The position numbers and the translations under genes are program-made. A DNA stretch of 64,000 nucleotides from an uncultured Planctomycetaceae bacterium (GTDB taxonomy: Bacteria; Planctomycetota; Planctomycetia; Planctomycetales; Planctomycetaceae). A model generated the notes under the pieces. The model was not told the origin of the DNA. It saw nothing but the letters and a program-made list of their open reading frames with translations, and searched no databases. Location: positions 224,001 through 288,000 of the forward strand of contig CAWFAK010000007.1 in the NCBI GenBank assembly GCA_963813715.1, read 5' to 3'. Positions 1-64,000 of this stretch are shown one piece after another. The first letter of the stretch is position 1; each line of letters begins with the position of its first letter.

Positions 1-2
1 TC

Positions 3-371
3 ATGGCGGTTCAAACCTCGAACGAACTCATCCACAAGAAATGCTCCCCCTGCGAGGGCGGCGTGGCAGCGGTCCAGCCGGACGAGGCCAAGTCCCAGCT
101 TGAAAAGCTCCCAGGTTGGCGGATCTCGCACGCCGGCAAGCGAATTCGCAAGGACTGGACCGTAAAGAACTTCATGGCCGGGTTGGATTTTTTCAAACGC
201 GTCGGCCAACTCGCGGAGAGCGAAGACCATCATCCCGATCTGCACCTTGAAGGCTATCGCAACGTCTGGATCGAACTCTCGTCGCACGCAATCGGCGGAC
301 TGTCGGAAAACGATTTCATCCTGGCTGCGAAGATCAACGACCTTTCCGTCGAGCTGCAGCCGGCCAAGTAA
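3..371 (+). CDS. phhB: Pterin-4-alpha-carbinolamine dehydratase
   Basis: 122 aa ORF with N-terminal CxPC, EDHHPDL and GGLSENDFILAAKI motifs typical of the PCD family. Confidence 0.92.
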   Translation: MAVQTSNELIHKKCSPCEGGVAAVQPDEAKSQLEKLPGWRISHAGKRIRKDWTVKNFMAGLDFFKRVGQLAESEDHHPDLHLEGYRNVWIELSSHAIGGLSENDFILAAKINDLSVELQPAK

Positions 372-528
372 GCACTACCGCGAGCGGCCGGAGGCAGTTC
401 TCCGCGGCGCGGGAGCGGACGGGTGAAGCTATGAGGAGCGGTAAGAGGTAGGCCGAGCCGGTTGGTGGTTGTGCTTGAACGTGGTAAACGGAGTTTGTTG
501 CCAACCGTTTCCACAAAAGGACACCGCC

Positions 529-1549
529 ATGAAATTTGCCGGCTGCGACCTACACAAGCAGACTATCACGATTTGCGTCGTCGACCAATTGCGGCGGGTC
601 TTGGAGCGTCGGACCGTGCGTTGTGGCGAAGAGCGGACCATCCTGGCATTCTTCGAAAGACTCGGGGAGTTCGAGGCTGTCGTGGAAGCGACCGCCAGCT
701 ACGAATGGTTCGTGCGATTGATCGAGCCCGTGGCCCATCGCGTGTTGTTGGCCCACCCGAAGAAGCTGCGTGTGATTGCCGAGAGCACGCGTAAAAGCGA
801 TCGGCTCGACGCGCAAATCCTCGCGGAGTTCCTGGCCTTGGACATGATTCCGACGTCTTACCGGGCGACTCCGCGGCAGCATGAGCATCGACGACTGGTG
901 CGTCAGCGGGGCGGCGTTCAACGGCGATTGACCTCCGTCAAGAACCGTCTGCGCCGCATTCTCTGCGACTACAACGCGGATCGCCCCAGTCTGTTCACCG
1001 TGGACGGGTTGGCGTATCTCGCCCAAGTGCCTCTCTCGGGAGCGGATCGGTTCGCCGTGGATCAAATGGTCGAAGAGTTGCACTTCGGGCGGCGTCAGCT
1101 GCTGGCCGTCAACGCCCGGCTGAAGGAGTTCGCCGAGGCGGCGCCGCTTTGCGAGCAGGAAGGCGCGGACGCTGTTGCGGACGATCCCCGGAGTGGGCTT
1201 CGTGACCACCGAAGTTGTGCTGGCCGAGTTGGCAGACATTGATCGCTTCGGTTCGCAAAAGCGGGTCGTCGCTTACGCAGGGCTCTCACCGGGTCAACGC
1301 GAGAGTGCGGGCAAGAGTCGGGAGCTGCACCTGGAGAAGAACGGTTCGACGCTGCTGCGCTCGACGCTGGTGGAAGCCGCCTGGCGGCTGGTTCAGCACT
1401 CGTTACGTTGGCGTCGGATTTATGAACGATTGAAGTTGCGCGTGCGTGCCAAGAAGGCGATCGTCGCCGTGGCCCGCCGGTTGTTGTGCCTGATGACAGC
1501 GATCTTGAAGACGGGCCAACCCTACTCGCTCAGCCAGCAACCGACTTAA
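529..1549 (+). CDS. IS110-family transposase (DEDD RuvC-like + Tnp C-terminal domain); +1 frameshift near 1162
   Basis: GCDLHK, VVEAT and KSDRLDA (DEDD) in the first frame; IPGVG and YAGLSPGQRESAG in the second frame. Removing one G in gaaggcgcgg joins them as EQEARTLLRTIPG. Confidence 0.92.
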
Positions 1550-1800
1550 ATCCCTGACCTTGGCAGGAGAGCACAAAACAAAACATCGATCGAAAGCGCT
1601 GCGACGACCCACAGACGACCCCGCCCCCGGCCATGAAGGCGTTCCCTCAAAAGAGCGACCTTCGAAGGGTGAATGGGGCGTCTCTCGAAAGTCGGCTTCC
1701 TGGCGACATCGACGGACCTGTTCCAGACCGTTGGTGATCCCGAATAGATGGTTGAGCGTACCGCATCGCCCAGATCACCACTTCAAACGCAAAAACCAAC
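1550..1800 (+). ncRNA. Putative bridge/seek RNA of the IS1111 element (ends approximate)
   Basis: Stems 1613-1622/1675-1683 and 1635-1639/1659-1663 enclose an internal loop with CCCCGGCCA and GGGTG, which match the target. A second stem 1732-1739/1773-1780 encloses ATAGATG, which matches the element's right end. Confidence 0.7.
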
Positions 1801-1824
1801 CCTTGACGCTACCCTTCTCATAGA

Positions 1825-1915
1825 TGGCCGGGGCGCTCCGCGTAGCGGAAGCCCCGGAACGCCGGCCTAGCCCACCACTTGCCTCCGAGCCTTCAGGGAC
1901 ATTCGCCCGCCGAAT
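1825..1915 (+). repeat. REP-like repeat family A, copy interrupted by the IS
   Basis: TGGCCGGGGCGCTCCGCGTAGCGGAAGCCCCGGAACGCCGG... aligns over about 85 bp with sequence from 10937 onward. Confidence 0.85.
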
Positions 1916-2025
1916 CGGGCCGAGAGAGCTGGTGTGTCTGCGGCCTATTCAATTGAAGCGAAAGAGCTTTTTGGGTTTGCCTTCGTGGCGGCGCTGGTCA
2001 CGACCCTTTTCGATGTCGACACGAC

Positions 2026-3840
2026 CTAGTTCTTCGCCGCCTTCGCGCGAATGCAATACAGGTTGTCGACGCTGCGGAGGTAGATCGACCCATCGGCGAC
2101 GGCGGGCGAGGCCCAGAATTGCTCGCTCAGCTTGTTGGTGCTGAGCAATTTGAACTCCGGGCCCGCGTCGAGGACGTGCGTCGACCCCGCGTCGTCGAGG
2201 CAGAAAATCTTTCCCTCGGCGGCCCAGGGAGACGTCCAGAACGCGGCGGCCTCCGGAATGCGATGACGGTACAGCAGCTTGCCCGTCGCTTTGTCGTAAC
2301 AGGTCAAGAGGCCGCCGTTGTTCTTGAGAATGTAGACGTGACCGTTGTAGATCAGCGGTGACGCCTTTTCGGGACCGCCGCGCGACGTCGACCAGGCGAC
2401 CCCGGCGTTGGAGGTCTCGTTTTGTTTAAGCGTGAGGTCGCCCGACGCGCCGGCCTTCACCGCGTAGAGCCCGCCGCCCCCGCCGCCGTTCATGCCCATT
2501 CCCGGCTCCGAGCCGACGTAGAGCATCTCCGCGTCGCCAACCGGTGACGAGTAGCAACGGCCGCCCATCTCTAATTCCCAAAGCACTTTGCCCGTGGCCG
2601 GATCGTAGGAGCGGACCTTGTGGCCGCTGGTGACCAGCTCGGTGCGGACCTTGTTCTTCCACACGACGGGTGAGCAGTGGTTCGTGCGCTCGTCGCGGGA
2701 GACGCGCCACAGCTCCTCGCCCGTCTCGGCATTGAGAGCGACGAGGAACGACTTCTCCTCGTTGTCGATCTGCAGGTAGAGCCGCTCGCCGTCGAGCACA
2801 GGCGAGCTGGCGGGGCCTTGGCCCATCACCGTGGGAAACGATCCGAAGTCTTTCTTCCAAAGTTCCTTGCCGTCAAAGTCGTAGCAGTAGAGCCCGTGCA
2901 TGCCGAAATAGGCGAAGACGCGGCGGCCGTCGCTGACCGGCGTCTCGGTTGCGTAAGTATTGCTCTGTTGGATGGCGGTGCGTGGTTTTCCGTCGAGCGC
3001 GTGCTTGTCCCACAGGACTTTGCCCGTGTTGCGATCGAGGCAGACGACTTGCCAGTGATAGACGGCGTTGGGGATCCGTTCGCCCATGCCCCGGCCCATT
3101 CCACCGCCTCGGCCTCCGCGTCCGCCGCGGCGCCCGCCTCCGGGGCCTTCACGCAGCGCCTGCAACTGACCCTTCTGCTCCTGGTTCAGAATCCTTTCGA
3201 GCTTGCCGGTGGTGGTCTTCTGGAAGTCGTCGAGCTGCTTCTTCTGGGCGTCGGTCAGCTTCAGACGCTCGACGTCCGCCGCGGGCAGGACGCGTCCCGG
3301 CTCCGGCCGACGGAACCGAGGAGCCTCGTCTTCTTCCGGCGGCGCTTTGAGCGTCTTTTGTTGTTCTGGGGTGAGCAGCTTGGCGAGCTCGGCGTCGACT
3401 TCTTTTTGCAGGTCGTGGAGTTGCTTCTTCTGCGCGTCGGACGGCTCAAGCCGGTCCTCGAGAAACGGAGGCAAGAGCACGCCGGGCTGCGGGGGTCCGC
3501 CCGGACCGCCGCCGAATCCGCCGCGCCGGCCGCCGCCGCGACCGCCCGGGCCGCCCATACCGAACCCACGGGACGGCCGCGCCTGGTTCTCGGTGCTGGC
3601 GGTGGTCACGAAGACTTTGTCGCCGCACACAATGGGCGACGACCAGCCGAGCCCCGGGATTTTCGTTTTCCAGAGCACGTTGATGCTGGTCCCCCACTCG
3701 CTCGGGATAGTCGTGGCGGCCACGCCGTCGCTCTGCGGTCCACGAAACTGCGGCCAATCATCAGCCTGAAGCAAGGCCGCCGAAACGCCGACGACGAGCC
3801 ACGCGATTCCGATCGATTTACGGGTCGACTCGCCGATCAT
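2026..3840 (-). CDS. PQQ-binding-like (BamB-like) beta-propeller protein with Gly-rich/helical insert
   Basis: Signal peptide, DWPQFRGP, GWSSPIV, YATETPVSDG, ASSP, ASPAVADG. Confidence 0.88.
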   Translation of the reverse strand: MIGESTRKSIGIAWLVVGVSAALLQADDWPQFRGPQSDGVAATTIPSEWGTSINVLWKTKIPGLGWSSPIVCGDKVFVTTASTENQARPSRGFGMGGPGGRGGGRRGGFGGGPGGPPQPGVLLPPFLEDRLEPSDAQKKQLHDLQKEVDAELAKLLTPEQQKTLKAPPEEDEAPRFRRPEPGRVLPAADVERLKLTDAQKKQLDDFQKTTTGKLERILNQEQKGQLQALREGPGGGRRGGRGGRGGGMGRGMGERIPNAVYHWQVVCLDRNTGKVLWDKHALDGKPRTAIQQSNTYATETPVSDGRRVFAYFGMHGLYCYDFDGKELWKKDFGSFPTVMGQGPASSPVLDGERLYLQIDNEEKSFLVALNAETGEELWRVSRDERTNHCSPVVWKNKVRTELVTSGHKVRSYDPATGKVLWELEMGGRCYSSPVGDAEMLYVGSEPGMGMNGGGGGGLYAVKAGASGDLTLKQNETSNAGVAWSTSRGGPEKASPLIYNGHVYILKNNGGLLTCYDKATGKLLYRHRIPEAAAFWTSPWAAEGKIFCLDDAGSTHVLDAGPEFKLLSTNKLSEQFWASPAVADGSIYLRSVDNLYCIRAKAAKN

Positions 3841-4096
3841 GCGGCTCGGTCCTTTGCGAAGTGTGTTTGGAAAAGAAGTGCTCGCGAATACCTTGCCGGC
3901 GCCACAAGAGGGCGCCGAGCACCGGATATTACTGGAATCATGAGACCGCCGCAGCACGACGTCCGGCATCAAGTCCGCGAGCTTAATAGGAGATTAAGAC
4001 CGACATCGATTGTCCGAGATTGCCACTTCTTGGCCGCGAAGCTCGCCGTTGTGGCTGCCAATTATGGTTGGACGGTGTCCTACGAGACTTACGAGA

Positions 4097-4963
4097 CTAT
4101 TGAGACTGTCCCTCTTTTCGCGTCTCTGGTTCGATGTCCGTGGAGACGCTCAGGTCCTTCCACTTTCTGTCGGAGTCCATCTTCGCGAGATCATTCTGTT
4201 CCACAAAATGCACTGCGTCACTGCCGAGCAACAAACGGAGCGGCGGATCGTTCAGGCTTGCGATGTGGAGAACGGCGGCAGCCGCTTTGGCGGGATCGCC
4301 GGGTTGCTTGCCGTTATAGTCGCGCTGGAACCGCGCTGTTTTGCCTACCGTCGAATCGTACTCGGGACGTCCTGCGCGGATCGCCGTCGAAGAGCCTGCG
4401 AAGTCGGTTCGGAAACCACCCGGCTCGATGATCGTCACTTTAACACCGAACGGTCCGACCTCTTTGGAGAGCACTTCGGAGAAGCCTTCGACTCCCCACT
4501 TGGCGGCTGCATAAGGGGCCCGGCCCACCGGCCCGATTCGACCTCCAACTGAGGAGAACTGAAGGATATGACCAGCCCGTTGCTCCCGCATGAGAGGAAG
4601 CGCGGCCTTGGTGACGTTGATCACGCCGAAGAGATTCGTCTCAATCTGCGCACGAAACTCGTCGAGGCTTGTGTCTTCGATAGGACTGATGTCGCCATAC
4701 CCCGCATTGTTGACGAGCACGTCGAGCCGCCCAAATGCCTTTGTCGCTACGGCGACGGCATCGACGGCCGCCTGCTCGTTGGTCACGTCAAGCGCAACGG
4801 TTCGCACCTGGTCGCCATACCGCTCGATCAGATCGGCGAGTTGCGCTGGATTACGCGCCGTTGCAACGAGCTTGTGGCCAGCAGCGAGCACTGCATCCGC
4901 GAGTGCGCGTCCAAGGCCCCGAGAGCTCCCGGTAATCAGCCACACCTGTGACATCGGACTCAC
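4097..4963 (-). CDS. Short-chain dehydrogenase/reductase
   Basis: TGSSRGLG, NNAG, YAAAK motifs. Confidence 0.93.
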   Translation of the reverse strand: MSPMSQVWLITGSSRGLGRALADAVLAAGHKLVATARNPAQLADLIERYGDQVRTVALDVTNEQAAVDAVAVATKAFGRLDVLVNNAGYGDISPIEDTSLDEFRAQIETNLFGVINVTKAALPLMREQRAGHILQFSSVGGRIGPVGRAPYAAAKWGVEGFSEVLSKEVGPFGVKVTIIEPGGFRTDFAGSSTAIRAGRPEYDSTVGKTARFQRDYNGKQPGDPAKAAAAVLHIASLNDPPLRLLLGSDAVHFVEQNDLAKMDSDRKWKDLSVSTDIEPETRKEGQSQ

Positions 4964-5120
4964 CTTCTAAAATCATTTGTCATTGGTCGCATCAAGGAGA
5001 CAAGCGGCGGGCAACCGAGGATGCTCAAATGGCGATGAACAAACTCAGGTGAACGAAATCACGTGCGCGATTATGAGACGTCGAGCGCGGTTGGCCACCC
5101 TGCAATGAGTGGGCCGTCGG

Positions 5121-5542
5121 CTATTCCCCGACCGGGACGAGCAGCTTGCGTTCCGGCGGCGCGGACAGGAATTGCTTGAGTTCGGCCTGCAAGGTCGTGA
5201 TGTAGGGGCTCGTGAGATGCGCCTCCATATCAGCCAGGCTTTTCCAGCGTTCGTAGATCAGGTAACGCCTGGGTTCCTTGACGTCGCGGTTGACGTCATA
5301 GGCCAGGCAGCCTTTCTCCCGGTGAGCCTCCTTGGCGACCTTGGCGAAAGCCGCTTCGAGCTTTGCCTGCATGCCGTCCTTGGCCTGAAGGCTGACGATC
5401 CACGTGAAAGGCTTGGACGGGTCCTTCAATTCCGACTTGATCCGGGTGACGAGCGGGTTGGGTTCGGCCTGGTCGGCCCCCAGCGCCACCAATGGCCTGC
5501 CAGCAGACCAGCGACACCGGTCAGGAGTGTGGGGGACAACAT
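5121..5542 (-). CDS. Antibiotic biosynthesis monooxygenase (ABM/quinol monooxygenase-like) protein with signal peptide; frameshift near 5490
   Basis: EKGCLAYDV...YLIYERWKS...AHL motif; N-terminus MLSPTLLTGVAGLL lies in another frame. Confidence 0.8.
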
Positions 5543-5863
5543 GGGTGGCTCCCGGCGTAAGGTTCGATAGCGAGCGTCTTTGGTGCGATGATAGGAGCAC
5601 CAATGCCTTGCGGCAACGACGTGCACTCCCCTTACGCTGGAGTCGGCTGTCCGAAGCCGGACAGGGCGCAACGAGGTGATGCGCCATTCCCGCAATTCGG
5701 TCGTTTAACGGGGTTCCCGAAAAACGGTTGGCTTTGACGATACACGACAGATTCTCATCGGGCTCACAGCTTCGGTTATGTTGGACTGGAGCACGAGAGG
5801 CTACTTGGTGCCAATAGGCCGGGGACGCCCTTTAGGCCGTGGGCGTCAATTTGGCGATGCGCG

Positions 5864-6656
5864 TTATGAGGCCTGGTGAACCGATCTGCTCGGCGGCGCG
5901 AGCGAACGCGTCCGTCGCTCCGCGCAGCGCAGCGCCTCGACGTCGGTGAAGAGCGGCGCGTCGGTACGCAGCGTCGCCAGTCTCTTAAAGAGCAGCGCAC
6001 GCTCCAGGTGGTTGCCGAGGACGTGCGGCGGGAACTCATCGATCGCACCGTAGCGCGTGATCAATCTTGCGGCCGTTCTTGGCTCCGATTCTCGGAATCC
6101 CAGGATAACCGTCCGCTGCGTCGCCGACGAGCGCGAGGTAGTCGGCGATGTGCGACGGCGCGACACCGAACTTCGCGCGCACGCCCGCGTCGTCGCGAAT
6201 CTGCCCGCTCCGGCGATCGACCTGCACAACGCGCGCACCTGATACGCACTGGGCGAGGTCCTTGTCCGGAGTCCAGATGCAGACCTTATCGACCAGGGGA
6301 TCCTGCGCCGCAATGTGTGCGGCAGATGCCAACGCGTCGTCGGCCTCGAGTTCGACCATCGGCCACGTCACGACGCCCATTGCGAAAAGCGCCTGCTCGA
6401 GCGGCACGAACTGCGCGTGCAGCGCAGGCTCAATACCCTGCCCAGTCTTGTAGCCTGGCCAGAGATCGTTGCGGAATGATTCGATGATGTGATCCGTGGC
6501 CACGCCAATGTGCGTCGCGCCCTCTTCGAGCATCTGGATGACCGTTACCAGGACGCCCGCGACTGCCCCGAACGGCAGGCCCTTCGATGGGAGACGCCGC
6601 AGGCCGTAGTAGTGGCGAAACAGCTCGTAAGTGCCGTCGATGAGGTGAATGATCAT
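5864..6656 (-). CDS. Stand-alone 5'-3' exonuclease/flap endonuclease; frameshift near 6075, 3' end uncertain
   Basis: LIDGTYELFR, EADDALAS, DKDLAQ, LVGDAADGYPGI; continues in a second frame as TAARLITRYG...LATLRTD. Confidence 0.85.
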
Positions 6657-6896
6657 GTCGTGCAGGAATGCTCTCGACGAAGGCGATTTGAATTGCTCGG
6701 CGCGATCTGGCATGGTTGCGGCAACGTCGGGCACAATTGCCGCAGATCAAGGTTTAGTGCGAGATGCGTGCGCATCGGGTTGCTGGAGCTACCCTATTTC
6801 TCATTTGACGTCGTCTGTACCGCATGGAATCATCGACGGATCAACCGCCTGCACTCCCGAGCGGCACCCATCACGTCATTCTGCCGGAGACTCGCC

Positions 6897-9098
6897 GTGA
6901 AGACATCCGGTCGTGGTTTATTCGATTCGCTGCTATGCGGCATTGCCGTGGTGGCTGCCTGTGGCGGTCTGAGTGCCCAGGACCGGCTGCCGTCCATGCC
7001 GGGGTACGAGAACTATGAGAAGATGGCCAAGCAACTCCCCGGCGCGGTCAAGTCGGGGGCTATGTTCGTCACGTGGAAAGATGGCGGGAAAGCGCTGGAA
7101 TACCGCCACGACGGCAAGCGCATCCGAATCGACGTCGCGACCGGGAAATCGGAAGCCATGCCCGAGCCGAAGGACGGCGGCAAGGACAGACCAGGCTCCG
7201 GACCCGGCAGAGGGCGGTTCGCGGGCGGAAGGAACGGCGGTCGTGGCCGTGAACGCGGCGGACGGGGCGGCGCCGCCGCCGGCCGTGGTCGTCAAGCCAC
7301 TTCAAGCCTCTCCCCCGATGGTCAGTTCAAGGCGTTTTACCGCGACCGGAACCTTTGGATCTCCGATGCCAAAGGGCTGATCGAAATGCCCGTCACCACC
7401 GACGGGAGCGAGAAGAACCGGATCAAGAATGGCTCCGCCAGTTGGATGTACGGCGAGGAACTGGAGCAGCGGACCGCGATCTGGTGGTCGCCCGACGGCA
7501 AGAAGATTGCGTTCTACCGATTCGACGAGTCGAAGGTGTCCGATTACTTCCTGGCGCTCGACCAGACCGCGCTGATGACGCGGCTCGATGCCGAGCCGTA
7601 TCCGAAGCCCGGCGCCCCGAACCCGGTGGTCGATCTGTTCATCTATGACCTGGCGAGCAAGAAACTGACTCGGCTCGACGTCCGCGACGGCGGGCCCTTT
7701 ACCAACGACTCGATCGGGCATTACGTCTATCACGTCTCCTGGTCGCCAGATGGCAAAGAGCTGCTCTTCAACCGGACGAACCGTAAGCAGAACGCGATGG
7801 AGTTTGTGGCGGCCGACCCGGCGAGCGGGAAGTGCCGCGTGATCGTCCGCGAGGAGTGGCCGGCGAGCTGGGTCGAGAACACGCCGGCAATGCGGTTCCT
7901 CAAGGACAACCGCCGATTCGTCTGGTCCTCCGAGCGGACGGGCTGGCGGAACTTCTACCTCTACGACCTTTCGGGCAAGCTCCTGACGACGCTGACGAAC
8001 CACCCGTTCGAGGTAGCGGACGTCGTTCACATCGACGAGGGCGCTGGGTTGCTCTACTACACGGCCCACAGCGGCGATAATCCGATGAAGCTGCAACTGC
8101 ACCGGGTTGGCCTCGACGGCAAGGGCGATACCCGCCTGACCGACCCGGCCTACCACCACACGGTCGATTTCGCCCCGGACGGGAAGTCGTTCGTCAGTGT
8201 CATGCAGACCCACGATGCCGCGCCCGCCAGCAGACTTTTCAGGGCCGAGGGCAAGGTCATTGCCGACCTCGCCCGGAGCGACCTGTCGCGGTTCAAGCAA
8301 CTCGGGCTGCGCCCGGCCGAACTGGTCACGTTCAAGGCTGCGGACGGGGTCACCGACCTCTACGGTCTCTTGTATTTCCCGTCGAACTTCGACCCTTCAA
8401 AGAAGTACCCGCTGCTGGTTTCGGTGTACGCGGGGCCGCAGACCAACGCCGCGCGGGAGACGTACTCCTCCGCCCAAACGTTGGCCGAGTACGGGTTCCT
8501 CGTCGCGACCTTCGACTCGCGCAGCGCGGGCGGGCGTGGGAAGAAGTTCGTCGACGCGATCTACGGCAAGCTCGGGGTCGTCGAGATCGACGATCAGGCG
8601 GCTGGGGTGAAGTCGCTGTGGGACCGGCCGTATCTGGATAAGGCCCGCGTCGGAATCTACGGCACGTCGTACGGCGGGTACGCGTCCGTCATGTGCCTTT
8701 TGCGGCACCCGAACGTGTTCCGGGCCGCATGTGCGTCGTCGCCGGTCACCGACTACCGGCTCTACGACTCGATCTACACGGAGCGGTACATGGGCCTACC
8801 CCAGTCCAACAAAGCGGGCTACGACGCGGGCAGCGCGGTGGTCCACGCCAAGGACTTGAAGGGCCGACTGATGCTCTACTACGGCACGGCGGACAACAAC
8901 GTCCACCCGTCGAACTCGATGCAACTGATCCAGGCCTTGCAGCAGGCGGGGAAAAGTTTCGAGGTGCAAATCGGGCCGGATCGCGGCCACTCCGGGATCT
9001 CTCGGCCGCGGATGATGGAGTTCTTCATCGAGAACCTGGTGTTATCCGCACCGTCGAACAAACAAGGCCTGCCTTCGCCGCCACCAAAGTCCGGTTAG
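6897..9098 (+). CDS. S9B dipeptidyl-peptidase IV family serine peptidase, secreted
   Basis: Signal peptide, YGEE...WWSPDG, YPKPG, GTSYGG nucleophile, DNNVH. Confidence 0.92.
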   Translation: MKTSGRGLFDSLLCGIAVVAACGGLSAQDRLPSMPGYENYEKMAKQLPGAVKSGAMFVTWKDGGKALEYRHDGKRIRIDVATGKSEAMPEPKDGGKDRPGSGPGRGRFAGGRNGGRGRERGGRGGAAAGRGRQATSSLSPDGQFKAFYRDRNLWISDAKGLIEMPVTTDGSEKNRIKNGSASWMYGEELEQRTAIWWSPDGKKIAFYRFDESKVSDYFLALDQTALMTRLDAEPYPKPGAPNPVVDLFIYDLASKKLTRLDVRDGGPFTNDSIGHYVYHVSWSPDGKELLFNRTNRKQNAMEFVAADPASGKCRVIVREEWPASWVENTPAMRFLKDNRRFVWSSERTGWRNFYLYDLSGKLLTTLTNHPFEVADVVHIDEGAGLLYYTAHSGDNPMKLQLHRVGLDGKGDTRLTDPAYHHTVDFAPDGKSFVSVMQTHDAAPASRLFRAEGKVIADLARSDLSRFKQLGLRPAELVTFKAADGVTDLYGLLYFPSNFDPSKKYPLLVSVYAGPQTNAARETYSSAQTLAEYGFLVATFDSRSAGGRGKKFVDAIYGKLGVVEIDDQAAGVKSLWDRPYLDKARVGIYGTSYGGYASVMCLLRHPNVFRAACASSPVTDYRLYDSIYTERYMGLPQSNKAGYDAGSAVVHAKDLKGRLMLYYGTADNNVHPSNSMQLIQALQQAGKSFEVQIGPDRGHSGISRPRMMEFFIENLVLSAPSNKQGLPSPPPKSG

Positions 9099-9265
9099 GA
9101 AGAGTCCGAAGAGACCTCGCATCCGATTTGACACAGTCTTGGGAGTGTTGCGCGACCGGTCGCATCAATCAGCGTAACGCCGCACGCTGTCACCGTATCT
9201 GGCCGGTCGCCGGGGAAACCGCGGCCCCCCGCAAAACGCAACACGGCCCCTGTCCCGAGGCAACC

Positions 9266-10735
9266 TTGGACCCGAACTTGGTTCCCGCCGAAATCCCCAA
9301 ACCGGGCGATGCCCCGACCGATGCCAACCCGACACTGGCCCGGGCGCTCGGCCTTTTCGACATCACCATGCTGGTCATGGGCAGCGTTATCGGGGCCGGC
9401 ATCTTCGTGGTCCCGCACGACGTCGCCAAGATAGTGCATACGCCCGAACTCGTCCTAATCGCGTGGGTTTTGGGCGGGGTGGTGAGCTTGGCGGGCAGCC
9501 TTGTGTACGCGGACCTCGTCCGGCGTCGCCCCCACGTCGGCGGACAGTACGCGTTCCTGCGCGAGGCGTACCATCCCGTCGTCGCCTTTCTGTACGGCTG
9601 GTGCCTCCTCTGGGTCATTCAGTCCGGCGGGATGGCGTCGGTGGCCGTGGTCTTCGCGCGCTACTTCATGGAATTGGGAAATCTCTTCCCGGCCATCCTC
9701 TCCGGTTCGCCGGCCGAGGCCCCCGGCACGGCGGCGGGCGACACGCTGGTCGGCAAGGTAATCGCGGCCGTCGCTATCGCCATCTTGACGGCCGTCAACT
9801 GCCTGGGAGTCCGAACCGCAAGCACGGCGCAGAACCTCTTCATGGTGCTCAAAGTCCTTGCCATCGTTGTCCTGATCGCCTGCGGCCTGCTCGTTGCGCT
9901 GCCGTCGGGCGGACAATCCGGCGGCCAGATAGCTGAGACTGCCGGAGCGTGGTGGATGGTGCCCGCCTTGGCCGCCGCCCTGGTGCCGGTCCTGTTCGCT
10001 TTCGGCGGCTGGCACACGACGACGTTTATGGCGGCCGAGGTTCGCGACGCCCGACGGACCTTGCCGCGTGGCCTGCTTCTAGGCGTCGCGGGCGTGACGG
10101 TGCTCTACCTGGGTGTGAATTACGTCTGCCTGCGCGTCCTGGGCGTGGAGGAACTGGCCGCCAACGGCAGCCCCGCGTACGAAGTCATGCGCCGGGCGCT
10201 GGGCGGGCCCGGCGCGGTCATCCTTTCGGCCGGGATCGCCGTCTCGGCCTTGGGCTTCCTGAGCCAGGCGGTGCTCACGTCGCCCCGCGTTTATTTCGCG
10301 ATGGCCCGCGACGGCCTCTTCTTCCAAGCCGTCGCCCGCATCCACCCGCGCACCCGAGTCCCCGTCGTCGCCATCCTGCTCCAAGGCGCGTTCGCGAGCG
10401 TCATTGCAGTGTCGGGCACGTTTCACCAGATTCTGAACTACGTCATGTCGGTCGAATTGGTGTTCCTAGCCCTGACGGCCTTGAGCCTGTTCATTTTGCG
10501 GCGCAGAGACAAAGCTGAGGCGATCGTCGCGAGCGACACAGTGCCGGGTCATCCGGTGACCACGTTACTTTTCGCGGCGGCAACGCTCGCCGTGGTCGCC
10601 GCCATCGTTTACGAGTATCCGGCGAACAGCGCGATCGGACTCGGGATCGCCGCGGCAGGGGTTCCGGTCTACGCCTTCTGGCGGTGGTGGAACCGCGGAG
10701 GAAAGAACACGGTGGAGCTTGATCATTTCGGATAA
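9266..10735 (+). CDS. APC-family amino acid permease (start uncertain)
   Basis: GSVIGAGIF, GGQYAFLREAY, FAFGGW, about 12 hydrophobic segments. Confidence 0.9.
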   Translation: MDPNLVPAEIPKPGDAPTDANPTLARALGLFDITMLVMGSVIGAGIFVVPHDVAKIVHTPELVLIAWVLGGVVSLAGSLVYADLVRRRPHVGGQYAFLREAYHPVVAFLYGWCLLWVIQSGGMASVAVVFARYFMELGNLFPAILSGSPAEAPGTAAGDTLVGKVIAAVAIAILTAVNCLGVRTASTAQNLFMVLKVLAIVVLIACGLLVALPSGGQSGGQIAETAGAWWMVPALAAALVPVLFAFGGWHTTTFMAAEVRDARRTLPRGLLLGVAGVTVLYLGVNYVCLRVLGVEELAANGSPAYEVMRRALGGPGAVILSAGIAVSALGFLSQAVLTSPRVYFAMARDGLFFQAVARIHPRTRVPVVAILLQGAFASVIAVSGTFHQILNYVMSVELVFLALTALSLFILRRRDKAEAIVASDTVPGHPVTTLLFAAATLAVVAAIVYEYPANSAIGLGIAAAGVPVYAFWRWWNRGGKNTVELDHFG

Positions 10736-10930
10736 ACGAACCTCGACTGGCTCGTTTGCGTGCTTCGCGGCATCGCCCTGCCTGCCTGTGCACAATTGCC
10801 GAATTTCCTGAGATTCGCGTTCCGGAATTCTCATTACGGAAATCAAATCACCGGGAACTCGTCGGATCGCAGATTTTTCGGGATTGGAAACTCGTTGATT
10901 CGGCCGCGTTCCAAAGTTTTTAACGCCGGC

Positions 10931-11075
10931 GACGGGTGGCCGGGGAGCTCCGCGTAGCGGAAGCGCCGGAACGCCGGTTCAGCCCGCCACTTGCTTCCGA
11001 ACTGTCAGGACATTCCCGGCCGAACGAACTGACGGAGAAACGGGGGCTTCCGCGAAGCGGAGCGCCCCGCCACAC
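10931..11075. repeat. REP-like repeat family A, inverted pair (empty IS target)
   Basis: GGGTGGCCGGGGAGCTCCGCGTAGCGGAAGCGCCGG, with an inverted copy CGGGGGCTTCCGCGAAGCGGAGCGCCCCGCCACAC at 11041-11075. Confidence 0.85.
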
Positions 11076-11197
11076 AACACGACCCCCCCGCCACTTCTCG
11101 CAAATTGCGCAAAAATCCGGAAAATAGACCTCAGGGCAGAAAATAAAGGGGTGGGCTGGCGCATCGTTCCTTTGAGAGTTGTGCGGCGAGGGTCTTT

Positions 11198-11842
11198 GTG
11201 ACCGCGGCAGACCATGGTCAGACTGATCCCGGCCGGACAGACCCGCCGCCGAAAAACACTGGCGGACAAGCCGCCAGTGCTACCCGGTCGGAAACAGGCC
11301 GGATCGATGCGGCTCTCGTCGCCGAGCTTTACGATCGTTACGCCGAGGAAATCGGCTCGTTCTTAAAGGGTGTGCTGCGGAACTCCGACCTGGCGGCCGA
11401 GGCTCTGCAAAACACTTTTGCCAAAGCAGTTGAGTCGGGCCATACGGCCCGGGAGGAAACGCTCAAAGGGTGGCTGTTTCGGGTGGCTTTTCACGAAGCC
11501 GCCCTGCTCCGGCGACGCGGTCAGGTGCATGAACGCTCGCTGAGGCAAATGGCCCGCAACAGCCCGGCCGCGAACGAATCGGCCGAGCAACCCCACGAGC
11601 GGCTCGCACGAGACGAAACACTGGCCGAAGTTCGCCGGGCCCTCCGGGAGCTTCCGCCGGATCAGCGACAAGTGGTGCAGATGCGGATTTATGAGGAGAA
11701 GTCGTTCGCGGAAATCGCCGCCGACCTCTCCTTGCCGCTGGGCACCGTGTTGACGCGGATGCGGCTGGCCATGCAAAAACTGTCGCGACACATGCGGCCA
11801 CCGGGGAGCGAAGGCCCCTCGGACCGCGGTCGCCACGGATGA
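11198..11842 (+). CDS. ECF (sigma-70 group 4) RNA polymerase sigma factor
   Basis: Region 2 (AEALQNTF...LKGWLFRVA) and region 4 (LPPDQRQVV...EIAADL...GTVLTRMRLA). Confidence 0.92.
   Translation: MTAADHGQTDPGRTDPPPKNTGGQAASATRSETGRIDAALVAELYDRYAEEIGSFLKGVLRNSDLAAEALQNTFAKAVESGHTAREETLKGWLFRVAFHEAALLRRRGQVHERSLRQMARNSPAANESAEQPHERLARDETLAEVRRALRELPPDQRQVVQMRIYEEKSFAEIAADLSLPLGTVLTRMRLAMQKLSRHMRPPGSEGPSDRGRHG
11257..11285. repeat. REP-like repeat family B, single copy in the 5' part of the sigma factor ORF
   Basis: CACTGGCGGACAAGCCGCCAGTGCTACCC differs at one base from 43711-43739. Confidence 0.85.
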
Positions 11843-11849
11843 CCTTTAT

Positions 11850-12671
11850 ATGAAGACAAATGGAACACCTCGAGACGACAGCGCGGCAAGCGGGCCGAAC
11901 GGCACGCTCGGTCCGGATGCCGAATGGTCCGCGCTGCGTTACGTGCTGGGCGAAATGACGGCCGCCGAGGCGGACGCCTTCGAGCAGACCTTGGCGAGCG
12001 ACCCGCAGGCCTGCGAGCAAGTCGCCGCGGCGACCCGCCTGACGAACACGGTTTACAGTGTCCTCGCTACCGAGGAGCCGATTGACAACGTCCTCGCTAC
12101 CGAGGAGCCGATTGACGACGTCCTCGCTACCGACGATCGAAACACGGTCCTCGCAGCCGAGCTCTCGGGCCAGGCGCCAAACGGAGTCGGAATGCCTCAG
12201 TCCGCCCGACCCACTCCGGTTGTTGTGCCGGCCCGCTCGGTGCGAGGCCCACAAGTGCGCAGCGGACAGTGGGCCATCGTCGGCCTGGCGGCCGCGGTCT
12301 GTGTGGTCGTCGCCGGCGGCCTGAGCTGGCTGTCGGCCCCGAACACTCCGCAGGACGCCACGGCGTTGGACCGCGCGGACGGTGCGGGCTCACTCGTCGC
12401 CATGTGGACTGAGCAGTCGGCCGAGGCCGCGGAAGAATCGTCGACGACGGGAGCGGTCGCTGGCGAACATGCGAACGCGGACGAAACCGTGGCATTGTCA
12501 GAGGGAGTGGGAGTGGCCGTCGCCGACGCCGACGATCTCAATGGCACGGACGAGGACGAAGTGCTGATTGCCGACGACGATTACAACGTTCCCGGCTGGA
12601 TGATCGCGGCCGTCGACAACAGTCACAGCTTCACCCCCGGCAATCCATCGATGGACGTGCAGGAGAACTGA
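11850..12671 (+). CDS. Putative membrane-anchored anti-sigma factor
   Basis: Directly follows the ECF gene; YVLGEM..AE..AFE..L N-terminal anti-sigma-like motif, one TM segment, acidic C-terminus. Confidence 0.75.
   Translation: MKTNGTPRDDSAASGPNGTLGPDAEWSALRYVLGEMTAAEADAFEQTLASDPQACEQVAAATRLTNTVYSVLATEEPIDNVLATEEPIDDVLATDDRNTVLAAELSGQAPNGVGMPQSARPTPVVVPARSVRGPQVRSGQWAIVGLAAAVCVVVAGGLSWLSAPNTPQDATALDRADGAGSLVAMWTEQSAEAAEESSTTGAVAGEHANADETVALSEGVGVAVADADDLNGTDEDEVLIADDDYNVPGWMIAAVDNSHSFTPGNPSMDVQEN
12060..12133 (+). repeat. In-frame 30-bp tandem repeat (about 2.5 copies)
   Basis: GTCCTCGCTACCGAGGAGCCGATTGACRAC x2 plus a partial third; encodes VLATEEPIDN/D. Confidence 0.9.
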
Positions 12672-12674
12672 TTG

Positions 12675-13547
12675 ATGCCGGCGTTTCGTGGTTTTCTTGT
12701 CGCTTTGTCCGCAGCCTTCGTGATCGTCGGCGTGGCCAGCCTGAACGCTCGGGCCGGCGATCCGCCCACGAACGCCAACGGGCAGGCGGCAACCGGCAAA
12801 TCGACCACCGACAAGAATGGCGCCGACAAGACGAACGTCGGCAAAACAGGGGCCGACAAATCGACGAACGGCAAATCGCCGGCCACGAGCCAAGTGGGCA
12901 AATCTGCCGCGGCAAAAAAAACCAACGTCCGACCCCCTGCCCCGCTCTCGGCGGAACGTGAGGCGGCCGCGCTCGCCTTTGGCCGAGCGCATCATCCCGA
13001 ATTAGCCGCGTTGATCGACAAGCTGCATCGCGACAATCGTCGGGACTATGACCGTGCGATCCGAGAGCTGTCGCAAGCGTGCGAGCGATTGACGCGGCTT
13101 AAAAAACAATCGGCCGAGCAGTACGAGCTGTCGCTGGCCGCCTGGAAACTCGATTCGCGGGCCCAACTGCTGGCCGCCCGCCTGACGATCTCGCAGACGC
13201 CGGCGCTCGAGGCCGAGCTGAAGCAAGTTCTGGCTGACCGGGCCGACGTGCGACTGAAGGAATTCAAGTTCGAGCAAGCCCGTCTGCAAGACCGGCTGAC
13301 CAAGGTCAAGGCTTCGATTCAGGCCCTGGAGAGCGACAAGAACGGGCTGGTCGAAAAAGACCTGCTACGCATCAAACGGTCGATCGCTAGCCGCCGCCGT
13401 CCCGCAAAACCCGCCAACAAGTCCGCCATCGCCTCGAAGGCTCCCGTGACCGAACCGCCGCGGCCCCCGGCCGTCCCGACCACCGCAGCTTCGGTCACTC
13501 CGCCTGCCGACGCGTCAGCGGCTTCCCGCACCAATAAACAGCAATAG
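12675..13547 (+). CDS. Secreted coiled-coil hypothetical protein of the ECF-DUF1549 cassette
   Basis: Signal peptide, low-complexity N-terminus, HHPEL motif and helical core. Confidence 0.75.
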   Translation: MPAFRGFLVALSAAFVIVGVASLNARAGDPPTNANGQAATGKSTTDKNGADKTNVGKTGADKSTNGKSPATSQVGKSAAAKKTNVRPPAPLSAEREAAALAFGRAHHPELAALIDKLHRDNRRDYDRAIRELSQACERLTRLKKQSAEQYELSLAAWKLDSRAQLLAARLTISQTPALEAELKQVLADRADVRLKEFKFEQARLQDRLTKVKASIQALESDKNGLVEKDLLRIKRSIASRRRPAKPANKSAIASKAPVTEPPRPPAVPTTAASVTPPADASAASRTNKQQ

Positions 13548-13667
13548 ACCGGCCAGCGCAAACAAACAGTCGAAATCCATCCGCTCTAGTGAAGCGTTCG
13601 CGACGGACAACCAACCCGCCTGCTGCAAGCCACAGGCGGCCGAAAAGGATCAGGGGGACGAGCAGAC

Positions 13668-16600
13668 ATGATCGCACTGGCCAGGATCGCACGGGGGATA
13701 GCCGCGCGAATTACGATCATTGCCCTCGGAGTTGTCGGCCTTTCAGCCGGCGCGGCGATCTGTGCGCCGTCGCCCAATACACCGGCCAGCAGTGACGCTT
13801 CGAAGCCCGCGGTTGCCGCCACGACGTCGAAATCATCTGACGCCGCGCCGCTTGCTCCAGCCGCCGTCGCCAAGACGCAGTCCAAAAAGGACGAAAAGCC
13901 GCTCGAGCCGATTTCCAAGCGGTTTGCCGCGGCCATCAGCCGGGAGACGCCCTCGTTTCAACGGCACGTCACGCCCCTGTTGGGCAAGCTCGGCTGCAAC
14001 GGCCGGGCTTGTCACGGTTCGTTCCAGGGGCGCGGCGGTTTTCGGCTCTCGCTCTTCGGTTACGACTTCAAGATGGATCACGACGCTCTGATGGCGGGCG
14101 AAGAAGGCCCGCGCGTCAACGTCAAGAACCCCGATGCCAGCCTGATCCTGCAGAAGCCGACGCTCCGCATGGACCACGAAGGGGGCAAGCGTTACGAGCT
14201 GGGGAGCTGGGAACATCACGTTCTGTTGAAGTGGATTCAAAGCGGTGCCCCGGGCGTCAAACCGGGCGACCCGACCTTGGCCCGGCTGGAAGTGCGGCCG
14301 GCCGAAATTCGCTTCGCCAAGAAAGGCGAAAAAGTCGCTCTGCGGGCCATCGCTCACTGGACCGACGGCACCAGCGAAGACGTCACTCCGCTGTGCCGCT
14401 ACCAATCGAACGACGAGCAAATTGCCAAGATCGACACCAACGGCCAAGTGACCGCGGTCGAGCCGGGCGATTCGCATGTCGTCGCGTTTTACGATGCCGG
14501 CGTCACGCCCGTCCCGGTGATGCAGCCGGTGTCGGACGTGGTCGGCAACAAGTATCCCGACGTTCCCACGCCGACCGAGATCGACCGCCTGGTCGTGCAA
14601 AAACTCCGCAAGCTGGGGATCGTGCCGTCGGACGTCTGCACCGACGCCGAGTATCTCCGCCGGGTGAGCCTGGACCTGACGGGCACCCTGCCGACGGCCG
14701 ACGAGGTCGTGAAATTCCTGGCCGACAAGTCGCCCGAGAAGCGGCACAAGAAGGTCGACGAGCTGCTCGAGCGGCCGACGTACGTCGCCTGGTGGACCAC
14801 TCGTTTGTGCGACCTCACCGGCAACACGGACCGGTCGCTGGCCAACATCACTCCCGTCAACACGAAGATCGCCAGCGAAGAATGGTACGACTGGATCGAG
14901 AAACGCGTCCGCCAGAACGTCCCCTACGACAAGCTTGTCGCAGGCATCGTGCTGGCGACCAGCCGTCCGCTCGGCCAGACCTACACCGAATACTCCGACG
15001 AGATGACGGCCCTCTACCGCAAGACGCCGGCAGGCAATTATGCCGACCATCCGGGGCTGACGCATTTCTGGGCGCGGCGCAACATCGGCCAACCGGCGCA
15101 GAAGGCCCTGAGCTTTGCGTACACGTTCCTGGGAATTCGGATCCAGTGTGCCGAGTGTCACAAGCATCCGTTCGACCAGTGGACGCAGGACGACTACAAG
15201 GACTTCACCAAGTTCTTCACTCGCGTGCGTTACGGGACCAATCCGGAAGATGCGGCGGAGCGCAAAGAACTCAATGACTCGCTGCACCTCGACGCGAAGA
15301 AGCTCGTCGACATTCGCCGCGAGTATCCGCGACTGATCGCCGAGGGGAAAACACTCCCCTTCGATGAGCTGTTCGTCGCGCCGCTGCGAACGCGCGGCTC
15401 GCTGATGGCCCAACGGCCGGGCGCCTTGCGTCCGCAAGCGAAAGGCAAAGCGAAAGCGAAGGACGCCAAAGGCACGAAGGCCAAGATGGCCGACGCCAGC
15501 CGTCCGCGAAAACCGCTCGCCGCCCAGAGGCCGCAGGCCGCAGGCAAAACCACGAAGCCGATCGTCGCCCAGCGCGACGACAAGAAGACCGCCGACGGAA
15601 AGTCGGGCCAGACCGCCAAGAACGACCCCGCGAAGAACGACGCCAAGTCGCCGACGAAAAAGCCGGGCGAGCGCAAGCCCCTCGTCGCACTGCGTCCGGG
15701 ACAAAAACCGCCGGCAGCCAACGTCGCCAAGCGGAGGCAGCCGCAACCGATTCAGGATGGCACCGCCCGCCTGTTGGGCGCCGGCGTGGTCGACCTCACC
15801 AAGTACGACGATCCGCGGACTCCGCTGATGGATTGGCTGCGAGCGAAGAACAATCGCTTCTTTGCCCGCGCGTTCGTCAACCGCGTGTGGGCCAACTACT
15901 TCAACGTCGGCATCGTCAACCCGCCCGACGATCTCAGCCTGTCCAATCCGCCCAGCAACGCCGCGCTGCTCGACTACCTTGCCAACGGCTTCATCAAGCA
16001 CAACTACGACATGAAGTGGCTGCATCGCGAAATCACCAGCAGCCGCACCTACCAGATGAGCTGGAAGCCCAACGCGACCAATCGGCTCGACCAGCGGAAC
16101 TTCAGCCACGCCGTGCTGCGTCGGTTGCCGGCGGAGGTGGCCTACGACGCCGTTCGCCAGGCCACGTCCTCTGATCAGGCGGTGGCGGGCATGCAAGCCG
16201 ACTGCAGCGACCGGGCGATCGGCATCGCAGGAACCACGCGTCGCGGCGGCCGGGCGATTTCGCCCTACGCCCTGGGACTGTTCGGCCGCTCGGTCCGCGA
16301 GACCAACTGCGACTGCGACCGCTCGAACGAGCCGAGCCTGTTGCAGACTGTCTTCCTGCGAAATGACAACGAGATGCTGTCGCTCGTCAGCAATCCGCGA
16401 ACCGGCTGGATCGCCCAGATCGCCTCGGAACTGCAACCGAAGCCGACCGGCAAGCCCCGCCCCGCCGCGAAGAAGCCCTCCGGCACCGCGAAAATGGCGG
16501 CGTCGAACAAAGACGTCTCCAAGAAAGACATCGTTAAGAAAGACACTCTCAAGCAGCAGCCGGCGAACGACGGTGTGAAAACGGTCCTCGCCAAGAACGA

Positions 16601-17075
16601 CACGACCACGCCAGATACCACTAAGAAAGACATCGCAAAGAAAGACCCGGTCAAGAAAGACGCCGCCAAGAAGGACGCGAAGAACGTCGGCGACCCCAAC
16701 GGCGAAATGCTCACGCCGGAGCAGAAGGCGCGGCGGATCGCACAGATCACGGCCCGGCTGCAAAAGGCGCAGGAAGCCGGCGACGCGCGTCAGGTCAAGC
16801 TGATCACGCTGCGGCTCGAAGAGGTCAAGCGTCTGCCCACGAAGGCACGTCCCGCCGCCGCGCCCATCGGCGTGATGAAACCGTCGCAGCTCGCCCTCTC
16901 CAAGAAGAAGGATCTGATCCGCACGGTCTACCTGCGAACGCTGAGCCGGTATCCCAAGGACCAGGAATCGGATCGGGCGCTCGCCTACCTCAACAGCTCC
17001 GACAACGTCTTTAGCGGCCTCCGCGACGTGGTGTGGGCCGTCGTCAACACCGAAGAATTCATCGTCAATCACTAG
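13668..17075 (+). CDS. DUF1549/DUF1553 (PSD1-type) protein with Ig-like domain
   Basis: GCNGRACHG, YLRRVSLDLTGTLP, IQCAECHKHPF, FARAFVNRVWANYF, EEFIVNH. Confidence 0.9.
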   Translation: MIALARIARGIAARITIIALGVVGLSAGAAICAPSPNTPASSDASKPAVAATTSKSSDAAPLAPAAVAKTQSKKDEKPLEPISKRFAAAISRETPSFQRHVTPLLGKLGCNGRACHGSFQGRGGFRLSLFGYDFKMDHDALMAGEEGPRVNVKNPDASLILQKPTLRMDHEGGKRYELGSWEHHVLLKWIQSGAPGVKPGDPTLARLEVRPAEIRFAKKGEKVALRAIAHWTDGTSEDVTPLCRYQSNDEQIAKIDTNGQVTAVEPGDSHVVAFYDAGVTPVPVMQPVSDVVGNKYPDVPTPTEIDRLVVQKLRKLGIVPSDVCTDAEYLRRVSLDLTGTLPTADEVVKFLADKSPEKRHKKVDELLERPTYVAWWTTRLCDLTGNTDRSLANITPVNTKIASEEWYDWIEKRVRQNVPYDKLVAGIVLATSRPLGQTYTEYSDEMTALYRKTPAGNYADHPGLTHFWARRNIGQPAQKALSFAYTFLGIRIQCAECHKHPFDQWTQDDYKDFTKFFTRVRYGTNPEDAAERKELNDSLHLDAKKLVDIRREYPRLIAEGKTLPFDELFVAPLRTRGSLMAQRPGALRPQAKGKAKAKDAKGTKAKMADASRPRKPLAAQRPQAAGKTTKPIVAQRDDKKTADGKSGQTAKNDPAKNDAKSPTKKPGERKPLVALRPGQKPPAANVAKRRQPQPIQDGTARLLGAGVVDLTKYDDPRTPLMDWLRAKNNRFFARAFVNRVWANYFNVGIVNPPDDLSLSNPPSNAALLDYLANGFIKHNYDMKWLHREITSSRTYQMSWKPNATNRLDQRNFSHAVLRRLPAEVAYDAVRQATSSDQAVAGMQADCSDRAIGIAGTTRRGGRAISPYALGLFGRSVRETNCDCDRSNEPSLLQTVFLRNDNEMLSLVSNPRTGWIAQIASELQPKPTGKPRPAAKKPSGTAKMAASNKDVSKKDIVKKDTLKQQPANDGVKTVLAKNDTTTPDTTKKDIAKKDPVKKDAAKKDAKNVGDPNGEMLTPEQKARRIAQITARLQKAQEAGDARQVKLITLRLEEVKRLPTKARPAAAPIGVMKPSQLALSKKKDLIRTVYLRTLSRYPKDQESDRALAYLNSSDNVFSGLRDVVWAVVNTEEFIVNH

Positions 17076-17170
17076 AGCGACGCTCTCGAAGACGACTCAC
17101 GAGAGCGAGACAAAAACCGACGGCAACCGCACACCAGCCTCACGAATCAATCAGGAAAGGAACACAATCG

Positions 17171-18493
17171 ATGGCCATCAACCTCACGTGCGACGGGATC
17201 AGTCGACGCGACTTTCTCACCGTCGGCGCCTTGGGCACCGGCTTGACCCTGGCCGGCTACCTGCGGCTGTCGGCCGCGGCCGAGCTGTCGCCCCATAAAG
17301 AGCAGTCGCGGAAGCTGAAGGGCCGCGCCAAGTCGGCCATTTTCATCAACCTGGGCGGCGGTCCTTCCCATACCGACACCTTCGACCTCAAGCCGACGGC
17401 GCCGACCGAATACCGGGGCACGTTCAATCCCATCCCCACGGCCGCGGCCGGCGTGCAGATCTGCGAGCACCTGCCGAAGATGGCCAAGAGCTTCGGGCAC
17501 TTCGCCCTGTTGCGAAGCATCACGCACACGCTGGCGGCCCACGAGCTGGGCACGCTTTACGTCAACTCGGGGAACCGGCCGATCAACTCGCTCGATTTTC
17601 CCAGCTTCGGAGCCGTCGTCAGCAAGGAGATGCCCGGCCGTCGCGACCTGCCTCCGTTTGTGGCGATTCCGAATACGCCCCAGCGGACCGGCTTCCTCGG
17701 CGTGCAGTACTCGGCCCTCAGCACCAGCGACATTCCGAAGCCGGGCAAGCCCTTCGGCGTGCGGGGCATTTCGCTCGGCAACGGGCTGACCGTGGCCGAC
17801 GTCGAAAAGCGGCAGCACCTGCTGGCCGATCTCGATAAGACGTTCCGCAGCGTCGACACCAAGAGCACGCTCTTGGACGGGCTCGACCGGTTCGGACGCC
17901 AGGCTTACGAGATCATCACGTCGAAGCGGGCCCGCGAAGCGTTCGACGTCAGCCGCGAGTCGCCCGCCTTCTGCACTCCGTACGGCAAAACGCCGTTCGG
18001 CATGAGCTGCCTGTTGGCGACGCGGCTGGTCGAGTCGGGCGTTCGGTTCGTGACCATCAACTACGGCGGCTGGGACACGCACTTCGACAACTGGAACGTG
18101 CTTGCCAAGAAGCAGCTGCCGCCGCTCGACGAAGGTCTCAGTGCGCTCGTCAATGGCCTCGAGTCGAAGGGCCTGCTCGACTCGACCGTGATCCTGATGA
18201 CGGGCGAATTCGGCCGCACGCCCAAGATCAACCCGCAGCGGGCCGGCCGCGACCACTACCCGCGAGCCATGTCGATGGTGATGGCCGGCGGCGGAATTCG
18301 CGGTGGCCAGGTGATCGGCGCCACGGACGAAAAAGGCACCGAGCCGACGCGCGACGCCCATGCTCCGGACGACGTCGCGGCGACGTTCTACACCGCGCTG
18401 GGCATCAACCCGACCAAGGAATACCACACCAACACGGGTCGCCCGGTGATGATCGTCCGCGAAGGCACGCCGATCGACAAGCTGCTCGCCTGA
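17171..18493 (+). CDS. DUF1501 domain protein (Tat-like RR leader)
   Basis: SRRDFL, GGPSHTDTFD, GWDTH, GEFGRTP, GRDH. Confidence 0.93.
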   Translation: MAINLTCDGISRRDFLTVGALGTGLTLAGYLRLSAAAELSPHKEQSRKLKGRAKSAIFINLGGGPSHTDTFDLKPTAPTEYRGTFNPIPTAAAGVQICEHLPKMAKSFGHFALLRSITHTLAAHELGTLYVNSGNRPINSLDFPSFGAVVSKEMPGRRDLPPFVAIPNTPQRTGFLGVQYSALSTSDIPKPGKPFGVRGISLGNGLTVADVEKRQHLLADLDKTFRSVDTKSTLLDGLDRFGRQAYEIITSKRAREAFDVSRESPAFCTPYGKTPFGMSCLLATRLVESGVRFVTINYGGWDTHFDNWNVLAKKQLPPLDEGLSALVNGLESKGLLDSTVILMTGEFGRTPKINPQRAGRDHYPRAMSMVMAGGGIRGGQVIGATDEKGTEPTRDAHAPDDVAATFYTALGINPTKEYHTNTGRPVMIVREGTPIDKLLA

Positions 18494-18519
18494 CGCGAAA
18501 CGCAGCTCTAGAAAACTCG

Positions 18520-18558
18520 AAAGCACACTGGCAGCCCCTCCGCCAGTGTGCTTTTTTT
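18520..18558 (+). terminator. Intrinsic terminator after the DUF1501 gene
   Basis: Stem AAAGCACACTGGC / GCCAGTGTGCTTT followed by a T-run. Confidence 0.8.
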
Positions 18559-18753
18559 GCGTCGTTGCTCGAGGCGATTCCACGACGCCGCGAACGGAGC
18601 GGTCTTCGAGCCGCGGGATCCGCTCCTTGCGTGCAAAATTTCGCGGGCACTATAATCGCTGGCTGACCGTGGTGTCTGGTGCGAACGCAGCCCGCAGTCC
18701 GTTCAGTTGTTCGGTTGTTTCAGCCTTCGATCGATTTCAGGGGGAACCCCACG

Positions 18754-19152
18754 GTGCTCGTGCGGATGGAACTGGCGCGGATCGTCATCAGTGACATTAG
18801 CAGCGAGCAGATCATTTACCTGCGCGAAGTCGATGGGTCACGCACCTTCCCGATCCTGATCGGCCTCTTCGAGGCGACCAGCATCGACCGCCGCGTGAAG
18901 GGCGAAGTCCCCACCCGCCCGCTGACGCACGACCTGCTCAAAAACACCATCCAGGAGCTGGGCGGCGAAGTGCAGGACGTGGTGATCAACAACCTGATGG
19001 ATCACACGTATTACGCGGTCCTGCGGGTCCGCGTGAACGGCGAAGTGATCGAGATCGACAGCCGCCCCAGCGACGCCATCGCCCTCTCAGTCCACTTCGA
19101 CCCGGTGCTGCCGATCTACGTCGAAGACTCAGTCCTAGGCGAAGTCGCCTAG
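18754..19152 (+). CDS. Bifunctional nuclease family protein (DUF151)
   Basis: FPILIGLFEA, RPLTHDL, IDSRPSDAIAL. Confidence 0.92.
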   Translation: MLVRMELARIVISDISSEQIIYLREVDGSRTFPILIGLFEATSIDRRVKGEVPTRPLTHDLLKNTIQELGGEVQDVVINNLMDHTYYAVLRVRVNGEVIEIDSRPSDAIALSVHFDPVLPIYVEDSVLGEVA

Positions 19153-19385
19153 CCGCCAATGGCCCGCCAATGGCGGTTTCGTGCGGGCTAGCCGCGTGGA
19201 CGTCAGTAAAAATGTCACGCGGATAGCGGGAAGAAAAGTGACCGCGTGCGGCTTTGCGCGGCTATCAGGGGAGGGCTCAATGGTGCCGGGATGCAGGAGA
19301 CGCTTCGTCGAGCGTTACGACGTGCCCGACACGATGAATCATCCGGCGGCGGCCATGACCTGGAAATGACACGGCGATCAGATCG

Positions 19386-19859
19386 ATGGGCCACGCGATA
19401 AACGCGATCGTTTTCGGAACGGCCGTGAAGGACGCGATCCTTGCGGAGATTCCGCATGCCAGGGTGACCTCGCTTAGCAAAGGGCTCTTTCTCGTGCCCA
19501 ACACCGATGCGCTGTTTGATGCACTGAGGGAACAATACCCAAACGTTGAGGACGCCAATCGCGAGATTTTTTGGAAGTTGTCAGGTCTGCTCGCGCTCGT
19601 TCTCGAACGCGCGTCGATCCACGGACCAATCGCCTACATAGAAACCGACTATTTCGGAGGCGCAGGTACTCAAGCGGCGGCAGTTTGGCGGGATGGCCGG
19701 GTGCTCATGTCACCCGCGAAAGCGCGGCGCGGACCGATCAACCGAGCTCTTCGACACCTCGGAGTCCGATTCACATGGCCGCGCGACGTCCAGGCAGTCG
19801 GACTTCATCGCTACCGAACGAACGATGATTGGCTTGCAGCCGACGAATCGGATGTTTGA
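19386..19859 (+). CDS. Hypothetical protein
   Basis: 157 aa ORF with a protein-like core IAYIETDYFGGAGTQAAAVW...PINRALRHLGV; function not recognised. Confidence 0.7.
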   Translation: MGHAINAIVFGTAVKDAILAEIPHARVTSLSKGLFLVPNTDALFDALREQYPNVEDANREIFWKLSGLLALVLERASIHGPIAYIETDYFGGAGTQAAAVWRDGRVLMSPAKARRGPINRALRHLGVRFTWPRDVQAVGLHRYRTNDDWLAADESDV

Positions 19860-19866
19860 GCAGCCT

Positions 19867-21087
19867 TCATTTTTGCGGTTCGACAGCGTGGCCGGCGCGT
19901 TTGACGAGCGCGATTTCCACTTCAACCGCCGCCCGGGCCGCGCTTTCGCCTCCCTGGTTGATGCCGATCAAAATCGCCCGGTTCTCGGCCGGGCGGAGCG
20001 AAATGACCGCGTACCACATCGTGTTGCTGCCGGCGTGAGTGAGTCTGACGCCGCGCGACCCGGGTCGCTCGATCACGCCCCACCCCATCGCGTATTTGGC
20101 CCCGCTCTTGTCGATCGGTCCGCCGAACGGTGTGTGCAAGCGGCGGAGCGACTCGGCGGACACCAGCGGCTTCAGCCCTGCATCAACCAGTTCGTGCCGG
20201 TTTGCCGGCTCGGCTGACAGATGCAGCGTGGCAAATCGCGCCCAATCAGCCAGTGTCAGATGGACGCGCCCGGCCGGGCCGAAGCATGGGGGATTATCGG
20301 CATCGGGGCCAGGTTTCACGGCTTCGCCAGTCGGCAAATGGCCCCACGGCTGGTCGATGGGCGGCGAACCCGAATGTTTCTTCGATTCGAGCGAAACTCC
20401 CGGCGGTCCAAAACCCGCATGATCCATTCCCAGCGGCTTGAACACCCGCTCGAGCATGAGGTCTTCCCACGACTCGTCGCCGACGACCTCTGCCATCGCT
20501 CCCGCGATGATGTAGCCGGTATTCGAATACAAGAAATTCGTTCCTGGGTCGTGTAGCGGTGGACTGTGCAAGACCGCGCGGGAGACACGGAACCGTTGTT
20601 CTCGAGGTGATTGCGCCGACACGCTGACGAGCGTTTGCTCGTCCGGATTGGGCCGCACTCCAGCTCGATGCGTCAGAAGTTCTTCGAGGGTGACGCGGTT
20701 CCACGCCGGGTCGATGTCTTTGATGCCCCGTTTCGCAAAGACTTCGACCGGCGTGCTGTTCCAGCGAAGCTTGCCTTCTTCGATCAGGACCGCGATCAAC
20801 GTCGCCGTGATGCTCTTGGTGTCGGAGCCGATGTGGAACAGATCGTCGACCGTCACTTTTTCGGGATGTCCCTGACAGCGCACGCCGGCCGCGCCGAGAG
20901 CCGTGATCTTGCCTCCCTCGACGACGGCCGCCGCCATGCCCGGCAGCTTGTGCTTCTTCACGCTCTCAGCCAAGAGACGCGATAGATCGTCGACGGCCGT
21001 GCCGGCAGGTTCAGCCGCCCGCGCAACAAGCGCGCACGAGTTCGCCAGAATTATGACGAGCACGAACGCGAGCGGACGACAAGGCAT
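19867..21087 (-). CDS. Serine hydrolase (class C beta-lactamase-like), secreted
   Basis: Signal peptide, SDTK (SxxK), LLTHRAG, YSN, HAGS. Confidence 0.9.
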   Translation of the reverse strand: MPCRPLAFVLVIILANSCALVARAAEPAGTAVDDLSRLLAESVKKHKLPGMAAAVVEGGKITALGAAGVRCQGHPEKVTVDDLFHIGSDTKSITATLIAVLIEEGKLRWNSTPVEVFAKRGIKDIDPAWNRVTLEELLTHRAGVRPNPDEQTLVSVSAQSPREQRFRVSRAVLHSPPLHDPGTNFLYSNTGYIIAGAMAEVVGDESWEDLMLERVFKPLGMDHAGFGPPGVSLESKKHSGSPPIDQPWGHLPTGEAVKPGPDADNPPCFGPAGRVHLTLADWARFATLHLSAEPANRHELVDAGLKPLVSAESLRRLHTPFGGPIDKSGAKYAMGWGVIERPGSRGVRLTHAGSNTMWYAVISLRPAENRAILIGINQGGESAARAAVEVEIALVKRAGHAVEPQK

Positions 21088-21203
21088 GCGGAATCGCTCC
21101 CAGCGATGAAGAGACAGGATCATTCGAGACGGGCTAGTGTTGAACCGATCTAAAATGATGGGTGCCATGCACCCAACCTATGAATTCAGGGGGGATCGCA
21201 CAA

Positions 21204-22154
21204 CTAATTGCATTCCGCCACCAGCGGACCAGCCAGTTCCTGCAGAATGAAGAGGCGCCCCGGCTGCGTCGGCATGTAAGTCGACGGAATCCACGGAGTC
21301 GGCTCGTGCCGCAGCGTCATCCACACGCTCAGGCCCTGCCACATCATGCCGCGGCCAAACGTGCCGTCGCAACCGCCGATGATGCGGTCGGCCCCCAGAA
21401 ACAGGGCCGGGCCGATCGTGTTGGCAAAGGCCGGCACGAGCGTGGTGCGGCTCTTGAAACTGGTCAGCGCGTTCTGTTCGACCGTCAGCGGATGCAGCCG
21501 CGCGCCCAACCGATGCGTCTGCCGTTTCCACTCTTCCTCGCTGGCGAACTCGGCCGCGAAGTGCGGCTCCCAAAAGGCGATGTGGCACACGCGACCGATG
21601 CCGAAGATCACGGCCAGCTTCGCCCCCTGCTTCCGCAGCGCGGCGATCTGCTCGGCGTACTCCGGCAGCTGGCTCTTGGTGGCGAAATGGCGTTGGCTCT
21701 TCGGCACCGTGCCCGTTCCGAGCGGCCCGTAGAACGCGGCTTCCATCGCGTGCTCGAACGATCCCGGATGGCTGGCCGGCAGCGAATTGCCGGCGGCGTC
21801 GCTCCATTCGTCCATGTTGAAGCCGTGCACGTGATCACAGGGCACGCCCCACTCAGTGAGGAAATAGATGACCCAGCGATACATGCCCATCGGCCCGACC
21901 GGCAGGATCAGCGCCAGCTTCTCGCCCGCGTCGCGGCTGCGCTTGATGGTGAGCGCAATCTCGTGCCCCATCAGCGTCTCGAAGTCCGCCAGCGACTGGC
22001 AGAGGACCGGCTGGAAATCCTTATGCCAGGCCGGCTGCCGCGCCGTGAGGCGGCCCGGATCGGCATCGACGCAGGCGTCGATTTTTTTCAGGTCCCAGCC
22101 GGTGGGCAAAAAGCCCTCCATCAGCGACCCGGCAATTGTTGAGAGCAAATCCAT
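21204..22154 (-). CDS. Glucosamine-6-phosphate isomerase/deaminase (NagB-like) family protein
   Basis: [24 protein letters not shown]. Confidence 0.8.
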
Positions 22155-22176
22155 GTCGGCCTCCGGCGGGGATCAG

Positions 22177-22207
22177 GTCCAAAGTCCAAGGTCCAAAGTC
22201 CAAAGTC
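22177..22207. repeat. Heptamer tandem repeat (GTCCAAR)4
   Basis: gtccaaa gtccaag gtccaaa gtccaaa gtc, just upstream of the NagB-like gene. Confidence 0.85.
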
Positions 22208-22833
22208 TGGGCGGGAATTGCAACGCAGAACCTGACCGCCGTCGCCATGGTGCGAGCCGAACGCGGACTACGAACGGGAAACCGGACGTGACGATTAGTG
22301 CGATTGTCCCGATCGTGCTACGGAGGATGCCTGGCTCGATTAACTCGGAAGCGCGCAGCCGGCGGCCGATGCTTGTCCGTTTGGTGAACCTCGATCGCCG
22401 GGCCGCGTCACAAAGTTGTCCGCGGAACTCGTCGCGCGACCGGATGAGCGCGCGAATCTGGCCGGTTGCGAAAACTCCACGCGTTCTTTCGATTGCGACC
22501 TATAGTTAAGCGTCGCCGACAGGCGGCAGGCTGCAAGTTCGAGGGGTTCCAGCGTTTTCGAGCGGTGGCTCGATCGCGCGAAAGCAGGTGCGGAAATGCC
22601 GACGGTGTACGCGGACTGGACTTCACAAACGGTCGCATGGCGGAGCGAAGGGGGCGAGCTGGAGGCTGCCACCGAGGATGGGTCGGAGAGCGAGGGCATC
22701 TCGGCGCAGGGTTGGAGATCCTGCGGGTGCTCAACGACGTCTTCAATACGCTGCCGCGCGAAGCGGCCACGCGGTCGCAACGATCCAACCAGGACTGACG
22801 GATCGCGTCAACGCGTTCGACAGGAGCGGAATT

Positions 22834-23478
22834 GTGAACGCCAAAGGCACCCGCGTGCTGATCATCGACGATGATCCGCTGATTCGCACGCTGCTGGTCT
22901 CCGCCCTGCGGAAGGATTGCCTGGTCGCAGTTGCCGCCGAAGGCTCCGAGGGTTTTGCCAAAGCGCTCGAGCTGAAACCGGACGTCGCGGTGATTGACGT
23001 CAACATGCCGGGCTGGGACGGCCTCAAGACGCTCGAGGCATTTCGCGCTCACCCGGGTCTGCGCGAGATCAAGATCATCATGCTGACGGCCGACTCCAGC
23101 AAGCAGACGGTGATGGCCGCCGTCCGCGCCGGCGCCAACGATTACCTGATCAAGACGAGCTTTTCCAAGGCCGAGTTTTATCGCAAGCTCAATCAGCTCG
23201 TGCCGGGAACGATCCCGCAGTCAGCCGCCGCACCCTCACCGCGTGCCGCCGCAAGCGAGCCGTCATCGACGCGAGACGACGACGCACCGGACAGCGCGGA
23301 CCTCCGGGAGAGCGCCGATTGCGTGGCCACTTCGAGTAACGTCCACAAGCGGCACGCACACGATGCAGTCGCCGCCGCCGCGGACGCGCCTCACTCCGAG
23401 GCGGCCCTCGATCGCACGACGTCGGGCCACTCGGACATCGACCCGCGTTTGCAGGTGATGATCGACGGCTGGGACTAA
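22834..23478 (+). CDS. Response regulator receiver protein with low-complexity tail
   Basis: LIIDDD, DVNMPGWDG, MLTA, DYLIK; AGGAG RBS before GTG. Confidence 0.88.
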   Translation: MNAKGTRVLIIDDDPLIRTLLVSALRKDCLVAVAAEGSEGFAKALELKPDVAVIDVNMPGWDGLKTLEAFRAHPGLREIKIIMLTADSSKQTVMAAVRAGANDYLIKTSFSKAEFYRKLNQLVPGTIPQSAAAPSPRAAASEPSSTRDDDAPDSADLRESADCVATSSNVHKRHAHDAVAAAADAPHSEAALDRTTSGHSDIDPRLQVMIDGWD

Positions 23479-23949
23479 ATCGCGCCGACCGCGACGATCA
23501 TTCATTTCGCGTGATCGCGATCTCTCCGCATCGATCAACGCGCCTCGCGTTCGGGCGATTGTTTGCGCCGTTGATTATTTGCGCCGGTCGCGTCTGGGCC
23601 AGCGCTTGTCGCGCTGAACTCTGTCTCCGCGCGTCGCGAGGCGGTTCACGGCTTTGTGTGATTTCCTACATCGCGTTTGCCGCACGGTTGACGCGCCGCA
23701 CGCGATCGTTTCTGCTGGGTCTTGGCCCCTGGAAATTTCATCCATTTGGGGCTTTCCACGTTCTGCAAAATGTGCTTACAATCGACAGCGTACTCGGTGA
23801 AGCGACGCACGCTTCGCACACATGCGTTGATGAATCGGGGGACGGGCCGGGCAGCGGTCTCGAGAAGATTTCGGTTCCGCAAACGTCGATCGGCGAATCG
23901 GTGAGGCAGAAAGTCCTGCACTCTCCAACTCGGGAAGGATTCGAATCTC

Positions 23950-24249
23950 ATGTTGCACTTTACGTGCGATCTGTGCGGACGAGAGCTGGGTGACGAGAGG
24001 TTCGTCGTCAAGGTTGAAGTCTATCCCGGCTTCGATCCCGAAGAGGTCGACGAAGAACATCTCGATGCCGATCACCTGCAGGCCATCTCCGAGGCCCTGC
24101 AGGAAGTCGAAGAAACCGGCAAGATGGAACTGGAAGACTGCGGCACGAAAGATTTTCGCTACGACTTGTGCCCCCGCTGCCATAAGAAGTTCCTTAAGGA
24201 TCCGCTCGGCCGCGACGCACTGCGTCGGCTGAACTTCAGCGAGAACTAA
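23950..24249 (+). CDS. Small acidic hypothetical protein with two CxxC pairs (putative zinc ribbon)
   Basis: CDLC near the N-terminus and CPRC near the C-terminus; GAAGGA RBS. Confidence 0.8.
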   Translation: MLHFTCDLCGRELGDERFVVKVEVYPGFDPEEVDEEHLDADHLQAISEALQEVEETGKMELEDCGTKDFRYDLCPRCHKKFLKDPLGRDALRRLNFSEN

Positions 24250-24387
24250 GCGCTCCGCCGAGAGGCCTTTCGCTCGGGCACCATGCCCGAACGGTCAGTC
24301 CTGAGCGCAGGCGAGCCCCGGCTGAGTTTCGGAAATCTCCGGCCCTGTATTCGCAGTCTCCGCCAAGGCACTTGCCGAGACGGCGTC

Positions 24388-24973
24388 ATGATCGCTCGCG
24401 GCCGCCACACCGCTCCTGCCGCCGCCCCATCCGTAGTGGGGCCGCTGCGCCGCCTGCCGATTCGCTTTCCGACCCGGAGCGTTTGGGCGCTCGATTATTC
24501 TGTGCCTGCTCGTCGCGGGTCGGTTTTGGCAGCACTCCGCGCTGCCGTCGGCCAACTTTCGCTTCGAGCCGGGGGTTCCCCGACACGTCGAGCGGGTGAT
24601 CGACGGCGACACCATCGTGGTCGACGGCCACGTGCGAGTGAGGCTGATCGGCGTCGACACTCCCGAGACCCTGCATCCGCAAAAGCCGGTCGAGCCGCTC
24701 GGTCCGGAGGCGACCGCCTTCACGCGGAGCCTTGTCGAGGACCGCAACGTCGAGCTGCAGTTCGACCGCGAGCGCCGCGATCGCTACGGTCGCGTGTTGG
24801 CCTATGTCTACGTCGACGGCCGGCTGCTAAACGAAGAGATCATCCGCGCCGGTTTCTCCCGGGCGGAGACCCGCTACAAATTCGAGCGCGCGATGGCGCT
24901 GCGGTTTCAGGAGGCGGAGAACGAAGCCCGCGAGGCCGGCCGGGGCATCTGGGGTCCGCTCACCGCTCGGTAA
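24388..24973 (+). CDS. Thermonuclease (SNase-like) with N-terminal anchor; probable frameshift near 24490
   Basis: VIDGDT, VRLIGVDTPE, DRYGRVLAYVY, RGIW; start inferred from an upstream frame. Confidence 0.85.
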
Positions 24974-25068
24974 TCTCGCGGCCCGAGGTCCCCGCGGTTT
25001 GTCGGGTCGCGGCCGATTTGGTACTTTCGCCAATCGACGAACGCCACCAGGGACGTGGCGAGCTGTGA

Positions 25069-25437
<369 letters not shown>

Positions 25438-25488
25438 CTCCGCTGTCTACGTCCCTCCCGCCTTTTCCTCCTCGCGCGAGAATTCACG

Positions 25489-26529
25489 ATGTCCGCTCAA
25501 CGGAACACTCTCCGCCGACTGCTCGTTGCCAGCCTGGTTTCCGTCGCGCTGGTCACCGCACTGGTGGCGGCCCGGAACAGCGAAGAACCCTCGTCCGGAC
25601 CACAGATGGCAGCCGCGGCCAACGCGTTCCTGCAAAAGCTTTCGCCCGAGCAGCGAACGCAGGCGACGTTTCGCTACGACGATCCCGAGCGGCTCAACTG
25701 GCACTACATTCCCAAGCCGCGGAAAGGAATTCCGCTCAAGGCCCTCGATCCGTCGTCACGCACCTCGGCACGCGCGTTCATCGCCACGGGCCTGTCGAAG
25801 GCCGGCTACGAGCAGGCCGTCAACGTGATGAGCCTGGACGACGTCTTGTATCTGCTGGAGACCGACGACTGGACGGCCCGCCGCGAGCGTCGCGATCCGC
25901 TCAATTACTATGTCAGCATTTTCGGAACGCCCGGGGAGCGGGGCGAGTGGGGCTGGCGGCTCGAGGGGCATCACCTCTCGCTCAATTTCAGCGTGCGGGA
26001 CGGACGCGTCGTCGCGAGCACACCCGAGTTCTTTGGAGCCAATCCGGCTCAACTCGACGCGGGTCCGGGTCGTACCCTACGCCCGTTAGGTTCGCTGGAG
26101 GACATCGCTCGGGAAATCGTGCGGACGGCCACCCCGGAGCAAATGAAAACCATCCTGATCGACAAGAAAGCTCCCAACGACGTTTGGAGCACCAACAAGC
26201 TGCAACCGGTTCTCACGCCGGAGGTCGGGCTGCCGGCCGCCGAAATGTCGAAGGACCAGCAGGAACTGTTGCGGCACTTGCTCGCCGAGTATCTCAAGGT
26301 GTGCCCGACCGACATTCGCGCAGAGCGCCAGTCGCAGCTCGAAGCGGCGGGCTTCGACAAGATTCGGCTGGCCTGGTGGGGCAGCCTCGAACGCAACGCC
26401 AAGCACGCGTATCGCCTGCAAGGACCGACATTTCTCGTCGAGTACAACAACACGCAGAACAACGCCAATCACGTGCACAGCGTGTGGCGCAGCACGGCCG
26501 GCGATCTCAACCAGGCCCCCGCGAACTGA
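25489..26529 (+). CDS. DUF3500 domain protein, secreted
   Basis: WHYIP..RKG, WGWRLEGHHLSLN, NHVHSVWR. Confidence 0.88.
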   Translation: MSAQRNTLRRLLVASLVSVALVTALVAARNSEEPSSGPQMAAAANAFLQKLSPEQRTQATFRYDDPERLNWHYIPKPRKGIPLKALDPSSRTSARAFIATGLSKAGYEQAVNVMSLDDVLYLLETDDWTARRERRDPLNYYVSIFGTPGERGEWGWRLEGHHLSLNFSVRDGRVVASTPEFFGANPAQLDAGPGRTLRPLGSLEDIAREIVRTATPEQMKTILIDKKAPNDVWSTNKLQPVLTPEVGLPAAEMSKDQQELLRHLLAEYLKVCPTDIRAERQSQLEAAGFDKIRLAWWGSLERNAKHAYRLQGPTFLVEYNNTQNNANHVHSVWRSTAGDLNQAPAN

Positions 26530-26764
26530 TCGCCACTGCTAATGAGCGACGTACTGCCTTCGCGCGCTCTCCTTTGCATGCCCGCGCACGTGGCCGCACT
26601 CGACGATCGCGCAAACATTGTCGAACGACTTTGTCGCACACGCTAACGTTCTTCGACGAGTCGCATACTACGCCTGACGTGCTCTGTGCGCGTCGTGGTT
26701 GATCATCCGCTCGCGGCAAGCGAAATCACGTTTGTTCAGGAATTCGCCACTATGGCGTAATTTC

Positions 26765-26780
26765 GGGCTCGCGATTTGCT
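26765..26780 (+). promoter_or_regulatory. Putative sigma-54 -24/-12 promoter
   Basis: GGGCTCGCGATTTGCT: GG-N10-GC, close to TGGCACG-N4-TTGC. Confidence 0.5.
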
Positions 26781-26899
26781 TCGTACACCACTGCCGGCCG
26801 ACGTGCTCAACTGATCCAAGTTGGATCGGACGAGTTTGACGTAGGGGCGGGCCGGCAGTGAGTGTAGTAACTATTCCTGTTCGACAGGTGGGTGATCCC

Positions 26900-27337
26900 A
26901 TGTCCGAACCAGACGACGTCCAATTACTGATTCAATTGCTCGATCCCCGGCTCGCCAACGACCAAACCGATTTGTATCGGCGCGCCCTCGAGCAGTTTGA
27001 CCGTGTGATCCTCAAACGCGCCTTGGATCGGTGCGAGGGCAACTTGACCCGCGCCGCGGCGCTCTTGGGTCTGTCGCGCGTGACGTTGCGGTCCAAGCTG
27101 CGATCGCTGGGCATTGCCGGCAGGGGGAATTCCGTCGAGGCGGGGACAAACGATCCGAGCCATCCTCATGCAGAACATCCGCCGCAAACTTCGCCTCATT
27201 TTCCGGCGGCGCCCAACAGTCCCAGCGAGGTTGGACAAGAGCTGACCAGGCAGGACCGCCCGGGAGCGGGATTTTCCGAGCCCCGCATGAACGATACGGT
27301 CCGCCGCGAAGCCGCCGGCTTTCACAACCTGAAATAG
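26900..27337 (+). CDS. Stand-alone Fis/NtrC-type helix-turn-helix protein
   Basis: ALDRCEGNLTRAAALLGLSRVTLRSKL; no AAA+ or receiver domain. Confidence 0.85.
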   Translation: MSEPDDVQLLIQLLDPRLANDQTDLYRRALEQFDRVILKRALDRCEGNLTRAAALLGLSRVTLRSKLRSLGIAGRGNSVEAGTNDPSHPHAEHPPQTSPHFPAAPNSPSEVGQELTRQDRPGAGFSEPRMNDTVRREAAGFHNLK

Positions 27338-27379
27338 CCATTCAGGTTGCGTCCCCAGCCGCGCGAGCGCTTGAGCCGC

Positions 27380-27395
27380 TGGAACGGCAGTTGCG
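27380..27395 (+). promoter_or_regulatory. Putative sigma-54 -24/-12 promoter
   Basis: TGGAACG-GCAG-TTGC, one mismatch to consensus, about 55 bp before a GGAGG RBS/ATG. Confidence 0.65.
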
Positions 27396-27447
27396 TCACC
27401 GTAGTGCGTTCTTTCCACGCACCGGTTATTGGGAGGCACCGCCTGCC

Positions 27448-27741
27448 ATGAGACGCAAACATTTCAGCACGTTCGTCTTCGTGCTACTCGTTGGACTGAT
27501 CGTCGCCGTGGGGTTCAGCCGCGGCTGGTTCACGGTCACCAGCAGCGAAGACTCAGCGGCCAACGAAGTTCACGTGAACCTCACGCTCGACCGCGGCAAG
27601 TTCCAGAAGGATGCCGAGCGGGCCGTCGAGGAAACTCGCAACAAGGCGTCGCACCTTTCGAGCGCGACCAAGCCGGGGGATTCGCCGTCGAACGATCGGA
27701 CAGAGACGCAGCCACCCAGCAATGTCCCCGACCATCTGTGA
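27448..27741 (+). CDS. Small membrane-anchored hypothetical protein
   Basis: GGAGG RBS, N-terminal TM, GF.RGWF...V.LTLD..KF..D pattern. Confidence 0.78.
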   Translation: MRRKHFSTFVFVLLVGLIVAVGFSRGWFTVTSSEDSAANEVHVNLTLDRGKFQKDAERAVEETRNKASHLSSATKPGDSPSNDRTETQPPSNVPDHL

Positions 27742-28131
27742 GCAAGCGGGCGGCGCTCCGTCCTTGGGCGAATTTCGGGTCGACTGAAGAAAATCTCGGT
27801 CGACTATGAAAACTTTTCCATTCGAATTGGAAATCCTCCTCATTAGACAAAGAGGTCAAGGACCTGGCTTAGAGAAGTTGGGCGCGGCACGGCCCTCTCG
27901 CAAAGTCTCCGCCGCCCGCAGCGAAAGTTCGTCTCATCCTCGCGGAAACGAACGATTTCAGACGCGTGGCGCGCGAGCCTTTTGTGGAGATGGTCGGCCG
28001 AAGAAACGATACCCGTCACGGTACGCTTGCCAGAAAAACCGGGAACGGCACACAACGCGCATGGAATCAGCTACCACCGATGATCCACGACGGAGAAACC
28101 AGGGACGAACCCCTGCATCGGGAACGACGAC

Positions 28132-29652
28132 ATGAGCGTACGTCAAGGCGATCAAGGACCGGCGGCCTACAAGGCGGAAGAGATGATCTTCCGTCCCTCC
28201 CCGACGACCACGGTCGGCGCGAAGCTCGAGTTGATGCTGCTCGATCCCGATTCGGGCGACTTGGCGCCCGGCGCGATCCGCTTGCTCAAAGCCTGCGCGG
28301 ATGAAGCGATCGACGGCGTCTCCGCCGAGTTGATGCAGTCGATGATCGAGCTGAAGACGGGCGTCTGCCAGAACGTTGCGGAAGTGCGCGAGCAGCTCGT
28401 GCCTCGTTTGCGGAGGGTGCGCAACATCGCCCGCTCGATGGGTTATCAACTGGCGATGTCGGGCACGCATCCGTTTCACCGCCCTTCCAACAGCGCGGTC
28501 TCCCCCTCCGAGCGCTATGACCGCCTGGTCGATCGTCTCGCGTACTTGATCCATCAACGGGTGGTGTTCGGGCTGCACATCCACGTCGGCCTGCCGGACG
28601 GCGACATGGCGCTGGGCGTGATGAATCAACTCGTGCGGTATCTGCCGCACTTGTTGGCGGTCTCGGCCAGTTCCCCCTTCTGGCAAGGGATCGACACGGG
28701 GCTGGCTTCGTGCCGCACGGCGCTTTACCGCACGTTGCCGCATGCCGGCGTCCCCCGCTATTTTCCCCGGTGGAAGAATTTCCGCTCGTATTTTCGCGTG
28801 ATGCGCGAGTGCGGCGCCATTCAGTCGATGAAAGACATCTACTGGGACATTCGCCCGCGCCCCGAGTTCGGCACGATCGAGTTGCGCGTCTGCGACATGC
28901 CCGCGACGCTGGAAACGACGTTCGCCCTGGTGGCGCTCGTCCGCTCGCTGGCGATCGCCAGTCAGCGGCTGCTCGAGGAACGTCCACAATTACGGAAGGG
29001 CGACATCCGCCGGCATTGGATCGCCGTCGAGAACAAATGGCTCGCCACGCGCTACGGGCTGGATGCGATCTATATCCGCACGCCTGCCGGCAAACGTCGC
29101 CCATTGCGGCAGGATCTGCAGGAATTGCTCAGCCGCTTGATGCCCATCGCCGCCGAAACGGGAGACGACGTGTACCTGTCGACTCTGCTGCCGCTCGACA
29201 AATTCGAGTCGAACGCCGACCGGCAGCGTCGCCTATATCGCGAGTCGGGCAAGGCGCGGCCGCTGGTCGACGATATGATCGCACGCTTGGCGTCGGAATT
29301 GGACGAAGTCCCTGCGAACGCGACTGGCTCTTCCGGTGGGGCCAGCAGCGGCGCGAATGGAGCCGCTTTGGCCGATAGCCCGGACGCGAGTCCGTTGGAT
29401 CGACCGCAGGGCATCACCCCGCCCAAACCGGGCGGGCCCAATGTCGACCGAACGAACGTCGATCAGCGACCTGCCGAACGAATCACCATCGATCAGCCCG
29501 CCGCGACGCCTCGCGCGTCGTCCCCTCCGACGGCGGGCACACTCAACCGCTCCGCGGCTCTGGATTTGCCGGGGAGCGTTTTGTTCCGGTCGCCAGCAGC
29601 CAATACGGGGCCCGCGGCGGATCGGCAGCTGGCTTTGGCCGTAAGAGGATAA
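28132..29652 (+). CDS. YbdK/GCS2-family carboxylate-amine ligase with low-complexity C-terminal tail
   Basis: ELMQSMIELKT, SGTHPF, FGLHIHVG, SASSPFWQG.DTG..S.R, WDIRPRP.FGTIELRVCD. Confidence 0.9.
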   Translation: MSVRQGDQGPAAYKAEEMIFRPSPTTTVGAKLELMLLDPDSGDLAPGAIRLLKACADEAIDGVSAELMQSMIELKTGVCQNVAEVREQLVPRLRRVRNIARSMGYQLAMSGTHPFHRPSNSAVSPSERYDRLVDRLAYLIHQRVVFGLHIHVGLPDGDMALGVMNQLVRYLPHLLAVSASSPFWQGIDTGLASCRTALYRTLPHAGVPRYFPRWKNFRSYFRVMRECGAIQSMKDIYWDIRPRPEFGTIELRVCDMPATLETTFALVALVRSLAIASQRLLEERPQLRKGDIRRHWIAVENKWLATRYGLDAIYIRTPAGKRRPLRQDLQELLSRLMPIAAETGDDVYLSTLLPLDKFESNADRQRRLYRESGKARPLVDDMIARLASELDEVPANATGSSGGASSGANGAALADSPDASPLDRPQGITPPKPGGPNVDRTNVDQRPAERITIDQPAATPRASSPPTAGTLNRSAALDLPGSVLFRSPAANTGPAADRQLALAVRG

Positions 29653-29655
29653 ACG

Positions 29656-30336
29656 ATGCCTGCGATTGAACCGTTTGCGGTTTTCGACTGCACACTGGCC
29701 CGCCTGCCGATCGGGCGCAGTTGTTCGAACATGCGCGAGCTGCTCGAGGCCATCCGGGCCGTTCCGGACATGGTGATCGAGCATCACATGACCCGGTGTG
29801 CTCTGGAAGATCACTTCGATCTCTACGAGTTCCCCAACGACCTGGCCCGCTGGTGCTGGGACATGCTGGCCGACCACGTGCTGGCCGAGAAGCTGGGGCT
29901 CGTCGATCCGTTCTCGCACCCGTCGATCGATTCGTTGCGGGCCGAACTGGTGAACCTGGTCGAGGAGCGGGTGTGGGAGCTCGATCGCATGCCGACCTGC
30001 CAGCCCGGGCTCGAACTGCATTTCGTCGGCTCGCGGCTCATTGCCTACGACACGGGCGAGCGGCTGCCGACGCCGGCGTCGCTGTTTGAGACGTTGCCGC
30101 GGCTATCGCTGCGGTCGTTCTTCTATCACGTGCACAACGCGCGGCGCCGCACCGGCGGCCGCACCGACGATTTTTCGAACTGGCTCGAAGCTTACGGAGC
30201 CGATCCGGCACTTGTCGCTCGGCTGCGGGGCATCGACGTCTATTTTCTCAACCTCAACCAGCTTCGGGACCAGATGGTGGAGGCGTTTCAGGAGCACACG
30301 CCCAACGCGGAGGTCATGCTCAAGGCGTCCGCCTGA
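29656..30336 (+). CDS. DUF5752-like protein (two internal repeats)
   Basis: Duplicated H...(N/D)D(L/F)..W...L..+L...D...LR pattern; position upstream of a TreT-like gene. Confidence 0.7.
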   Translation: MPAIEPFAVFDCTLARLPIGRSCSNMRELLEAIRAVPDMVIEHHMTRCALEDHFDLYEFPNDLARWCWDMLADHVLAEKLGLVDPFSHPSIDSLRAELVNLVEERVWELDRMPTCQPGLELHFVGSRLIAYDTGERLPTPASLFETLPRLSLRSFFYHVHNARRRTGGRTDDFSNWLEAYGADPALVARLRGIDVYFLNLNQLRDQMVEAFQEHTPNAEVMLKASA

Positions 30337-30386
30337 TGCCAGGCGGGAAGCACCGGCCGACAACAACCTGATGGACTGCGGGAACC

Positions 30387-31616
30387 ATGCAACAACTCGA
30401 TCGCTACGAGGAAGTCGTTGGACACGCGGAAGTGCAACGCCTGCGCAATCTGGCTGCGCGACTGGAGGGACGAAAGATCGTCCACGTCAACTCCACGAAG
30501 GCGGGCGGTGGCGTGGCCGAGATTCTCGGCTGGATGATTCCGCTGATGCGCGAGCTCGGGCTCGACGTCTCCTGGGAAGTGATTTCGGGGCCGCCCGATT
30601 TCTACCGCGTCACCAAAACGCTGCACAACGGACTGCAGGGGCTGCCGGTGTCGTTCCGGCCGCGGGATTTCGATCTGCATCACGACGTCGACAAGCAGAA
30701 CGCCGAAAAACTCAACCTGGCGGCCGACGTCGTCATCGTGCACGACCCGCAGCCGATTTTTCTGCCGGAGTACACACCAAAGGACCAGGTCAAACGCTGG
30801 ATTTGGCGGTGCCACGTCGACGCGTCGCGGCCCAACCGGGTCGTCTGGAAACACCTGGCCGGAGCGATTTCCCGCTATCAGGCGACGATCTTTTCGATGG
30901 CGGCTTTCACGCGGCCTCTCCCCTGCCCGATGTTCCTGATCCCTCCGTCGATCGATCCGCTGTCCGACAAAAACTGCCCGATTTCCGAGACGGAGCGGCT
31001 GGAAACGTTGAATCGACTGGGGATCGACGCGGACCGGCCCTTCTTGCTGCAGGTCTCGCGGTTCGATCGCTTCAAAGATCCGCTTGGCGTGATCGAAGCC
31101 TACCGGATGGTGAAGCCGTATCACCCCGAGATGCAGCTAGTGCTCGCGGGCGGACCGGCCGACGACGATCCCGAAGGGGCCGAGGTACTGCGCGAAGTGA
31201 TGGAGGCGGCCGGCGAAGATAAGGACCTCAAAGTCCTGATGTTGCCCCCCGATTCGCACCGCATGATCAACGCGCTGCAGCGCTCGGCCGTGATCGTTCT
31301 GCAAAAGTCGCTCAAGGAAGGTTTCGGGCTGACCGTGACCGAGGCGCTCTGGAAAGGCAAGCCGGTGATCGGCGGCGCCTGCGGCGGAATTACACTGCAA
31401 GTCCACGACTATCACACGGGCTTTTTGGTCCACTCGCCGGCCGGGGCGGCCTACCGCATTCGCTACCTGCTTCGCTATTCCGACAAGCGGGAACGGATGG
31501 GGCGAACGGGCTTCGAGTTCGTCCGCGAGCACTTCCTCCTCATCCGGCACCTGCGAGATTACTTGTCCACGATGCTCTGTCTCGACTCGCCGGGGGAGAT
31601 GGATTTGGTCGCCTGA
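30387..31616 (+). CDS. treT: GT4 glycosyltransferase, trehalose synthase TreT-like
   Basis: HVNST..GGGVAEIL, HDPQP, WRCHVD, PSIDPLS.KN, SRFDRFKDP, EGFGLTVTEALWK. Confidence 0.85.
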   Translation: MQQLDRYEEVVGHAEVQRLRNLAARLEGRKIVHVNSTKAGGGVAEILGWMIPLMRELGLDVSWEVISGPPDFYRVTKTLHNGLQGLPVSFRPRDFDLHHDVDKQNAEKLNLAADVVIVHDPQPIFLPEYTPKDQVKRWIWRCHVDASRPNRVVWKHLAGAISRYQATIFSMAAFTRPLPCPMFLIPPSIDPLSDKNCPISETERLETLNRLGIDADRPFLLQVSRFDRFKDPLGVIEAYRMVKPYHPEMQLVLAGGPADDDPEGAEVLREVMEAAGEDKDLKVLMLPPDSHRMINALQRSAVIVLQKSLKEGFGLTVTEALWKGKPVIGGACGGITLQVHDYHTGFLVHSPAGAAYRIRYLLRYSDKRERMGRTGFEFVREHFLLIRHLRDYLSTMLCLDSPGEMDLVA

Positions 31617-31729
31617 TTGGGCTGACAGAGCAGCGCGGCGCCGGTGAGGGGACAACGGCGAGCGGACAACGGCGAGGGCCGCAACTGCGAAGTCAAAGAA
31701 AGTCCACGGAAGATGTCGGGACGTGATCG

Positions 31730-33653
31730 ATGAGTGAGTTGCTTCTCCGGCATACCGATTCCGAGCAACTGATCGGCAGATCGTGTGGGGCGCTGACCGG
31801 CCCCGGCAATTCAATCTGCTGGCGCGTCTGGGCGCCGAGCGCGAAACAGGTCGAATTGTTCCTGGCCGACGGCACCAGCAGCGAAACGGAATTTCGCCGT
31901 CTGGTCATGGAACCCGCTGCCCGCGGCCACTTCGTCCATTCCGAAGCGGACGTGGCGGAGGGGCGGCGGTACGCCTTCTCCCTCGATGGCGGTCCCCTGC
32001 GGCCCGATCCGGCGTCCCGCTGGCAGCCGGACGGATTGCATCGTCCGTCGGCCGTGATCCGTCTCGATCAGTTCGACTGGTCCGAAGGAACGTGGCAAGG
32101 TCTGCCCCGCTCCGAACTCGTGCTCTACGAATTGCACGTGGGCACGTTTACTCCGGAAGGCACGTTCGACGCCCTGGCCGCCCGCCTCGAGGATCTCCGC
32201 AGTCTGAGAGTGACGGCCGTCGAGCTGATGCCGGTCTGTCAGTTTCCCGGCGGGCGCAGTTGGGGCTACGACCTCGCGCATCCCTTTGCCGTGCAGAACA
32301 CCTACGGCGGACCGCGAGGCCTGCAGCGGCTAGTGGCCGCCTGCCACCGCGTCGGTTTGGCCGTCTTTATCGACGTCGTCTACAACCACTTCGGTCCCGA
32401 GGGGACTTACGTCGGCGACTTCGGTCCCTACTTCACCGATCGGTATAACACGCCGTGGGGTCGGGCCATCAATTATGACGACGCCGGCTGCGACGCCGTG
32501 CGGGCCTATGTGCTCGACAACGTGCGGATGTGGATTCGCGACTTCCATGTCGACGGGCTGCGGGTCGACGCAGTGCACGCGGTCTACGATTTTGGGGCGC
32601 GGCACATCTTGCGCGAGATCAAGCAGATGGCCGAGGCCGAAGCCTCGCGACTCGGACGTCCCGTGCACATCATCGCCGAAAGCGATCTCAACGACGTCCG
32701 CTTGATCGATCCGCCGCGCGCCGGCGGCTACGGCCTGGACGCTCAGTGGGCCGACGATTTTCATCACGCCGTCCACGCCTTTCTGACCGGCGAGCGCACG
32801 AGTTACTACTCCGACTTCGGCCGCGCCGAGCAGATCGTTAAAGCGCTCAATCAATCGTTTGTTTTCGACGGCATTCACAGCCCGTTTCGCAATCGGCGAC
32901 ATGGCGGGCCACCGGGACCACACTCGGGCGATCGCTTCGTATTCGCCATTCAGAATCACGACCAGATCGGCAATCGGCCGCGCGGCGATCGCCTGGGCAC
33001 GATCCTGGAGCCTGCGCAACAGCGCGCTGGCGGCCGGACTGCTGTTGCTCGCGCCCTCGATCCCACTGATCTTCATGGGGGAGGAGTACGACGAAACGCG
33101 TCCCTTCCCCTACTTCTGCTCGTTCGAGGATCGGGAAATCGCCGACTCCGCCCGCCGCGGACGCCGGTTGGAATTTGCCTACGAGGGGAACGAAGACGAA
33201 GTCCCCGACCCGCAGGCGCGCGAAACCTTCGAGTCGGCGAAGCTGAGCTGGTCGTGGAAGGGATCGCGGCAAGCCGGCCTCCGGCAGCTGTATCAGACGC
33301 TGCTGGACCTCCGCCGGCGGCGATTTCCGCTGGCCCGCTCGCACGCGCATCGGGCCTCGCTGCTCAAAACTGGCACGGACAGTCCGGGAATTCTGCGGCT
33401 GGAACGATCGATTGCGGTCGAGAGTTGTGGCGCTCCCACCGGGGCCACCGGGGCACAGGAGGAATCGCTGGTCGCCTACTTCAATCTCGAGGGACGCGAG
33501 GAGCGGCTGCCGGACGGCGAACGGCCCGACGGACGATTGTTGCTCGCTTCCGAGGATCTGCGGTTCGGCGGCGCTCGCGAGGAGTCCGCCCCCGCGGATA
33601 TCCTGATGCCGTTCGAGTTCTGGATCTTTGGGCCGAGCCGTTGGAGCGATTGA
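31730..33653 (+). CDS. treZ: Malto-oligosyltrehalose trehalohydrolase; frameshift near 33025
   Basis: YELHVGTFT, WGYD, DVVYNHFGP, GLRVDAVHA, IAESD, QNHDQIGNR; second frame PLIFMGEEY...PDPQ. Confidence 0.9.
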
Positions 33654-36600
33654 TGAGTTCCACGCTGACTCCCCAAGCCGCAATCCCCGAACGCGAAGCC
33701 GCGAGGCCCGTCATTGACGCACCGTTGATCGACGCCCAGCTGATCGACGCTCTGTTGGAATCGGTTAAAAGGCGTCTGCAAGAGCGACGGCTCCCCGAGG
33801 CCACGTACCGCCTGCAGGTGCACCACGCCTTCACCTTCCGCGACGCCCGGCGGATCGTCGATTACCTGGCAGCGCTCGGCGTCAGCGACTGTTATCTCTC
33901 GCCCTACATGATGGCCATCGCCGGCACCGAGCACGGCTATGACATCGTCAATCACAACACGCTCAATCCGGAGATCGGCAGCGAGCAGGACTATCACGCC
34001 TTCGTCGAAACGCTCAAGTCGCACGGGCTGGGGCAGATCATCGACGTGGTGCCCAATCACATGGGCGTCGGCGACGCAAATGCCTGGTGGACCGACGTGC
34101 TGGAAAACGGTCCCGGCTCGCCCTACGCCTCGTTCTTCGACATCGACTGGAACCCGCTCAAGCCCGACCTGGCCAATAAGGTCTTGCTCCCCATTCTGGG
34201 CGACCAGTTCGGCAAGGTGCTCGAGGAGCAGCAACTGGTGCTCGCCTTCGAGGATGGAGGCTTCTGGCTGCACTACTACCAGCGGCGGTTGCCCATCGCG
34301 CCCCACTCGTGGGCGACGATTCTCGGCTATCGCATCGAGGCTCTCGCGCAAGCACTCGCCGGGGACGAGCCGCACCTGCTCGAATACCAGAGCATCCTCA
34401 CGGGGATCGGCCATTTGCCCGGCATGACCGAGACGGATCCCCAGAAGGTCTGCGAGCGTCGCCGCGAAAAAGAAGTGCTCAAGCGGCGACTGAAGGAGCT
34501 GGCCGAGGCGACCCCCGCCGTCGACAAGTTCATTCAGGAAAATGTGACGCTCTTTAACGGGACGCGCGGCGAGCCGCAAAGCTTCGACTTGCTCGACCAG
34601 CTTCTGGCGGAGCAACCGTATCGGCTGGCCTATTGGCGGGTCGCCAGCGACGAGATCAATTATCGGCGGTTCTTCGACGTCAACGAGCTGGCCGCCATCT
34701 GCATGGAGAACGTCGACGTCTTCAACCAGACGCACCGTTTGATCCTGCAGTTGGTGAACCAGGGGCAGGTGCAAGGGTTGCGGATCGACCACCCCGACGG
34801 CCTGTACGATCCGCCCGAATATCTCCGCCGGCTGCAGAAGGCCCGCTTTCTGCAAATCTGCCGGCAGGCGTTCGACGAGGAGATTGCGCCCGCCGAATCA
34901 ACTGCTCCATCGGCCGAGCCGACAGCCGGCGTCTCCGCAGCGGCTGCAACGTCCGACCGCGCGGGCACCGGCGCGAACGGCAGCGCGTCCGCACAGTCCG
35001 CGCCATCCGCAGCGCCGACGTGGGAAACCCTGGAGCCGCTGCTCGTCGATCGCTTCGACACGCTCGCCCGCACCGAACGCAACGACGTGCTGATCCGTCC
35101 GCTCTATGTGGTGGTCGAAAAAATTCTCGAGCCCGGCGAACGTTTGCCGGAAAGCTGGCCCGTCCACGGCACGACGGGATACGACTTTTTGGCTCAGTTG
35201 AACGGCATCTTCGTCGACCGCACGAGCGCCAAGGCGTTCGACAAGCTGTACTCGCAGTTCATCAAGCACACGGTCAACGTCCAGGAGCTGGTCTACCGCT
35301 GCAAGCTCTTGATCATGCAAGTCTCGATGTCGGCGGAAGTCAGCATGCTGGGACACCAGCTCGATCGGATCTCCGAGCGCAATCGCCGGAGCCGCGACTT
35401 CACGCTCAACAGCCTGACGGAGGCCCTCCGCGAAGTGATCGCCTGCTTCCCCGTTTACCGCACGTACGTCACTGCGCCTCGGCGTGCTGGACCGCGACCG
35501 CCGCTACATCGAGCTGGCCGTCGCCCGGGCCAAGCGAAAAAATCCGGCGACGAGCGCCTCGATTTTCGATCTCGTCCGCGACGTGCTTTTACTCAGCCAA
35601 ACTTATGCTCCCGACGACGCCGCCCGTGAGGCCTTGGAACGTTTCGTCGGCCGGTTCCAGCAGTTCACCGGCCCGGTGATGGCGAAGGCCGTCGAGGATA
35701 CGGCTTTCTACATTCACAACCGGCTCGTTTCGCTCAACGAAGTCGGCGGAGATCCGGCGATCTTCGGCTCGCCCCTCTCCACGTTTCATCAGCAGAACCT
35801 CGAGCGGCAGGCGCACTGGCCGTACTCGCTCCTGGCGACCTCCACGCACGACACGAAGCGCAGCGAAGACGTGCGGGCGCGCATCAACGTCCTTTCGGAA
35901 ATGCCGCGAGAATTCCGTCGCCGGGTGTTCCGCTGGGCCCGCCTCAACCAGACGAAGAAGGCCCGCGTCGAAGAGGGCCCCGCCCCTTTGCGGAACGACG
36001 AGTTCCTGCTCTATCAGACGCTGATCGGTAGCTGGCCGCTCGAGCCGATGGACGCGGCCGCACGCGCCGCGTATTGCGAGCGGATCCAGAACTACATGCT
36101 CAAGGCGACGCGCGAAGCCAAGGTGATGACCAGCTGGGTCAGCCCCAACGAGGACTACGAACGGGCGACTCGCGAATTTGTCGCCGGGATCTTGGACCCG
36201 TCGCGGCGCAATGCCTTCCTGCCGGATTTCGAGCCCTTCGCCAAACAGATCTCCGAGCTGGGGCTGTGGAACTCGCTCTCGCAAACCGTGCTGAAGTTGA
36301 CCGGCGCCGGCGTGCCAGACCTCTACCAGGGAACCGAGATCTGGGACTTCAGCCTGGTCGATCCGGACAATCGTCGACCGGTCGACTACGAACGGCGTCG
36401 CGCGTTGCTCGCCTCGCTCGAGTCGCGGTTGGCACAATCGGTCGATCAGCTGGGAGACCTGTCGCGTGAGTTGGTCGCCAGTCCGCGGGACGGACGGATC
36501 AAACTTTTTGTCATTTGGCGGATGTTGAATTTCCGTCGGCAGCATCCGGGGCTGTTGACCAGCGGGCGCTATTTGCCACTCGATGCGACCGGTCCGCGGT

Positions 36601-36893
36601 CCGAACACGTCTGCGCGTTCGTTCGCAAGACGCCGCAATCGGCGCTGGTGGTCGTGGTCCCGCGGCTCATCGGAAAGCTGTGTGGCGAGGCGGGGGGCCC
36701 TCCGCTCGGTCGAGACCGTTGGGGCGACACATTCGTCAGCCTCCCCACCCAACTGCAATCTGCGAGTTTTCGCAACCTCTTCACGGGCGAAATCGTGGGG
36801 CCGAGCCAGCCCGGCTTTTCTGAAGCGGGCCGCTGGTCGATAGGGGACATACTGGCGACTTTTCCCGTCGCCGTCCTCGAACGCATCGACTGA
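33653..36893 (+). CDS. treY: Malto-oligosyltrehalose synthase; frameshift near 35478
   Basis: ATYRLQ, HGYD, DVVPNHM, INYRRFF, RIDHPDGL, VEKIL, STHDTKRSEDVRAR, PDLYQG; TGATG stop/start overlap with treZ. Confidence 0.92.
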
Positions 36894-37116
36894 ATTGTGT
36901 CCCCGCTGCTTTGCCGCGCCCGTTCTGCGCGCTCTCCATCGGAGCGTCGCAAGACTTGAATGTGGGCAGTCTGCGCAAAACGTAGGGGATGTTTGGAGGC
37001 CGAACCGATCGCGAATTGACCAACGTCAGAGCAAAATCCAGCCGCTGGGGGGACGATCGAGCGAAATCTCGCATGAAAAACGGGGATTCGGCAGCCGTGG
37101 TCAGGGGCCAGGCCGG

Positions 37117-37132
37117 CGGCACGTCTCTTGCG
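37117..37132 (+). promoter_or_regulatory. Putative sigma-54 -24/-12 promoter
   Basis: CGGCACG-TCTC-TTGC, near-perfect consensus. Confidence 0.65.
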
Positions 37133-37444
37133 AAACTGCAAGGCGTTTGGATCGCACACATCCACCAAGAGGTACGGAAGGAATGAATCGCCACGCACGG
37201 ACGTGCCACTCGCATTTATGACTAAGGCCGAAGCAGTGAAGCAGGAACGGGCGACACGCCAATATTCCGTGCGGCAAACTCCCAACGCGATTCACCCCCA
37301 ACCGGTTAACGGCCCCGGCGCCGCCCGGGGCGGACGGATGAACGTCTTCGCAGCTCAGTCGCTCGTTGACGCGCGACCGTCCCGCTTGGGGCGATTCCGG
37401 CCAAGCCGGGGACGCTTGATCGGCGCCGGCGCCAACGGGCGCAA

Positions 37445-38152
37445 GTGCCCTTCCCGGCCACCACCGAGAAGTGGCAGGGATTCGGGTCCGGCCTGATTGG
37501 CATCTTCCGGGAACGTCTGGGAGCCCAGGAGACGCGGCGACGCTTGTTGCACGCCACTCCTGGTTTGCTCCCCTTTGTGCTTTGGGTCGTGCCCCACGAT
37601 CCGCCGTCGTCCGTCCGTTTCCTGAGCATTCTCGGCGGCTTGATCATCGTCCTGGCGGCGATCGCCTATTACCAGTTTGGTCGCGTCCAACGAGCGGCCG
37701 AAGGCGGCCGAGACGTCATGGGAGCGGTCTTTGGTTATGCCACGGTCGTGCTCGTCACGATGTTGTTGTGCCCGCGGCACGTCGAGCTGGCCTTCGCGGC
37801 GCTGGCCGTGCTGGCCTTCGGCGACGGCTCGGCCACTTTGGGTGGCCTGTTGATGCGCGGCCGCCGCCTGCCGTGGAATTCGCGGAAGTCCATTTTCGGC
37901 ACGATTTGTTTCGTGCTCGTGGCGACGCCGCTTGCCGCGCTCATCTATTGGGGCCAGGCTCACGACGCTTACGAAACGGCGGCCGTCCCCCATGTCGGCT
38001 TCCGCATGGCCCTCTTCGGCGCACTAGCGGCAGCGGGAGCGGCGGCTTTGGTCGAATCGCTCCCGGTGAAGTCGAACGACAATCTTCGCGTGGGAACGAC
38101 CGCGGCCGTCGTGCTGGTGATGTTCCAGTATCTGGTCGTCGGCTGGGCCTGA
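37445..38152 (+). CDS. Dolichol/phytol/DGK1-like CTP-dependent membrane kinase (start uncertain)
   Basis: RRLLH, AFGDG.A.L.G, LPWN.RKS..GT, DNL; multiple TM segments. Confidence 0.78.
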   Translation: MPFPATTEKWQGFGSGLIGIFRERLGAQETRRRLLHATPGLLPFVLWVVPHDPPSSVRFLSILGGLIIVLAAIAYYQFGRVQRAAEGGRDVMGAVFGYATVVLVTMLLCPRHVELAFAALAVLAFGDGSATLGGLLMRGRRLPWNSRKSIFGTICFVLVATPLAALIYWGQAHDAYETAAVPHVGFRMALFGALAAAGAAALVESLPVKSNDNLRVGTTAAVVLVMFQYLVVGWA

Positions 38153-38285
38153 GCGATTGTTGGCTTTGAACGACAATAGACAAACTCGGCCCCTCGCCGC
38201 CTCATTGTCTGTTAGCCGGTGGCGTGGCGATTGAGCGGCGTCCATCGGCGGTCAGTCGTGGCCGGCTCTTCGCCGAGGCGCTGTC

Positions 38286-38920
38286 ATGTCGAAACAGCCA
38301 ACTGAAACGCGCACAAGCCCGCACTCCGACGAAAATGGCACAACGTCACCTGGCCCGGACCGCTTTGGAGCGCGCTGGCGGCGGTCCTGTTGCTCTTGCT
38401 CACGATCGGTGCGGGGCTCGAAGTCCGGCATTACAAGGAACGACGCCTCATCGCGCGGCTCGAGCGTCTGGGAGCGCAATGTCGTACGACGGTCGTCGCT
38501 CCAAATTGGCTGCGAGAACTCGTTGGCGACCGTTGGCTGACACCTTTCGAGCGAACCAATGCCGTCCTCTTCAACTTCTACACGCCGCCGGATTTTAATC
38601 TCGCTGACGAAGATCTGTCTTGTCTGGCTGATCTGCCCAACCTGGAGCACTTGTCGCTAAACCGAACGCGTGTGACGGACGAGTCGCTCGTCCCGTGGGA
38701 GCGGCTACCGTCGCTCAAGATTTTGCGGCTCGTCGATACGGATGTCTCCGATGACTGCGTGGAGCATTTGTTGAAACTGACGACCCTCGAAGAACTCGAC
38801 CTGTACCGAACGCAGGTCACGGCCGCCGGAGCCACGCGACTGGAAAAACTGCCTAATCTGAGATTCTTTCGTGGGCCGGACACAGAATTTCCTCGATACC
38901 TTCCCCCGTCGTCCAAATAG
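38286..38920 (+). CDS. Membrane-anchored leucine-rich-repeat protein; probable frameshift near 38370
   Basis: LPNLEHLSLNRTRVTD, LPSLKILRLVDTDVSD, LTTLEELDLYRTQVT repeats. Confidence 0.8.
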
Positions 38921-38962
38921 TCGGCCGAGGCGCTCTTACGTCGGGTTCTGCAACACGCCAAC

Positions 38963-39003
38963 AAAAAAACCGAGGGACCCGGCCGCAGCCAAATCCCTCG
39001 GTT
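38963..39003 (-). terminator. Intrinsic terminator for the minus-strand transcript
   Basis: Stem AACCGAGGGA / TCCCTCGGTT preceded by A7 on the plus strand. Confidence 0.65.
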
Positions 39004-39027
39004 CGATTTCAATTCAGTTCGTCGGGC

Positions 39028-39600
39028 TCAGTCGAGAATCTTGGAGGTGTCCTTCAAGATCTCGGCAATCGAGTCCGAGGTGAGCTGGCCGGGCGCGAAG
39101 GCGTGATTGACCTTCACGTCGCTCTTGACCCACATCAACACGGTGACGTCGGCCTTGTCGGAGAGCTGGTAGTCCGGCGGACCCATCGGGCCGTCGAAGA
39201 TCGTCAGCGGAACGTTCTCGATCTTGTTCTTCTCGGCCAGGGCCTTGAGCTTGGATTCGGCGTGATCCGGGTCGTCCGTGAGCAGGACGACGAACGCCTT
39301 CATCCGCTTGTCCTTGTTCTTGGCGACTTCCTCGTCGACCTTCTTCACGAGGGCAGTGACTTTGTCGTCGATCTTATGCGTGAAGACGGCGACCACCGGG
39401 TTGCCGCCGTAACGGCAGCGGTAGCAGAGCTTCGTGCCGGCAGCCGGGCCGGTCACGTCCTGCACCTGAAACGCGGCAGGCGCTTCGCCAGGCTTCAAGC
39501 CGGAGGCAATCTCGGCGGCTTTGACGCTGACGAAGCCGATGACGGCCGTCGCGAGGCCCGCCATCGCAAGAAGAGACAGTTTTCGCATCACGTTCTCCAT
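39028..39600 (-). CDS. Secreted thioredoxin-fold-like hypothetical protein
   Basis: Signal peptide, G..AP.F.V.DVTG, LCYRC motif. Confidence 0.7.
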   Translation of the reverse strand: MENVMRKLSLLAMAGLATAVIGFVSVKAAEIASGLKPGEAPAAFQVQDVTGPAAGTKLCYRCRYGGNPVVAVFTHKIDDKVTALVKKVDEEVAKNKDKRMKAFVVLLTDDPDHAESKLKALAEKNKIENVPLTIFDGPMGPPDYQLSDKADVTVLMWVKSDVKVNHAFAPGQLTSDSIAEILKDTSKILD

Positions 39601-39769
39601 CGTTTAAGTGGGCGAATCGTTGAGTTCAGAAGCCCAGTTCACCGTGCGGCAGTTCGCATTATGTTAGGCAGATCGGCCATTTCGGCCAAGCCGCAGCCGC
39701 GAGCCGGCAATGACATTTCCGAATGTTAAGAATCTACCAACACCTGTGCTCTTTTGAACATTTCCCGGG

Positions 39770-40336
39770 CTATTTGAGCGATTCGACGGCGGCAGCCACG
39801 GCCTTGGCATCGCCGGCCGGGTCAACCTTTGTGTTCTTGACGACGATCTTGCCCTGCTTGTCGATCACAAATGTCCACCGCTTGGCGGTGACGCCACGCT
39901 TCAGGTCGACCATCTTGCCGTTGGCGCCTTTGACCTTGGCTAACCGGCCGGGCCCGACGGGAACGCCGAACGCCTTGGCGATCTCGCCTTTCTCGTCGGC
40001 CAGCAGCGTGAAGTTGAGTTCTTTCACCTTCTTAAAGAGCTGGTGATTAGCCACCGAGTCGCCGCTGACGCCGACCACTTCGACGCCCTTGGCGGTGAGC
40101 GCCTGCATGTCGTCGCGGAAGCCACAGGCCTGCTTGGTGCAGCCGCCCGTGAGATCGGCCGGGTAGAAGTAAACGACGAGCACGCCCTTCCCCACGTGGT
40201 CGGCCGAATCCCAGGTCTTGCCCTGATCGTCGGTCGCCGTGAAGGACGGGGCTTTGTCGCCGACATCGATCGCACGGGCCGCATTCATGCCAACACCAAC
40301 AAATGCCAAGGCCAACAGCAACGCAAGCGGTTTCAT
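39770..40336 (-). CDS. Peroxiredoxin, BCP/PrxQ type, with signal peptide
   Basis: YFYPADLTGGCTKQACGFRD, GVSGD, LLAD, R.TFVID. Confidence 0.92.
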   Translation of the reverse strand: MKPLALLLALAFVGVGMNAARAIDVGDKAPSFTATDDQGKTWDSADHVGKGVLVVYFYPADLTGGCTKQACGFRDDMQALTAKGVEVVGVSGDSVANHQLFKKVKELNFTLLADEKGEIAKAFGVPVGPGRLAKVKGANGKMVDLKRGVTAKRWTFVIDKQGKIVVKNTKVDPAGDAKAVAAAVESLK

Positions 40337-40378
40337 CGGCGGATTCTCCAGGCGGGCAGGTTCGGGCGGGTGATGCCC

Positions 40379-41362
40379 TCATTCTGTCACGCCGCGGAGC
40401 GGCCCGTCAACCGGGGCCGAACGCAGCTCGCCGGCCGGAGTGTGGGCGGCCAGTTGGGCGATCATGTCTTTGGTCGCCGCCTCGACCGCCTGCTCCCAGT
40501 TCGCCTCGCCAAAGCGACTCCGCCAGGGCTCGCGAGAGTGGGCGAAGTTGATGCCGCGGGCATTGTTGACGAGGGCGCCCAGCCCATTCTCGTCGAACGC
40601 CCCCGCGACGTCGGCCGCTCCGCCACCCTGCGTGCCGTAGCCCGGCACCAGCAAGGGCGCGTGCGGCATGAGGGCCCGCAGCTCGGTCAACTCGCGCGGC
40701 CAGGTCGCTCCGATGACGGCGCCCACCGCGCCGTATTTCTCGCTGCCGGCCGTTGAGGCGGCCAGTCCCTCCACCATTTGGGCGACGTGCTGATACATCG
40801 GCCGCCCGGCGGCGACCGGATCCTGAAACGTGCCGGCTCCCGCATTGCTCGTGCGCGTGAGCACATAGACACCCGCGCCGCGCTCGCGCGACAGCTTGAC
40901 GAAAGGCTCGAGCGTGTCGCTGCCCATGTAGGGATTCACCGTCACCGCGTCGGCCGCGAAGGGCGCCGCGTCCGGATCCTCGCCCGCCAGGTAGGCCGCC
41001 GCGTAAGCCTCGGCCGTCGAGCCGATGTCACCGCGCTTGGCGTCGCAGATCACGATCAAGCCGGCGTCGCGGGCTTTGCGAATCACCCGCGCCAGCACGG
41101 CCACGCCCTCGGGCCCCACTTGCTCGAAGAACGCTGACTGCGGTTTCACCGCCGGCACGAGCGGCGCCACGACGTCGATCAGGCGGAAGCAGAATTCTTC
41201 ATAGGCGGCCGCCGCGACCTCGGCGCGACTGCCCTGACAACGAGCCTCAGCCGCCCGGATGACCGGCGCGGGCAAATCGGCCAGACGCGGGTCGATGCCC
41301 ACCAGGGCCGCCGTCTGCTTTCGCAAAACGGCCGCGTTGAGCCGCACGCCGAATCCGGTCAT
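40379..41362 (-). CDS. pyrF: Orotidine-5'-phosphate decarboxylase
   Basis: VGIDP, KPQSAFFE, DAKRGDIGST, TVNPYMG, RTSN, LVPGYGTQGG. Confidence 0.95.
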   Translation of the reverse strand: MTGFGVRLNAAVLRKQTAALVGIDPRLADLPAPVIRAAEARCQGSRAEVAAAAYEEFCFRLIDVVAPLVPAVKPQSAFFEQVGPEGVAVLARVIRKARDAGLIVICDAKRGDIGSTAEAYAAAYLAGEDPDAAPFAADAVTVNPYMGSDTLEPFVKLSRERGAGVYVLTRTSNAGAGTFQDPVAAGRPMYQHVAQMVEGLAASTAGSEKYGAVGAVIGATWPRELTELRALMPHAPLLVPGYGTQGGGAADVAGAFDENGLGALVNNARGINFAHSREPWRSRFGEANWEQAVEAATKDMIAQLAAHTPAGELRSAPVDGPLRGVTE

Positions 41363-41675
41363 CGTCCGTCCGCTCGCTTCATTTCGACGTCTCAAGGTCG
41401 TCCGCTAACCCCAAAGCCGACACGGCGCGGACGATTTTGCCTCTGGTGACAGTTGTAACGCGCGTACGGACGGCCGCAAACCATCCGCGCAACTACCTAC
41501 GGCAGTCATGGCTCGACCGGGGATTGGACCAATTCCACCGGATGAGAGGCTTTCTGGGAGCAAGTTTTGATACCCGTGCTATTTTTTGCCGTCCCCAAAA
41601 CCGGGCAGAGATTCCGGTGACGTGGAGTTCGGCCGTGGGACGCGGCCATCGCCAGCGCGAAGCGAGAAATCTTCG

Positions 41676-42914
41676 ATGACTCTTGCCGATCTGGAAGCCA
41701 CTCCGGAAGTCACTCTGGAAAAAACGGTGCAGAACGAGATGGCCTATTCCTCCGCCACGACGTCCGTCCCCACCCTCCAGCCGGAAGAGAAGGAGCAGGC
41801 CCTCCGCGCCGCCAAGATCCTGATCGTCGATGACGAGCCGATCAACGTCAAACTGGTGCGGAAGTATCTCGTCCTGGAAGGCTATCACAACTTCGTCCTC
41901 TCCACCGACTCCCGCGAGGTGATGTCGCTCATCGAACGGGAGGAGCCCGACCTCGTGCTGCTCGACGTGATGATGCCGCACGTCAGCGGGCTCGACATTC
42001 TGTCCGCCATTCGCGCGAGCGAGAAATGGCGACACCTGCCGGTGATCATTCTGACGGCCGCGAGCGATCAGAATACCAAGCGCCGCGCCAACGAGCTGGC
42101 CGTCAACGACTTTCTCGGCAAGCCGGTCGACCCCCAAGAGCTGATTCCCCGCATTCGCAACGTGCTGATCGTCAAACAGCACTTCGATCACCTGCAAAAA
42201 TACTCCGAGCAGCTCGAAGCCGAAGTGCTGCGACGCACTGCGGAGTTGGCCCGCTCGCGGCAGGAAGTGATTCATTGCCTGGCCCGAGCAGCCGAGTTTC
42301 GCGACGACGACACCGGCCGGCACGTGTGCCGCGTCGGCCGCTACGCCCGGCTCATCGGCGAAGAGCTGGGCTGGAAGGGTGAACAGCTCGAAATGCTCGA
42401 GCAGGCCGCGCAGCTGCACGACATCGGCAAGATCGGCATCCCGGACTCGATTCTGCTCAAGCCGGGCAAGCTGGGGCCGGACGAAATCGAGATCATGCAG
42501 AAGCACAGCGCCTTCGGCAAACGGATCACCCAGAGCCTGCCCAATCACGAAATGAACTTGCTCCGCGGTCACGCCGAGCTGGGCTCGAAGCTCTTGCAAT
42601 CGACCGACTCGCCGATTCTCGCGCTGGCCGCCGTCATCGCCATCAGCCATCACGAGAAATTCGACGGCAGCGGGTACCCGTTGGGTCTCGCGGGCGAAGA
42701 CATTCCGATCGCCGGCCGCATCACGGCGGTGGCCGACGTGTTCGACGCACTCAGCAGCAAGCGTCCTTATAAGCCCCCCTACCCGGCCGAAAGATGTTTC
42801 GAGATGCTCGAAGAGGGACGGCGTCGCCACTTCGACCCGCACGTTTTAGACGCGTTCTTCCGCCGTCGCAAACAGATTATTGAAACCCAAATCCAGCTGG
42901 CCGACATCGATTAG
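41676..42914 (+). CDS. Response regulator with HD-GYP cyclic-di-GMP phosphodiesterase domain
   Basis: Receiver LIVDDE/DVMMP; LHDIGK, HHEKFDGSGYP, DVFDAL. Confidence 0.93.
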   Translation: MTLADLEATPEVTLEKTVQNEMAYSSATTSVPTLQPEEKEQALRAAKILIVDDEPINVKLVRKYLVLEGYHNFVLSTDSREVMSLIEREEPDLVLLDVMMPHVSGLDILSAIRASEKWRHLPVIILTAASDQNTKRRANELAVNDFLGKPVDPQELIPRIRNVLIVKQHFDHLQKYSEQLEAEVLRRTAELARSRQEVIHCLARAAEFRDDDTGRHVCRVGRYARLIGEELGWKGEQLEMLEQAAQLHDIGKIGIPDSILLKPGKLGPDEIEIMQKHSAFGKRITQSLPNHEMNLLRGHAELGSKLLQSTDSPILALAAVIAISHHEKFDGSGYPLGLAGEDIPIAGRITAVADVFDALSSKRPYKPPYPAERCFEMLEEGRRRHFDPHVLDAFFRRRKQIIETQIQLADID

Positions 42915-42941
42915 CGTCGGCGGGTTTCGGGCGAGCGCCGT

Positions 42942-43529
42942 TCAGAACAGTCCGATCGCGAAGAACACCGCCCCGGTCACACCCAGGGCCAGGCTGCCCA
43001 CCCACAGCCCGCTCTTCTTGGTCAGCACGGCGATTGCCGCCAGCGCAATGGCGATCTGGAAGAAGGTGACCGATCGCGCCAAGACGACATGATGTCGCAT
43101 GTGCGCGGCCGAGTCGGCTTCCTTCCTTTCCGCGGCCGTTTTCAGCTTTTCCATGTCGTGATCGTACTCCGCCAATTTGGCGGCGTCCTTCTCGCTCGAC
43201 GTCTTGCCGAGGTTGCCCAGCAGCTCGACTTTGGAGGCCAGGACCGTCGCCTTGATGCTCTTCGATTGATAGTGGCTCCACTCGTTGGCCGCGTCGATCT
43301 GTTCCAGCACGGCTTCATTCGCCGCGTGGCCGGCCAGGAGCGCGGCGACGGCGGCAATCACGGCCAAGAGCGCCGTCGTGAGGGCGACCCGCATATTAAA
43401 CGGGTTCGCTTCATGGGCGCCTCCCCCCGCATGTCGGCGACCATGATCGGCCCCGTGCGAACTTTCGTGAGCGGCTTCGTTCACCGTCTCGTGCAGATGC
43501 TCGGTCGGAACTTCGATCTCTTCGGGCAC
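42942..43529 (-). CDS. DUF4337 membrane protein
   Basis: VALTTALLAV, A.NEWSHYQSKSIK, QIAIALAAIA. Confidence 0.82.
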   Translation of the reverse strand: MPEEIEVPTEHLHETVNEAAHESSHGADHGRRHAGGGAHEANPFNMRVALTTALLAVIAAVAALLAGHAANEAVLEQIDAANEWSHYQSKSIKATVLASKVELLGNLGKTSSEKDAAKLAEYDHDMEKLKTAAERKEADSAAHMRHHVVLARSVTFFQIAIALAAIAVLTKKSGLWVGSLALGVTGAVFFAIGLF

Positions 43530-43660
43530 TGGTGGAACTCCCCTCGGCCCAACAGAACGGCGCGCGATCTGCCCTCGATCATGCCGCTCGGGGCCGCCAG
43601 GAGCAAGATGCCGGTGCAGGCGAGAGTAGACGAGCGGCGATTTAACGAAGAACGGGTGCT

Positions 43661-43740
43661 CGGGTGGCACTGGCGGCTTGTCCGCCAGTGGGTTTTGTCA
43701 CGATAGAAGACACTGGCGGACAAGCCGCCAGTGCCACCCG
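43661..43740. repeat. REP-like repeat family B, perfect 30-bp inverted pair with 20-bp spacer
   Basis: CGGGTGGCACTGGCGGCTTGTCCGCCAGTG (43661-43690) and its exact reverse complement (43711-43740). Confidence 0.92.
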
Positions 43741-43807
43741 ATTAGACAGAACGCGAGCGGTGCGCAGACGAAGCGGGAGGAAAGCTCGATGACGGCAGCG
43801 GGGCGAC

Positions 43808-44059
43808 TTAAAGTGAGAGCTTGCCCAGCCGGTGGCAGGTCCAGCGACGGACGAGGCAGACGACGCGCTCCAGCGTGTCGCGATCGAAGTATTCCAGCCG
43901 CTCTTTACCGGCAAATGGATAGTCGACGCTGCGAATGACCGCGATCAAATCGGCGGTCGACATCACGCGGCGGATCTCTTCGTCCGAGAGGACAGAGATG
44001 CTTTCCAGATCGAATTGGCGAACGGACGAGTCTTGCTCAACGAGCGTATTCATGGCCAT
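43808..44059 (-). CDS. Small hypothetical protein (83 aa)
   Basis: AGGAG RBS and a sigma-54-type promoter directly upstream; helical protein-like composition. Confidence 0.72.
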   Translation of the reverse strand: MAMNTLVEQDSSVRQFDLESISVLSDEEIRRVMSTADLIAVIRSVDYPFAGKERLEYFDRDTLERVVCLVRRWTCHRLGKLSL

Positions 44060-44087
44060 TCAGCGAACTCCTGGCCTGAAACCAGTC

Positions 44088-44103
44088 GCAAACGTCATGC
44101 CAA
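44088..44103 (-). promoter_or_regulatory. Putative sigma-54 -24/-12 promoter
   Basis: Minus strand TTGGCATG-ACGT-TTGC, 29 bp before the ATG at 44059. Confidence 0.7.
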
Positions 44104-44455
44104 CGCCTCCGGCAAGGGCGACAGCCGCCCCGCCGGTCCCCAAACCTCTGTACTTTCACTCGAATGTCGCGTTTGCGGCTCAAAAGCCAACTTGCTGACT
44201 CCGTATTTCCCGAATCTGCAGCCGCTGATTTGCTCGACTGGTAATCAGCCCTGTTCAAGACTCGGGCACGAGGAACTGGCTCGGAGCGAGCCGGGAAACG
44301 CGGATTCGCTTGAAAAAAAGGAAGGACGCGTCAATTATGGCCCCGCGACGCACAAGTTGGCAAGGACTTAGGCCCCGATCGAAATCCTCGCGCCCCAGCC
44401 GAAGTTCCCGCTGGTCGTGGCGGATTTCGCCGGACGACCTTATTCTCAGTGAATC

Positions 44456-44902
44456 ATGGACGTTGCGGGCCCCAACGACCAGGCTGCGTTTGGCGTTCCG
44501 CATGCCGCGGCGAGCGAAGAAGTCGCCGAGACGGCCAAGCCCCGGCAAACGCGTCCGCCCCGCCCGTATGTCGCCCCTCGCAACGCGCTCGAGCAATCCG
44601 TCGCCGACTTGTGGCAGGAGATCCTCAAGCTCGAGTCGATCAGCGTCGACGAACGCTTTCTCGACTTGGGGGGCGACTCGATCCTGGCGGGCCGGATCAC
44701 CGCCCGCTTGTGTGCGCTGTATTCGAGCGAGCTGCCCATGTCCGTGCTGTTCGCCACGCCGACGATCGCCGCCGTCGCGGAGATGATCGAGCAGAGAACC
44801 GCCGCCCCGCCGCACGACGACGAGATTGAAAAGCTCTTGGCAGACATTGAGGCTCTTTCGGACGCCGAGGCCGAGCGCCAACTGACCGAAGAAGCCGACT
44901 GA
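44456..44902 (+). CDS. Stand-alone phosphopantetheine-binding carrier protein (PCP) with C-terminal docking-like helix
   Basis: YVAPRN..E..VA.LW, FLDLGGDSI, LFATPTIA, then acidic EKLLADIEALSDAEAERQL. Confidence 0.85.
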   Translation: MDVAGPNDQAAFGVPHAAASEEVAETAKPRQTRPPRPYVAPRNALEQSVADLWQEILKLESISVDERFLDLGGDSILAGRITARLCALYSSELPMSVLFATPTIAAVAEMIEQRTAAPPHDDEIEKLLADIEALSDAEAERQLTEEAD

Positions 44903-44955
44903 CCTCACCCCCTCCGTTCCCCTCCTCCAATCGATCTCACGCCGTCCCAACGCCG

Positions 44956-47900
44956 ATGGAAATCCAAAACGAGCGGATCGCCCGTCTGTCTCCCGCGAAG
45001 CGAGCGCTGTTGGAAGCCCGCTTGCGGCAGTCGCGCACCGCTGCGCCGATCGGCGCGATTCCTCGTCGCAATCCCGACGAGCCGGCGGTCTGCTCGTTCG
45101 GTCAGCGGCGGCTCTGGTTCCTCGAGCAGTTGGAACAGGACCTGGCGGCCCACAACGTGGCTCACGACGTCCACATTCGCGGACCGCTCGAGGTCGAGTG
45201 CTTGCGACGCGCGCTCGAATCCATCATCCACCGCCACGAAGTGCTCCGCACGGTGATTCGGGCCGACGGAGGCGAGCCGGCTCCTTTTGTGCTGCCGCCC
45301 GCACGGTTCGAGCTGCCGATCCACGATCTGCGGCATCTCGACGGATCGTCTCGCGAAATCGAATCCGAGCAATTGGGCACGGCCGACCGGAACCGTCCGT
45401 TTCGTTTGGATCGAGACCCGATTCTCCGTGCGTCGCTGCACATCCTGGGCGACGAAGAATTCTTGCTGGCGATCACCATCCATCACATCGCATCGGACGG
45501 CTGGTCGGGAGCCATTCTCTCGCAAGAGCAGTGGGCGTTTTACGAGGCGTTCCGTTGCGGCGAGCCCCCCACACTGGAGCCGCTGCCGCTGCAGTACGCC
45601 GATTACGCCGCTTGGCAGCGCGAACGGCTGCAGGGAGAGCGACTCGAAAGTTTGCTCGGATTCTGGCGGACGCAGCTGCACGATCTCACCGTCCTGCAAT
45701 TGCCGACTGATCGTCCCCGGCCGACGCGGCCCACGTTTCGCGGGCAGCTCGTCGAGTTCGATGTGGCTCCCGAAGTCGTTAGCGGTCTCCGCATGCTGAG
45801 CGCCGAGGCCGACGCCACGCTCCACATGACGCTACTCACCGCGTTCGCCGCTCTGCTCGCCCGCTACTGCGGCCAGTCCGAGGTTCCGATCGGCGTGCCG
45901 TCCGCGGGGCGGATGCGCCCCGAGCTGGAGACGCTGATCGGTTACTTCGCGAACACGCTGGTCATCCGCGCCGACCTGTCCGGCAATCCGAGTTTCCTCG
46001 CAATGTTGGAGCGGGTGCGAACGACTTCGCTCGCGACCTATCAGCACGATGAACTGCCCTTCGAGCGGCTCGTCGAGGAGCTTGACCCCCAACGGTCGCT
46101 CGATCGCAACCCGCTCGTGCAAATCCTGTTTCAGCTGACCGATTTCGTCCGCCCCGAATCGCGCGTCGGCCCGCTCGTCTGCACGCACGACAGTCCGCGC
46201 CACCAGGCATCCCGCTTCGATCTGCAGCTCGCCGTGCGACCGGTGGGCGAAGGCCTGCGCGGGCAGCTGCTGTATGCGGACGATCTGTTCGACCCGCCGA
46301 CCGTCGACCGCTTGATTGGCCATTATCAAACACTGCTGCAGGGAATCGCCGCCAATCCGGACGCGCGGCTCGACGAGTTGCCGATCCTCACTGAAGTCGA
46401 GCGAAGCCAGTTGCTCGTCGAGTTCAACCAGACACAGCTCGACGTCCCCCGCGGTCCGGCAGGGCAGTCGCTCGGCGTCCACGAGCTCTTTGCCGCGCAG
46501 GCGGCCCGAACGCCCGACGCCCTCGCCGTGGACGACGGTCAGGTCAAACTCACCTACGCCGCTTTGAACTCGCACGCCGAACGGCTGGCCGCCCGCATGC
46601 GAGCGGCCGGCGTGGCAGTCGAGTCACGCGTGGGAGTCGTCGCCGAGCGGACACCGGAGATGGTCGCCGCTATCCTGGCGATCTGGAAGTCCGGTGGCGC
46701 GTATGTCCCTTTGGATCCCCGCTTGCCGCAGGAGCGACTCGATTTCCTGATCGACGACACGGGCGCCTCCCTCATCGTCGGCAGCCAACCGTTGCCCCTG
46801 TCTCGCTCGAATGTCACGTTTCTGGATTGGAGCGATGTCCGATCGGCTCCCGCTTCGGATAGCGACGCTTCGCTGAGTGACGACGGGAGTGCCGCGGGCG
46901 AACGACTCGCCTACATCCTGCACACGTCCGGCTCGACGGGCACTCCGAAAGGCGTCGGCGTCGTCCAGAGTGCCATCGTCAACATGCTCACGTCCGTCCG
47001 AGAGATCACGGGCTTCTGCGCGGCCGACCGCGTCCTGGGACTGACCACGTTGTCGTTCGATATTTCGGTCGTCGAGACGATGCTGCCGTTGATCACCGGC
47101 GGTGCGATTCGGCTGGTCAACCGGGACGACGCGCTCGACGGCCGTCGGCTGCGGGCGATCGTCGAGAGCGCACAGGTGACGTTCCTGCAGGCCACGCCGG
47201 CAACCTGGCGGATGCTCGTGCAGACGGGCTGGCGGGGATCGGCAGGGCTCAAAGCGATCACGGGCGGCGAATCGCTCAGCCGCGAGCTCGCCGACCAGTT
47301 GCTCGACCGCGTCGACACTCTCTGGAACATGTACGGCCCGACGGAAACGACCGTTTATTCCACTGCCGTCAAAATTGAACGCAACACGCCGATCACGATC
47401 GGGCGGCCGATCGGCAACACGCAGGCGTACATCCTCGACGGCTCACACAACCTGGTGCCGATCGGCATTCCGGGCGAGTTGTATCTGGGCGGGGCCGGAC
47501 TGGCCCGAGGGTATTGGAACCGCCCCGAGCTGACGGCCGAGCGGTTCGTCCGCAATCCGATTCAGCGACGAGCCTGCCGACCGACTCTACCGCACGGGCG
47601 ACGTCGTCCGTTGGCGACCCTACGGCGAGATCGAGCTGTTGGGCCGGGCCGATCAGCAGGTCAAGCTCCGCGGCTTTCGCATCGAGTTGGGAGAAGTCGA
47701 GTCGGTGCTCAGTCGGCATCCCACCGTCGCGCAGGCCGCGGCCAGGATCTGCGACGACGGCACGAACGATCCGCGGCTCGTCGCCTATTTCGTTCGCGCG
47801 ACAAGTGGGGCAAACGGCAGCGGTTTGGTCCTCGACGCGTCGGCCCTCCGCAGCTTTTTGAAGTCGAAGCTGCCCGACTACATGGTGCCTGCCCTACTCG

Positions 47901-49168
47901 TGGAGCTGCCGGCGCTGCCGCTGACCGGCAGTGGCAAGGTGGATCGCAAATCGCTGCCCGCCCCAACCACAGCCATAGCCACAGCGGCTCCCGCGGCCGA
48001 CCCGTCACCGATCACCGCCTCGACGCTGGACGACGTCGTCGAACGCGAGTTGGCGGCGATCTGGCGACGGCTGCTCCGCGTGCCGCTCGTCCGTCCCGAC
48101 GACAGCTTCTTCGACTTGGGTGGGCATTCGCTGTTGGCCGTGCAGATGCTGGCCCAGGCGGAAAAACTGTTCGGCAACGCGCCGCCCTTGCGAGCGATCT
48201 TCGAACGGCCGACCCTGGCCGAAGCGGCCGCCGCGATCCGCTCGCGGCAAACTCGCACGGCCGTTCCGACCATGCGGCTGCGGTATGAGCCGGCCGATCC
48301 ATCGCACGCACGGAAACCTCCACTGATCATTGCCCCTTCGTTGTTCGGTCACTCCAACGAGTGGGATCCGCTGCTCTCCGCGCAGCCCACCGATCGACCC
48401 ATTCACGGCCTGGAGGTCGACGGCGACGAACCTTATTGGAGCGACGCTCCCAGCCTCGACGAGATGGCCGATCGCTTCTGCGATTCGGTCTGTCTCGCGC
48501 TGCCGGAGGGGCCGTTTCATCTCGCTGGTTACTCGTTCGGCGCATGGCTGGCGTACGCGATGGCCTGCCGTTTTGCCGAGCTGGGCCGCACGCCCCTCTC
48601 GGTCATCCTGGTCGATTCGCAACTGTGGCGGCGCCCGCGCTCGTGGCGCGATCGAATCATGCGGGACGTCCCCTCGATGATTCGCAATGTTCCCCGCTGG
48701 TTGGCGAACAAACTCGACGCGGGATCGCTGCTGGGAGCCAGCGATCACGTCGCCCGACGTTGGACGTCCTCACAAAGCGGGCGAACGACTCGCATGCTGA
48801 TGACGGGCAGTCAAACGAACGGTCACACCAACAGCGAGATCGACGCGGCCATCACGCGCGCGTCGGGCGTCTTCGACCTCGACAAGTTGCCCGAGCTTTA
48901 TCGCCGCCGAATGATTCTGAGCTTTCGGGCCCAGGCCGCCTACGAGCCGCGACCATTCCGCGGCAGGCTCGCCTATTTGCAGTGCCAGGTTCGCCCGCTC
49001 GTTCACCGCAACCTGACCGATGGCGGCTGGCGGACGCTCGTGACCGGGCCCGTCGAAACGCATCGCATTCCCGGCTCGCACTCTTCCGCCGTCAACGGCC
49101 GCTTCGCTCCCGAGGTGGCGGCGGTGCTCTTTCGCGTGATGGATCAGGCCGAAGCGGCCGCGCGCTGA
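44956..49168 (+). CDS. Single-module NRPS C-A-T-TE; +1 frameshift at about 47560
   Basis: HHIASDG (C); HTSGSTGTPKG, YGPTE, LYRTGD after removing one A, GKVDRK (A); FFDLGGHSL (T); GYSFG (TE). Confidence 0.9.
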
Positions 49169-49352
49169 ACCGTATGGCGCGCTGCAACGCCACTGGCAAT
49201 GGACCGGCCGGCCGCTCGCCAAGAACGCGATCCGAGGCTAGGATCCAAGGCGTCATTTCTGCGGGCCGAGCTCCTTTCTGCAAAACGAGCGGCTTCCGAT
49301 TCGGGGGCCTGAGCAACCCCAGACGTACGCCAGGGGCCACGAGGCAACCTCC

Positions 49353-50618
49353 ATGAGCAACGACTACGGATACTCCCCCCGCGGCGGCATCCGCTTGCTG
49401 CCGATTTTGATCGCCGTGGTGCTGATCGGCATTACTTTCGCCCGCGGCTGCCAGCAGGGGCCGTTCGGCCGCAAGCAGCTCGTTGGGATGGGACCGGAGC
49501 AGGAATCCAAGCTCGGCGCACAGGCCTACTCGCAGGTCCTCTCACAGTCGCACGTGAGCGCCGACGCGCGCACGACCGACGTCGTCCGCAAGCTGGCGGA
49601 GGACCTGGTGACCGCCTCGCGCGATCCCGAATTCGTGCGTCAGACCGGCCTCAAGCCGCCCGACTTCAAATGGGAGTGCAACGTTGTCGAGAGCAAGGAG
49701 GTGAACGCGTTCTGCCTGCCGGGGGGCAAGATCGTCGTTTACACCGGCATCTTGCCTGTCGCGCAAACGGAGAACGCGCTGGCGGCCGTGATGGGACATG
49801 AGATCGGCCACGCGCTGGCCCACCACGGAGCCGAGCGGATGGCTCAACAGCAAGTCGTGCAGATCGCTGAGGGGGCCGCCGCCGGCGCCTTCTCCGACAT
49901 GGACCCGCAGCGCCAGCAACAAGTGCTTGCCATGATGGGCATGGGCAGCAAGTTTGGCGTGCTCTTGCCCTTCAGCCGCAAACACGAATCCGAGGCCGAC
50001 CGCATCGGCCTCTTGTTGATGGCGGCGTCTGGCCGCGATCCGCATGCGGCGATCGATTTTTGGAAGCGGATGGCCCAGATGAATAAAGGTCAGCCGATGG
50101 AGTTCATGTCGACGCATCCGAGCCACGAGCGGCGGATCGCCGACCTCGAGGCGCACATGGACGAGGCGATGGCCTTGTACGATCGGGCCCCGAAGAAAAT
50201 CCCCGATCAGCCGTTGCCGGGAATCTCGACGGCGCAGCTCCCGTCCGACACGACCTCCGATCGCAATTCGCTCGTGCAGAGTCCGACCACCGCAAGAAGG
50301 CCGACCGAGAGTCCGACGCAACCGCGTTCGCGTCCCACGGTTCCCCGCAAAGTGCTGCAGGTGCTCGATTATGTCCTCGAGCACAATCAGGCTCCGGAGG
50401 GTTACGAGGGGGGCCGCGAGTTTCGCAACCTCGGCACGGGGGGCGACCAGTCGCTGCCCAACTTCGACAACAAGGCCAACACCATCCGCTATCGCGAGTG
50501 GGACGTGAATCCACACGTCGCCGGCAAGAACCGCGGTGCCGAACGACTGGTGACCGGATCGGACGGACGCGCCTATTACACGGCCGATCACTATCGAACC
50601 TTTTTGCGGATTCGCTGA
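49353..50618 (+). CDS. M48 zinc metalloprotease fused to a C-terminal barnase/RNase Sa-type ribonuclease
   Basis: NAFCLPGG, HEIGH, ESEAD, STHP (M48); S/T/P linker; GG..F.N, YREWD, NRGAERLV, YYTADHY (RNase). Confidence 0.88.
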   Translation: MSNDYGYSPRGGIRLLPILIAVVLIGITFARGCQQGPFGRKQLVGMGPEQESKLGAQAYSQVLSQSHVSADARTTDVVRKLAEDLVTASRDPEFVRQTGLKPPDFKWECNVVESKEVNAFCLPGGKIVVYTGILPVAQTENALAAVMGHEIGHALAHHGAERMAQQQVVQIAEGAAAGAFSDMDPQRQQQVLAMMGMGSKFGVLLPFSRKHESEADRIGLLLMAASGRDPHAAIDFWKRMAQMNKGQPMEFMSTHPSHERRIADLEAHMDEAMALYDRAPKKIPDQPLPGISTAQLPSDTTSDRNSLVQSPTTARRPTESPTQPRSRPTVPRKVLQVLDYVLEHNQAPEGYEGGREFRNLGTGGDQSLPNFDNKANTIRYREWDVNPHVAGKNRGAERLVTGSDGRAYYTADHYRTFLRIR

Positions 50619-50620
50619 CC

Positions 50621-51115
50621 ATGGACGTGCACTCTCTGTTTCGGGCGGCGCCCCCCTTCTTGCACCAGTGGGCCGCGCCGCTCCCGCAGGCGTACGAATT
50701 CGCCTGGTCGATCCAGCAGTCTCCGGGGCGTCTGGCCGTCGTGCGGGCCATTCGCGGAGCCAAGTCGCGCTCCGCCAGCGACTTGTTCGACGAGATCGGA
50801 GCGGCCCTGCAGCTGCCCGATTATTTCGGCGAGAATTGGAACGCCCTCTCCGAGTGCCTGACCGACCTCGAGTGGCTGCCGGGCGACGCCTACCTGCTCG
50901 TCGTCACCCAGAGCGAATTGCTGCTCGACCGGGAGCCGAACGAGTTGCCGACCCTGCTGAAGGTGTTGGAAGGCGCGTCCCACGACTGGGCGACGGCCGA
51001 AGATTCGCAAGAGAATGCGCGCCCCTTTCATGTCGTGTTTCAAGCGGAAGCTGCCAGCGCGGCCAAATTCGAGGCGAGGGTCCGGGCGACCGGACAAACG
51101 CTCGATCCGCTTTGA
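50621..51115 (+). CDS. Barstar family ribonuclease inhibitor
   Basis: LFDEIGAALQLPDYFGENWNALSECLTDLEWL; starts 2 bp after the RNase stop. Confidence 0.9.
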   Translation: MDVHSLFRAAPPFLHQWAAPLPQAYEFAWSIQQSPGRLAVVRAIRGAKSRSASDLFDEIGAALQLPDYFGENWNALSECLTDLEWLPGDAYLLVVTQSELLLDREPNELPTLLKVLEGASHDWATAEDSQENARPFHVVFQAEAASAAKFEARVRATGQTLDPL

Positions 51116-51166
51116 GATCCGGTGCCCCCCCGCCCAGCTTTGCCTCGAAACCCCGGCGGCCGGTAG

Positions 51167-51233
51167 CGTAGGGCAAGCTGCCAGCTTGCCCCTGTCTCAC
51201 GCTTAGTAATGGCAAGCTGGCAGCTTGCCTACG
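51167..51233. repeat. REP-like repeat family C, inverted pair
   Basis: CGTAGGGCAAGCTGCCAGCTTGCC (51167-51190) and GGCAAGCTGGCAGCTTGCCTACG (51211-51233). Confidence 0.85.
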
Positions 51234-51357
51234 TGCGACCAGCGGATGCCCGTGGGGTAGGTGGCACGTTGCTCGGCGGAGAGCTACAAAAATGGTTGGA
51301 GGTGCCGCGCACGAGCGCTGGCTGCCTTCCTTTCGACAGGTGCTTGAGGGACAGGGC

Positions 51358-53690
51358 GTGGCCGGCGATCAATCTTCCAAGCCGAACAAGTCGCAGTCCG
51401 AGCCGATCTTCGCCGACGGCTCGGAATCGCCCAACGCGCAGACGCGGCTGACGGATTCCACCGACTCTCCGTCGGGCGCCGCCCGCAGCGCGACGCATCA
51501 AACGCCCCAATCCTGGATCGGCCGCGACATCGCCCGCTACAAGGTCATGGAATTGCTCGGCATGGGGGCGATGGGCGTGGTCTACCGCGGCTTCGACACG
51601 CTGATCGAGCGCGACGTCGCCATCAAGATCCTGCCCGCGGAACTCGCCGGCGACAAGTCGACGCGCGACCGCTTCCTGGCTGAAGCCAAGTCGGCCGGGC
51701 GACTGACGAATCCGCACGTGGTCGCTCTGCACGAAATCGGCCAGCAAGGGCAGACCGATTACATCGTGATGGAGCTGATGAACGGCGGCAACCTGGCGCA
51801 GATCATGCAGCGGTCCGGCGCTTTCTCGCCCGAGGAAGCCACGCGGATCGTGGCCGACGCGTGTCAGGGTCTGGCCGCCGCGCATGCCGCCGGCATGATC
51901 CACCGGGACATCAAGCCGAGCAACCTGCTGCGAAATGCCGAAGGGGCCGTGAAGCTCGCCGACTTCGGGCTGGCCAAGCGGACGATCGGCGCCGGCCAGC
52001 ATCTCACGCTGACGGGGCAAGTCGTCGGCACTCCCTATTACATGAGCCCCGAGCAGTGCCAGTCGAAGACGCTCGACGCCCGCAGCGATATCTATTCGCT
52101 CGGCGCGACGTATTACAGCCTGCTCACCGGCGTGACTCCCTATCACGACATCGAGAGCACCGTGCAGGTGATGTTCGCGCACGTTCACGGCGATCCGCTT
52201 GATCCGCGCAAGATCAATCCGGCCATCCCCGAAGCCTGCGCCGGGTTGTGGCCCGGGCGACGGCGAAAAAGCCGGACGACCGTTACCAGTCGGCCATGGA
52301 GATGTATGCCGATCTGTCGGCCGCGCACGTCGCCATCGGCGGCCGCCCCTTCAGCCTGCACGGCTCGGCAATTGGCAGCGCTTTGGCGTTTCAATCGGCG
52401 TCTCAAGTTCGTCGCGCCCGCAGACGCTGGCGGCTGCCCGTCGCGCTCGTGTTTGCAGCGGCCGTCGTGCTGCTCGGCGCGTGGGGCGCGTGGCTCGGCC
52501 TGCGCCCGCATGTTCCGATTGCCGGCACGCCGCCGCAGGGTGACGGCCAGCCGGCGGTGACGGCTCCGCTGGCGCAGGGCGTCACCGATTCGACGATTAC
52601 GTTCGGCTGCACGACCTCCTATTCGGGGACGAATCAGCAAGTCGGCCAGAACTTTGTGGCCGGTATCCGAACGGCGTTCGACTCGATCAACGACCAGGGG
52701 GGCATCAACGGCCGCAAGCTGAAGCTGATCGTCCTGGATGACGGCTACGAGCCCGATCGCGCCTTGGCCAATATGCGCGACTTGTACGAAAGGCGCAAGG
52801 TCTTCGCGATCGTGGGGAATGTCGGCACGTCCCCGGCCGAGAAAACCGCTCCCTACGCGATCGCCCACAAGCTGCTGTTATTCGCGCCTTGCACGGGCGC
52901 CGCTTTCTTGCGACCCGAACCTCCCGACCGCTACATCTTCAATTACCGGGCCAGCTACGCGGAGGAGACGGCGGCCCTCGTCGATTACTTCGTCAAGGTG
53001 CGACGGATCCCGGCCAATCGCATCGCCGTCTTTGCCCAGAACGACGCGTACGGGGAGGACGCCTTTCAAGGAGCGGCCCGCGCGATGCGGAAATTCGGCG
53101 TGCTCCCCGAACAGATCCTCCGTGCCGGCTACGAGCGCAACACAATACAGGTCCACGAAGCAGTCGACACAATCGTGAGTCACCGCACGAAGATCGACGC
53201 CATCGTCATGGCTCCCACCTACGGGGCGGCGGTCCTCTTCGTGAAGGGGCTCAAAGACCGGAACATGAACGTGGCGCTGGGCGCCCTCTCACTCGTCGGC
53301 GGCACCAGCCTCACGGGGCTGTTTCAGGCCACGGGCCCCCAATATGGAGAGGGGCTCATCGTTTCGCAGGTCGTCCCGCACTATCTGTCGGGGGCGACGG
53401 GCGTCATTCACTACCGGGAGTTGCTCCACAAGTATCATCCGGAAGTGGAGCCCGGCTTCCTCTCGCTCGAAGGCTTTATCGCCGCCCAGTGCCTGGCCGA
53501 AGGGCTCAAACGCGCCGGCCAAGAGCTGACGACTGAAAAACTGATCGACGCGCTGGAATCAATTCGCGACCTGGATCTGGGCATCGGCCCGATCATCAGC
53601 TTCGGCCCCTCACGTCACGAAGCCTCGAACAAAGTCTGGGGCACGGTTCTCGACCGCGAGCGGAACTTCCAGAATCTGGACCTCGAATAG
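51358..53690 (+). CDS. Ser/Thr protein kinase-TM-type I periplasmic binding protein fusion; frameshift near 52245
   Basis: GMGAMG, VAIK, HRDIKPSN, DFG, GTPYYMSPE; a second frame continues the kinase (ARATAKKPDDRYQ), then a TM and GGINGRKL.L...DDGY Leu-binding-like domain. Confidence 0.85.
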
Positions 53691-53734
53691 GCGCTGCCGA
53701 GGCCGGCACCGGCGCGGTCGAACTCTCGGAACGT

Positions 53735-55631
53735 CTAGCGGCCCGCGAGCGACAGCCGGAACGCGACCATTTCCTCACCGTTACGGGCGAGTAGCACGTC
53801 GCCGGCCAGCACCGGGTGGTTCCAGGTCTTCCCTTCGATGGCCGGGACCTTGGCCAATTCCTTGAACTCGTCTGGGCTCGCCGAACGAGTGCGAGCCCCC
53901 CTTGCTCCGACAGCACCAAGAGCAATTGTTGTTCGGACAGCAGGATCAATTGGCCATGGCCGTAGCGGCCCCCCTTCCAGCTCCGCTTGCCGTCGGCCAG
54001 GTCGATCGAGGCGAGGAATCCGTTGTCGAAACCGTACGCATGCCCCGCGTGGATGACGAAGTCGTTGTAATAGGGCTTGAGCCCCTGCGAGGTCCAGCGG
54101 TCCTCGGTCGTCCAACCGGCCGGCCCGTGGGCAACCGCAACGCGGCGCACGCCGACGCCGCCGGCCATCCCGGATCCGCTGCCGATCAGCAAGTCGCCCT
54201 CCGCCGTGAGTGAGGGTTGCACGATGCCGTCGCTCTCCCAGTCGTACTTCCACAGCAGCGTGCCCGTTTTCGGGTCGACGCTGACCGCGCCGCGCTGTTG
54301 AGCAGCAAAACCTGCTTCACGCCACCGATGGTCACGAGCTGAGGCGAGCTGTAGCCGCCGCCCTCCCCTTTGGGGCCCAGCCAGCGCAATTTTCCGATGA
54401 CGAGGTCGTACGCGACGAGTCGGCCGGCCGTCGCCACGATCACGAGGTTGTCGACCACCAGCGGCGAGCCGGCAAAGCCCCACATCGGGAGCTTCGCGCC
54501 GGTGTCGGCCGCGGCGTTGTGCGACCAGGCGAACGCGCCGTCGCCCGCGTCGAGCGCGTTGACGAGGCCCGTGGCGCCGCAGGCGTAGACGCGATCGCCG
54601 TTCAGCGTCGGCGTGGCCCGCGGGCCGGCCCCGGCGTTCGACTCCCAGAATCGGGTGGGGTCGGCGTGTCTCCAGATCGGCTGGCCCGTGGTCACGTTGT
54701 AGCACGCGACGATTTCCTCTTCGCCTCGCTGCTCCTGCGTGTAGAGCAAGTCCCCGCGGACGGCGAACGACGACCATCCCGGCCCAACCAGCCGTCGCCA
54801 CAGCTGCACGGGAGGCGACTTCGACCAGTCGGTGGCGATCTTCACGCCCCGCACGATGCCGTCGCGCTCGGGACCGCGAAAGCCGGGCCAATTGGCGATC
54901 GCTTGCGGAGCGGCGGGTTGAGTGCTGGTCGTTTTGACTCCGGTCGATTTGGTGGCGGTCGTGCTCGCAACCGCGGTCGTCTTGTCGGTCGGCTTGGTGC
55001 CGCCCGCATTGTTCCGGGCGATTGCCGTGACAGCGCGTGGGGCCGGCGGGGCGAGCGCCGGCAGCGACGCCGGTTCGTTGCCCTCCATTTGCAAAAGCCG
55101 TTCTTCGGGAGTCGGCGTCCAGCGCCAATGCAGGTCGGAACGGCCGTCGCCGGAGATTCCGCCCGTGCGGACGAGCGTGAGCGCACCGCAGGCCAAGAGC
55201 AGCGTGACGACCATCGTGGGCCGTCTGATCCACCACGGGAAGGGGGATGTCGCCGCCGCCCAAAGCACCAAGGCCAGGCACAGCACAGGAATACAAAAAA
55301 TGGGCAGCATGAAGCCCATCATGCCGGTCGCGATCGACTTGTGAACGTAGAGTGACGCGGCAAACATCCCGCCGACCATCACCGCCAGCGCCCCGATCCG
55401 TTCCAGCCAGGCCGCCCGACTGAAAAACAGCCACCACACCACGACCGCCAAGCCGCCACCAAAGATTCCCCCCATGATCCCGAATAACGCGGCATCGGGA
55501 ATAAGCCGCGGGAGAAGCAGCCACGCGAACGACTGCAGCAGGACGATCACGACGCCGGGCCAAAGACGCAACGGCCTTGGCTCGGATCGCCCATCCTGGG
55601 CTCGCGGTTCGTCCACGGCAGAGGTCTTCAT
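53735..55631 (-). CDS. Membrane-anchored PQQ-binding-like beta-propeller protein; frameshifts near 54292 and 53885
   Basis: About four N-terminal TMs, WPGFRGP.RDG, GPRATP, WGFAGSP, GYSSP, KTWNHPVL. Confidence 0.85.
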
Positions 55632-55819
55632 CGGCCTGCCCTCCCCGAGTGCTTCAATCCCGAAAGCGTCCGCTTGAGTCGACGATTCGACGCCTGGACT
55701 CGACAATCTCCCTGCCGAACGACTCGCCTGCCCAGCGGGACCGTTTCCGTTCCTCGCGGAGCCTTGTTAGTCTCGACCCGGAATTCGTCGCTGGCCCGCA
55801 GTTATTCGCTACTGCCACC

Positions 55820-57160
55820 GTGGAGCTTAGATCGTGCGTCAGCGCCCTGGGAATTCTGATTGTGTTGCTGGCTGCCGTGATTGTGCCGGCCGGTTTGGTC
55901 CTGGCCGAGTCGCCGCCGCCTAAGAACGCCGCTCCGGCAACGTCGCCGGCCGCGCCGACGGGCCCGCGCTTCGACCCGGTGACGGCCACCGAGGCCTACG
56001 TCGCCCGGCTGACGCCCGAGCAGATCGCCAAGTCCGACTCCTACTTCGAGGGGGGCTATTGGCTGAAGCTGTGGGGCTTCCTCGTTTCGTCGGCGATCTC
56101 CGTGATCCTGCTGACGACGGGCCTGGCGGCGCGGATGCGGAACCTTGCGGAGCGCCTCATCCGCTTCCGCTTCGCGCAAGGGCCGCTTCGCACCCTGGTA
56201 TTTGGGGCCCAGTACTTCTTATTCACGACGGTTTTGAGCTTTCCGCTGGACGTCTATGCGGGATACTTCCGGGAGCACCAGTACGACCTTTCGAACCAGA
56301 GTTTGGGCGACTGGCTCAAAGATGCCTCGATCGGAGTGGCGGTGCTGGCCGTCATCGGCGGGATCGCGCTCATGGTGCTGTACGCGATCTTGGGCCGCGT
56401 GCAGAAGAGCTGGTGGATCTGGGCGTCCGTGGCCTCGGTGGCGTTCTTGTTCGTCGTCAGTTTGCTGGCGCCGGTTTACATCGCGCCCCTCTTCAACAAG
56501 TACAAAACGCTCGACGATCCCAAGATCCGCGATCCGATTTTGAGCCTGGCCCGCGCCAACGAAATCCCCGCCGACCGGGTCTACGTTTACGACGCTTCGA
56601 AGCAGACGAAGACCATCAGCGCCAACGTCAGCGGCGCGCTCGGGACGATGCGGATCTCGCTCAACGACAACCTGCTTAATCGCTGCAACCTGGCATCGAT
56701 CCGCGCGGTGATGGCCCACGAAATGGGTCACTACGTCCTCAATCACATCTACAAGGGACTGATCGAAATGGGCCTGGTGCTGACGATCGGCTTCGCCTTC
56801 GTCGCCTGGGGCTTCCAGCGGATCGTGGCCCGCCGCGGCGCGGCGTGGGGCATCCGCTCGATCGCCGACCCGGCCGGGCTGCCGCTGATCGTGCTGTTGT
56901 TCGGAATTTATTTCTTCGTCATGACGCCGGTGACCAACACCATCACCCGCACGGCCGAGATCGAAGCCGACGCCTTCGGCCTGAACGCCGCCGCCGAGCC
57001 CGACGGATTTGCCGACGCGTCCCTGCTCCTCTCGGAGTACCGCAAGATGCACCCCGGCAAATTGGAAGAGATCGTGTTCTACGACCACCCGAGCGGGTAC
57101 AACCGCATCCTGATGGCGATGACGTGGAAGGCCGAACACCCGAACACCGGCAGTCACTGA
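55820..57160 (+). CDS. M48 family (Ste24-like) integral membrane peptidase (start uncertain)
   Basis: PLFNKY, DAS..T...ANV.G, HEMGH, EIEAD.FG, YDHP. Confidence 0.9.
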   Translation: MELRSCVSALGILIVLLAAVIVPAGLVLAESPPPKNAAPATSPAAPTGPRFDPVTATEAYVARLTPEQIAKSDSYFEGGYWLKLWGFLVSSAISVILLTTGLAARMRNLAERLIRFRFAQGPLRTLVFGAQYFLFTTVLSFPLDVYAGYFREHQYDLSNQSLGDWLKDASIGVAVLAVIGGIALMVLYAILGRVQKSWWIWASVASVAFLFVVSLLAPVYIAPLFNKYKTLDDPKIRDPILSLARANEIPADRVYVYDASKQTKTISANVSGALGTMRISLNDNLLNRCNLASIRAVMAHEMGHYVLNHIYKGLIEMGLVLTIGFAFVAWGFQRIVARRGAAWGIRSIADPAGLPLIVLLFGIYFFVMTPVTNTITRTAEIEADAFGLNAAAEPDGFADASLLLSEYRKMHPGKLEEIVFYDHPSGYNRILMAMTWKAEHPNTGSH

Positions 57161-57218
57161 GTTTTCGGCCTGATCCCCCGCATCATTCGACCTTCCTCTT
57201 TTGCAAAGGTTTGTTTCC

Positions 57219-59339
57219 GTGAAGCGGTTTGCCTCGCTCGCAGTTCTTCTGCTCTTCCCGGCAGTGCTCCTCGCGCAAGACACGGCCCCGCAGCCGCCCG
57301 TCGCGCCACTCGGCCGTTCACGTACGAATTTCAGGGCCGCTCGATCTCCGATCCGTATCACTGGCTCAAGGAAAAGTCGAATCCGGAGGTTATCGCCTAT
57401 ATCAAAAGCGAGAACGCCTATCGCGAGAGCCTGACGAAATCGCTCAAGCCGTTCGAGGATCGGCTCTACAGCGAGATGCTCTCGCACATCAAGCAGACCG
57501 ACCTGAGCGTGCCGGTTCGCGACAACGGTTATTGGTATTACTCGCGCACCGTCGAGGGAAAGCAGTACCCGATCTTTTGTCGCAAGGCCGGCAGCCTGAC
57601 GGGAGCTGAGGAAATTCTGCTCGACGTCAACCAACTGGCGACGGGCAAGAAGTTCCTCTCCGTGCGGCCGGTCGGCGCCAGCGACGACGGCCGGCTCTAC
57701 GCCTACCTCAGCGACGTCACCGGCTTTCGCGAGTATTACCTCTCGGTCAAGAACCTGCGAACCGGCCGCGTGCTCGAGGACAATTTTGTCAAAGTCTCCG
57801 ACGTCGAATGGGCCGGCGACAACCGGACCCTGTTCTACGTGATCGAAGACGCGGCCAAGCGGCCGTTCAAGCTGTTCCGCCACGTCGTCGGCCAGCCCAA
57901 GGCGCAGGATGCCTTCCTCTACGAGGAGAAGGACGGCAATTACAACCTGGCCGTCAGCCGCACGCACGATAAGAAGTTCGTCGTCCACAGCTCGGAAAGC
58001 TCGAATACGACCGAGCAGCACGTTTTGGACCGCGACACACCGACCGGCGAGTTTCGGCTCGTCGCGCCGCGGACCGTCGGAGTCGAATACACGGTCGATC
58101 ACCGCGACGGACTGTTTCATATCCGCACGAACAGAGACGGCGCGATCAACTTCAAGTGGATGACCTGCCCCGCCGCTGAGATTATGTCAGGCAAAACCGA
58201 TCCGCGCGGCTGGAGGGATTTCGAGCCCTATCGGCCCGACGTCTTTCTCGAGCACCTTGTACCGTTCAAGGACTATGCCGTCGTCGCCGAGCGCGAGGCG
58301 GGCATCACCCAGCTCCGCGTCTACGACTTTCACTCGCAGACCGCGTATCGCGTTTCGTTCCCCGAGCGGAGCTACACGGTCGAGCTGGGGGCCAACCCTG
58401 AATACGACATCCGCGACATCCACTTCAACTACACGAGCCTCGTGACGCCGCTGTCGGTCTTCGATTTCGACCTGGCGACGCGCGAGCGGAGGCTGCTCAA
58501 GGCGACTGACGTACCCGGCGGCTTCGATCCCAAGAACTACGTCACCGAGCGGGCCGCGGCGACGGCGGCGGACGGCGAAAGTCCCCCTGTCGATCGTTTA
58601 CCGCAAAGGTTTAATCAAAGACGGCAAGGCTCCCCTCTTCCTCTACGGGTACGGCTCCTACGGCATCACCACGGACCCGGAGTTCGACCCGTCGCGGCTC
58701 GTGCTCCTCGATCGCGGCGTCGTCTTCGCGATGGCCCACATCCGCGGCGGAGCCGACATGGGGCGGAACTGGTATCTCGACGGCAAGCTGATGCACAAGA
58801 AAAATACGTTCACCGACTTCATCGCCTGCGCCGATTACCTCGTGAACGAAAAGTACGGCTCCCGCGAGCGACTGGCCATCGAGGGTCGGAGCGCCGGCGG
58901 CCTGTTGATCGGCGCGACGCTCAATTTTCGCCCCGATCTGTGCAAGGTGGCCCATCTCGGGGTGCCGTTCGTCGATCTCATCAACACCATGCTCGACGAA
59001 TCGCTGCCCCTGACGACGCAGGAGTTTTTGGAGTGGGGCAATCCCAAGCAGCCGGCGGCCGGCCGTTACATGAGGGAGTATTCGCCCTACGACAACTTGG
59101 CGAGGACTGCCTACCCGGCAATCCTGGTGACGACCTCACTCAACGACAGCCAGGTGCTCTACCACGAGCCGACCAAATACGTCGCCCGACTGCGGACGCT
59201 GAAGACGGATAAAAACCCACTGATCCTGAAGTGCAACATGGACGCCGGCCACGGCGGAGCCAGCGGCCGCTACGAGGCGCTCCACGAAAAAGCCTACGAG
59301 CTGTCGTTCATCCTGACCCAACTCGGGGTCACGAGGTAA
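57219..59339 (+). CDS. ptrB: S9A oligopeptidase B, secreted; frameshifts near 57312 and 58580
   Basis: DPYHWL, YYSRTVEGKQYP, YGYGSYG, HIRGG, GRSAGG, EWGNP, AGHGG. Confidence 0.88.
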
Positions 59340-59346
59340 AACGGAG

Positions 59347-59467
59347 GGGTGGCGGGGGCGTTGCTTTGCGGAAGCCCCCGGCAGTTCCGGTCGCTCGTTT
59401 TCGTGAGCATCGCCGCACTTCGTGCCGATGTTCCGGGGCTTCCGCTCCGCGAGCACCCGGCCACCCG
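59347..59467. repeat. REP-like repeat family A, inverted pair between convergent genes
   Basis: GGGTGGCGGGGGCG...GCGGAAGCCCCCGG, with inverted CCGGGGCTTCCGCTCCGCGAGCACCCGGCCACCC. Confidence 0.8.
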
Positions 59468-59493
59468 ATCGGCCGGGCACCCGATCGTGTGCG

Positions 59494-60879
59494 TTATTCC
59501 GGCTGCGGCTCGGGGCGGACGAGGGCGCGGACGATCGGCGACGTCAGCATGGTCGTGACGATCGCCATCATGACCATCATCGCGAAGAGCTCCGGCGAGA
59601 TCACGCGCAGATCCAGGCCGATATTCAGCACGATCAACTCCATCAGCCCGCGCGTGTTCATCAGGGCGCCCAGGGCCGTGGCCTCGCTCCAGCTCGAGCC
59701 GGTCAAACGGGCGGCGGCGAGCGTGCCGCCGAACTTGCCGAGCGTCGCGATCAGGATAATCACGCCGCACCAGAACCACGGCCCCGCCCCGGTCATCAGG
59801 TCGATGCGCATCCGCATGCCGGTGAGCGCGAAGAATGCCGGCAGCAAGAGCACGGTCACGATCTGCTCGGTGCGGCGGGCAAAGTCGCGGGCGAAGTCGC
59901 TGTCGTGCGGGATGAGGGCTCCGAGCAGGAACGCGCCGAAGATCGCATGGATGCCAATCAGTTCCGTCGCGAGAGCCGAGGCCAGCAAGGTCACGAACAC
60001 CACGCCGGCGGCCGTTCGCGAGAGCCGTTTGGCCGAGGGGTGCCGGGCCAGCCGGACGACGAGCGGACGCACGACCAGGATCATGGCCGCGATATAGGCG
60101 ACGGTGCCGGCTACCACGTACAGCCCCTGGTCGACGTGAGCCTTGGCAACTCCCACGACAAAGGCCAACAGGCCCCAGGCTGTGACGTCGTCCATGGCCG
60201 CGCAGCTCAGCGCCATCACGCCGATCGGCGTGCGCGAGATTCCCTGGTCGGTGAGAATTCGGGCCAGCACGGGAAAGGCCGTGATCGACATCGCCACGCC
60301 GACGAACAGGGCAAAATTCGTAAACGGCACGTCGTTGGTCGACAACCGCGGGTACAGCGCCAGCGCGAGCAACGAACCCAACAAGAAGGGCACGACGATG
60401 CTCGCATGTGACGTGGCCACCGCCACCCGCGCCCGCCCCTTGATCAACCCGGCGTTGAGCTCCAGGCCGACGATGAACATGTACAAGATCACGCCGAGCT
60501 GGGAAATCACCCCCAAAAAGGGCGCGACCGTGGCTGGCAGGACTCGGGCCGAAAGATCGGGACCCAGGAACGACGGGCCAAGCAGAATGCCCGCCATCAC
60601 CTCGCCGATAACCGGCGGCTGCCCGATGTAGACGAAGATGCGTCCGAGAATCTGCCCGACCGCGATCACCGCCACGAGGGCCACCAGCACGTGCATCAGC
60701 ACGTCGCTCTGTTGCGGCGATCCGGCTGCCGCGTCGGAAACGGCCGTCGCCGCGGGCGCCGGGGCTTCGAGCGATTGGCCGAAACTGCGGATTGCCAAAA
60801 AGGCGGCAATCGTGCCGGCCACCATCACGGTGTAGCCGACAAAACCCAACGCCTTTCTCGGAGGAGCAGTATCAAGCAC
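59494..60879 (-). CDS. Cation:proton antiporter (CPA2 family)
   Basis: GQPPVIGE..GILLGP, SITAFPVLARIL, GAF..G, MNTRGLMELIVL. Confidence 0.92.
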   Translation of the reverse strand: MLDTAPPRKALGFVGYTVMVAGTIAAFLAIRSFGQSLEAPAPAATAVSDAAAGSPQQSDVLMHVLVALVAVIAVGQILGRIFVYIGQPPVIGEVMAGILLGPSFLGPDLSARVLPATVAPFLGVISQLGVILYMFIVGLELNAGLIKGRARVAVATSHASIVVPFLLGSLLALALYPRLSTNDVPFTNFALFVGVAMSITAFPVLARILTDQGISRTPIGVMALSCAAMDDVTAWGLLAFVVGVAKAHVDQGLYVVAGTVAYIAAMILVVRPLVVRLARHPSAKRLSRTAAGVVFVTLLASALATELIGIHAIFGAFLLGALIPHDSDFARDFARRTEQIVTVLLLPAFFALTGMRMRIDLMTGAGPWFWCGVIILIATLGKFGGTLAAARLTGSSWSEATALGALMNTRGLMELIVLNIGLDLRVISPELFAMMVMMAIVTTMLTSPIVRALVRPEPQPE

Positions 60880-60883
60880 GGCA

Positions 60884-62172
60884 TTAGAAGGTATGCGTCA
60901 GGCCGACTCCGATCCAGTGAGCCTGGGCATTGACCGTGCTGTTGCTGAAGTCGCCACCGACCAGGGCGCTCGTCCCGACGGTCCGCTGCGGGCCGAAGGA
61001 GTACTGGTAGGCCAAATCGAGATGCCACGTGTCGACCAGCGTGGTCCCCCAGCCGAACGTGAATGAGTTTTCGAGGGTGGCCGGGATCCAGGGGGTGAGA
61101 GTCGAGCTGGGGATGGTGCCCGAGGTGTAGATGTAGCCCAACCGAATCACGCTGGCGTCGGAATAGAACCACTCATAGCCGGTCCGCACCGAGACGCTGT
61201 CCCACCAGTTGAGGGGAATCGACTGGTTGAACACCGGGCCCAGGAAGTGCGTGAAGATCGGGTTCGACGGAATCGTTCAGCTCGATGTTGATGTCCTTGA
61301 ACGCATCGGCCCAGTCGACCCACACGACGTCGAGCGAAACCCGCTGCCGGTGCGGCAGGTCCTGCTTGAGACCGATGCCGACCGTCGCCGGCCAGCAGAT
61401 GGTGGTCAACGTATTGAAGTGGCTGCTGACCGGCTCCGGTGCGAGGCCATAGACGGTCGCATCCATGTGGCCGTTGAGGCCGAAGTGGTCGGCGCTGGTG
61501 TAGGCGGCACCGAGCATCGTGGTCTCGGTCAATTTGTACTGGGCGCCGACCGACCAGGTCGGAGAGACGCCGTCGCCCACAAGCTTGATGCTGGTCGGCG
61601 CACCGGCAAACGGCCCCTGCTGAATGAAGAACGGGGTCTCGAGCTCTTCGTAGCTGTATGAGATGCCGAGCGTGGCACCGATCGTGAGATTGTCCATGGG
61701 CCGCCAGGCGATCGCCGGCAAGATCTTGATCAGCGAGCCGAACGACTTGTACGACTGGTTGCCCAACACCGGATTGTTGAGGTCCCATCCGGCGGCGAAA
61801 CCGGCGGGAGCGAAAATGCCGATGCCCCAGGCCCAGTTGCCGTTCTCGCTCTTCTGGAAATACGAGAGCGACGGCAGCTCGAGCGGACGGATCTTGGCCG
61901 ACGCGTCGTCGTTGATCGGATTGCTGTAATGCAGATCCGTGATCAGCGTGTCGCCGCTGACCTCGAAGAGCCCGTTCCCCTCGGCATTGAGGATACCGGC
62001 CGGGTTGGAGAGGATCACGGCTCCGTTGTCGGAGAAGGCGATGTTCGTGCCGCCGCGGCCGTCGGTGATCGCTTCGTTGCTGTCGCGAATCACGCCGTCG
62101 GCCCGAGCCGACGATGCCGCCAGAACCAACACGCCAAACGCAGCAGAGACAATTCTTGAAACGGATGTTCAT
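60884..62172 (-). CDS. OmpP1/FadL-family outer membrane protein; frameshifts near 62135 and 61265
   Basis: Signal peptide, GRGG..IA..D....NPA hatch motif, amphipathic beta-strands, C-terminal Phe. Confidence 0.78.
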
Positions 62173-62536
62173 TTGCACCGGCCCGTTGAGATCCGTCTAC
62201 CGGGATGGTGCGCGGCAGGAGGTCCGCGCGGCCCGGGACCGAAGCTTGGGGAAGCCTCCTCCGTGAGACCGTCACGGGGATATCGGTCCGGCCGCCTTCG
62301 CCGCATCAAACGCTTATGCGTTGTCTGCGCATCGTAACTCCGTTCTGAGCGATGTGACGAGCACATCCGGCATCGTCGAAACGCGAGCTACAACCGGCAC
62401 GCTTTCACGCGGCGTCGCAACTTGCCAGAGGGGCGTGCGACCGTGGCGGGAGCCCGACGGCGCGCGGTAAGAAAAGGCACCGCTTACTTCGTGTGCGGCT
62501 CTTTGAAGGCCCAACCGCTGCGCCGGCCAACTCGCC

Positions 62537-63475
62537 TCAGCCTGCCTGACCGTGCACGCGGAGCTCGATCGGCAGCGGGAATTGGGCGAATTCCTCACGA
62601 ATCGTGTGAGGCTCGACGACGGCCCCGTAGCGGTCCATCAGGTAAGCCAGACAGTCTTCGACCACCTCTTCCGGAGCGCTCGCCCCGGCCGTCACGAGCA
62701 CCGTCTCGCAGCCTTCGAGCCATTGGGGATCGATCTCGCTGGCGGCGTCGATCAGATAGGCCGGCTTGTTCCCTTCCTTGGCGATCTCGGCCAGGCGATT
62801 GCTGTTGGAGCTGTTGCGGCTGCCCAGCACGATCACGACGTCCGAGGCGGGCAGCAGCATCTTCACCGCGTCCTGCCGGTTCTGGGTGGCGTAGCAGATG
62901 TCCTTCTTGGGCGGGCCAACGATCTTGGGAAACCGCCGCTTGAGCCGATCGATGATCTGGCTCGCCTCGTCGACGCTGAGCGTCGTCTGCGTGATGTAGG
63001 CCAGGCGGTCGGGATCGGGGACCTCGAGCGCGTCGACGTCGGCCACGCTTTCCACGAGCTGCATCTGCCGCGGAGCTTCGCCCATCGTGCCGACGGCTTC
63101 GTCGTGGCCGGCATGACCGATCAGGATCACCGTGCGGCCTTCGTTCGCGAAACGGATCGCCTCGAGATGGACCTTGGAAACGAGCGGGCACGTGGCGTCG
63201 ATGGTGGCCAGGCGACGCGTGCGGGCCTCTTGACGCACCTGCGGGCCGACGCCGTGGGCGCTATAAACCAAGCGGCCCCCTTCGGGCACGTCGGCGATCT
63301 CGTCGACGAACACAACGCCGCGGCGGCGAAAACTCTGCACGACGTGATTGTTGTGGACGATCTCGTGATAGACGTAGAGCGGCGATCCGAAGAGCTCGAG
63401 CGCCCGCTCGAGGGTCTGGATCGCCATCACGACGCCGGCGCAGAAGCCGTGGGGATTAGCCAGCAGGACTTTCAT
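62537..63475 (-). CDS. ispH: 4-hydroxy-3-methylbut-2-enyl diphosphate reductase
   Basis: GFCAGV, EIVHN, SAHGV, DATCPLV.KVH, QTTLS, DICYATQNRQ, SSNS, TAGASAPE. Confidence 0.96.
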   Translation of the reverse strand: MKVLLANPHGFCAGVVMAIQTLERALELFGSPLYVYHEIVHNNHVVQSFRRRGVVFVDEIADVPEGGRLVYSAHGVGPQVRQEARTRRLATIDATCPLVSKVHLEAIRFANEGRTVILIGHAGHDEAVGTMGEAPRQMQLVESVADVDALEVPDPDRLAYITQTTLSVDEASQIIDRLKRRFPKIVGPPKKDICYATQNRQDAVKMLLPASDVVIVLGSRNSSNSNRLAEIAKEGNKPAYLIDAASEIDPQWLEGCETVLVTAGASAPEEVVEDCLAYLMDRYGAVVEPHTIREEFAQFPLPIELRVHGQAG

Positions 63476-63564
63476 GGTTCGTTCCTTGCCTTGCGGCGAC
63501 CTTGCCCGTCCGCGACTTCCTGCGCGAGAAGCTTGGACCAAATCCTCGCGCTCGACAGAGCGCG

Positions 63565-64000
63565 CTATCCGGGAGCCCCTGCGGTTTGCGGCTCCGCAGT
63601 GACCATGTTCACGAAATAGTCGGCCGACTCCTCGTCGGCGAAACCCTTCTGCACGTTGATGAAATCCTGTTCCGCTTCGAGAAACACGTCGACCACATCC
63701 GGGTCGAAGTGCACGCCCGATTCGTCGACGATCAGCGACTTGGCCACGTCGTGCGTCATGGCGTTCTTGTAGACCCGTTTGGCCGTGAGCGCGTCGTACA
63801 CGTCGGCCAGCGCCACGATGCGGCCGACGAGCGGAATTTCCTCGGCGACCAGGCCCTGCGGATAGCCGCTGCCGTCGAAACGCTCGTGATGGGTGAGCGC
63901 GATCTCGCGGGCCATGCGAAGGAACTCGGCATCGGGCTGGAGCCGGCCCGCCGCTTCGAGCGTGTCGGCCCCGATGCGGACGTGCGACTTCATGATCTCG
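63565..64000 (-). CDS. HD-GYP domain protein, C-terminal part (runs off the window)
   Basis: HHERFDGSGYP, ADVYDAL...R.YK, HFDP. Confidence 0.88.
   Translation of the reverse strand, partial: EIMKSHVRIGADTLEAAGRLQPDAEFLRMAREIALTHHERFDGSGYPQGLVAEEIPLVGRIVALADVYDALTAKRVYKNAMTHDVAKSLIVDESGVHFDPDVVDVFLEAEQDFINVQKGFADEESADYFVNMVTAEPQTAGAPG

Follow-up and report, generated by a model that had tools for sequence, protein, structure and literature searches.

Does an insertion sequence that interrupts a host repeat carry, in its own non-coding DNA, an RNA that directs it to that repeat? The question is raised by positions 424-1824 of a 64,000-nucleotide stretch of DNA from an uncultured Planctomycetaceae bacterium (hereafter, the window), for which a first reading of the sequence (the original prediction) had proposed a programmable IS1111-type recombinase with its target written into a 3' non-coding RNA. 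The analysis gives a probability of roughly 0.9 to the reading that 424-1824 is an IS1111-group element, one of eight copies in the genome, which is RNA-guided to a REP-like target, the expression of the RNA and its binding by the transposase being what we infer.

The element is 1401 bp long and has the dinucleotide TG at either junction.

424-1824, + strand: IS1111-type insertion sequence; TG lies at 424-425 and 1825-1826, and a single copy is counted as the element's.
421-425, + strand: left target half GGG and TG core, forming the 5' edge of the REP-like unit that is interrupted; GGG-TG is found in 8/8 copies.

At the left junction, GACGGG (418-423) is followed by TG, and at the right junction ...CATAGA is followed by TG and GCCGGGG. 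Excision of 424-1824 in silico yields GACGGGTGGCCGGGG, which is exactly the sequence at 10931-10945 of the same window. In addition, in the contigs of two public runs position 423 is followed directly by 1825, with 1401 bases absent and 2 letters ambiguous, so that an insertion-free form of the same locus exists; the public runs are four RNA libraries, taken as contigs only, and cannot show transcription, RNA ends or strand. Neither the empty site nor the 423-to-1825 joint shows a target duplication beyond the shared core. These results indicate that the originally predicted coordinates, TG core and restored target (GACGGG-TG-GCCGGGG, identical to 10931-10945) all hold, the boundaries having been seen independently in the contigs of the two runs.

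The eight copies are 98-100% identical to one another, and all of them insert site-specifically, with flanks resembling GGG-TG...TG-GCCGGGG. The left side was the same in every copy, whereas the right target was exactly GCCGGGG in four and carried one mismatch in four, in line with the expectation that other copies would sit at GGG-TG-GCCGG.

Six of the eight copies lie inside a REP-like repeat, a short, multi-copy, imperfect palindrome whose copies in the window are located between genes. The family comprises about 54 units in the genome (54 nhmmer matches of about 40 nt each, with a hairpin), and, upstream of the hairpin, the units have the consensus GGGTGGC(C/G)GGGG. Two units in the window are relevant here.

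1827-1860, + strand: imperfect hairpin (CCGGGGCGCTCCGC ... GCGGAAGCCCCGG) that makes up the right-hand portion of the interrupted REP-like unit, read from the sequence and from its match to the REP-like family.
10934-10972, + strand: uninterrupted REP-like unit with a perfect empty target, GGGTGGCCGGGG (10934-10945), from the nhmmer family and an exact target match.

Within the family, 4 perfect targets and 22 with one mismatch are unoccupied. The remaining two element copies are outside the repeat, and their sites have only the guide-matching bases in common. The aim at a host repeat family that had been proposed was thus borne out by six copies in a family of 54 matches and, because the preferred target lies at the base of a hairpin in a repeat with about 54 copies, the element collects in intergenic repeats. 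An inverted REP-like partner was also observed at about 11042-11070.

The element encodes a transposase.

529-1549, + strand: transposase gene, frameshifted in the window copy by an extra G at 1162/1163 (intact copies: CAGGAAGCG, 339 aa).

In the window gene, one half matches PF01548 (E 6.3e-15) and the other PF02371 (E 4e-23), and the protein of an intact copy scores 217.8 bits against the NCBIfam model NF033542, 'IS110 family RNA-guided transposase' (cut-off 140), which supports the assignment to the transposases of the IS110 family. Its C-terminal domain (residues 191-336) aligns with the transposases of ISCro4 and IS621, including the serine of the ES motif; the alignment with IS621 is significant for the C-terminal half only (E 2.1e-13). 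The C-terminal motif, GLSPGQRESAG, reads GL-P----S, then A, then G, the motif described for the IS1111 group being GL-P----S(T)G (PMC11187229). S259, A260 and G261 are invariant in the four aligned proteins, and the serine aligns with that of the ES(G) motif of ISCro4. A protein of about 340 aa had been predicted and was found in the intact copies, but it is not especially compact, since 339 aa is the usual IS1111 size (330-350 aa in PMC11187229). A tblastn search against plasmids returned only matches below 34% identity, labelled just 'IS110 family transposase', with no named IS1111 member.

The window copy carries the +1 frameshift that had been noticed, whereas four of the eight genomic copies keep the intact 339-aa frame of a DEDD transposase. 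The other four are frameshifted through two independent 1-nt insertions in the same codon, and the base at 1162 is absent from the contigs of 4/4 public runs. Because the transposase of the window copy is frameshifted while its RNA and its ends are intact, this copy is non-autonomous.

The layout of the element is that of the IS1111 group, with inverted repeats set slightly inside the ends.

429-441, + strand: left subterminal inverted repeat, perfect over CTATGAG (429-435) and imperfect up to 441, preceded by the extension AAG (426-428).
1811-1823, + strand: right subterminal inverted repeat, perfect over CTCATAG (1817-1823), followed by the extension A (1824).

The repeats are perfect over 7 bp and extend to about 10/13 matches; lengths given for IS1111 elements are 7-17 bp in PMC11208160 and usually 11-13 bp in PMC11187229. 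Among relatives, the left motif CTATGAG/CTATGAA is conserved, and TCATAGATG of the right repeat is present in many. The non-coding DNA amounts to 275 nt 3' of the stop codon (1550-1824) vs 105 nt 5' of the start codon (424-528), as anticipated for an RNA placed 3' of the transposase. With the boundaries fixed, the terminal extensions total 6 nt, read either as left TGAAG with right A (5+1) or as left AAG with right ATG (3+3), whereas PMC11187229 gives 7 bp on the left and 3 bp on the right, occasionally 6 and 3, as the usual IS1111 arrangement. This is a departure in detail within the same kind of element, which combines both Pfam domains and the site-specific insertion without target duplication of the IS110 family with the subterminal inverted repeats and the longer downstream non-coding region of IS1111.

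The downstream region contains the predicted guide RNA, which is divided into two loop domains.

1612-1758, + strand: predicted two-loop bridge/seek RNA, matched by the covariance model R1 with 109.2 bits (E 5.9e-29); the extent is that of the model match.
1613-1683, + strand: target-binding loop domain, with an outer helix (1613-1623/1674-1683) and an inner helix (1635-1642/1655-1663).
1684-1756, + strand: donor-binding loop domain, with a closing helix (1684-1688/1752-1756), a helix (1701-1703/1740-1742) and a hairpin (1707-1712/1731-1736).

Of 85 loci examined, 77 had the region and 55 remained as non-redundant relatives after an 88% likeness cut; the records of these relatives agree with the probable Planctomycete origin that had been suggested. 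RNAalifold on the 55 relatives gave 27 pairs, 22 of them with compensatory change. For a 32-pair structure on the same alignment, 93.3% of the cells were paired vs 80.1% after shuffling (0/500), double-change cells numbered 230 vs 59.8 (0/500), and slid controls were 33-47% paired. Changes on both sides were seen for 7/10 pairs of the outer target helix and 8/8 pairs of the inner helix. The closing helix of the donor loop is conserved and barely covaries, its fifth pair being broken in 28/55 relatives. For a long-range helix that would close both loops (columns 26-31/251-257), 73.7% of cells were paired vs 65.0% shuffled, with 74.7% for a control slid by +3.

The minimum free energy fold of 1612-1758 reproduces the stems of the target loop (z = -2.16), whereas that of the whole 277-nt non-coding region was no better than shuffles (z = -0.68). 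The stems originally placed at 1613-1622/1675-1683 and 1635-1639/1659-1663 lie inside the RNAalifold helices and appear in the fold of 1612-1758. The folding and covariance check attached to the original prediction thus succeeded for the covariance model and for the compensatory stems in 55 relatives and gave no significant result for the single-sequence fold of the whole region. Likewise, the one two-armed guide loop that had been described is present as the target loop, and a second, donor-binding loop had been missed.

A genome search with R1, built on the trimmed alignment, found exactly the eight element copies and no solo RNA copy outside an element, 150 of the 7818 first-look candidates having been scored. 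In Rfam, searched with 1-3000 at a permissive threshold, no family covers the RNA, and a snoRNA match in the same search (E 2.4) was regarded as chance. A scan of 380-1950 yielded no sigma-70-like promoter; by eye, the conserved TTGAC(G/A) box at 1803-1808 has no convincing -10 at the spacing proper for a junction promoter.

The two arms of the target loop correspond to the two sides of the target.

1624-1634, + strand: 5' target arm, with CCCCGGCCA at 1625-1633; its exact reverse complement is TGGCCGGGG, the core and right target on the top strand.
1664-1673, + strand: 3' target arm; GGGTG (1667-1671) equals the left target with the core and would pair with the bottom strand.

Both arms are located where they had been predicted, both contain the TG core, and both are invariant across the eight genomic copies. 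With both strands counted, chance would give the 9-mer CCCCGGCCA 1.11 times in 64 kb, which by arithmetic comes down to about 0.002 when a single strand of the 275-nt non-coding region is considered; as estimated from composition, the 5-mer GGGTG reaches no significance of its own. The top-strand complement lies 5' of GGGTG, which is the order of published IS1111 seekRNAs, where the part complementary to the top strand comes before the one matching the bottom strand (PMC11187229).

In the relatives, the arms vary together with the DNA flanks of each element. For the 5' arm, the longest run complementary to the right flank averaged 7.0 vs 3.72 after permutation (0/10000, n = 37), and 5.35 vs 2.98 when the core was left out (0/10000); for the 3' arm, agreement with the left flank was 4.12/6 vs 2.31 (0/10000, n = 41), all these counts overstating independence because the relatives are phylogenetically related. 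The cognate runs of the 5' arm ranged from 3 to 10, and an element's own right flank was the best or tied-best match in 24/37 cases, the flank of another element giving a better match in 13/37. On the left, identity with the flank was seen in 37/41 relatives at position -1 from the core, in 36/41 at -2 and in 40/41 at -3. This guide is short, its informative positions being about 3 bases in addition to the core. In L010, the nearest relative inspected manually, a bulge is needed for the right flank to match, and three other relatives (L054, L094 and L115) carry different 9-10-mers in the same loop position, which fit their own non-REP flanks 10/10. A lack of covariation between arms and targets among homologues had been named as grounds for rejecting the original prediction; the arms do covary, with 0/10000 permutations for each.

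The arms of the second loop correspond to the element's own ends.

1695-1700, + strand: 5' donor arm GCTTCC; 5/6 positions are complementary to TGAAGC (424-429), the left end, and a C faces the core T.
1744-1750, + strand: 3' donor arm ATAGATG, identical to the right end with the core (1820-1826).

In 45 relatives, positions 2-5 of the 5' donor arm are paired in 82-98%, and its match to the left end of the element scored 3.20 vs 2.83 after permutation (0/10000). In the 3' donor arm, G, A, T and G are invariant in 55/55 relatives. The two-armed loop, the overlap of both arms with the core, the covariation of guides and flanks, the IS1111 order and the donor loop together suggest, from sequence comparison, a bridge/seekRNA.

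In the mechanism proposed from these features, the element would supply a DEDD/RuvC-like transposase of 339 aa and, downstream, a two-loop non-coding RNA about 147 nt long. In the target loop, CCCCGGCCA would base-pair with the core and right target (TG GCCGGGG) on the top strand, and GGGTG with the left target and core on the bottom strand; in the donor loop, GCTTCC would likewise read the left end of the element itself and ATAGATG its right end. The complex of transposase and RNA would then recombine an excised circle, with a predicted junction of ...CTCATAGA-TG-AAGCTATGAG..., with the target at the common TG, leaving no duplication. Expression of the RNA, its binding by the transposase, the circular intermediate and catalysis are presumed by analogy with published IS1111/IS110 work. 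The window copy could be mobilized in trans by the four copies with an intact frame.

Could the protein alone choose the target, for example by recognizing the REP hairpin, the complementarity of RNA and target being incidental and the 3' structure serving mRNA stability or termination? The target does form a hairpin, neither GGGTG by itself nor the fold of the whole region is significant, and contigs from RNA libraries cannot show expression. However, across relatives whose targets differ considerably (37 and 41), the hypervariable arms follow the flanks of their own element, the stems around these arms are conserved with compensatory changes, and the two copies outside the repeat share the guide-matching bases alone, which makes this explanation extremely improbable. 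That the 9-mer exactly equals the REP edge in reverse complement would also be expected if it were a captured or recombined REP fragment, the scar of earlier insertions rather than a guide. Such a fragment would have no reason to end, on either side, with the 9 bases of the loop arm, beyond which no REP similarity is found; the relatives that match non-REP flanks from the same loop position, and the arm-flank covariation in general, leave this origin with next to no probability.

The match of RNA and target might, alternatively, reflect past activity of a family that is now a decaying, immobile fossil, in keeping with the frameshifts in four copies and with the internal stop in one relative (L041). 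We consider this very improbable, given the four intact frames and the 98-100% identity between copies; in addition, the insertion is polymorphic at this locus across public runs, 4/4 of which assembled the variant with the intact frame. Two copies (L001 and L003) have one frameshift, as well as the G at 1372, in common, suggesting movement after the break, with gene conversion as an alternative.

A more tentative proposal, possible but rather doubtful, is that the element and its approximately 55 soil/Planctomycete relatives constitute a distinct IS1111 subfamily. Its rules could include an invariant TG core, the conservation of TG at the relatives' DNA ends being partly by construction because these ends were located with TG-containing motifs, as well as extensions of 6 nt instead of 10. 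They could also include about 3 informative bases plus the core on the left vs 8-10 on the right, S-A in place of S-G in the catalytic motif, and, facing the core T in one of the loops, often C rather than A. The frameshifted copies that carry a perfect RNA, 4/8 in this genome, may moreover persist and spread in trans as non-autonomous carriers of the RNA.

The kind of element is already known: according to the published accounts, guide RNAs of IS1111/IS110 elements, REP targeting and reprogramming were demonstrated experimentally in 2024 (PMC11187229, PMC11208160), and IS1111 seek/bridge RNAs published since then include that of the REP-targeting ISPa11. The finding opens no new question in these respects. 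It provides a clean natural case of RNA-guided transposition whose logic can be read inside one genome, with an occupied and an empty target in the same window, eight copies, and a host repeat family as landing pad. The approximately 55 natural reprogrammings of one RNA scaffold are useful for defining guide positions and for picking orthologues to test.

IS621, of the IS110 group, has CT as its core and no long subterminal repeats, whereas the window element has a TG core and subterminal inverted repeats. The two are alike, as far as IS621 is described by Durrant et al. 2024 (PMC11208160) and in 8wt6 and related structures, in having a target loop and a donor loop, pairs of arms that read opposite strands, a common 2-nt core, and a DEDD recombinase with a C-terminal serine domain. 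They differ in that the IS621 RNA lies 5' of the gene and its order of strand matches is reversed (PMC11187229). ISPa11, an IS1111-family element of Pseudomonas aeruginosa (Siddiquee et al. 2024, PMC11187229), likewise targets a host REP; compared by description only, it differs in phylum, in REP and in guide sequences.

ISEc11 and ISXne4 share with the window element a 339-aa transposase, an essential 3' non-coding region and insertion without target duplication, and their close relatives are naturally reprogrammed through changes confined to the guides, as are the 55 relatives here (PMC11187229). In contrast, circle formation, transposition and reprogramming are reported as proven for ISEc11/ISXne4, the evidence for the window element being comparative, and they insert at a short linear site rather than a REP (PMC11187229). 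ISPpu9 and ISPpu10 of Pseudomonas putida are also multi-copy elements located in REPs, often paired REPs, and recombine at a dinucleotide common to element and target, according to PMC12288879 and PMC11208160. ISPpu9 differs in belonging to the IS110 group and in having no inverted repeats (PMC12288879); it also has the extra small RNAs Asr9 and Ssr9 and solo ssr9 copies, whereas the eight RNA-model matches here are all inside elements.

The original prediction, a reading of the sequence alone, held that an IS1111 recombinase in the window carries a non-coding RNA that spells out its REP target. The observation is real and its interpretation is right, and every coordinate was found to be correct on rereading the sequence. 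The relevant features, in window coordinates, are as follows.

424-425 and 1825-1826, TG core at the left and right junctions
529-1242, portion of the split transposase gene with PF01548
1175-1549, portion of the split transposase gene with PF02371
1613-1623/1674-1683, outer helix of the predicted RNA
1625-1633, 5' arm of the target loop, CCCCGGCCA
1635-1642/1655-1663, inner helix
1667-1671, 3' arm of the target loop, GGGTG
1684-1688/1752-1756, 1701-1703/1740-1742 and 1707-1712/1731-1736, helices of the second domain
1695-1700, 5' arm of the donor loop, GCTTCC
1743-1751, 3' arm of the donor loop, AAUAGAUGG

The left junction reads GACGGG-TG-AAGCTATGAG and the right junction CTCATAGA-TG-GCCGGGG. 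As had been claimed, excision of 424-1824 yields GACGGGTGGCCGGGG, which is present uninterrupted at 10931-10945. In addition, contigs of two public runs (X1 and X16) skip 1401 bases and join 423 straight to 1825, with two ambiguous letters, indicating that an uninterrupted allele of the window locus exists, that the element is 1401 bp long, and that nothing beyond the shared TG is duplicated. The repeat consensus carries GGGTGGC(C/G)GGGG ahead of the hairpin, and GGGTG therefore belongs to the target, not to the element.

The genome containing the window (7.49 Mb, 18 contigs, 82.6% complete) holds eight copies of the element with 98-100% identity. GGG-TG was observed on the left side of all eight, and the right flank is GCCGGGG in four, GCCGGGC in two, and GCTGGGG and GCCGAGG in one each. 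The same REP-like hairpin unit follows six of the copies; the surroundings of the other two, L005 and L007, are unrelated and have in common only the guide-matching bases.

State of the repeat units in the genome, from an nhmmer profile of the repeat (54 units)
Occupied by the element: 6/54
Empty, perfect 12-nt target: 4/54
Empty, one mismatch: 22/54
Remaining units, 2-5 mismatches: 22/54

The window has three further unoccupied 12-nt targets with one mismatch, at 59347-59358, 59455-59466 (minus strand) and 61075-61086, the first two facing each other in a paired-REP-like manner. About 55 nt of further similarity 3' of the REP hairpin (1861-1915 versus 10973-11030) indicates a repeat unit that extends beyond the 40-nt core at both sites, and an inverted REP follows the second at 11042-11070. 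The neighbours of the element are convergent genes (3-371 and 2026-3972, minus strand), one encoding a pterin-4a-carbinolamine dehydratase (PF01329) and the other, on the opposite strand, a 648-aa ORF.

Relatives were found in 15 of 401 genomes of the same phylum (E <= 1e-30), among them 7 of the 20 from the same family, at 7 loci in GTDB genomes labelled Planctomycetaceae, Planctomyces and Pirellulales, and at 80 metagenome loci with 57-99% protein identity. The conserved box GAATAGATGGTTGAG (<=2 mismatches) with enough flank was present in 77 of 85 loci examined, and 8 were without the box; after near-duplicates (>88%) were dropped, 55 relatives were kept. Their alignment exhibited two short hypervariable stretches enclosed by conserved stems. 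RNAalifold gave 27 pairs, compensatory changes being present in 22, and the outer and inner helices of the comparative structure are the two stems originally proposed.

Support for the 32-pair structure among the relatives
Cells paired: 93.3%, versus 80.1% shuffled (0/500)
Cells paired, partner slid by 1-3 columns (control): 33-47%
Cells changed on both sides: 230, versus 59.8 shuffled

The helix 1684-1688/1752-1756 is conserved and hardly covaries, and is thus plausible, short of proven. The minimum free energy fold of 1612-1758 gives the same helices (z = -2.16), and a covariance model built from the relatives matches this region at 109 bits; genome-wide, it matches the eight element copies only. 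A candidate long-range helix closing both loops (alignment columns 26-31/251-257, perhaps corresponding to 1599-1604 and 1767-1774 of the window) has the sequence GACGTG/CACGTC in most distant relatives, and is paired in 73.7% of cells versus 65.0% shuffled, one slid control being equally high.

For the target loop, the 5' arm is, as originally described, the exact reverse complement of TGGCCGGGG. By chance, 64 kb would hold this 9-mer 1.11 times, counting both strands, and one strand of the 275-nt non-coding region, by our own arithmetic, about 0.002 times; the 3' arm GGGTG, a 5-mer, carries no weight alone. We compared arms taken from the alignment with flanks taken from each relative's locus. 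A right flank was available for 37 loci. In these, the mean length of the longest run of exact complementarity between the 5' arm and its own flank was 7.0, compared to a mean of 3.72 and a maximum of 4.78 for permuted pairings (0/10000 reaching 7.0), although kinship among the relatives' sequences makes this and the other permutation figures overstate independence. With the core excluded, the run was 5.35 versus 2.98 (0/10000), and the own flank was best or tied-best in 24 of 37. The 3' arm was identical to the six bases preceding the core at 4.12 positions on average, versus 2.31 permuted (0/10000; 41 loci with a left flank), with agreement in 37, 36 and 40 of 41 at -1, -2 and -3, in 22 and 27 at -4 and -5, and in 7 at -6, judged to be chance level. 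Three relatives with unrelated targets (L054, L094 and L115) have 10/10 complementary bases each. The match is not perfect in every relative: own-flank runs vary from 3 to 10, and in L010, the closest relative read by hand, pairing with the right flank requires a bulge. The covariation of loop arms with targets among homologues, whose absence would have counted against the original prediction, was observed for both arms (0/10000 permutations), and variable arms that track the flanks within a constant scaffold form an unambiguous pattern despite the kinship of the sequences.

For the donor loop, the 3' arm includes ATAGATG, the element's right end plus core, and is nearly invariant among relatives, as is the right end TCATAGATG. 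The 5' arm complements TGAAGC, the element's left end; its positions 2-5 are paired in 82-98% of 45 relatives, and it tracks the variable triplet after the core (permutation 0/10000).

Left-end triplets and matching donor arms
AAG: CTT
AAA: TTT
ATG: CAT

The two loops follow one scheme, in which the 5' arm reads the right-hand partner on its top strand, and the 3' arm has the same sequence as the left-hand partner's top strand. The target loop, together with this end-matching second loop, gives the predicted RNA a full two-loop bridge architecture. Opposite the core T, many relatives have C instead of A in the 5' arm of either loop, and the window copy has A in the target arm and C in the donor arm; no strict rule emerged from the alignment by eye. 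A TTGAC(G/A) box, at 1803-1808 in the window and conserved at the right ends of L010-L012, points outward 10-11 nt ahead of the right subterminal repeat. Circularization might make it the -35 of a promoter spanning the joined ends, across which no convincing -10 was seen.

According to Siddiquee et al. 2024 (PMC11187229), the seekRNA of IS1111 members comes from the 3' non-coding region, co-purifies with the transposase, is required both for circles to form and for transposition, and has the top-strand complement 5' of the bottom-strand match, the two overlapping in the target; ISPa11, among the elements studied there, targets REP sequences. Of the IS1111 elements in ISfinder, 93% are reported to have a predicted bridge RNA in their right end (Durrant et al. 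2024, PMC11208160), and ISPpu9 is described as REP-targeting (PMC12288879). The window element exhibits the hallmarks of these systems as described in those texts, including the IS1111 order of strand matches, whereas its terminal extensions total 6 nt (7+3 in IS1111 members), its motif is GL-P----SA (SG or TG in theirs), and its left guide is short. These differences are matters of detail. The string 'Planctomyc' is absent from the main text of PMC11187229. By analogy with the published systems, we infer transcription, RNA-protein binding and catalysis for this element, which is probably RNA-guided in a known way and would not surprise a specialist; it makes a good textbook case, and its relatives a useful set of natural reprogrammings.

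For the transposase, an intact 339-aa protein is encoded by L002, L006, L007 and L008, matching NF033542 ('IS110 family RNA-guided transposase') at 217.8 bits, and its C-terminal half aligns to the solved ISCro4 and IS621 transposases. Comparison of the copies placed the frameshift at 1156-1164, where intact copies carry CAGGAAGCG. Two different 1-nt insertions hit one and the same codon and frameshift four of the eight copies: the window copy and L003 have an extra G, L004 and L005 an extra A, and L005 also lacks one base at window position 1022. Base 1162 is absent, giving the intact frame, in contigs of all four public runs compared. The G at 1372 common to the window copy and L003 suggests transposition, or conversion, of a copy that was already broken. 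With its gene frameshifted and its RNA and ends intact, the window copy is a non-autonomous member of an apparently live family. At 75% identity, L041 (L041:1501-2540) is the closest relative from GTDB; its transposase frame is interrupted by a stop codon, its RNA scaffold is kept nonetheless, and its insertion site is GGG-TG-GCCGGGG, like that of the window element.

Follow-up and report, generated by a model that had tools for sequence, protein, structure and literature searches.

A probably membrane-anchored M48 metalloprotease fused to a barnase-type ribonuclease, with an adjacent barstar gene, in an uncultured soil Planctomycetaceae genus

Results

The window analysed in this study is a 64,000-nucleotide stretch of contig CAWFAK010000007.1 from an uncultured Planctomycetaceae bacterium, and all features described below lie on its forward strand. 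One gene (49353..50618, ATG start, 421 aa plus stop, delimited from the ORF list and Pfam) encodes an N-terminal anchor, an M48 protease domain, a linker and a ribonuclease (RNase) domain, and it is followed by a gene for a barstar-family inhibitor (50621..51115, 164 aa plus stop, identified with Pfam Barstar). The TGA of the fusion gene occupies 50616-50618 and the barstar ATG begins at 50621, leaving 2 nt between the two. The original prediction, made from the sequence alone, had described a single unbroken 421-aa ORF with an anchor, a complete M48 domain, a Ser/Thr/Pro-rich linker and an RNase domain retaining catalytic-type Glu, Arg and His, with a barstar start 2 bp downstream; the ORF list, Pfam matches, motifs, hydropathy, composition and alignments bear out this description throughout. 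Peptidase_M48 and Ribonuclease are the only Pfam domains in the fusion protein, and an alignment of 38 fusion proteins displays invariant HEIGH (149-153), HESEAD (211-216) and STHP (253-256) motifs on the protease side and invariant YREWD (380-384), NRGAER (393-398) and YYTADHY (408-414) motifs on the RNase side. Structure prediction modelled the M48 and RNase domains confidently and independently of one another; the monomer model (pTM 0.53) held no hint that they form a packed pair.

The M48 protease domain and its unfused orthologues

The zinc metalloprotease domain (residues 45-290, 49485..50222) was assigned to an OMA1/BepA/LoiP-like type from Pfam, NCBIfam and Foldseek comparisons. Peptidase_M48 (PF01435) matches residues 96-267 over profile positions 16-184 of 186 (E 3.4e-40, 138.3 bits vs a cut-off of 20.3), and the features of PF01435 membership were found, namely the profile, HExxH, a downstream Glu, the HPx4R plug and the M48 fold. 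The zinc-binding/catalytic HEIGH motif (49797..49811) contributes H149, E150 and H153, as read from the sequence and the 38 aligned proteins, and the candidates for the zinc-ligand Glu are E212 and E214 within HESEAD, both of which are invariant in that alignment. Further downstream, H255-P-S-H-E-R-R261 (50115..50135; H255, P256 and R261 invariant) corresponds to the "active-site plug", a motif of the form H-P-x(4)-R that bioRxiv 10.1101/2020.07.30.230011 defines for M48 proteases. The M48 core was modelled with pLDDT 86-95 and the lid region (167-207) with low confidence, and Foldseek matched the model to 3c37 (E 1e-9, target TM 0.66) and BepA (6ait).

By profile and fold, the closest characterised relatives are the periplasmic BepA and LoiP. 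The matches to the corresponding NCBIfam models are partial and fall below both equivalog cut-offs (BepA NF052400, 104 bits vs 570; LoiP NF052399, 66 bits vs 365), so the domain is an equivalog of neither and represents a related subfamily. The HExxH motif, the downstream Glu and the HPx4R plug are common to the fusion and the stand-alone OMA1-like, LoiP, YcaL and BepA proteases, and the M48 parts are orthologous, whereas the fusion adds 130 residues of linker and RNase past the normal C-terminus and, unlike BepA, is without a TPR domain. Unfused M48 orthologues are widespread (265-345 aa, 45-76% identity) and are lipoproteins or anchored proteases; the relatives at 64-76% identity terminate directly past a PDxxLP tail at about residue 290, where the linker of the fusion starts. 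In most genomes of the genus, a search at E<=1e-10 returned no member of this M48 subfamily apart from the fused one. This orthology with a stand-alone enzyme, together with the mostly single subfamily copy, argues for a housekeeping role that has been kept.

N-terminal anchor and topology

The putative export signal or anchor (residues 1-33, 49353..49451) was delimited from hydropathy and motif and consists of a hydrophobic segment (15-30) followed by A-R-G-Cys33; Kyte-Doolittle hydropathy averages 2.83 over the stretch LLPILIAVVLIGITFA. Of the 38 fusion proteins, 37 contain the motif xRG-C-QQGPFGR. A lipobox follows the consensus [LVI][ASTVI][GAS]-Cys behind a hydrophobic stretch; at Cys33, the A/V/L at -3 and the Gly at -1 match, whereas the Arg or Lys at -2, seen in the variants ARGC, VRGC, LRGC and VKGC among the fusions, does not and is atypical for a lipobox. 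In unfused orthologues from Nitrospira and Bacteroidota, the lipobox Cys (LAGC, LVGC, VACS) aligns with Cys33. The positive charges past the helix (R31, R40, K41) equal or exceed those ahead of it, and therefore the positive-inside rule alone leaves the orientation undecided. Because unfused M48 orthologues in other phyla carry canonical lipoprotein signals, the fusion is read as a probably exported, membrane-tethered protein for which barstar would serve as cytoplasmic insurance. The proposal that the M48 part anchors the RNase in the envelope is supported as the most likely arrangement.

Linker and ribonuclease domain

Residues 291-333 (50223..50351) form a predicted disordered, Ser/Thr/Pro-rich linker, recognised from its composition (Ser/Thr/Pro at 22/43 residues), from pLDDT values below 50 over residues 292-327 and from a relaxed median dN/dS of 0.69. 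Its length ranges from 31 to 50 residues across the 38 fusion proteins.

The barnase/RNase Sa-type domain that follows (residues 334-421, 50352..50615) was identified with Pfam, alignment and Foldseek: Ribonuclease PF00545 matches residues 343-420 (E 9.1e-9, 36.2 bits vs a cut-off of 24), and the structural matches were barnase and binase (target TM 0.55-0.62, rmsd about 2.6). Residues 376-421 align with binase 66-109, which places E382, R394, R398 and H413, all invariant in the 38 proteins, at catalytic positions corresponding to the WREAD, RNADRL and DHY positions of binase/barnase; in barnase numbering, these are E73, R83, R87 and H102. The guanine-recognition loop has the consensus F-x-N-x-E-x-x-L-P, of which F357, N359 and L368-P369 are kept, with four extra residues (GxGG) inserted ahead of the acidic residue. 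Related RNases that are linked to dienelactone hydrolase (DLH) have a plain guanine loop without the insertion.

The barstar gene and its modelled fit

The downstream ORF matches Pfam Barstar (PF01337, E 1.3e-25, 89.6 bits vs a cut-off of 23.4) and aligns with barstar residues 5-46. Tyr68, the candidate for the Tyr with which barstar plugs the RNase site, is invariant, and Asn74 and Glu78 stand at the positions of Asp35 and Asp39 of Bacillus barstar, that is, at the acidic DxxxD helix motif given for barstar in the accessible text of Zhang et al. 2012 (PMC3482391); relatives mostly carry D...E there. Frame breaks occur within barstar at 2/10 genus loci (G411, G404), and if these are not assembly errors, the species concerned tolerate the loss of barstar.

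In the modelled RNase-barstar complex, the ipSAE was 0.77 compared with 0.01 for the best control, the benchmark mark for this score having been reached by 116/157 solved complexes and 2/215 mismatched pairs. At least 98% of contacts were common to the three runs, with a partner pLDDT of 88 or more. The predicted interface would cover the active site, with residues 355-362, 382, 393-396 and 412-415 on the RNase side and residues 66-70, 72-75 and 77-78 on the barstar side, although this fit may stem from the model's memory of barnase-barstar structures.

Conservation, selection and metatranscriptome presence of the fusion

All 11 of the other species genomes sampled from the genus carry the fusion (65-96% identity). 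Nine of these copies form a single reading frame that starts at residue 1-3 and ends at residue 421; in the other two, a contig end or an N-terminal TGA interrupts the gene. Barstar lies directly 3' of the fusion in 10/10 genus loci. Dozens of protein clusters share the fusion architecture, which is far beyond chance. Additionally, a 6.5-kb DNA contig from an independent soil study covers 49300-51200 with 13 substitutions and no indel in either ORF, its sole indel being intergenic at 51124. The 39 natural differences listed comprise 31 synonymous and 8 non-synonymous changes and no stops. Median dN/dS values of 0.13 for M48, 0.15 for the RNase and 0.21 for barstar indicate purifying selection on each, these values being rough because synonymous sites are almost saturated (pS about 0.6).

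Two metatranscriptome libraries yielded contigs that join M48 to the RNase across the linker, one of them continuing into barstar; contigs of RNA libraries may derive from DNA and are no proof that one transcript spans both genes, and the coverage of run X1 is limited to 50091-50534. A promoter and terminator scan was uninformative, with no promoter-like sites and five terminator-like sites, all within the two ORFs, against 2.2 expected.

The explanation that a lost stop or an assembly indel created the fusion, or that the RNase is an inactive remnant, draws on the frame breaks that both flanking genes (an NRPS and a Ser/Thr kinase) show in this assembly and on the genome completeness of 82.6%. 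It is nevertheless practically negligible, given the open frame common to eleven other genomes and the independent contigs, the catalytic residues invariant in 38 proteins, the RNase dN/dS and the lack of stops among the listed variants. The two domains are genuinely continuous across the linker, as the original prediction had held.

Other carriers of the RNase-barstar cassette

Across 80 metagenome loci, the RNase was C-terminal in all 80 and a barstar match came next on the same strand in 70. The carriers of this RNase clade are diverse: DLH with a signal peptide is N-terminal to it in 12/33 ORFs scanned, and the same clade is also found C-terminal to plain anchors or signal peptides, Rhs proteins and WXG100 proteins. 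Every architecture of the clade other than the M48 fusion begins with a signal peptide or anchor. The DLH-RNase fusions of other Planctomycetota (e.g., Gemmataceae) follow the same order of signal peptide, enzyme, linker, same-clade RNase and barstar, their carrier being an alpha/beta hydrolase rather than a metalloprotease; the literature searches, which targeted M48-RNase fusions, met no printed description of them. A non-protease carrier of the same cassette weakens the idea that the protease serves RNase release, and M48 is most simply regarded as a carrier for export and anchoring.

A second, divergent M48-RNase protein (P0072) was also detected. Its RNase grouped in the DLH-linked clade with support of 95/86, the group having been named after the tree was seen, and a single origin of the M48-RNase proteins was not rejected (AU test, p = 0.125). 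The large tree of 193 rows was built with a quick method only. The source of P0072 was not found across 400 genomes of the class.

Discussion

Combined, these results suggest a pair of the barnase-barstar type in which an RNase without its own signal peptide rides on a resident envelope protease, a reading that we consider somewhat likelier to be right than wrong. An RNase-barstar 3' cassette would have joined the end of an M48 gene, right behind its C-terminal PDxxLP tail, in an ancestor of one uncultured soil Planctomycetaceae genus. The 421-aa product would be exported by its N-terminal signal and held at the membrane by a lipid at Cys33 or by an uncleaved helix, and two enzymes working independently would then face the periplasm or the outside. 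Of these, the OMA1/BepA/LoiP-like zinc protease presumably keeps its ancestral job, and the RNase, held by some 40 residues of flexible linker, would act as a guanyl-preferring endoribonuclease. Barstar would stay in the cytoplasm and plug the active site of RNase domains that fold before export. Our best guess for the use of the RNase is the breakdown of extracytoplasmic RNA for nucleotide or phosphate salvage rather than an attack on other cells; the present data do not tell salvage from antagonism. Release of the RNase by linker cleavage may occur and is not needed by this carrier reading.

The likeness to barnase-barstar and RNase Sa-barstar-homologue pairs extends to the RNase fold, the catalytic Glu/Arg/Arg/His, the adjacent inhibitor family, the modelled position of the inhibitor on the active site and the logic of a (here predicted) exported RNase with a cytoplasmic safeguard. 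In contrast to those pairs, the RNase is the C-terminal domain of a 421-aa, probably membrane-anchored protease and is without its own signal peptide, its guanine loop carries the four-residue insertion, and the inhibitor is 164 aa long, about 40 of them in a conserved extension at the N-terminus, and has Asn74/Glu78 at DxxxD.

A different role for the protease is conceivable if M48 cuts the linker in cis or in trans and frees a soluble RNase into the periplasm or medium, where it would act on competitors or extracellular RNA, the protease then being a dedicated "releasing peptidase". The disordered linker of 31-50 residues is long enough to reach its own active site, the M48 relative BepA removes its own C-terminal tag according to the accessible text of bioRxiv 10.1101/2020.07.30.230011, and a zincin "PVC-metallopeptidase" is presented as a processing protease found with Tox-Barnase in the accessible text of Zhang et al. 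2012 (PMC3482391); the DLH-clade RNase of P0072 additionally hints at a repeated union of M48 and RNase. However, the linker is without a conserved site and evolves under relaxed constraint, the M48 part is orthologous to a widespread stand-alone enzyme for which a housekeeping role is argued, and the second origin via P0072 is not established by the AU test. The same cassette is, moreover, equally often attached to DLH, plain anchors and other carriers, and therefore no protease is needed. Self-release by the protease is accordingly rated as doubtful. The broader proposal is that M48 envelope proteases are an unrecognised class of self-processing carriers of RNase toxins: the lipoprotein protease would hold the RNase at the envelope and, when stress or contact signals it, cut within its own linker to release a soluble RNase, and the union would have arisen at least twice (in the main clade and in P0072). 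This appears improbable; if true, two or more such unions would imply a functional reason for pairing protease and RNase.

The original prediction had also raised competition and anti-phage activity as possible uses and had noted that this RNase fold serves as a polymorphic toxin tip. A contact-dependent toxin, with the RNase delivered into neighbours and barstar protecting kin, would fit the gene order of toxin and then immunity, the barnase domains that tip Rhs and WXG100 toxins in the phylum (L093, L095, P0089), and the planctomycete Tox-Barnase and Imm-Barstar listed in the accessible text of Zhang et al. 2012 (PMC3482391). The polymorphic toxins with releasing peptidases described there share a C-terminal barnase-type domain, an adjacent immunity gene and an in-chain zincin with the present protein, whereas here the peptidase is of the M48 family and neither repeats, a delivery domain, toxin-tip variation nor orphan cassettes were found. 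Delivery domains such as Rhs, filamentous haemagglutinin, PAAR or LXG are not among the Pfam matches of the protein, and the only N-terminal signal is of the Sec type. The same RNase is C-terminal in all eleven congeneric genomes, the 120 listed nearest M48 relatives include no protein with a different C-terminal Pfam domain, and the gene after barstar is a conserved Ser/Thr kinase both in the window and in L001-L003. Such a toxin tip is therefore a remote prospect. With these delivery domains missing and no PADLOC-DB 2.0 family matching the fusion protein or barstar at E<=0.01, nothing points to a competition-toxin or anti-phage role. A cytoplasm-facing, tethered module resembling a toxin-antitoxin system, with the helix N-out/C-in, both enzymes facing the cytoplasm and barstar as a labile regulator that restrains the RNase until it is lost, would accommodate the post-helix charges, the atypical lipobox and the tight coupling of barstar to the fusion gene. 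It is judged very unlikely, since orthologues have canonical lipoprotein signals whose Cys aligns with Cys33, the closest relatives of known character (BepA, LoiP and YcaL) reside in the periplasm or outer membrane, the other architectures of the RNase clade start with a signal peptide or anchor, and PADLOC returned no matches.

The suggestion that this architecture is undescribed holds in part: no paper describing a natural M48-RNase fusion was found in a literature search whose coverage lay outside subscription journals, and the term "M48" is absent from the accessible text of Zhang et al. 2012 (PMC3482391), but dozens of copies already stand in public databases. Their automatic names include [quoted passage not shown]. 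The one paper found to mention "M48" and "barnase" together concerns unrelated work.

Conclusions

The locus combines familiar parts in a new way and does not amount to a new kind of system; as it stands, it is an annotation result that involves no new mechanism. It indicates that a barnase-barstar cassette can give up its signal peptide and leave the cell on an unrelated resident enzyme, and that a fusion of this sort can persist while an entire genus diversifies. Should the linker prove to be processed by the protease, nature would have supplied a compact model for enzyme release under protease control, with an M48 protease and a substrate in one polypeptide; this would be helpful, since few M48 lipoproteins have known substrates. 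Alongside the hydrolase-RNase fusions, the finding suggests that the RNase-immunity cassettes of Planctomycetota are mobile 3' modules that join genes for exported proteins, and such attachment may represent a simple precursor of polymorphic toxin architecture.

Results and Discussion

The ORF at 49353..50618 (+) encodes, with no interruption, a 421-aa protein in which both a Peptidase_M48 domain (PF01435, residues 96-267, Pfam E 3.4e-40) and a Ribonuclease domain (PF00545, residues 343-420, E 9.1e-9) exceed the curated cut-offs. Residues 15-30 form a hydrophobic stretch (mean hydropathy 2.83), and Ser, Thr or Pro occupy 22 of the 43 positions of the linker (residues 291-333). The gene ends with a TGA at 50616-50618, and 2 nt further on lies the ATG of the barstar ORF (50621..51115 (+), 164 aa, Pfam Barstar E 1.3e-25). 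The ORF and Pfam results confirm the original prediction of an anchor, M48 domain, S/T/P-rich linker and RNase in one unbroken frame with barstar at 2 nt, and every motif it named was found in the fusion.

A stop or indel between the M48 and RNase parts was looked for in genomes and independent contigs and was absent; the fusion is therefore considered genuine, and an origin by error is extremely improbable. Queried with the linker plus RNase, a protein search brought up dozens of clusters of 399-433 aa carrying PF01435 and PF00545, and the same clusters were recovered again with the M48 part. The fusion is present in all 11 other species genomes of the genus (65-96% identity), nine times in a single frame from residue 1-3 to 421; the remaining two comprise one truncated at a contig end and one with a TGA close to the N-terminus. 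It is absent from 25 of 25 genomes of other genera in the family, ten of which hold the M48 part alone at 32-46% identity. A separate soil study supplied a 6,499-nt contig that covers 49300-51200 with 13 substitutions, its sole indel being intergenic (position 51124), and a contig from another run is identical over 50091-50389, linker included. Within both ORFs, the 39 natural differences listed comprise 31 synonymous and 8 non-synonymous changes and no stops. Additionally, M48, linker and RNase are joined in contigs of two metatranscriptome libraries, one at 49300-50413 and the other at 49761-51200, the latter continuing through barstar, with the limit that such libraries may hold DNA and that one contig is no proof of a single transcript.

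Upstream, an NRPS gene (44956-49168) is divided between the overlapping frames 44956..48288 and 47639..49168; its syntenic counterpart at locus L001 is one continuous ORF, indicating a frame break near 47.6 kb in the window, which points to an assembly indel or a pseudogene. Downstream, the gene for a Ser/Thr kinase that carries a periplasmic-binding domain (51292-53690) also occupies overlapping frames (51292..52560 and 52248..53690), its counterpart being a single ORF of 786 aa in L001 and 784 aa in L003. Two frame breaks within 8 kb suggest indel errors of this assembly. Directly after barstar are two copies (51172-51190 and 51211-51229) of a 19-nt palindrome, GGCAAGCTGNCAGCTTGCC, found at 16 sites in the genome, where the reversed pattern used as control has none; it resembles either a terminator hairpin or an intergenic element of the REP type.

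The domains and the linker differ clearly in dN/dS (Nei-Gojobori; 8 orthologues, 28 pairs): the linker has a median of 0.69, against 0.13 in M48, 0.15 in the RNase, 0.17 in the anchor and, from 6 sequences, 0.21 in barstar. These values are rough because pS is about 0.6 and synonymous sites are close to saturation, but the contrast remains clear.

None of 38 fusion proteins deviates from HEIGH, the HESEAD Glu or H255-P-x4-R261; H-P-x4-R is the active-site plug of the M48 family according to bioRxiv 10.1101/2020.07.30.230011. In an AlphaFold model of the fusion (38-row alignment, mean pLDDT 66, pTM 0.53), the M48 core is confident, whereas confidence is low for residues 167-207 and for the linker. 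Foldseek matched the M48 model to E. coli BepA and to 3c37, an M48 peptidase of Geobacter, and NCBIfam matches to BepA and LoiP were partial and sub-threshold, indicating a related subfamily. When species-representative genomes were scanned, 77 of the best 80 loci encoded unfused M48 proteins (matches at 40-53% identity); they belong to Planctomycetota, Verrucomicrobiota, Nitrospirota, Bacteroidota and Gammaproteobacteria, and no RNase or barstar gene lies within 4 kb of any of the 77. The other three are the fusion in genomes already in the genus set and lend no independent support. The unfused proteins P0193, P0199, P0201 and P0203 (64-76% identity) stop just past a PDxxLP tail, and this end is the exact start of the linker in the fusion. 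Canonical lipoprotein signals (LAGC, LVGC, VACS) begin the Nitrospira and Bacteroidota orthologues, their lipobox Cys aligning with Cys33 of the query just ahead of a PxTGRxQ motif that they share with it; the forms from Verrucomicrobiota and Gammaproteobacteria have an uncleaved anchor rather than a lipoprotein signal. Cys33 is kept in 37 of the 38 fusion proteins, but position -2 is Arg or Lys. From homology, we infer that the fusion protein is probably exported and membrane-tethered with its domains outside the cytoplasm; the charge distribution flanking the anchor helix does not settle the topology. A second, unrelated M48 gene (55577-57160; 527 aa, several long hydrophobic stretches, AHEMGH motif) is the second-best PF01435 match in the genome and looks Ste24/HtpX-like.

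Residues 376-421 of the fusion align with binase and barnase 66-109, placing E382, R394, R398 and H413, all invariant among the 38 fusion proteins, at catalytic positions. The modelled RNase domain, built of four strands and a single helix (pLDDT 75-90), gave target TM values of 0.55-0.62 against barnase and binase in Foldseek. Its guanine-binding loop holds a 4-residue insertion missing in the closest non-M48 relatives. At each of the 10 genus loci examined, barstar lies 2-5 nt 3' of the fusion; it belongs to a subfamily of 164-185 aa with a conserved N-terminal extension of ~40 residues and invariant Y68, F69, G70, N72, A75, D82 and W85. Frame breaks occur inside barstar at two of these loci, L106 (G411) and L107 (G404), with the adjoining fusion gene intact; they may be long-read indels, since both assemblies are few-contig and of low completeness, or real decay. 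A modelled complex of fusion residues 328-421 with barstar scored an ipSAE of 0.77 versus 0.01 for the best control, a mark that 116 of 157 solved complexes attained, as did 2 of 215 mismatched pairs. Three runs shared at least 98% of contacts with partner pLDDT of at least 88, the interface comprising RNase residues 355-362, 366, 382, 393-396 and 412-415 and barstar residues 66-70, 72-75, 77-78, 81-82 and 85. By this modelling the two are a textbook pair, the score expressing likeness to solved complexes and only predicted binding.

The source genome has one RNase and one barstar copy. Among 400 other genomes sampled across the phylum, just 7 contained the RNase domain, and none of 20 from the same family did; the seven proteins comprise simple anchor-linker-RNase forms, one lipoprotein-signal RNase and two Rhs-RNase toxins, and barstar was detected beside five of the seven genes. 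The Rhs-repeat proteins, L093 and L095 of other Planctomycetota, have an RNase of this family at their C-terminus, with barstar downstream of L093; they are classical polymorphic toxins and illustrate another use of the domain in the phylum. A metagenome scan with an RNase alignment yielded 80 loci; the RNase was C-terminal in all 80 and a same-strand barstar match followed in 70. Of the ORFs, the 33 that reach 195 aa or more were scanned with Pfam, which identified 4 M48-RNase and 12 dienelactone hydrolase (DLH)-RNase proteins and 17 without another Pfam domain. The DLH-RNase fusion (P0074-P0120; L136, L139, L143, L146, L151, L158, L161, L163, L173-L176) parallels the M48 fusion with a different carrier, and no description of it was found. 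Its signal peptide-DLH-RNase form is recurrent in other Planctomycetota, e.g., Gemmataceae, with barstar downstream in 8 of the 12 loci. Further architectures comprise one WXG100-RNase and tandem RNases after a signal peptide. In the secreted tandem proteins P0015, P0035, P0039 and P0046, the first of two copies has its catalytic Glu and His replaced (YRTWDV, PDDYRTF) and may be a pseudo-enzyme or binding module, the second being intact. P0053 (441 aa), an apparent tandem-RNase and barstar in a single protein, is degenerate around the junction and looks like a frameshifted read-through, not a true fusion.

A quick tree built from 193 RNase domains groups the M48-linked ones in one clade (SH-aLRT 100; 48 rows, 45 labelled M48 plus 3 fusion fragments), with the exception of P0072. 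This 341-aa M48-RNase (57% identical, single contig, without the loop insertion) falls inside the DLH-linked clade in a careful 62-row tree (support 95/86), and may be a second, independent fusion; an AU test on a group chosen after viewing the tree did not reject a single origin (p = 0.125). Its source lineage had no match among 400 sampled genomes of the class.

On balance, we lean towards a barnase-barstar pair for which a resident M48 envelope protease would carry the RNase outward and tether it, both enzymes acting outside the cytoplasm and barstar shielding the cytoplasm. Self-release, in which the protease frees the RNase, is plausible but rather unlikely: the disordered tether is long, BepA removes a C-terminal tag from itself (bioRxiv 10.1101/2020.07.30.230011) and some polymorphic toxins combine a barnase tip with a zincin peptidase (PMC3482391); however, as the reason for the fusion it is weakened by the same cassette (RNase-coding part plus barstar gene) on non-protease carriers and by the unconserved linker.

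Because the fusion has no delivery domain, no alternative C-terminal domain occurs among the 120 nearest M48 relatives listed (no tip polymorphism) and neither fusion nor barstar matched known defence systems, salvage of extracytoplasmic RNA seems more likely than attack, and the originally proposed competition or anti-phage use was not borne out. A cytoplasm-facing toxin-antitoxin-like module is improbable, and a contact-dependent toxin slightly more so.

Conclusions

Every part of the fusion, and barstar too, belongs to a well-known family. The full-text literature search found no paper describing an M48-RNase fusion, and 'M48' is nowhere in the accessible text of Zhang et al. 2012 (PMC3482391); the proposal that the architecture is undescribed thus stands for the literature searched, but the architecture is already catalogued, by automatic annotation only. 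With the RNase always C-terminal, barstar mostly downstream and carriers varied, the cassette behaves as a 3' module joining exported-protein genes. M48 is one carrier among several, in a union that has become fixed in one soil genus.
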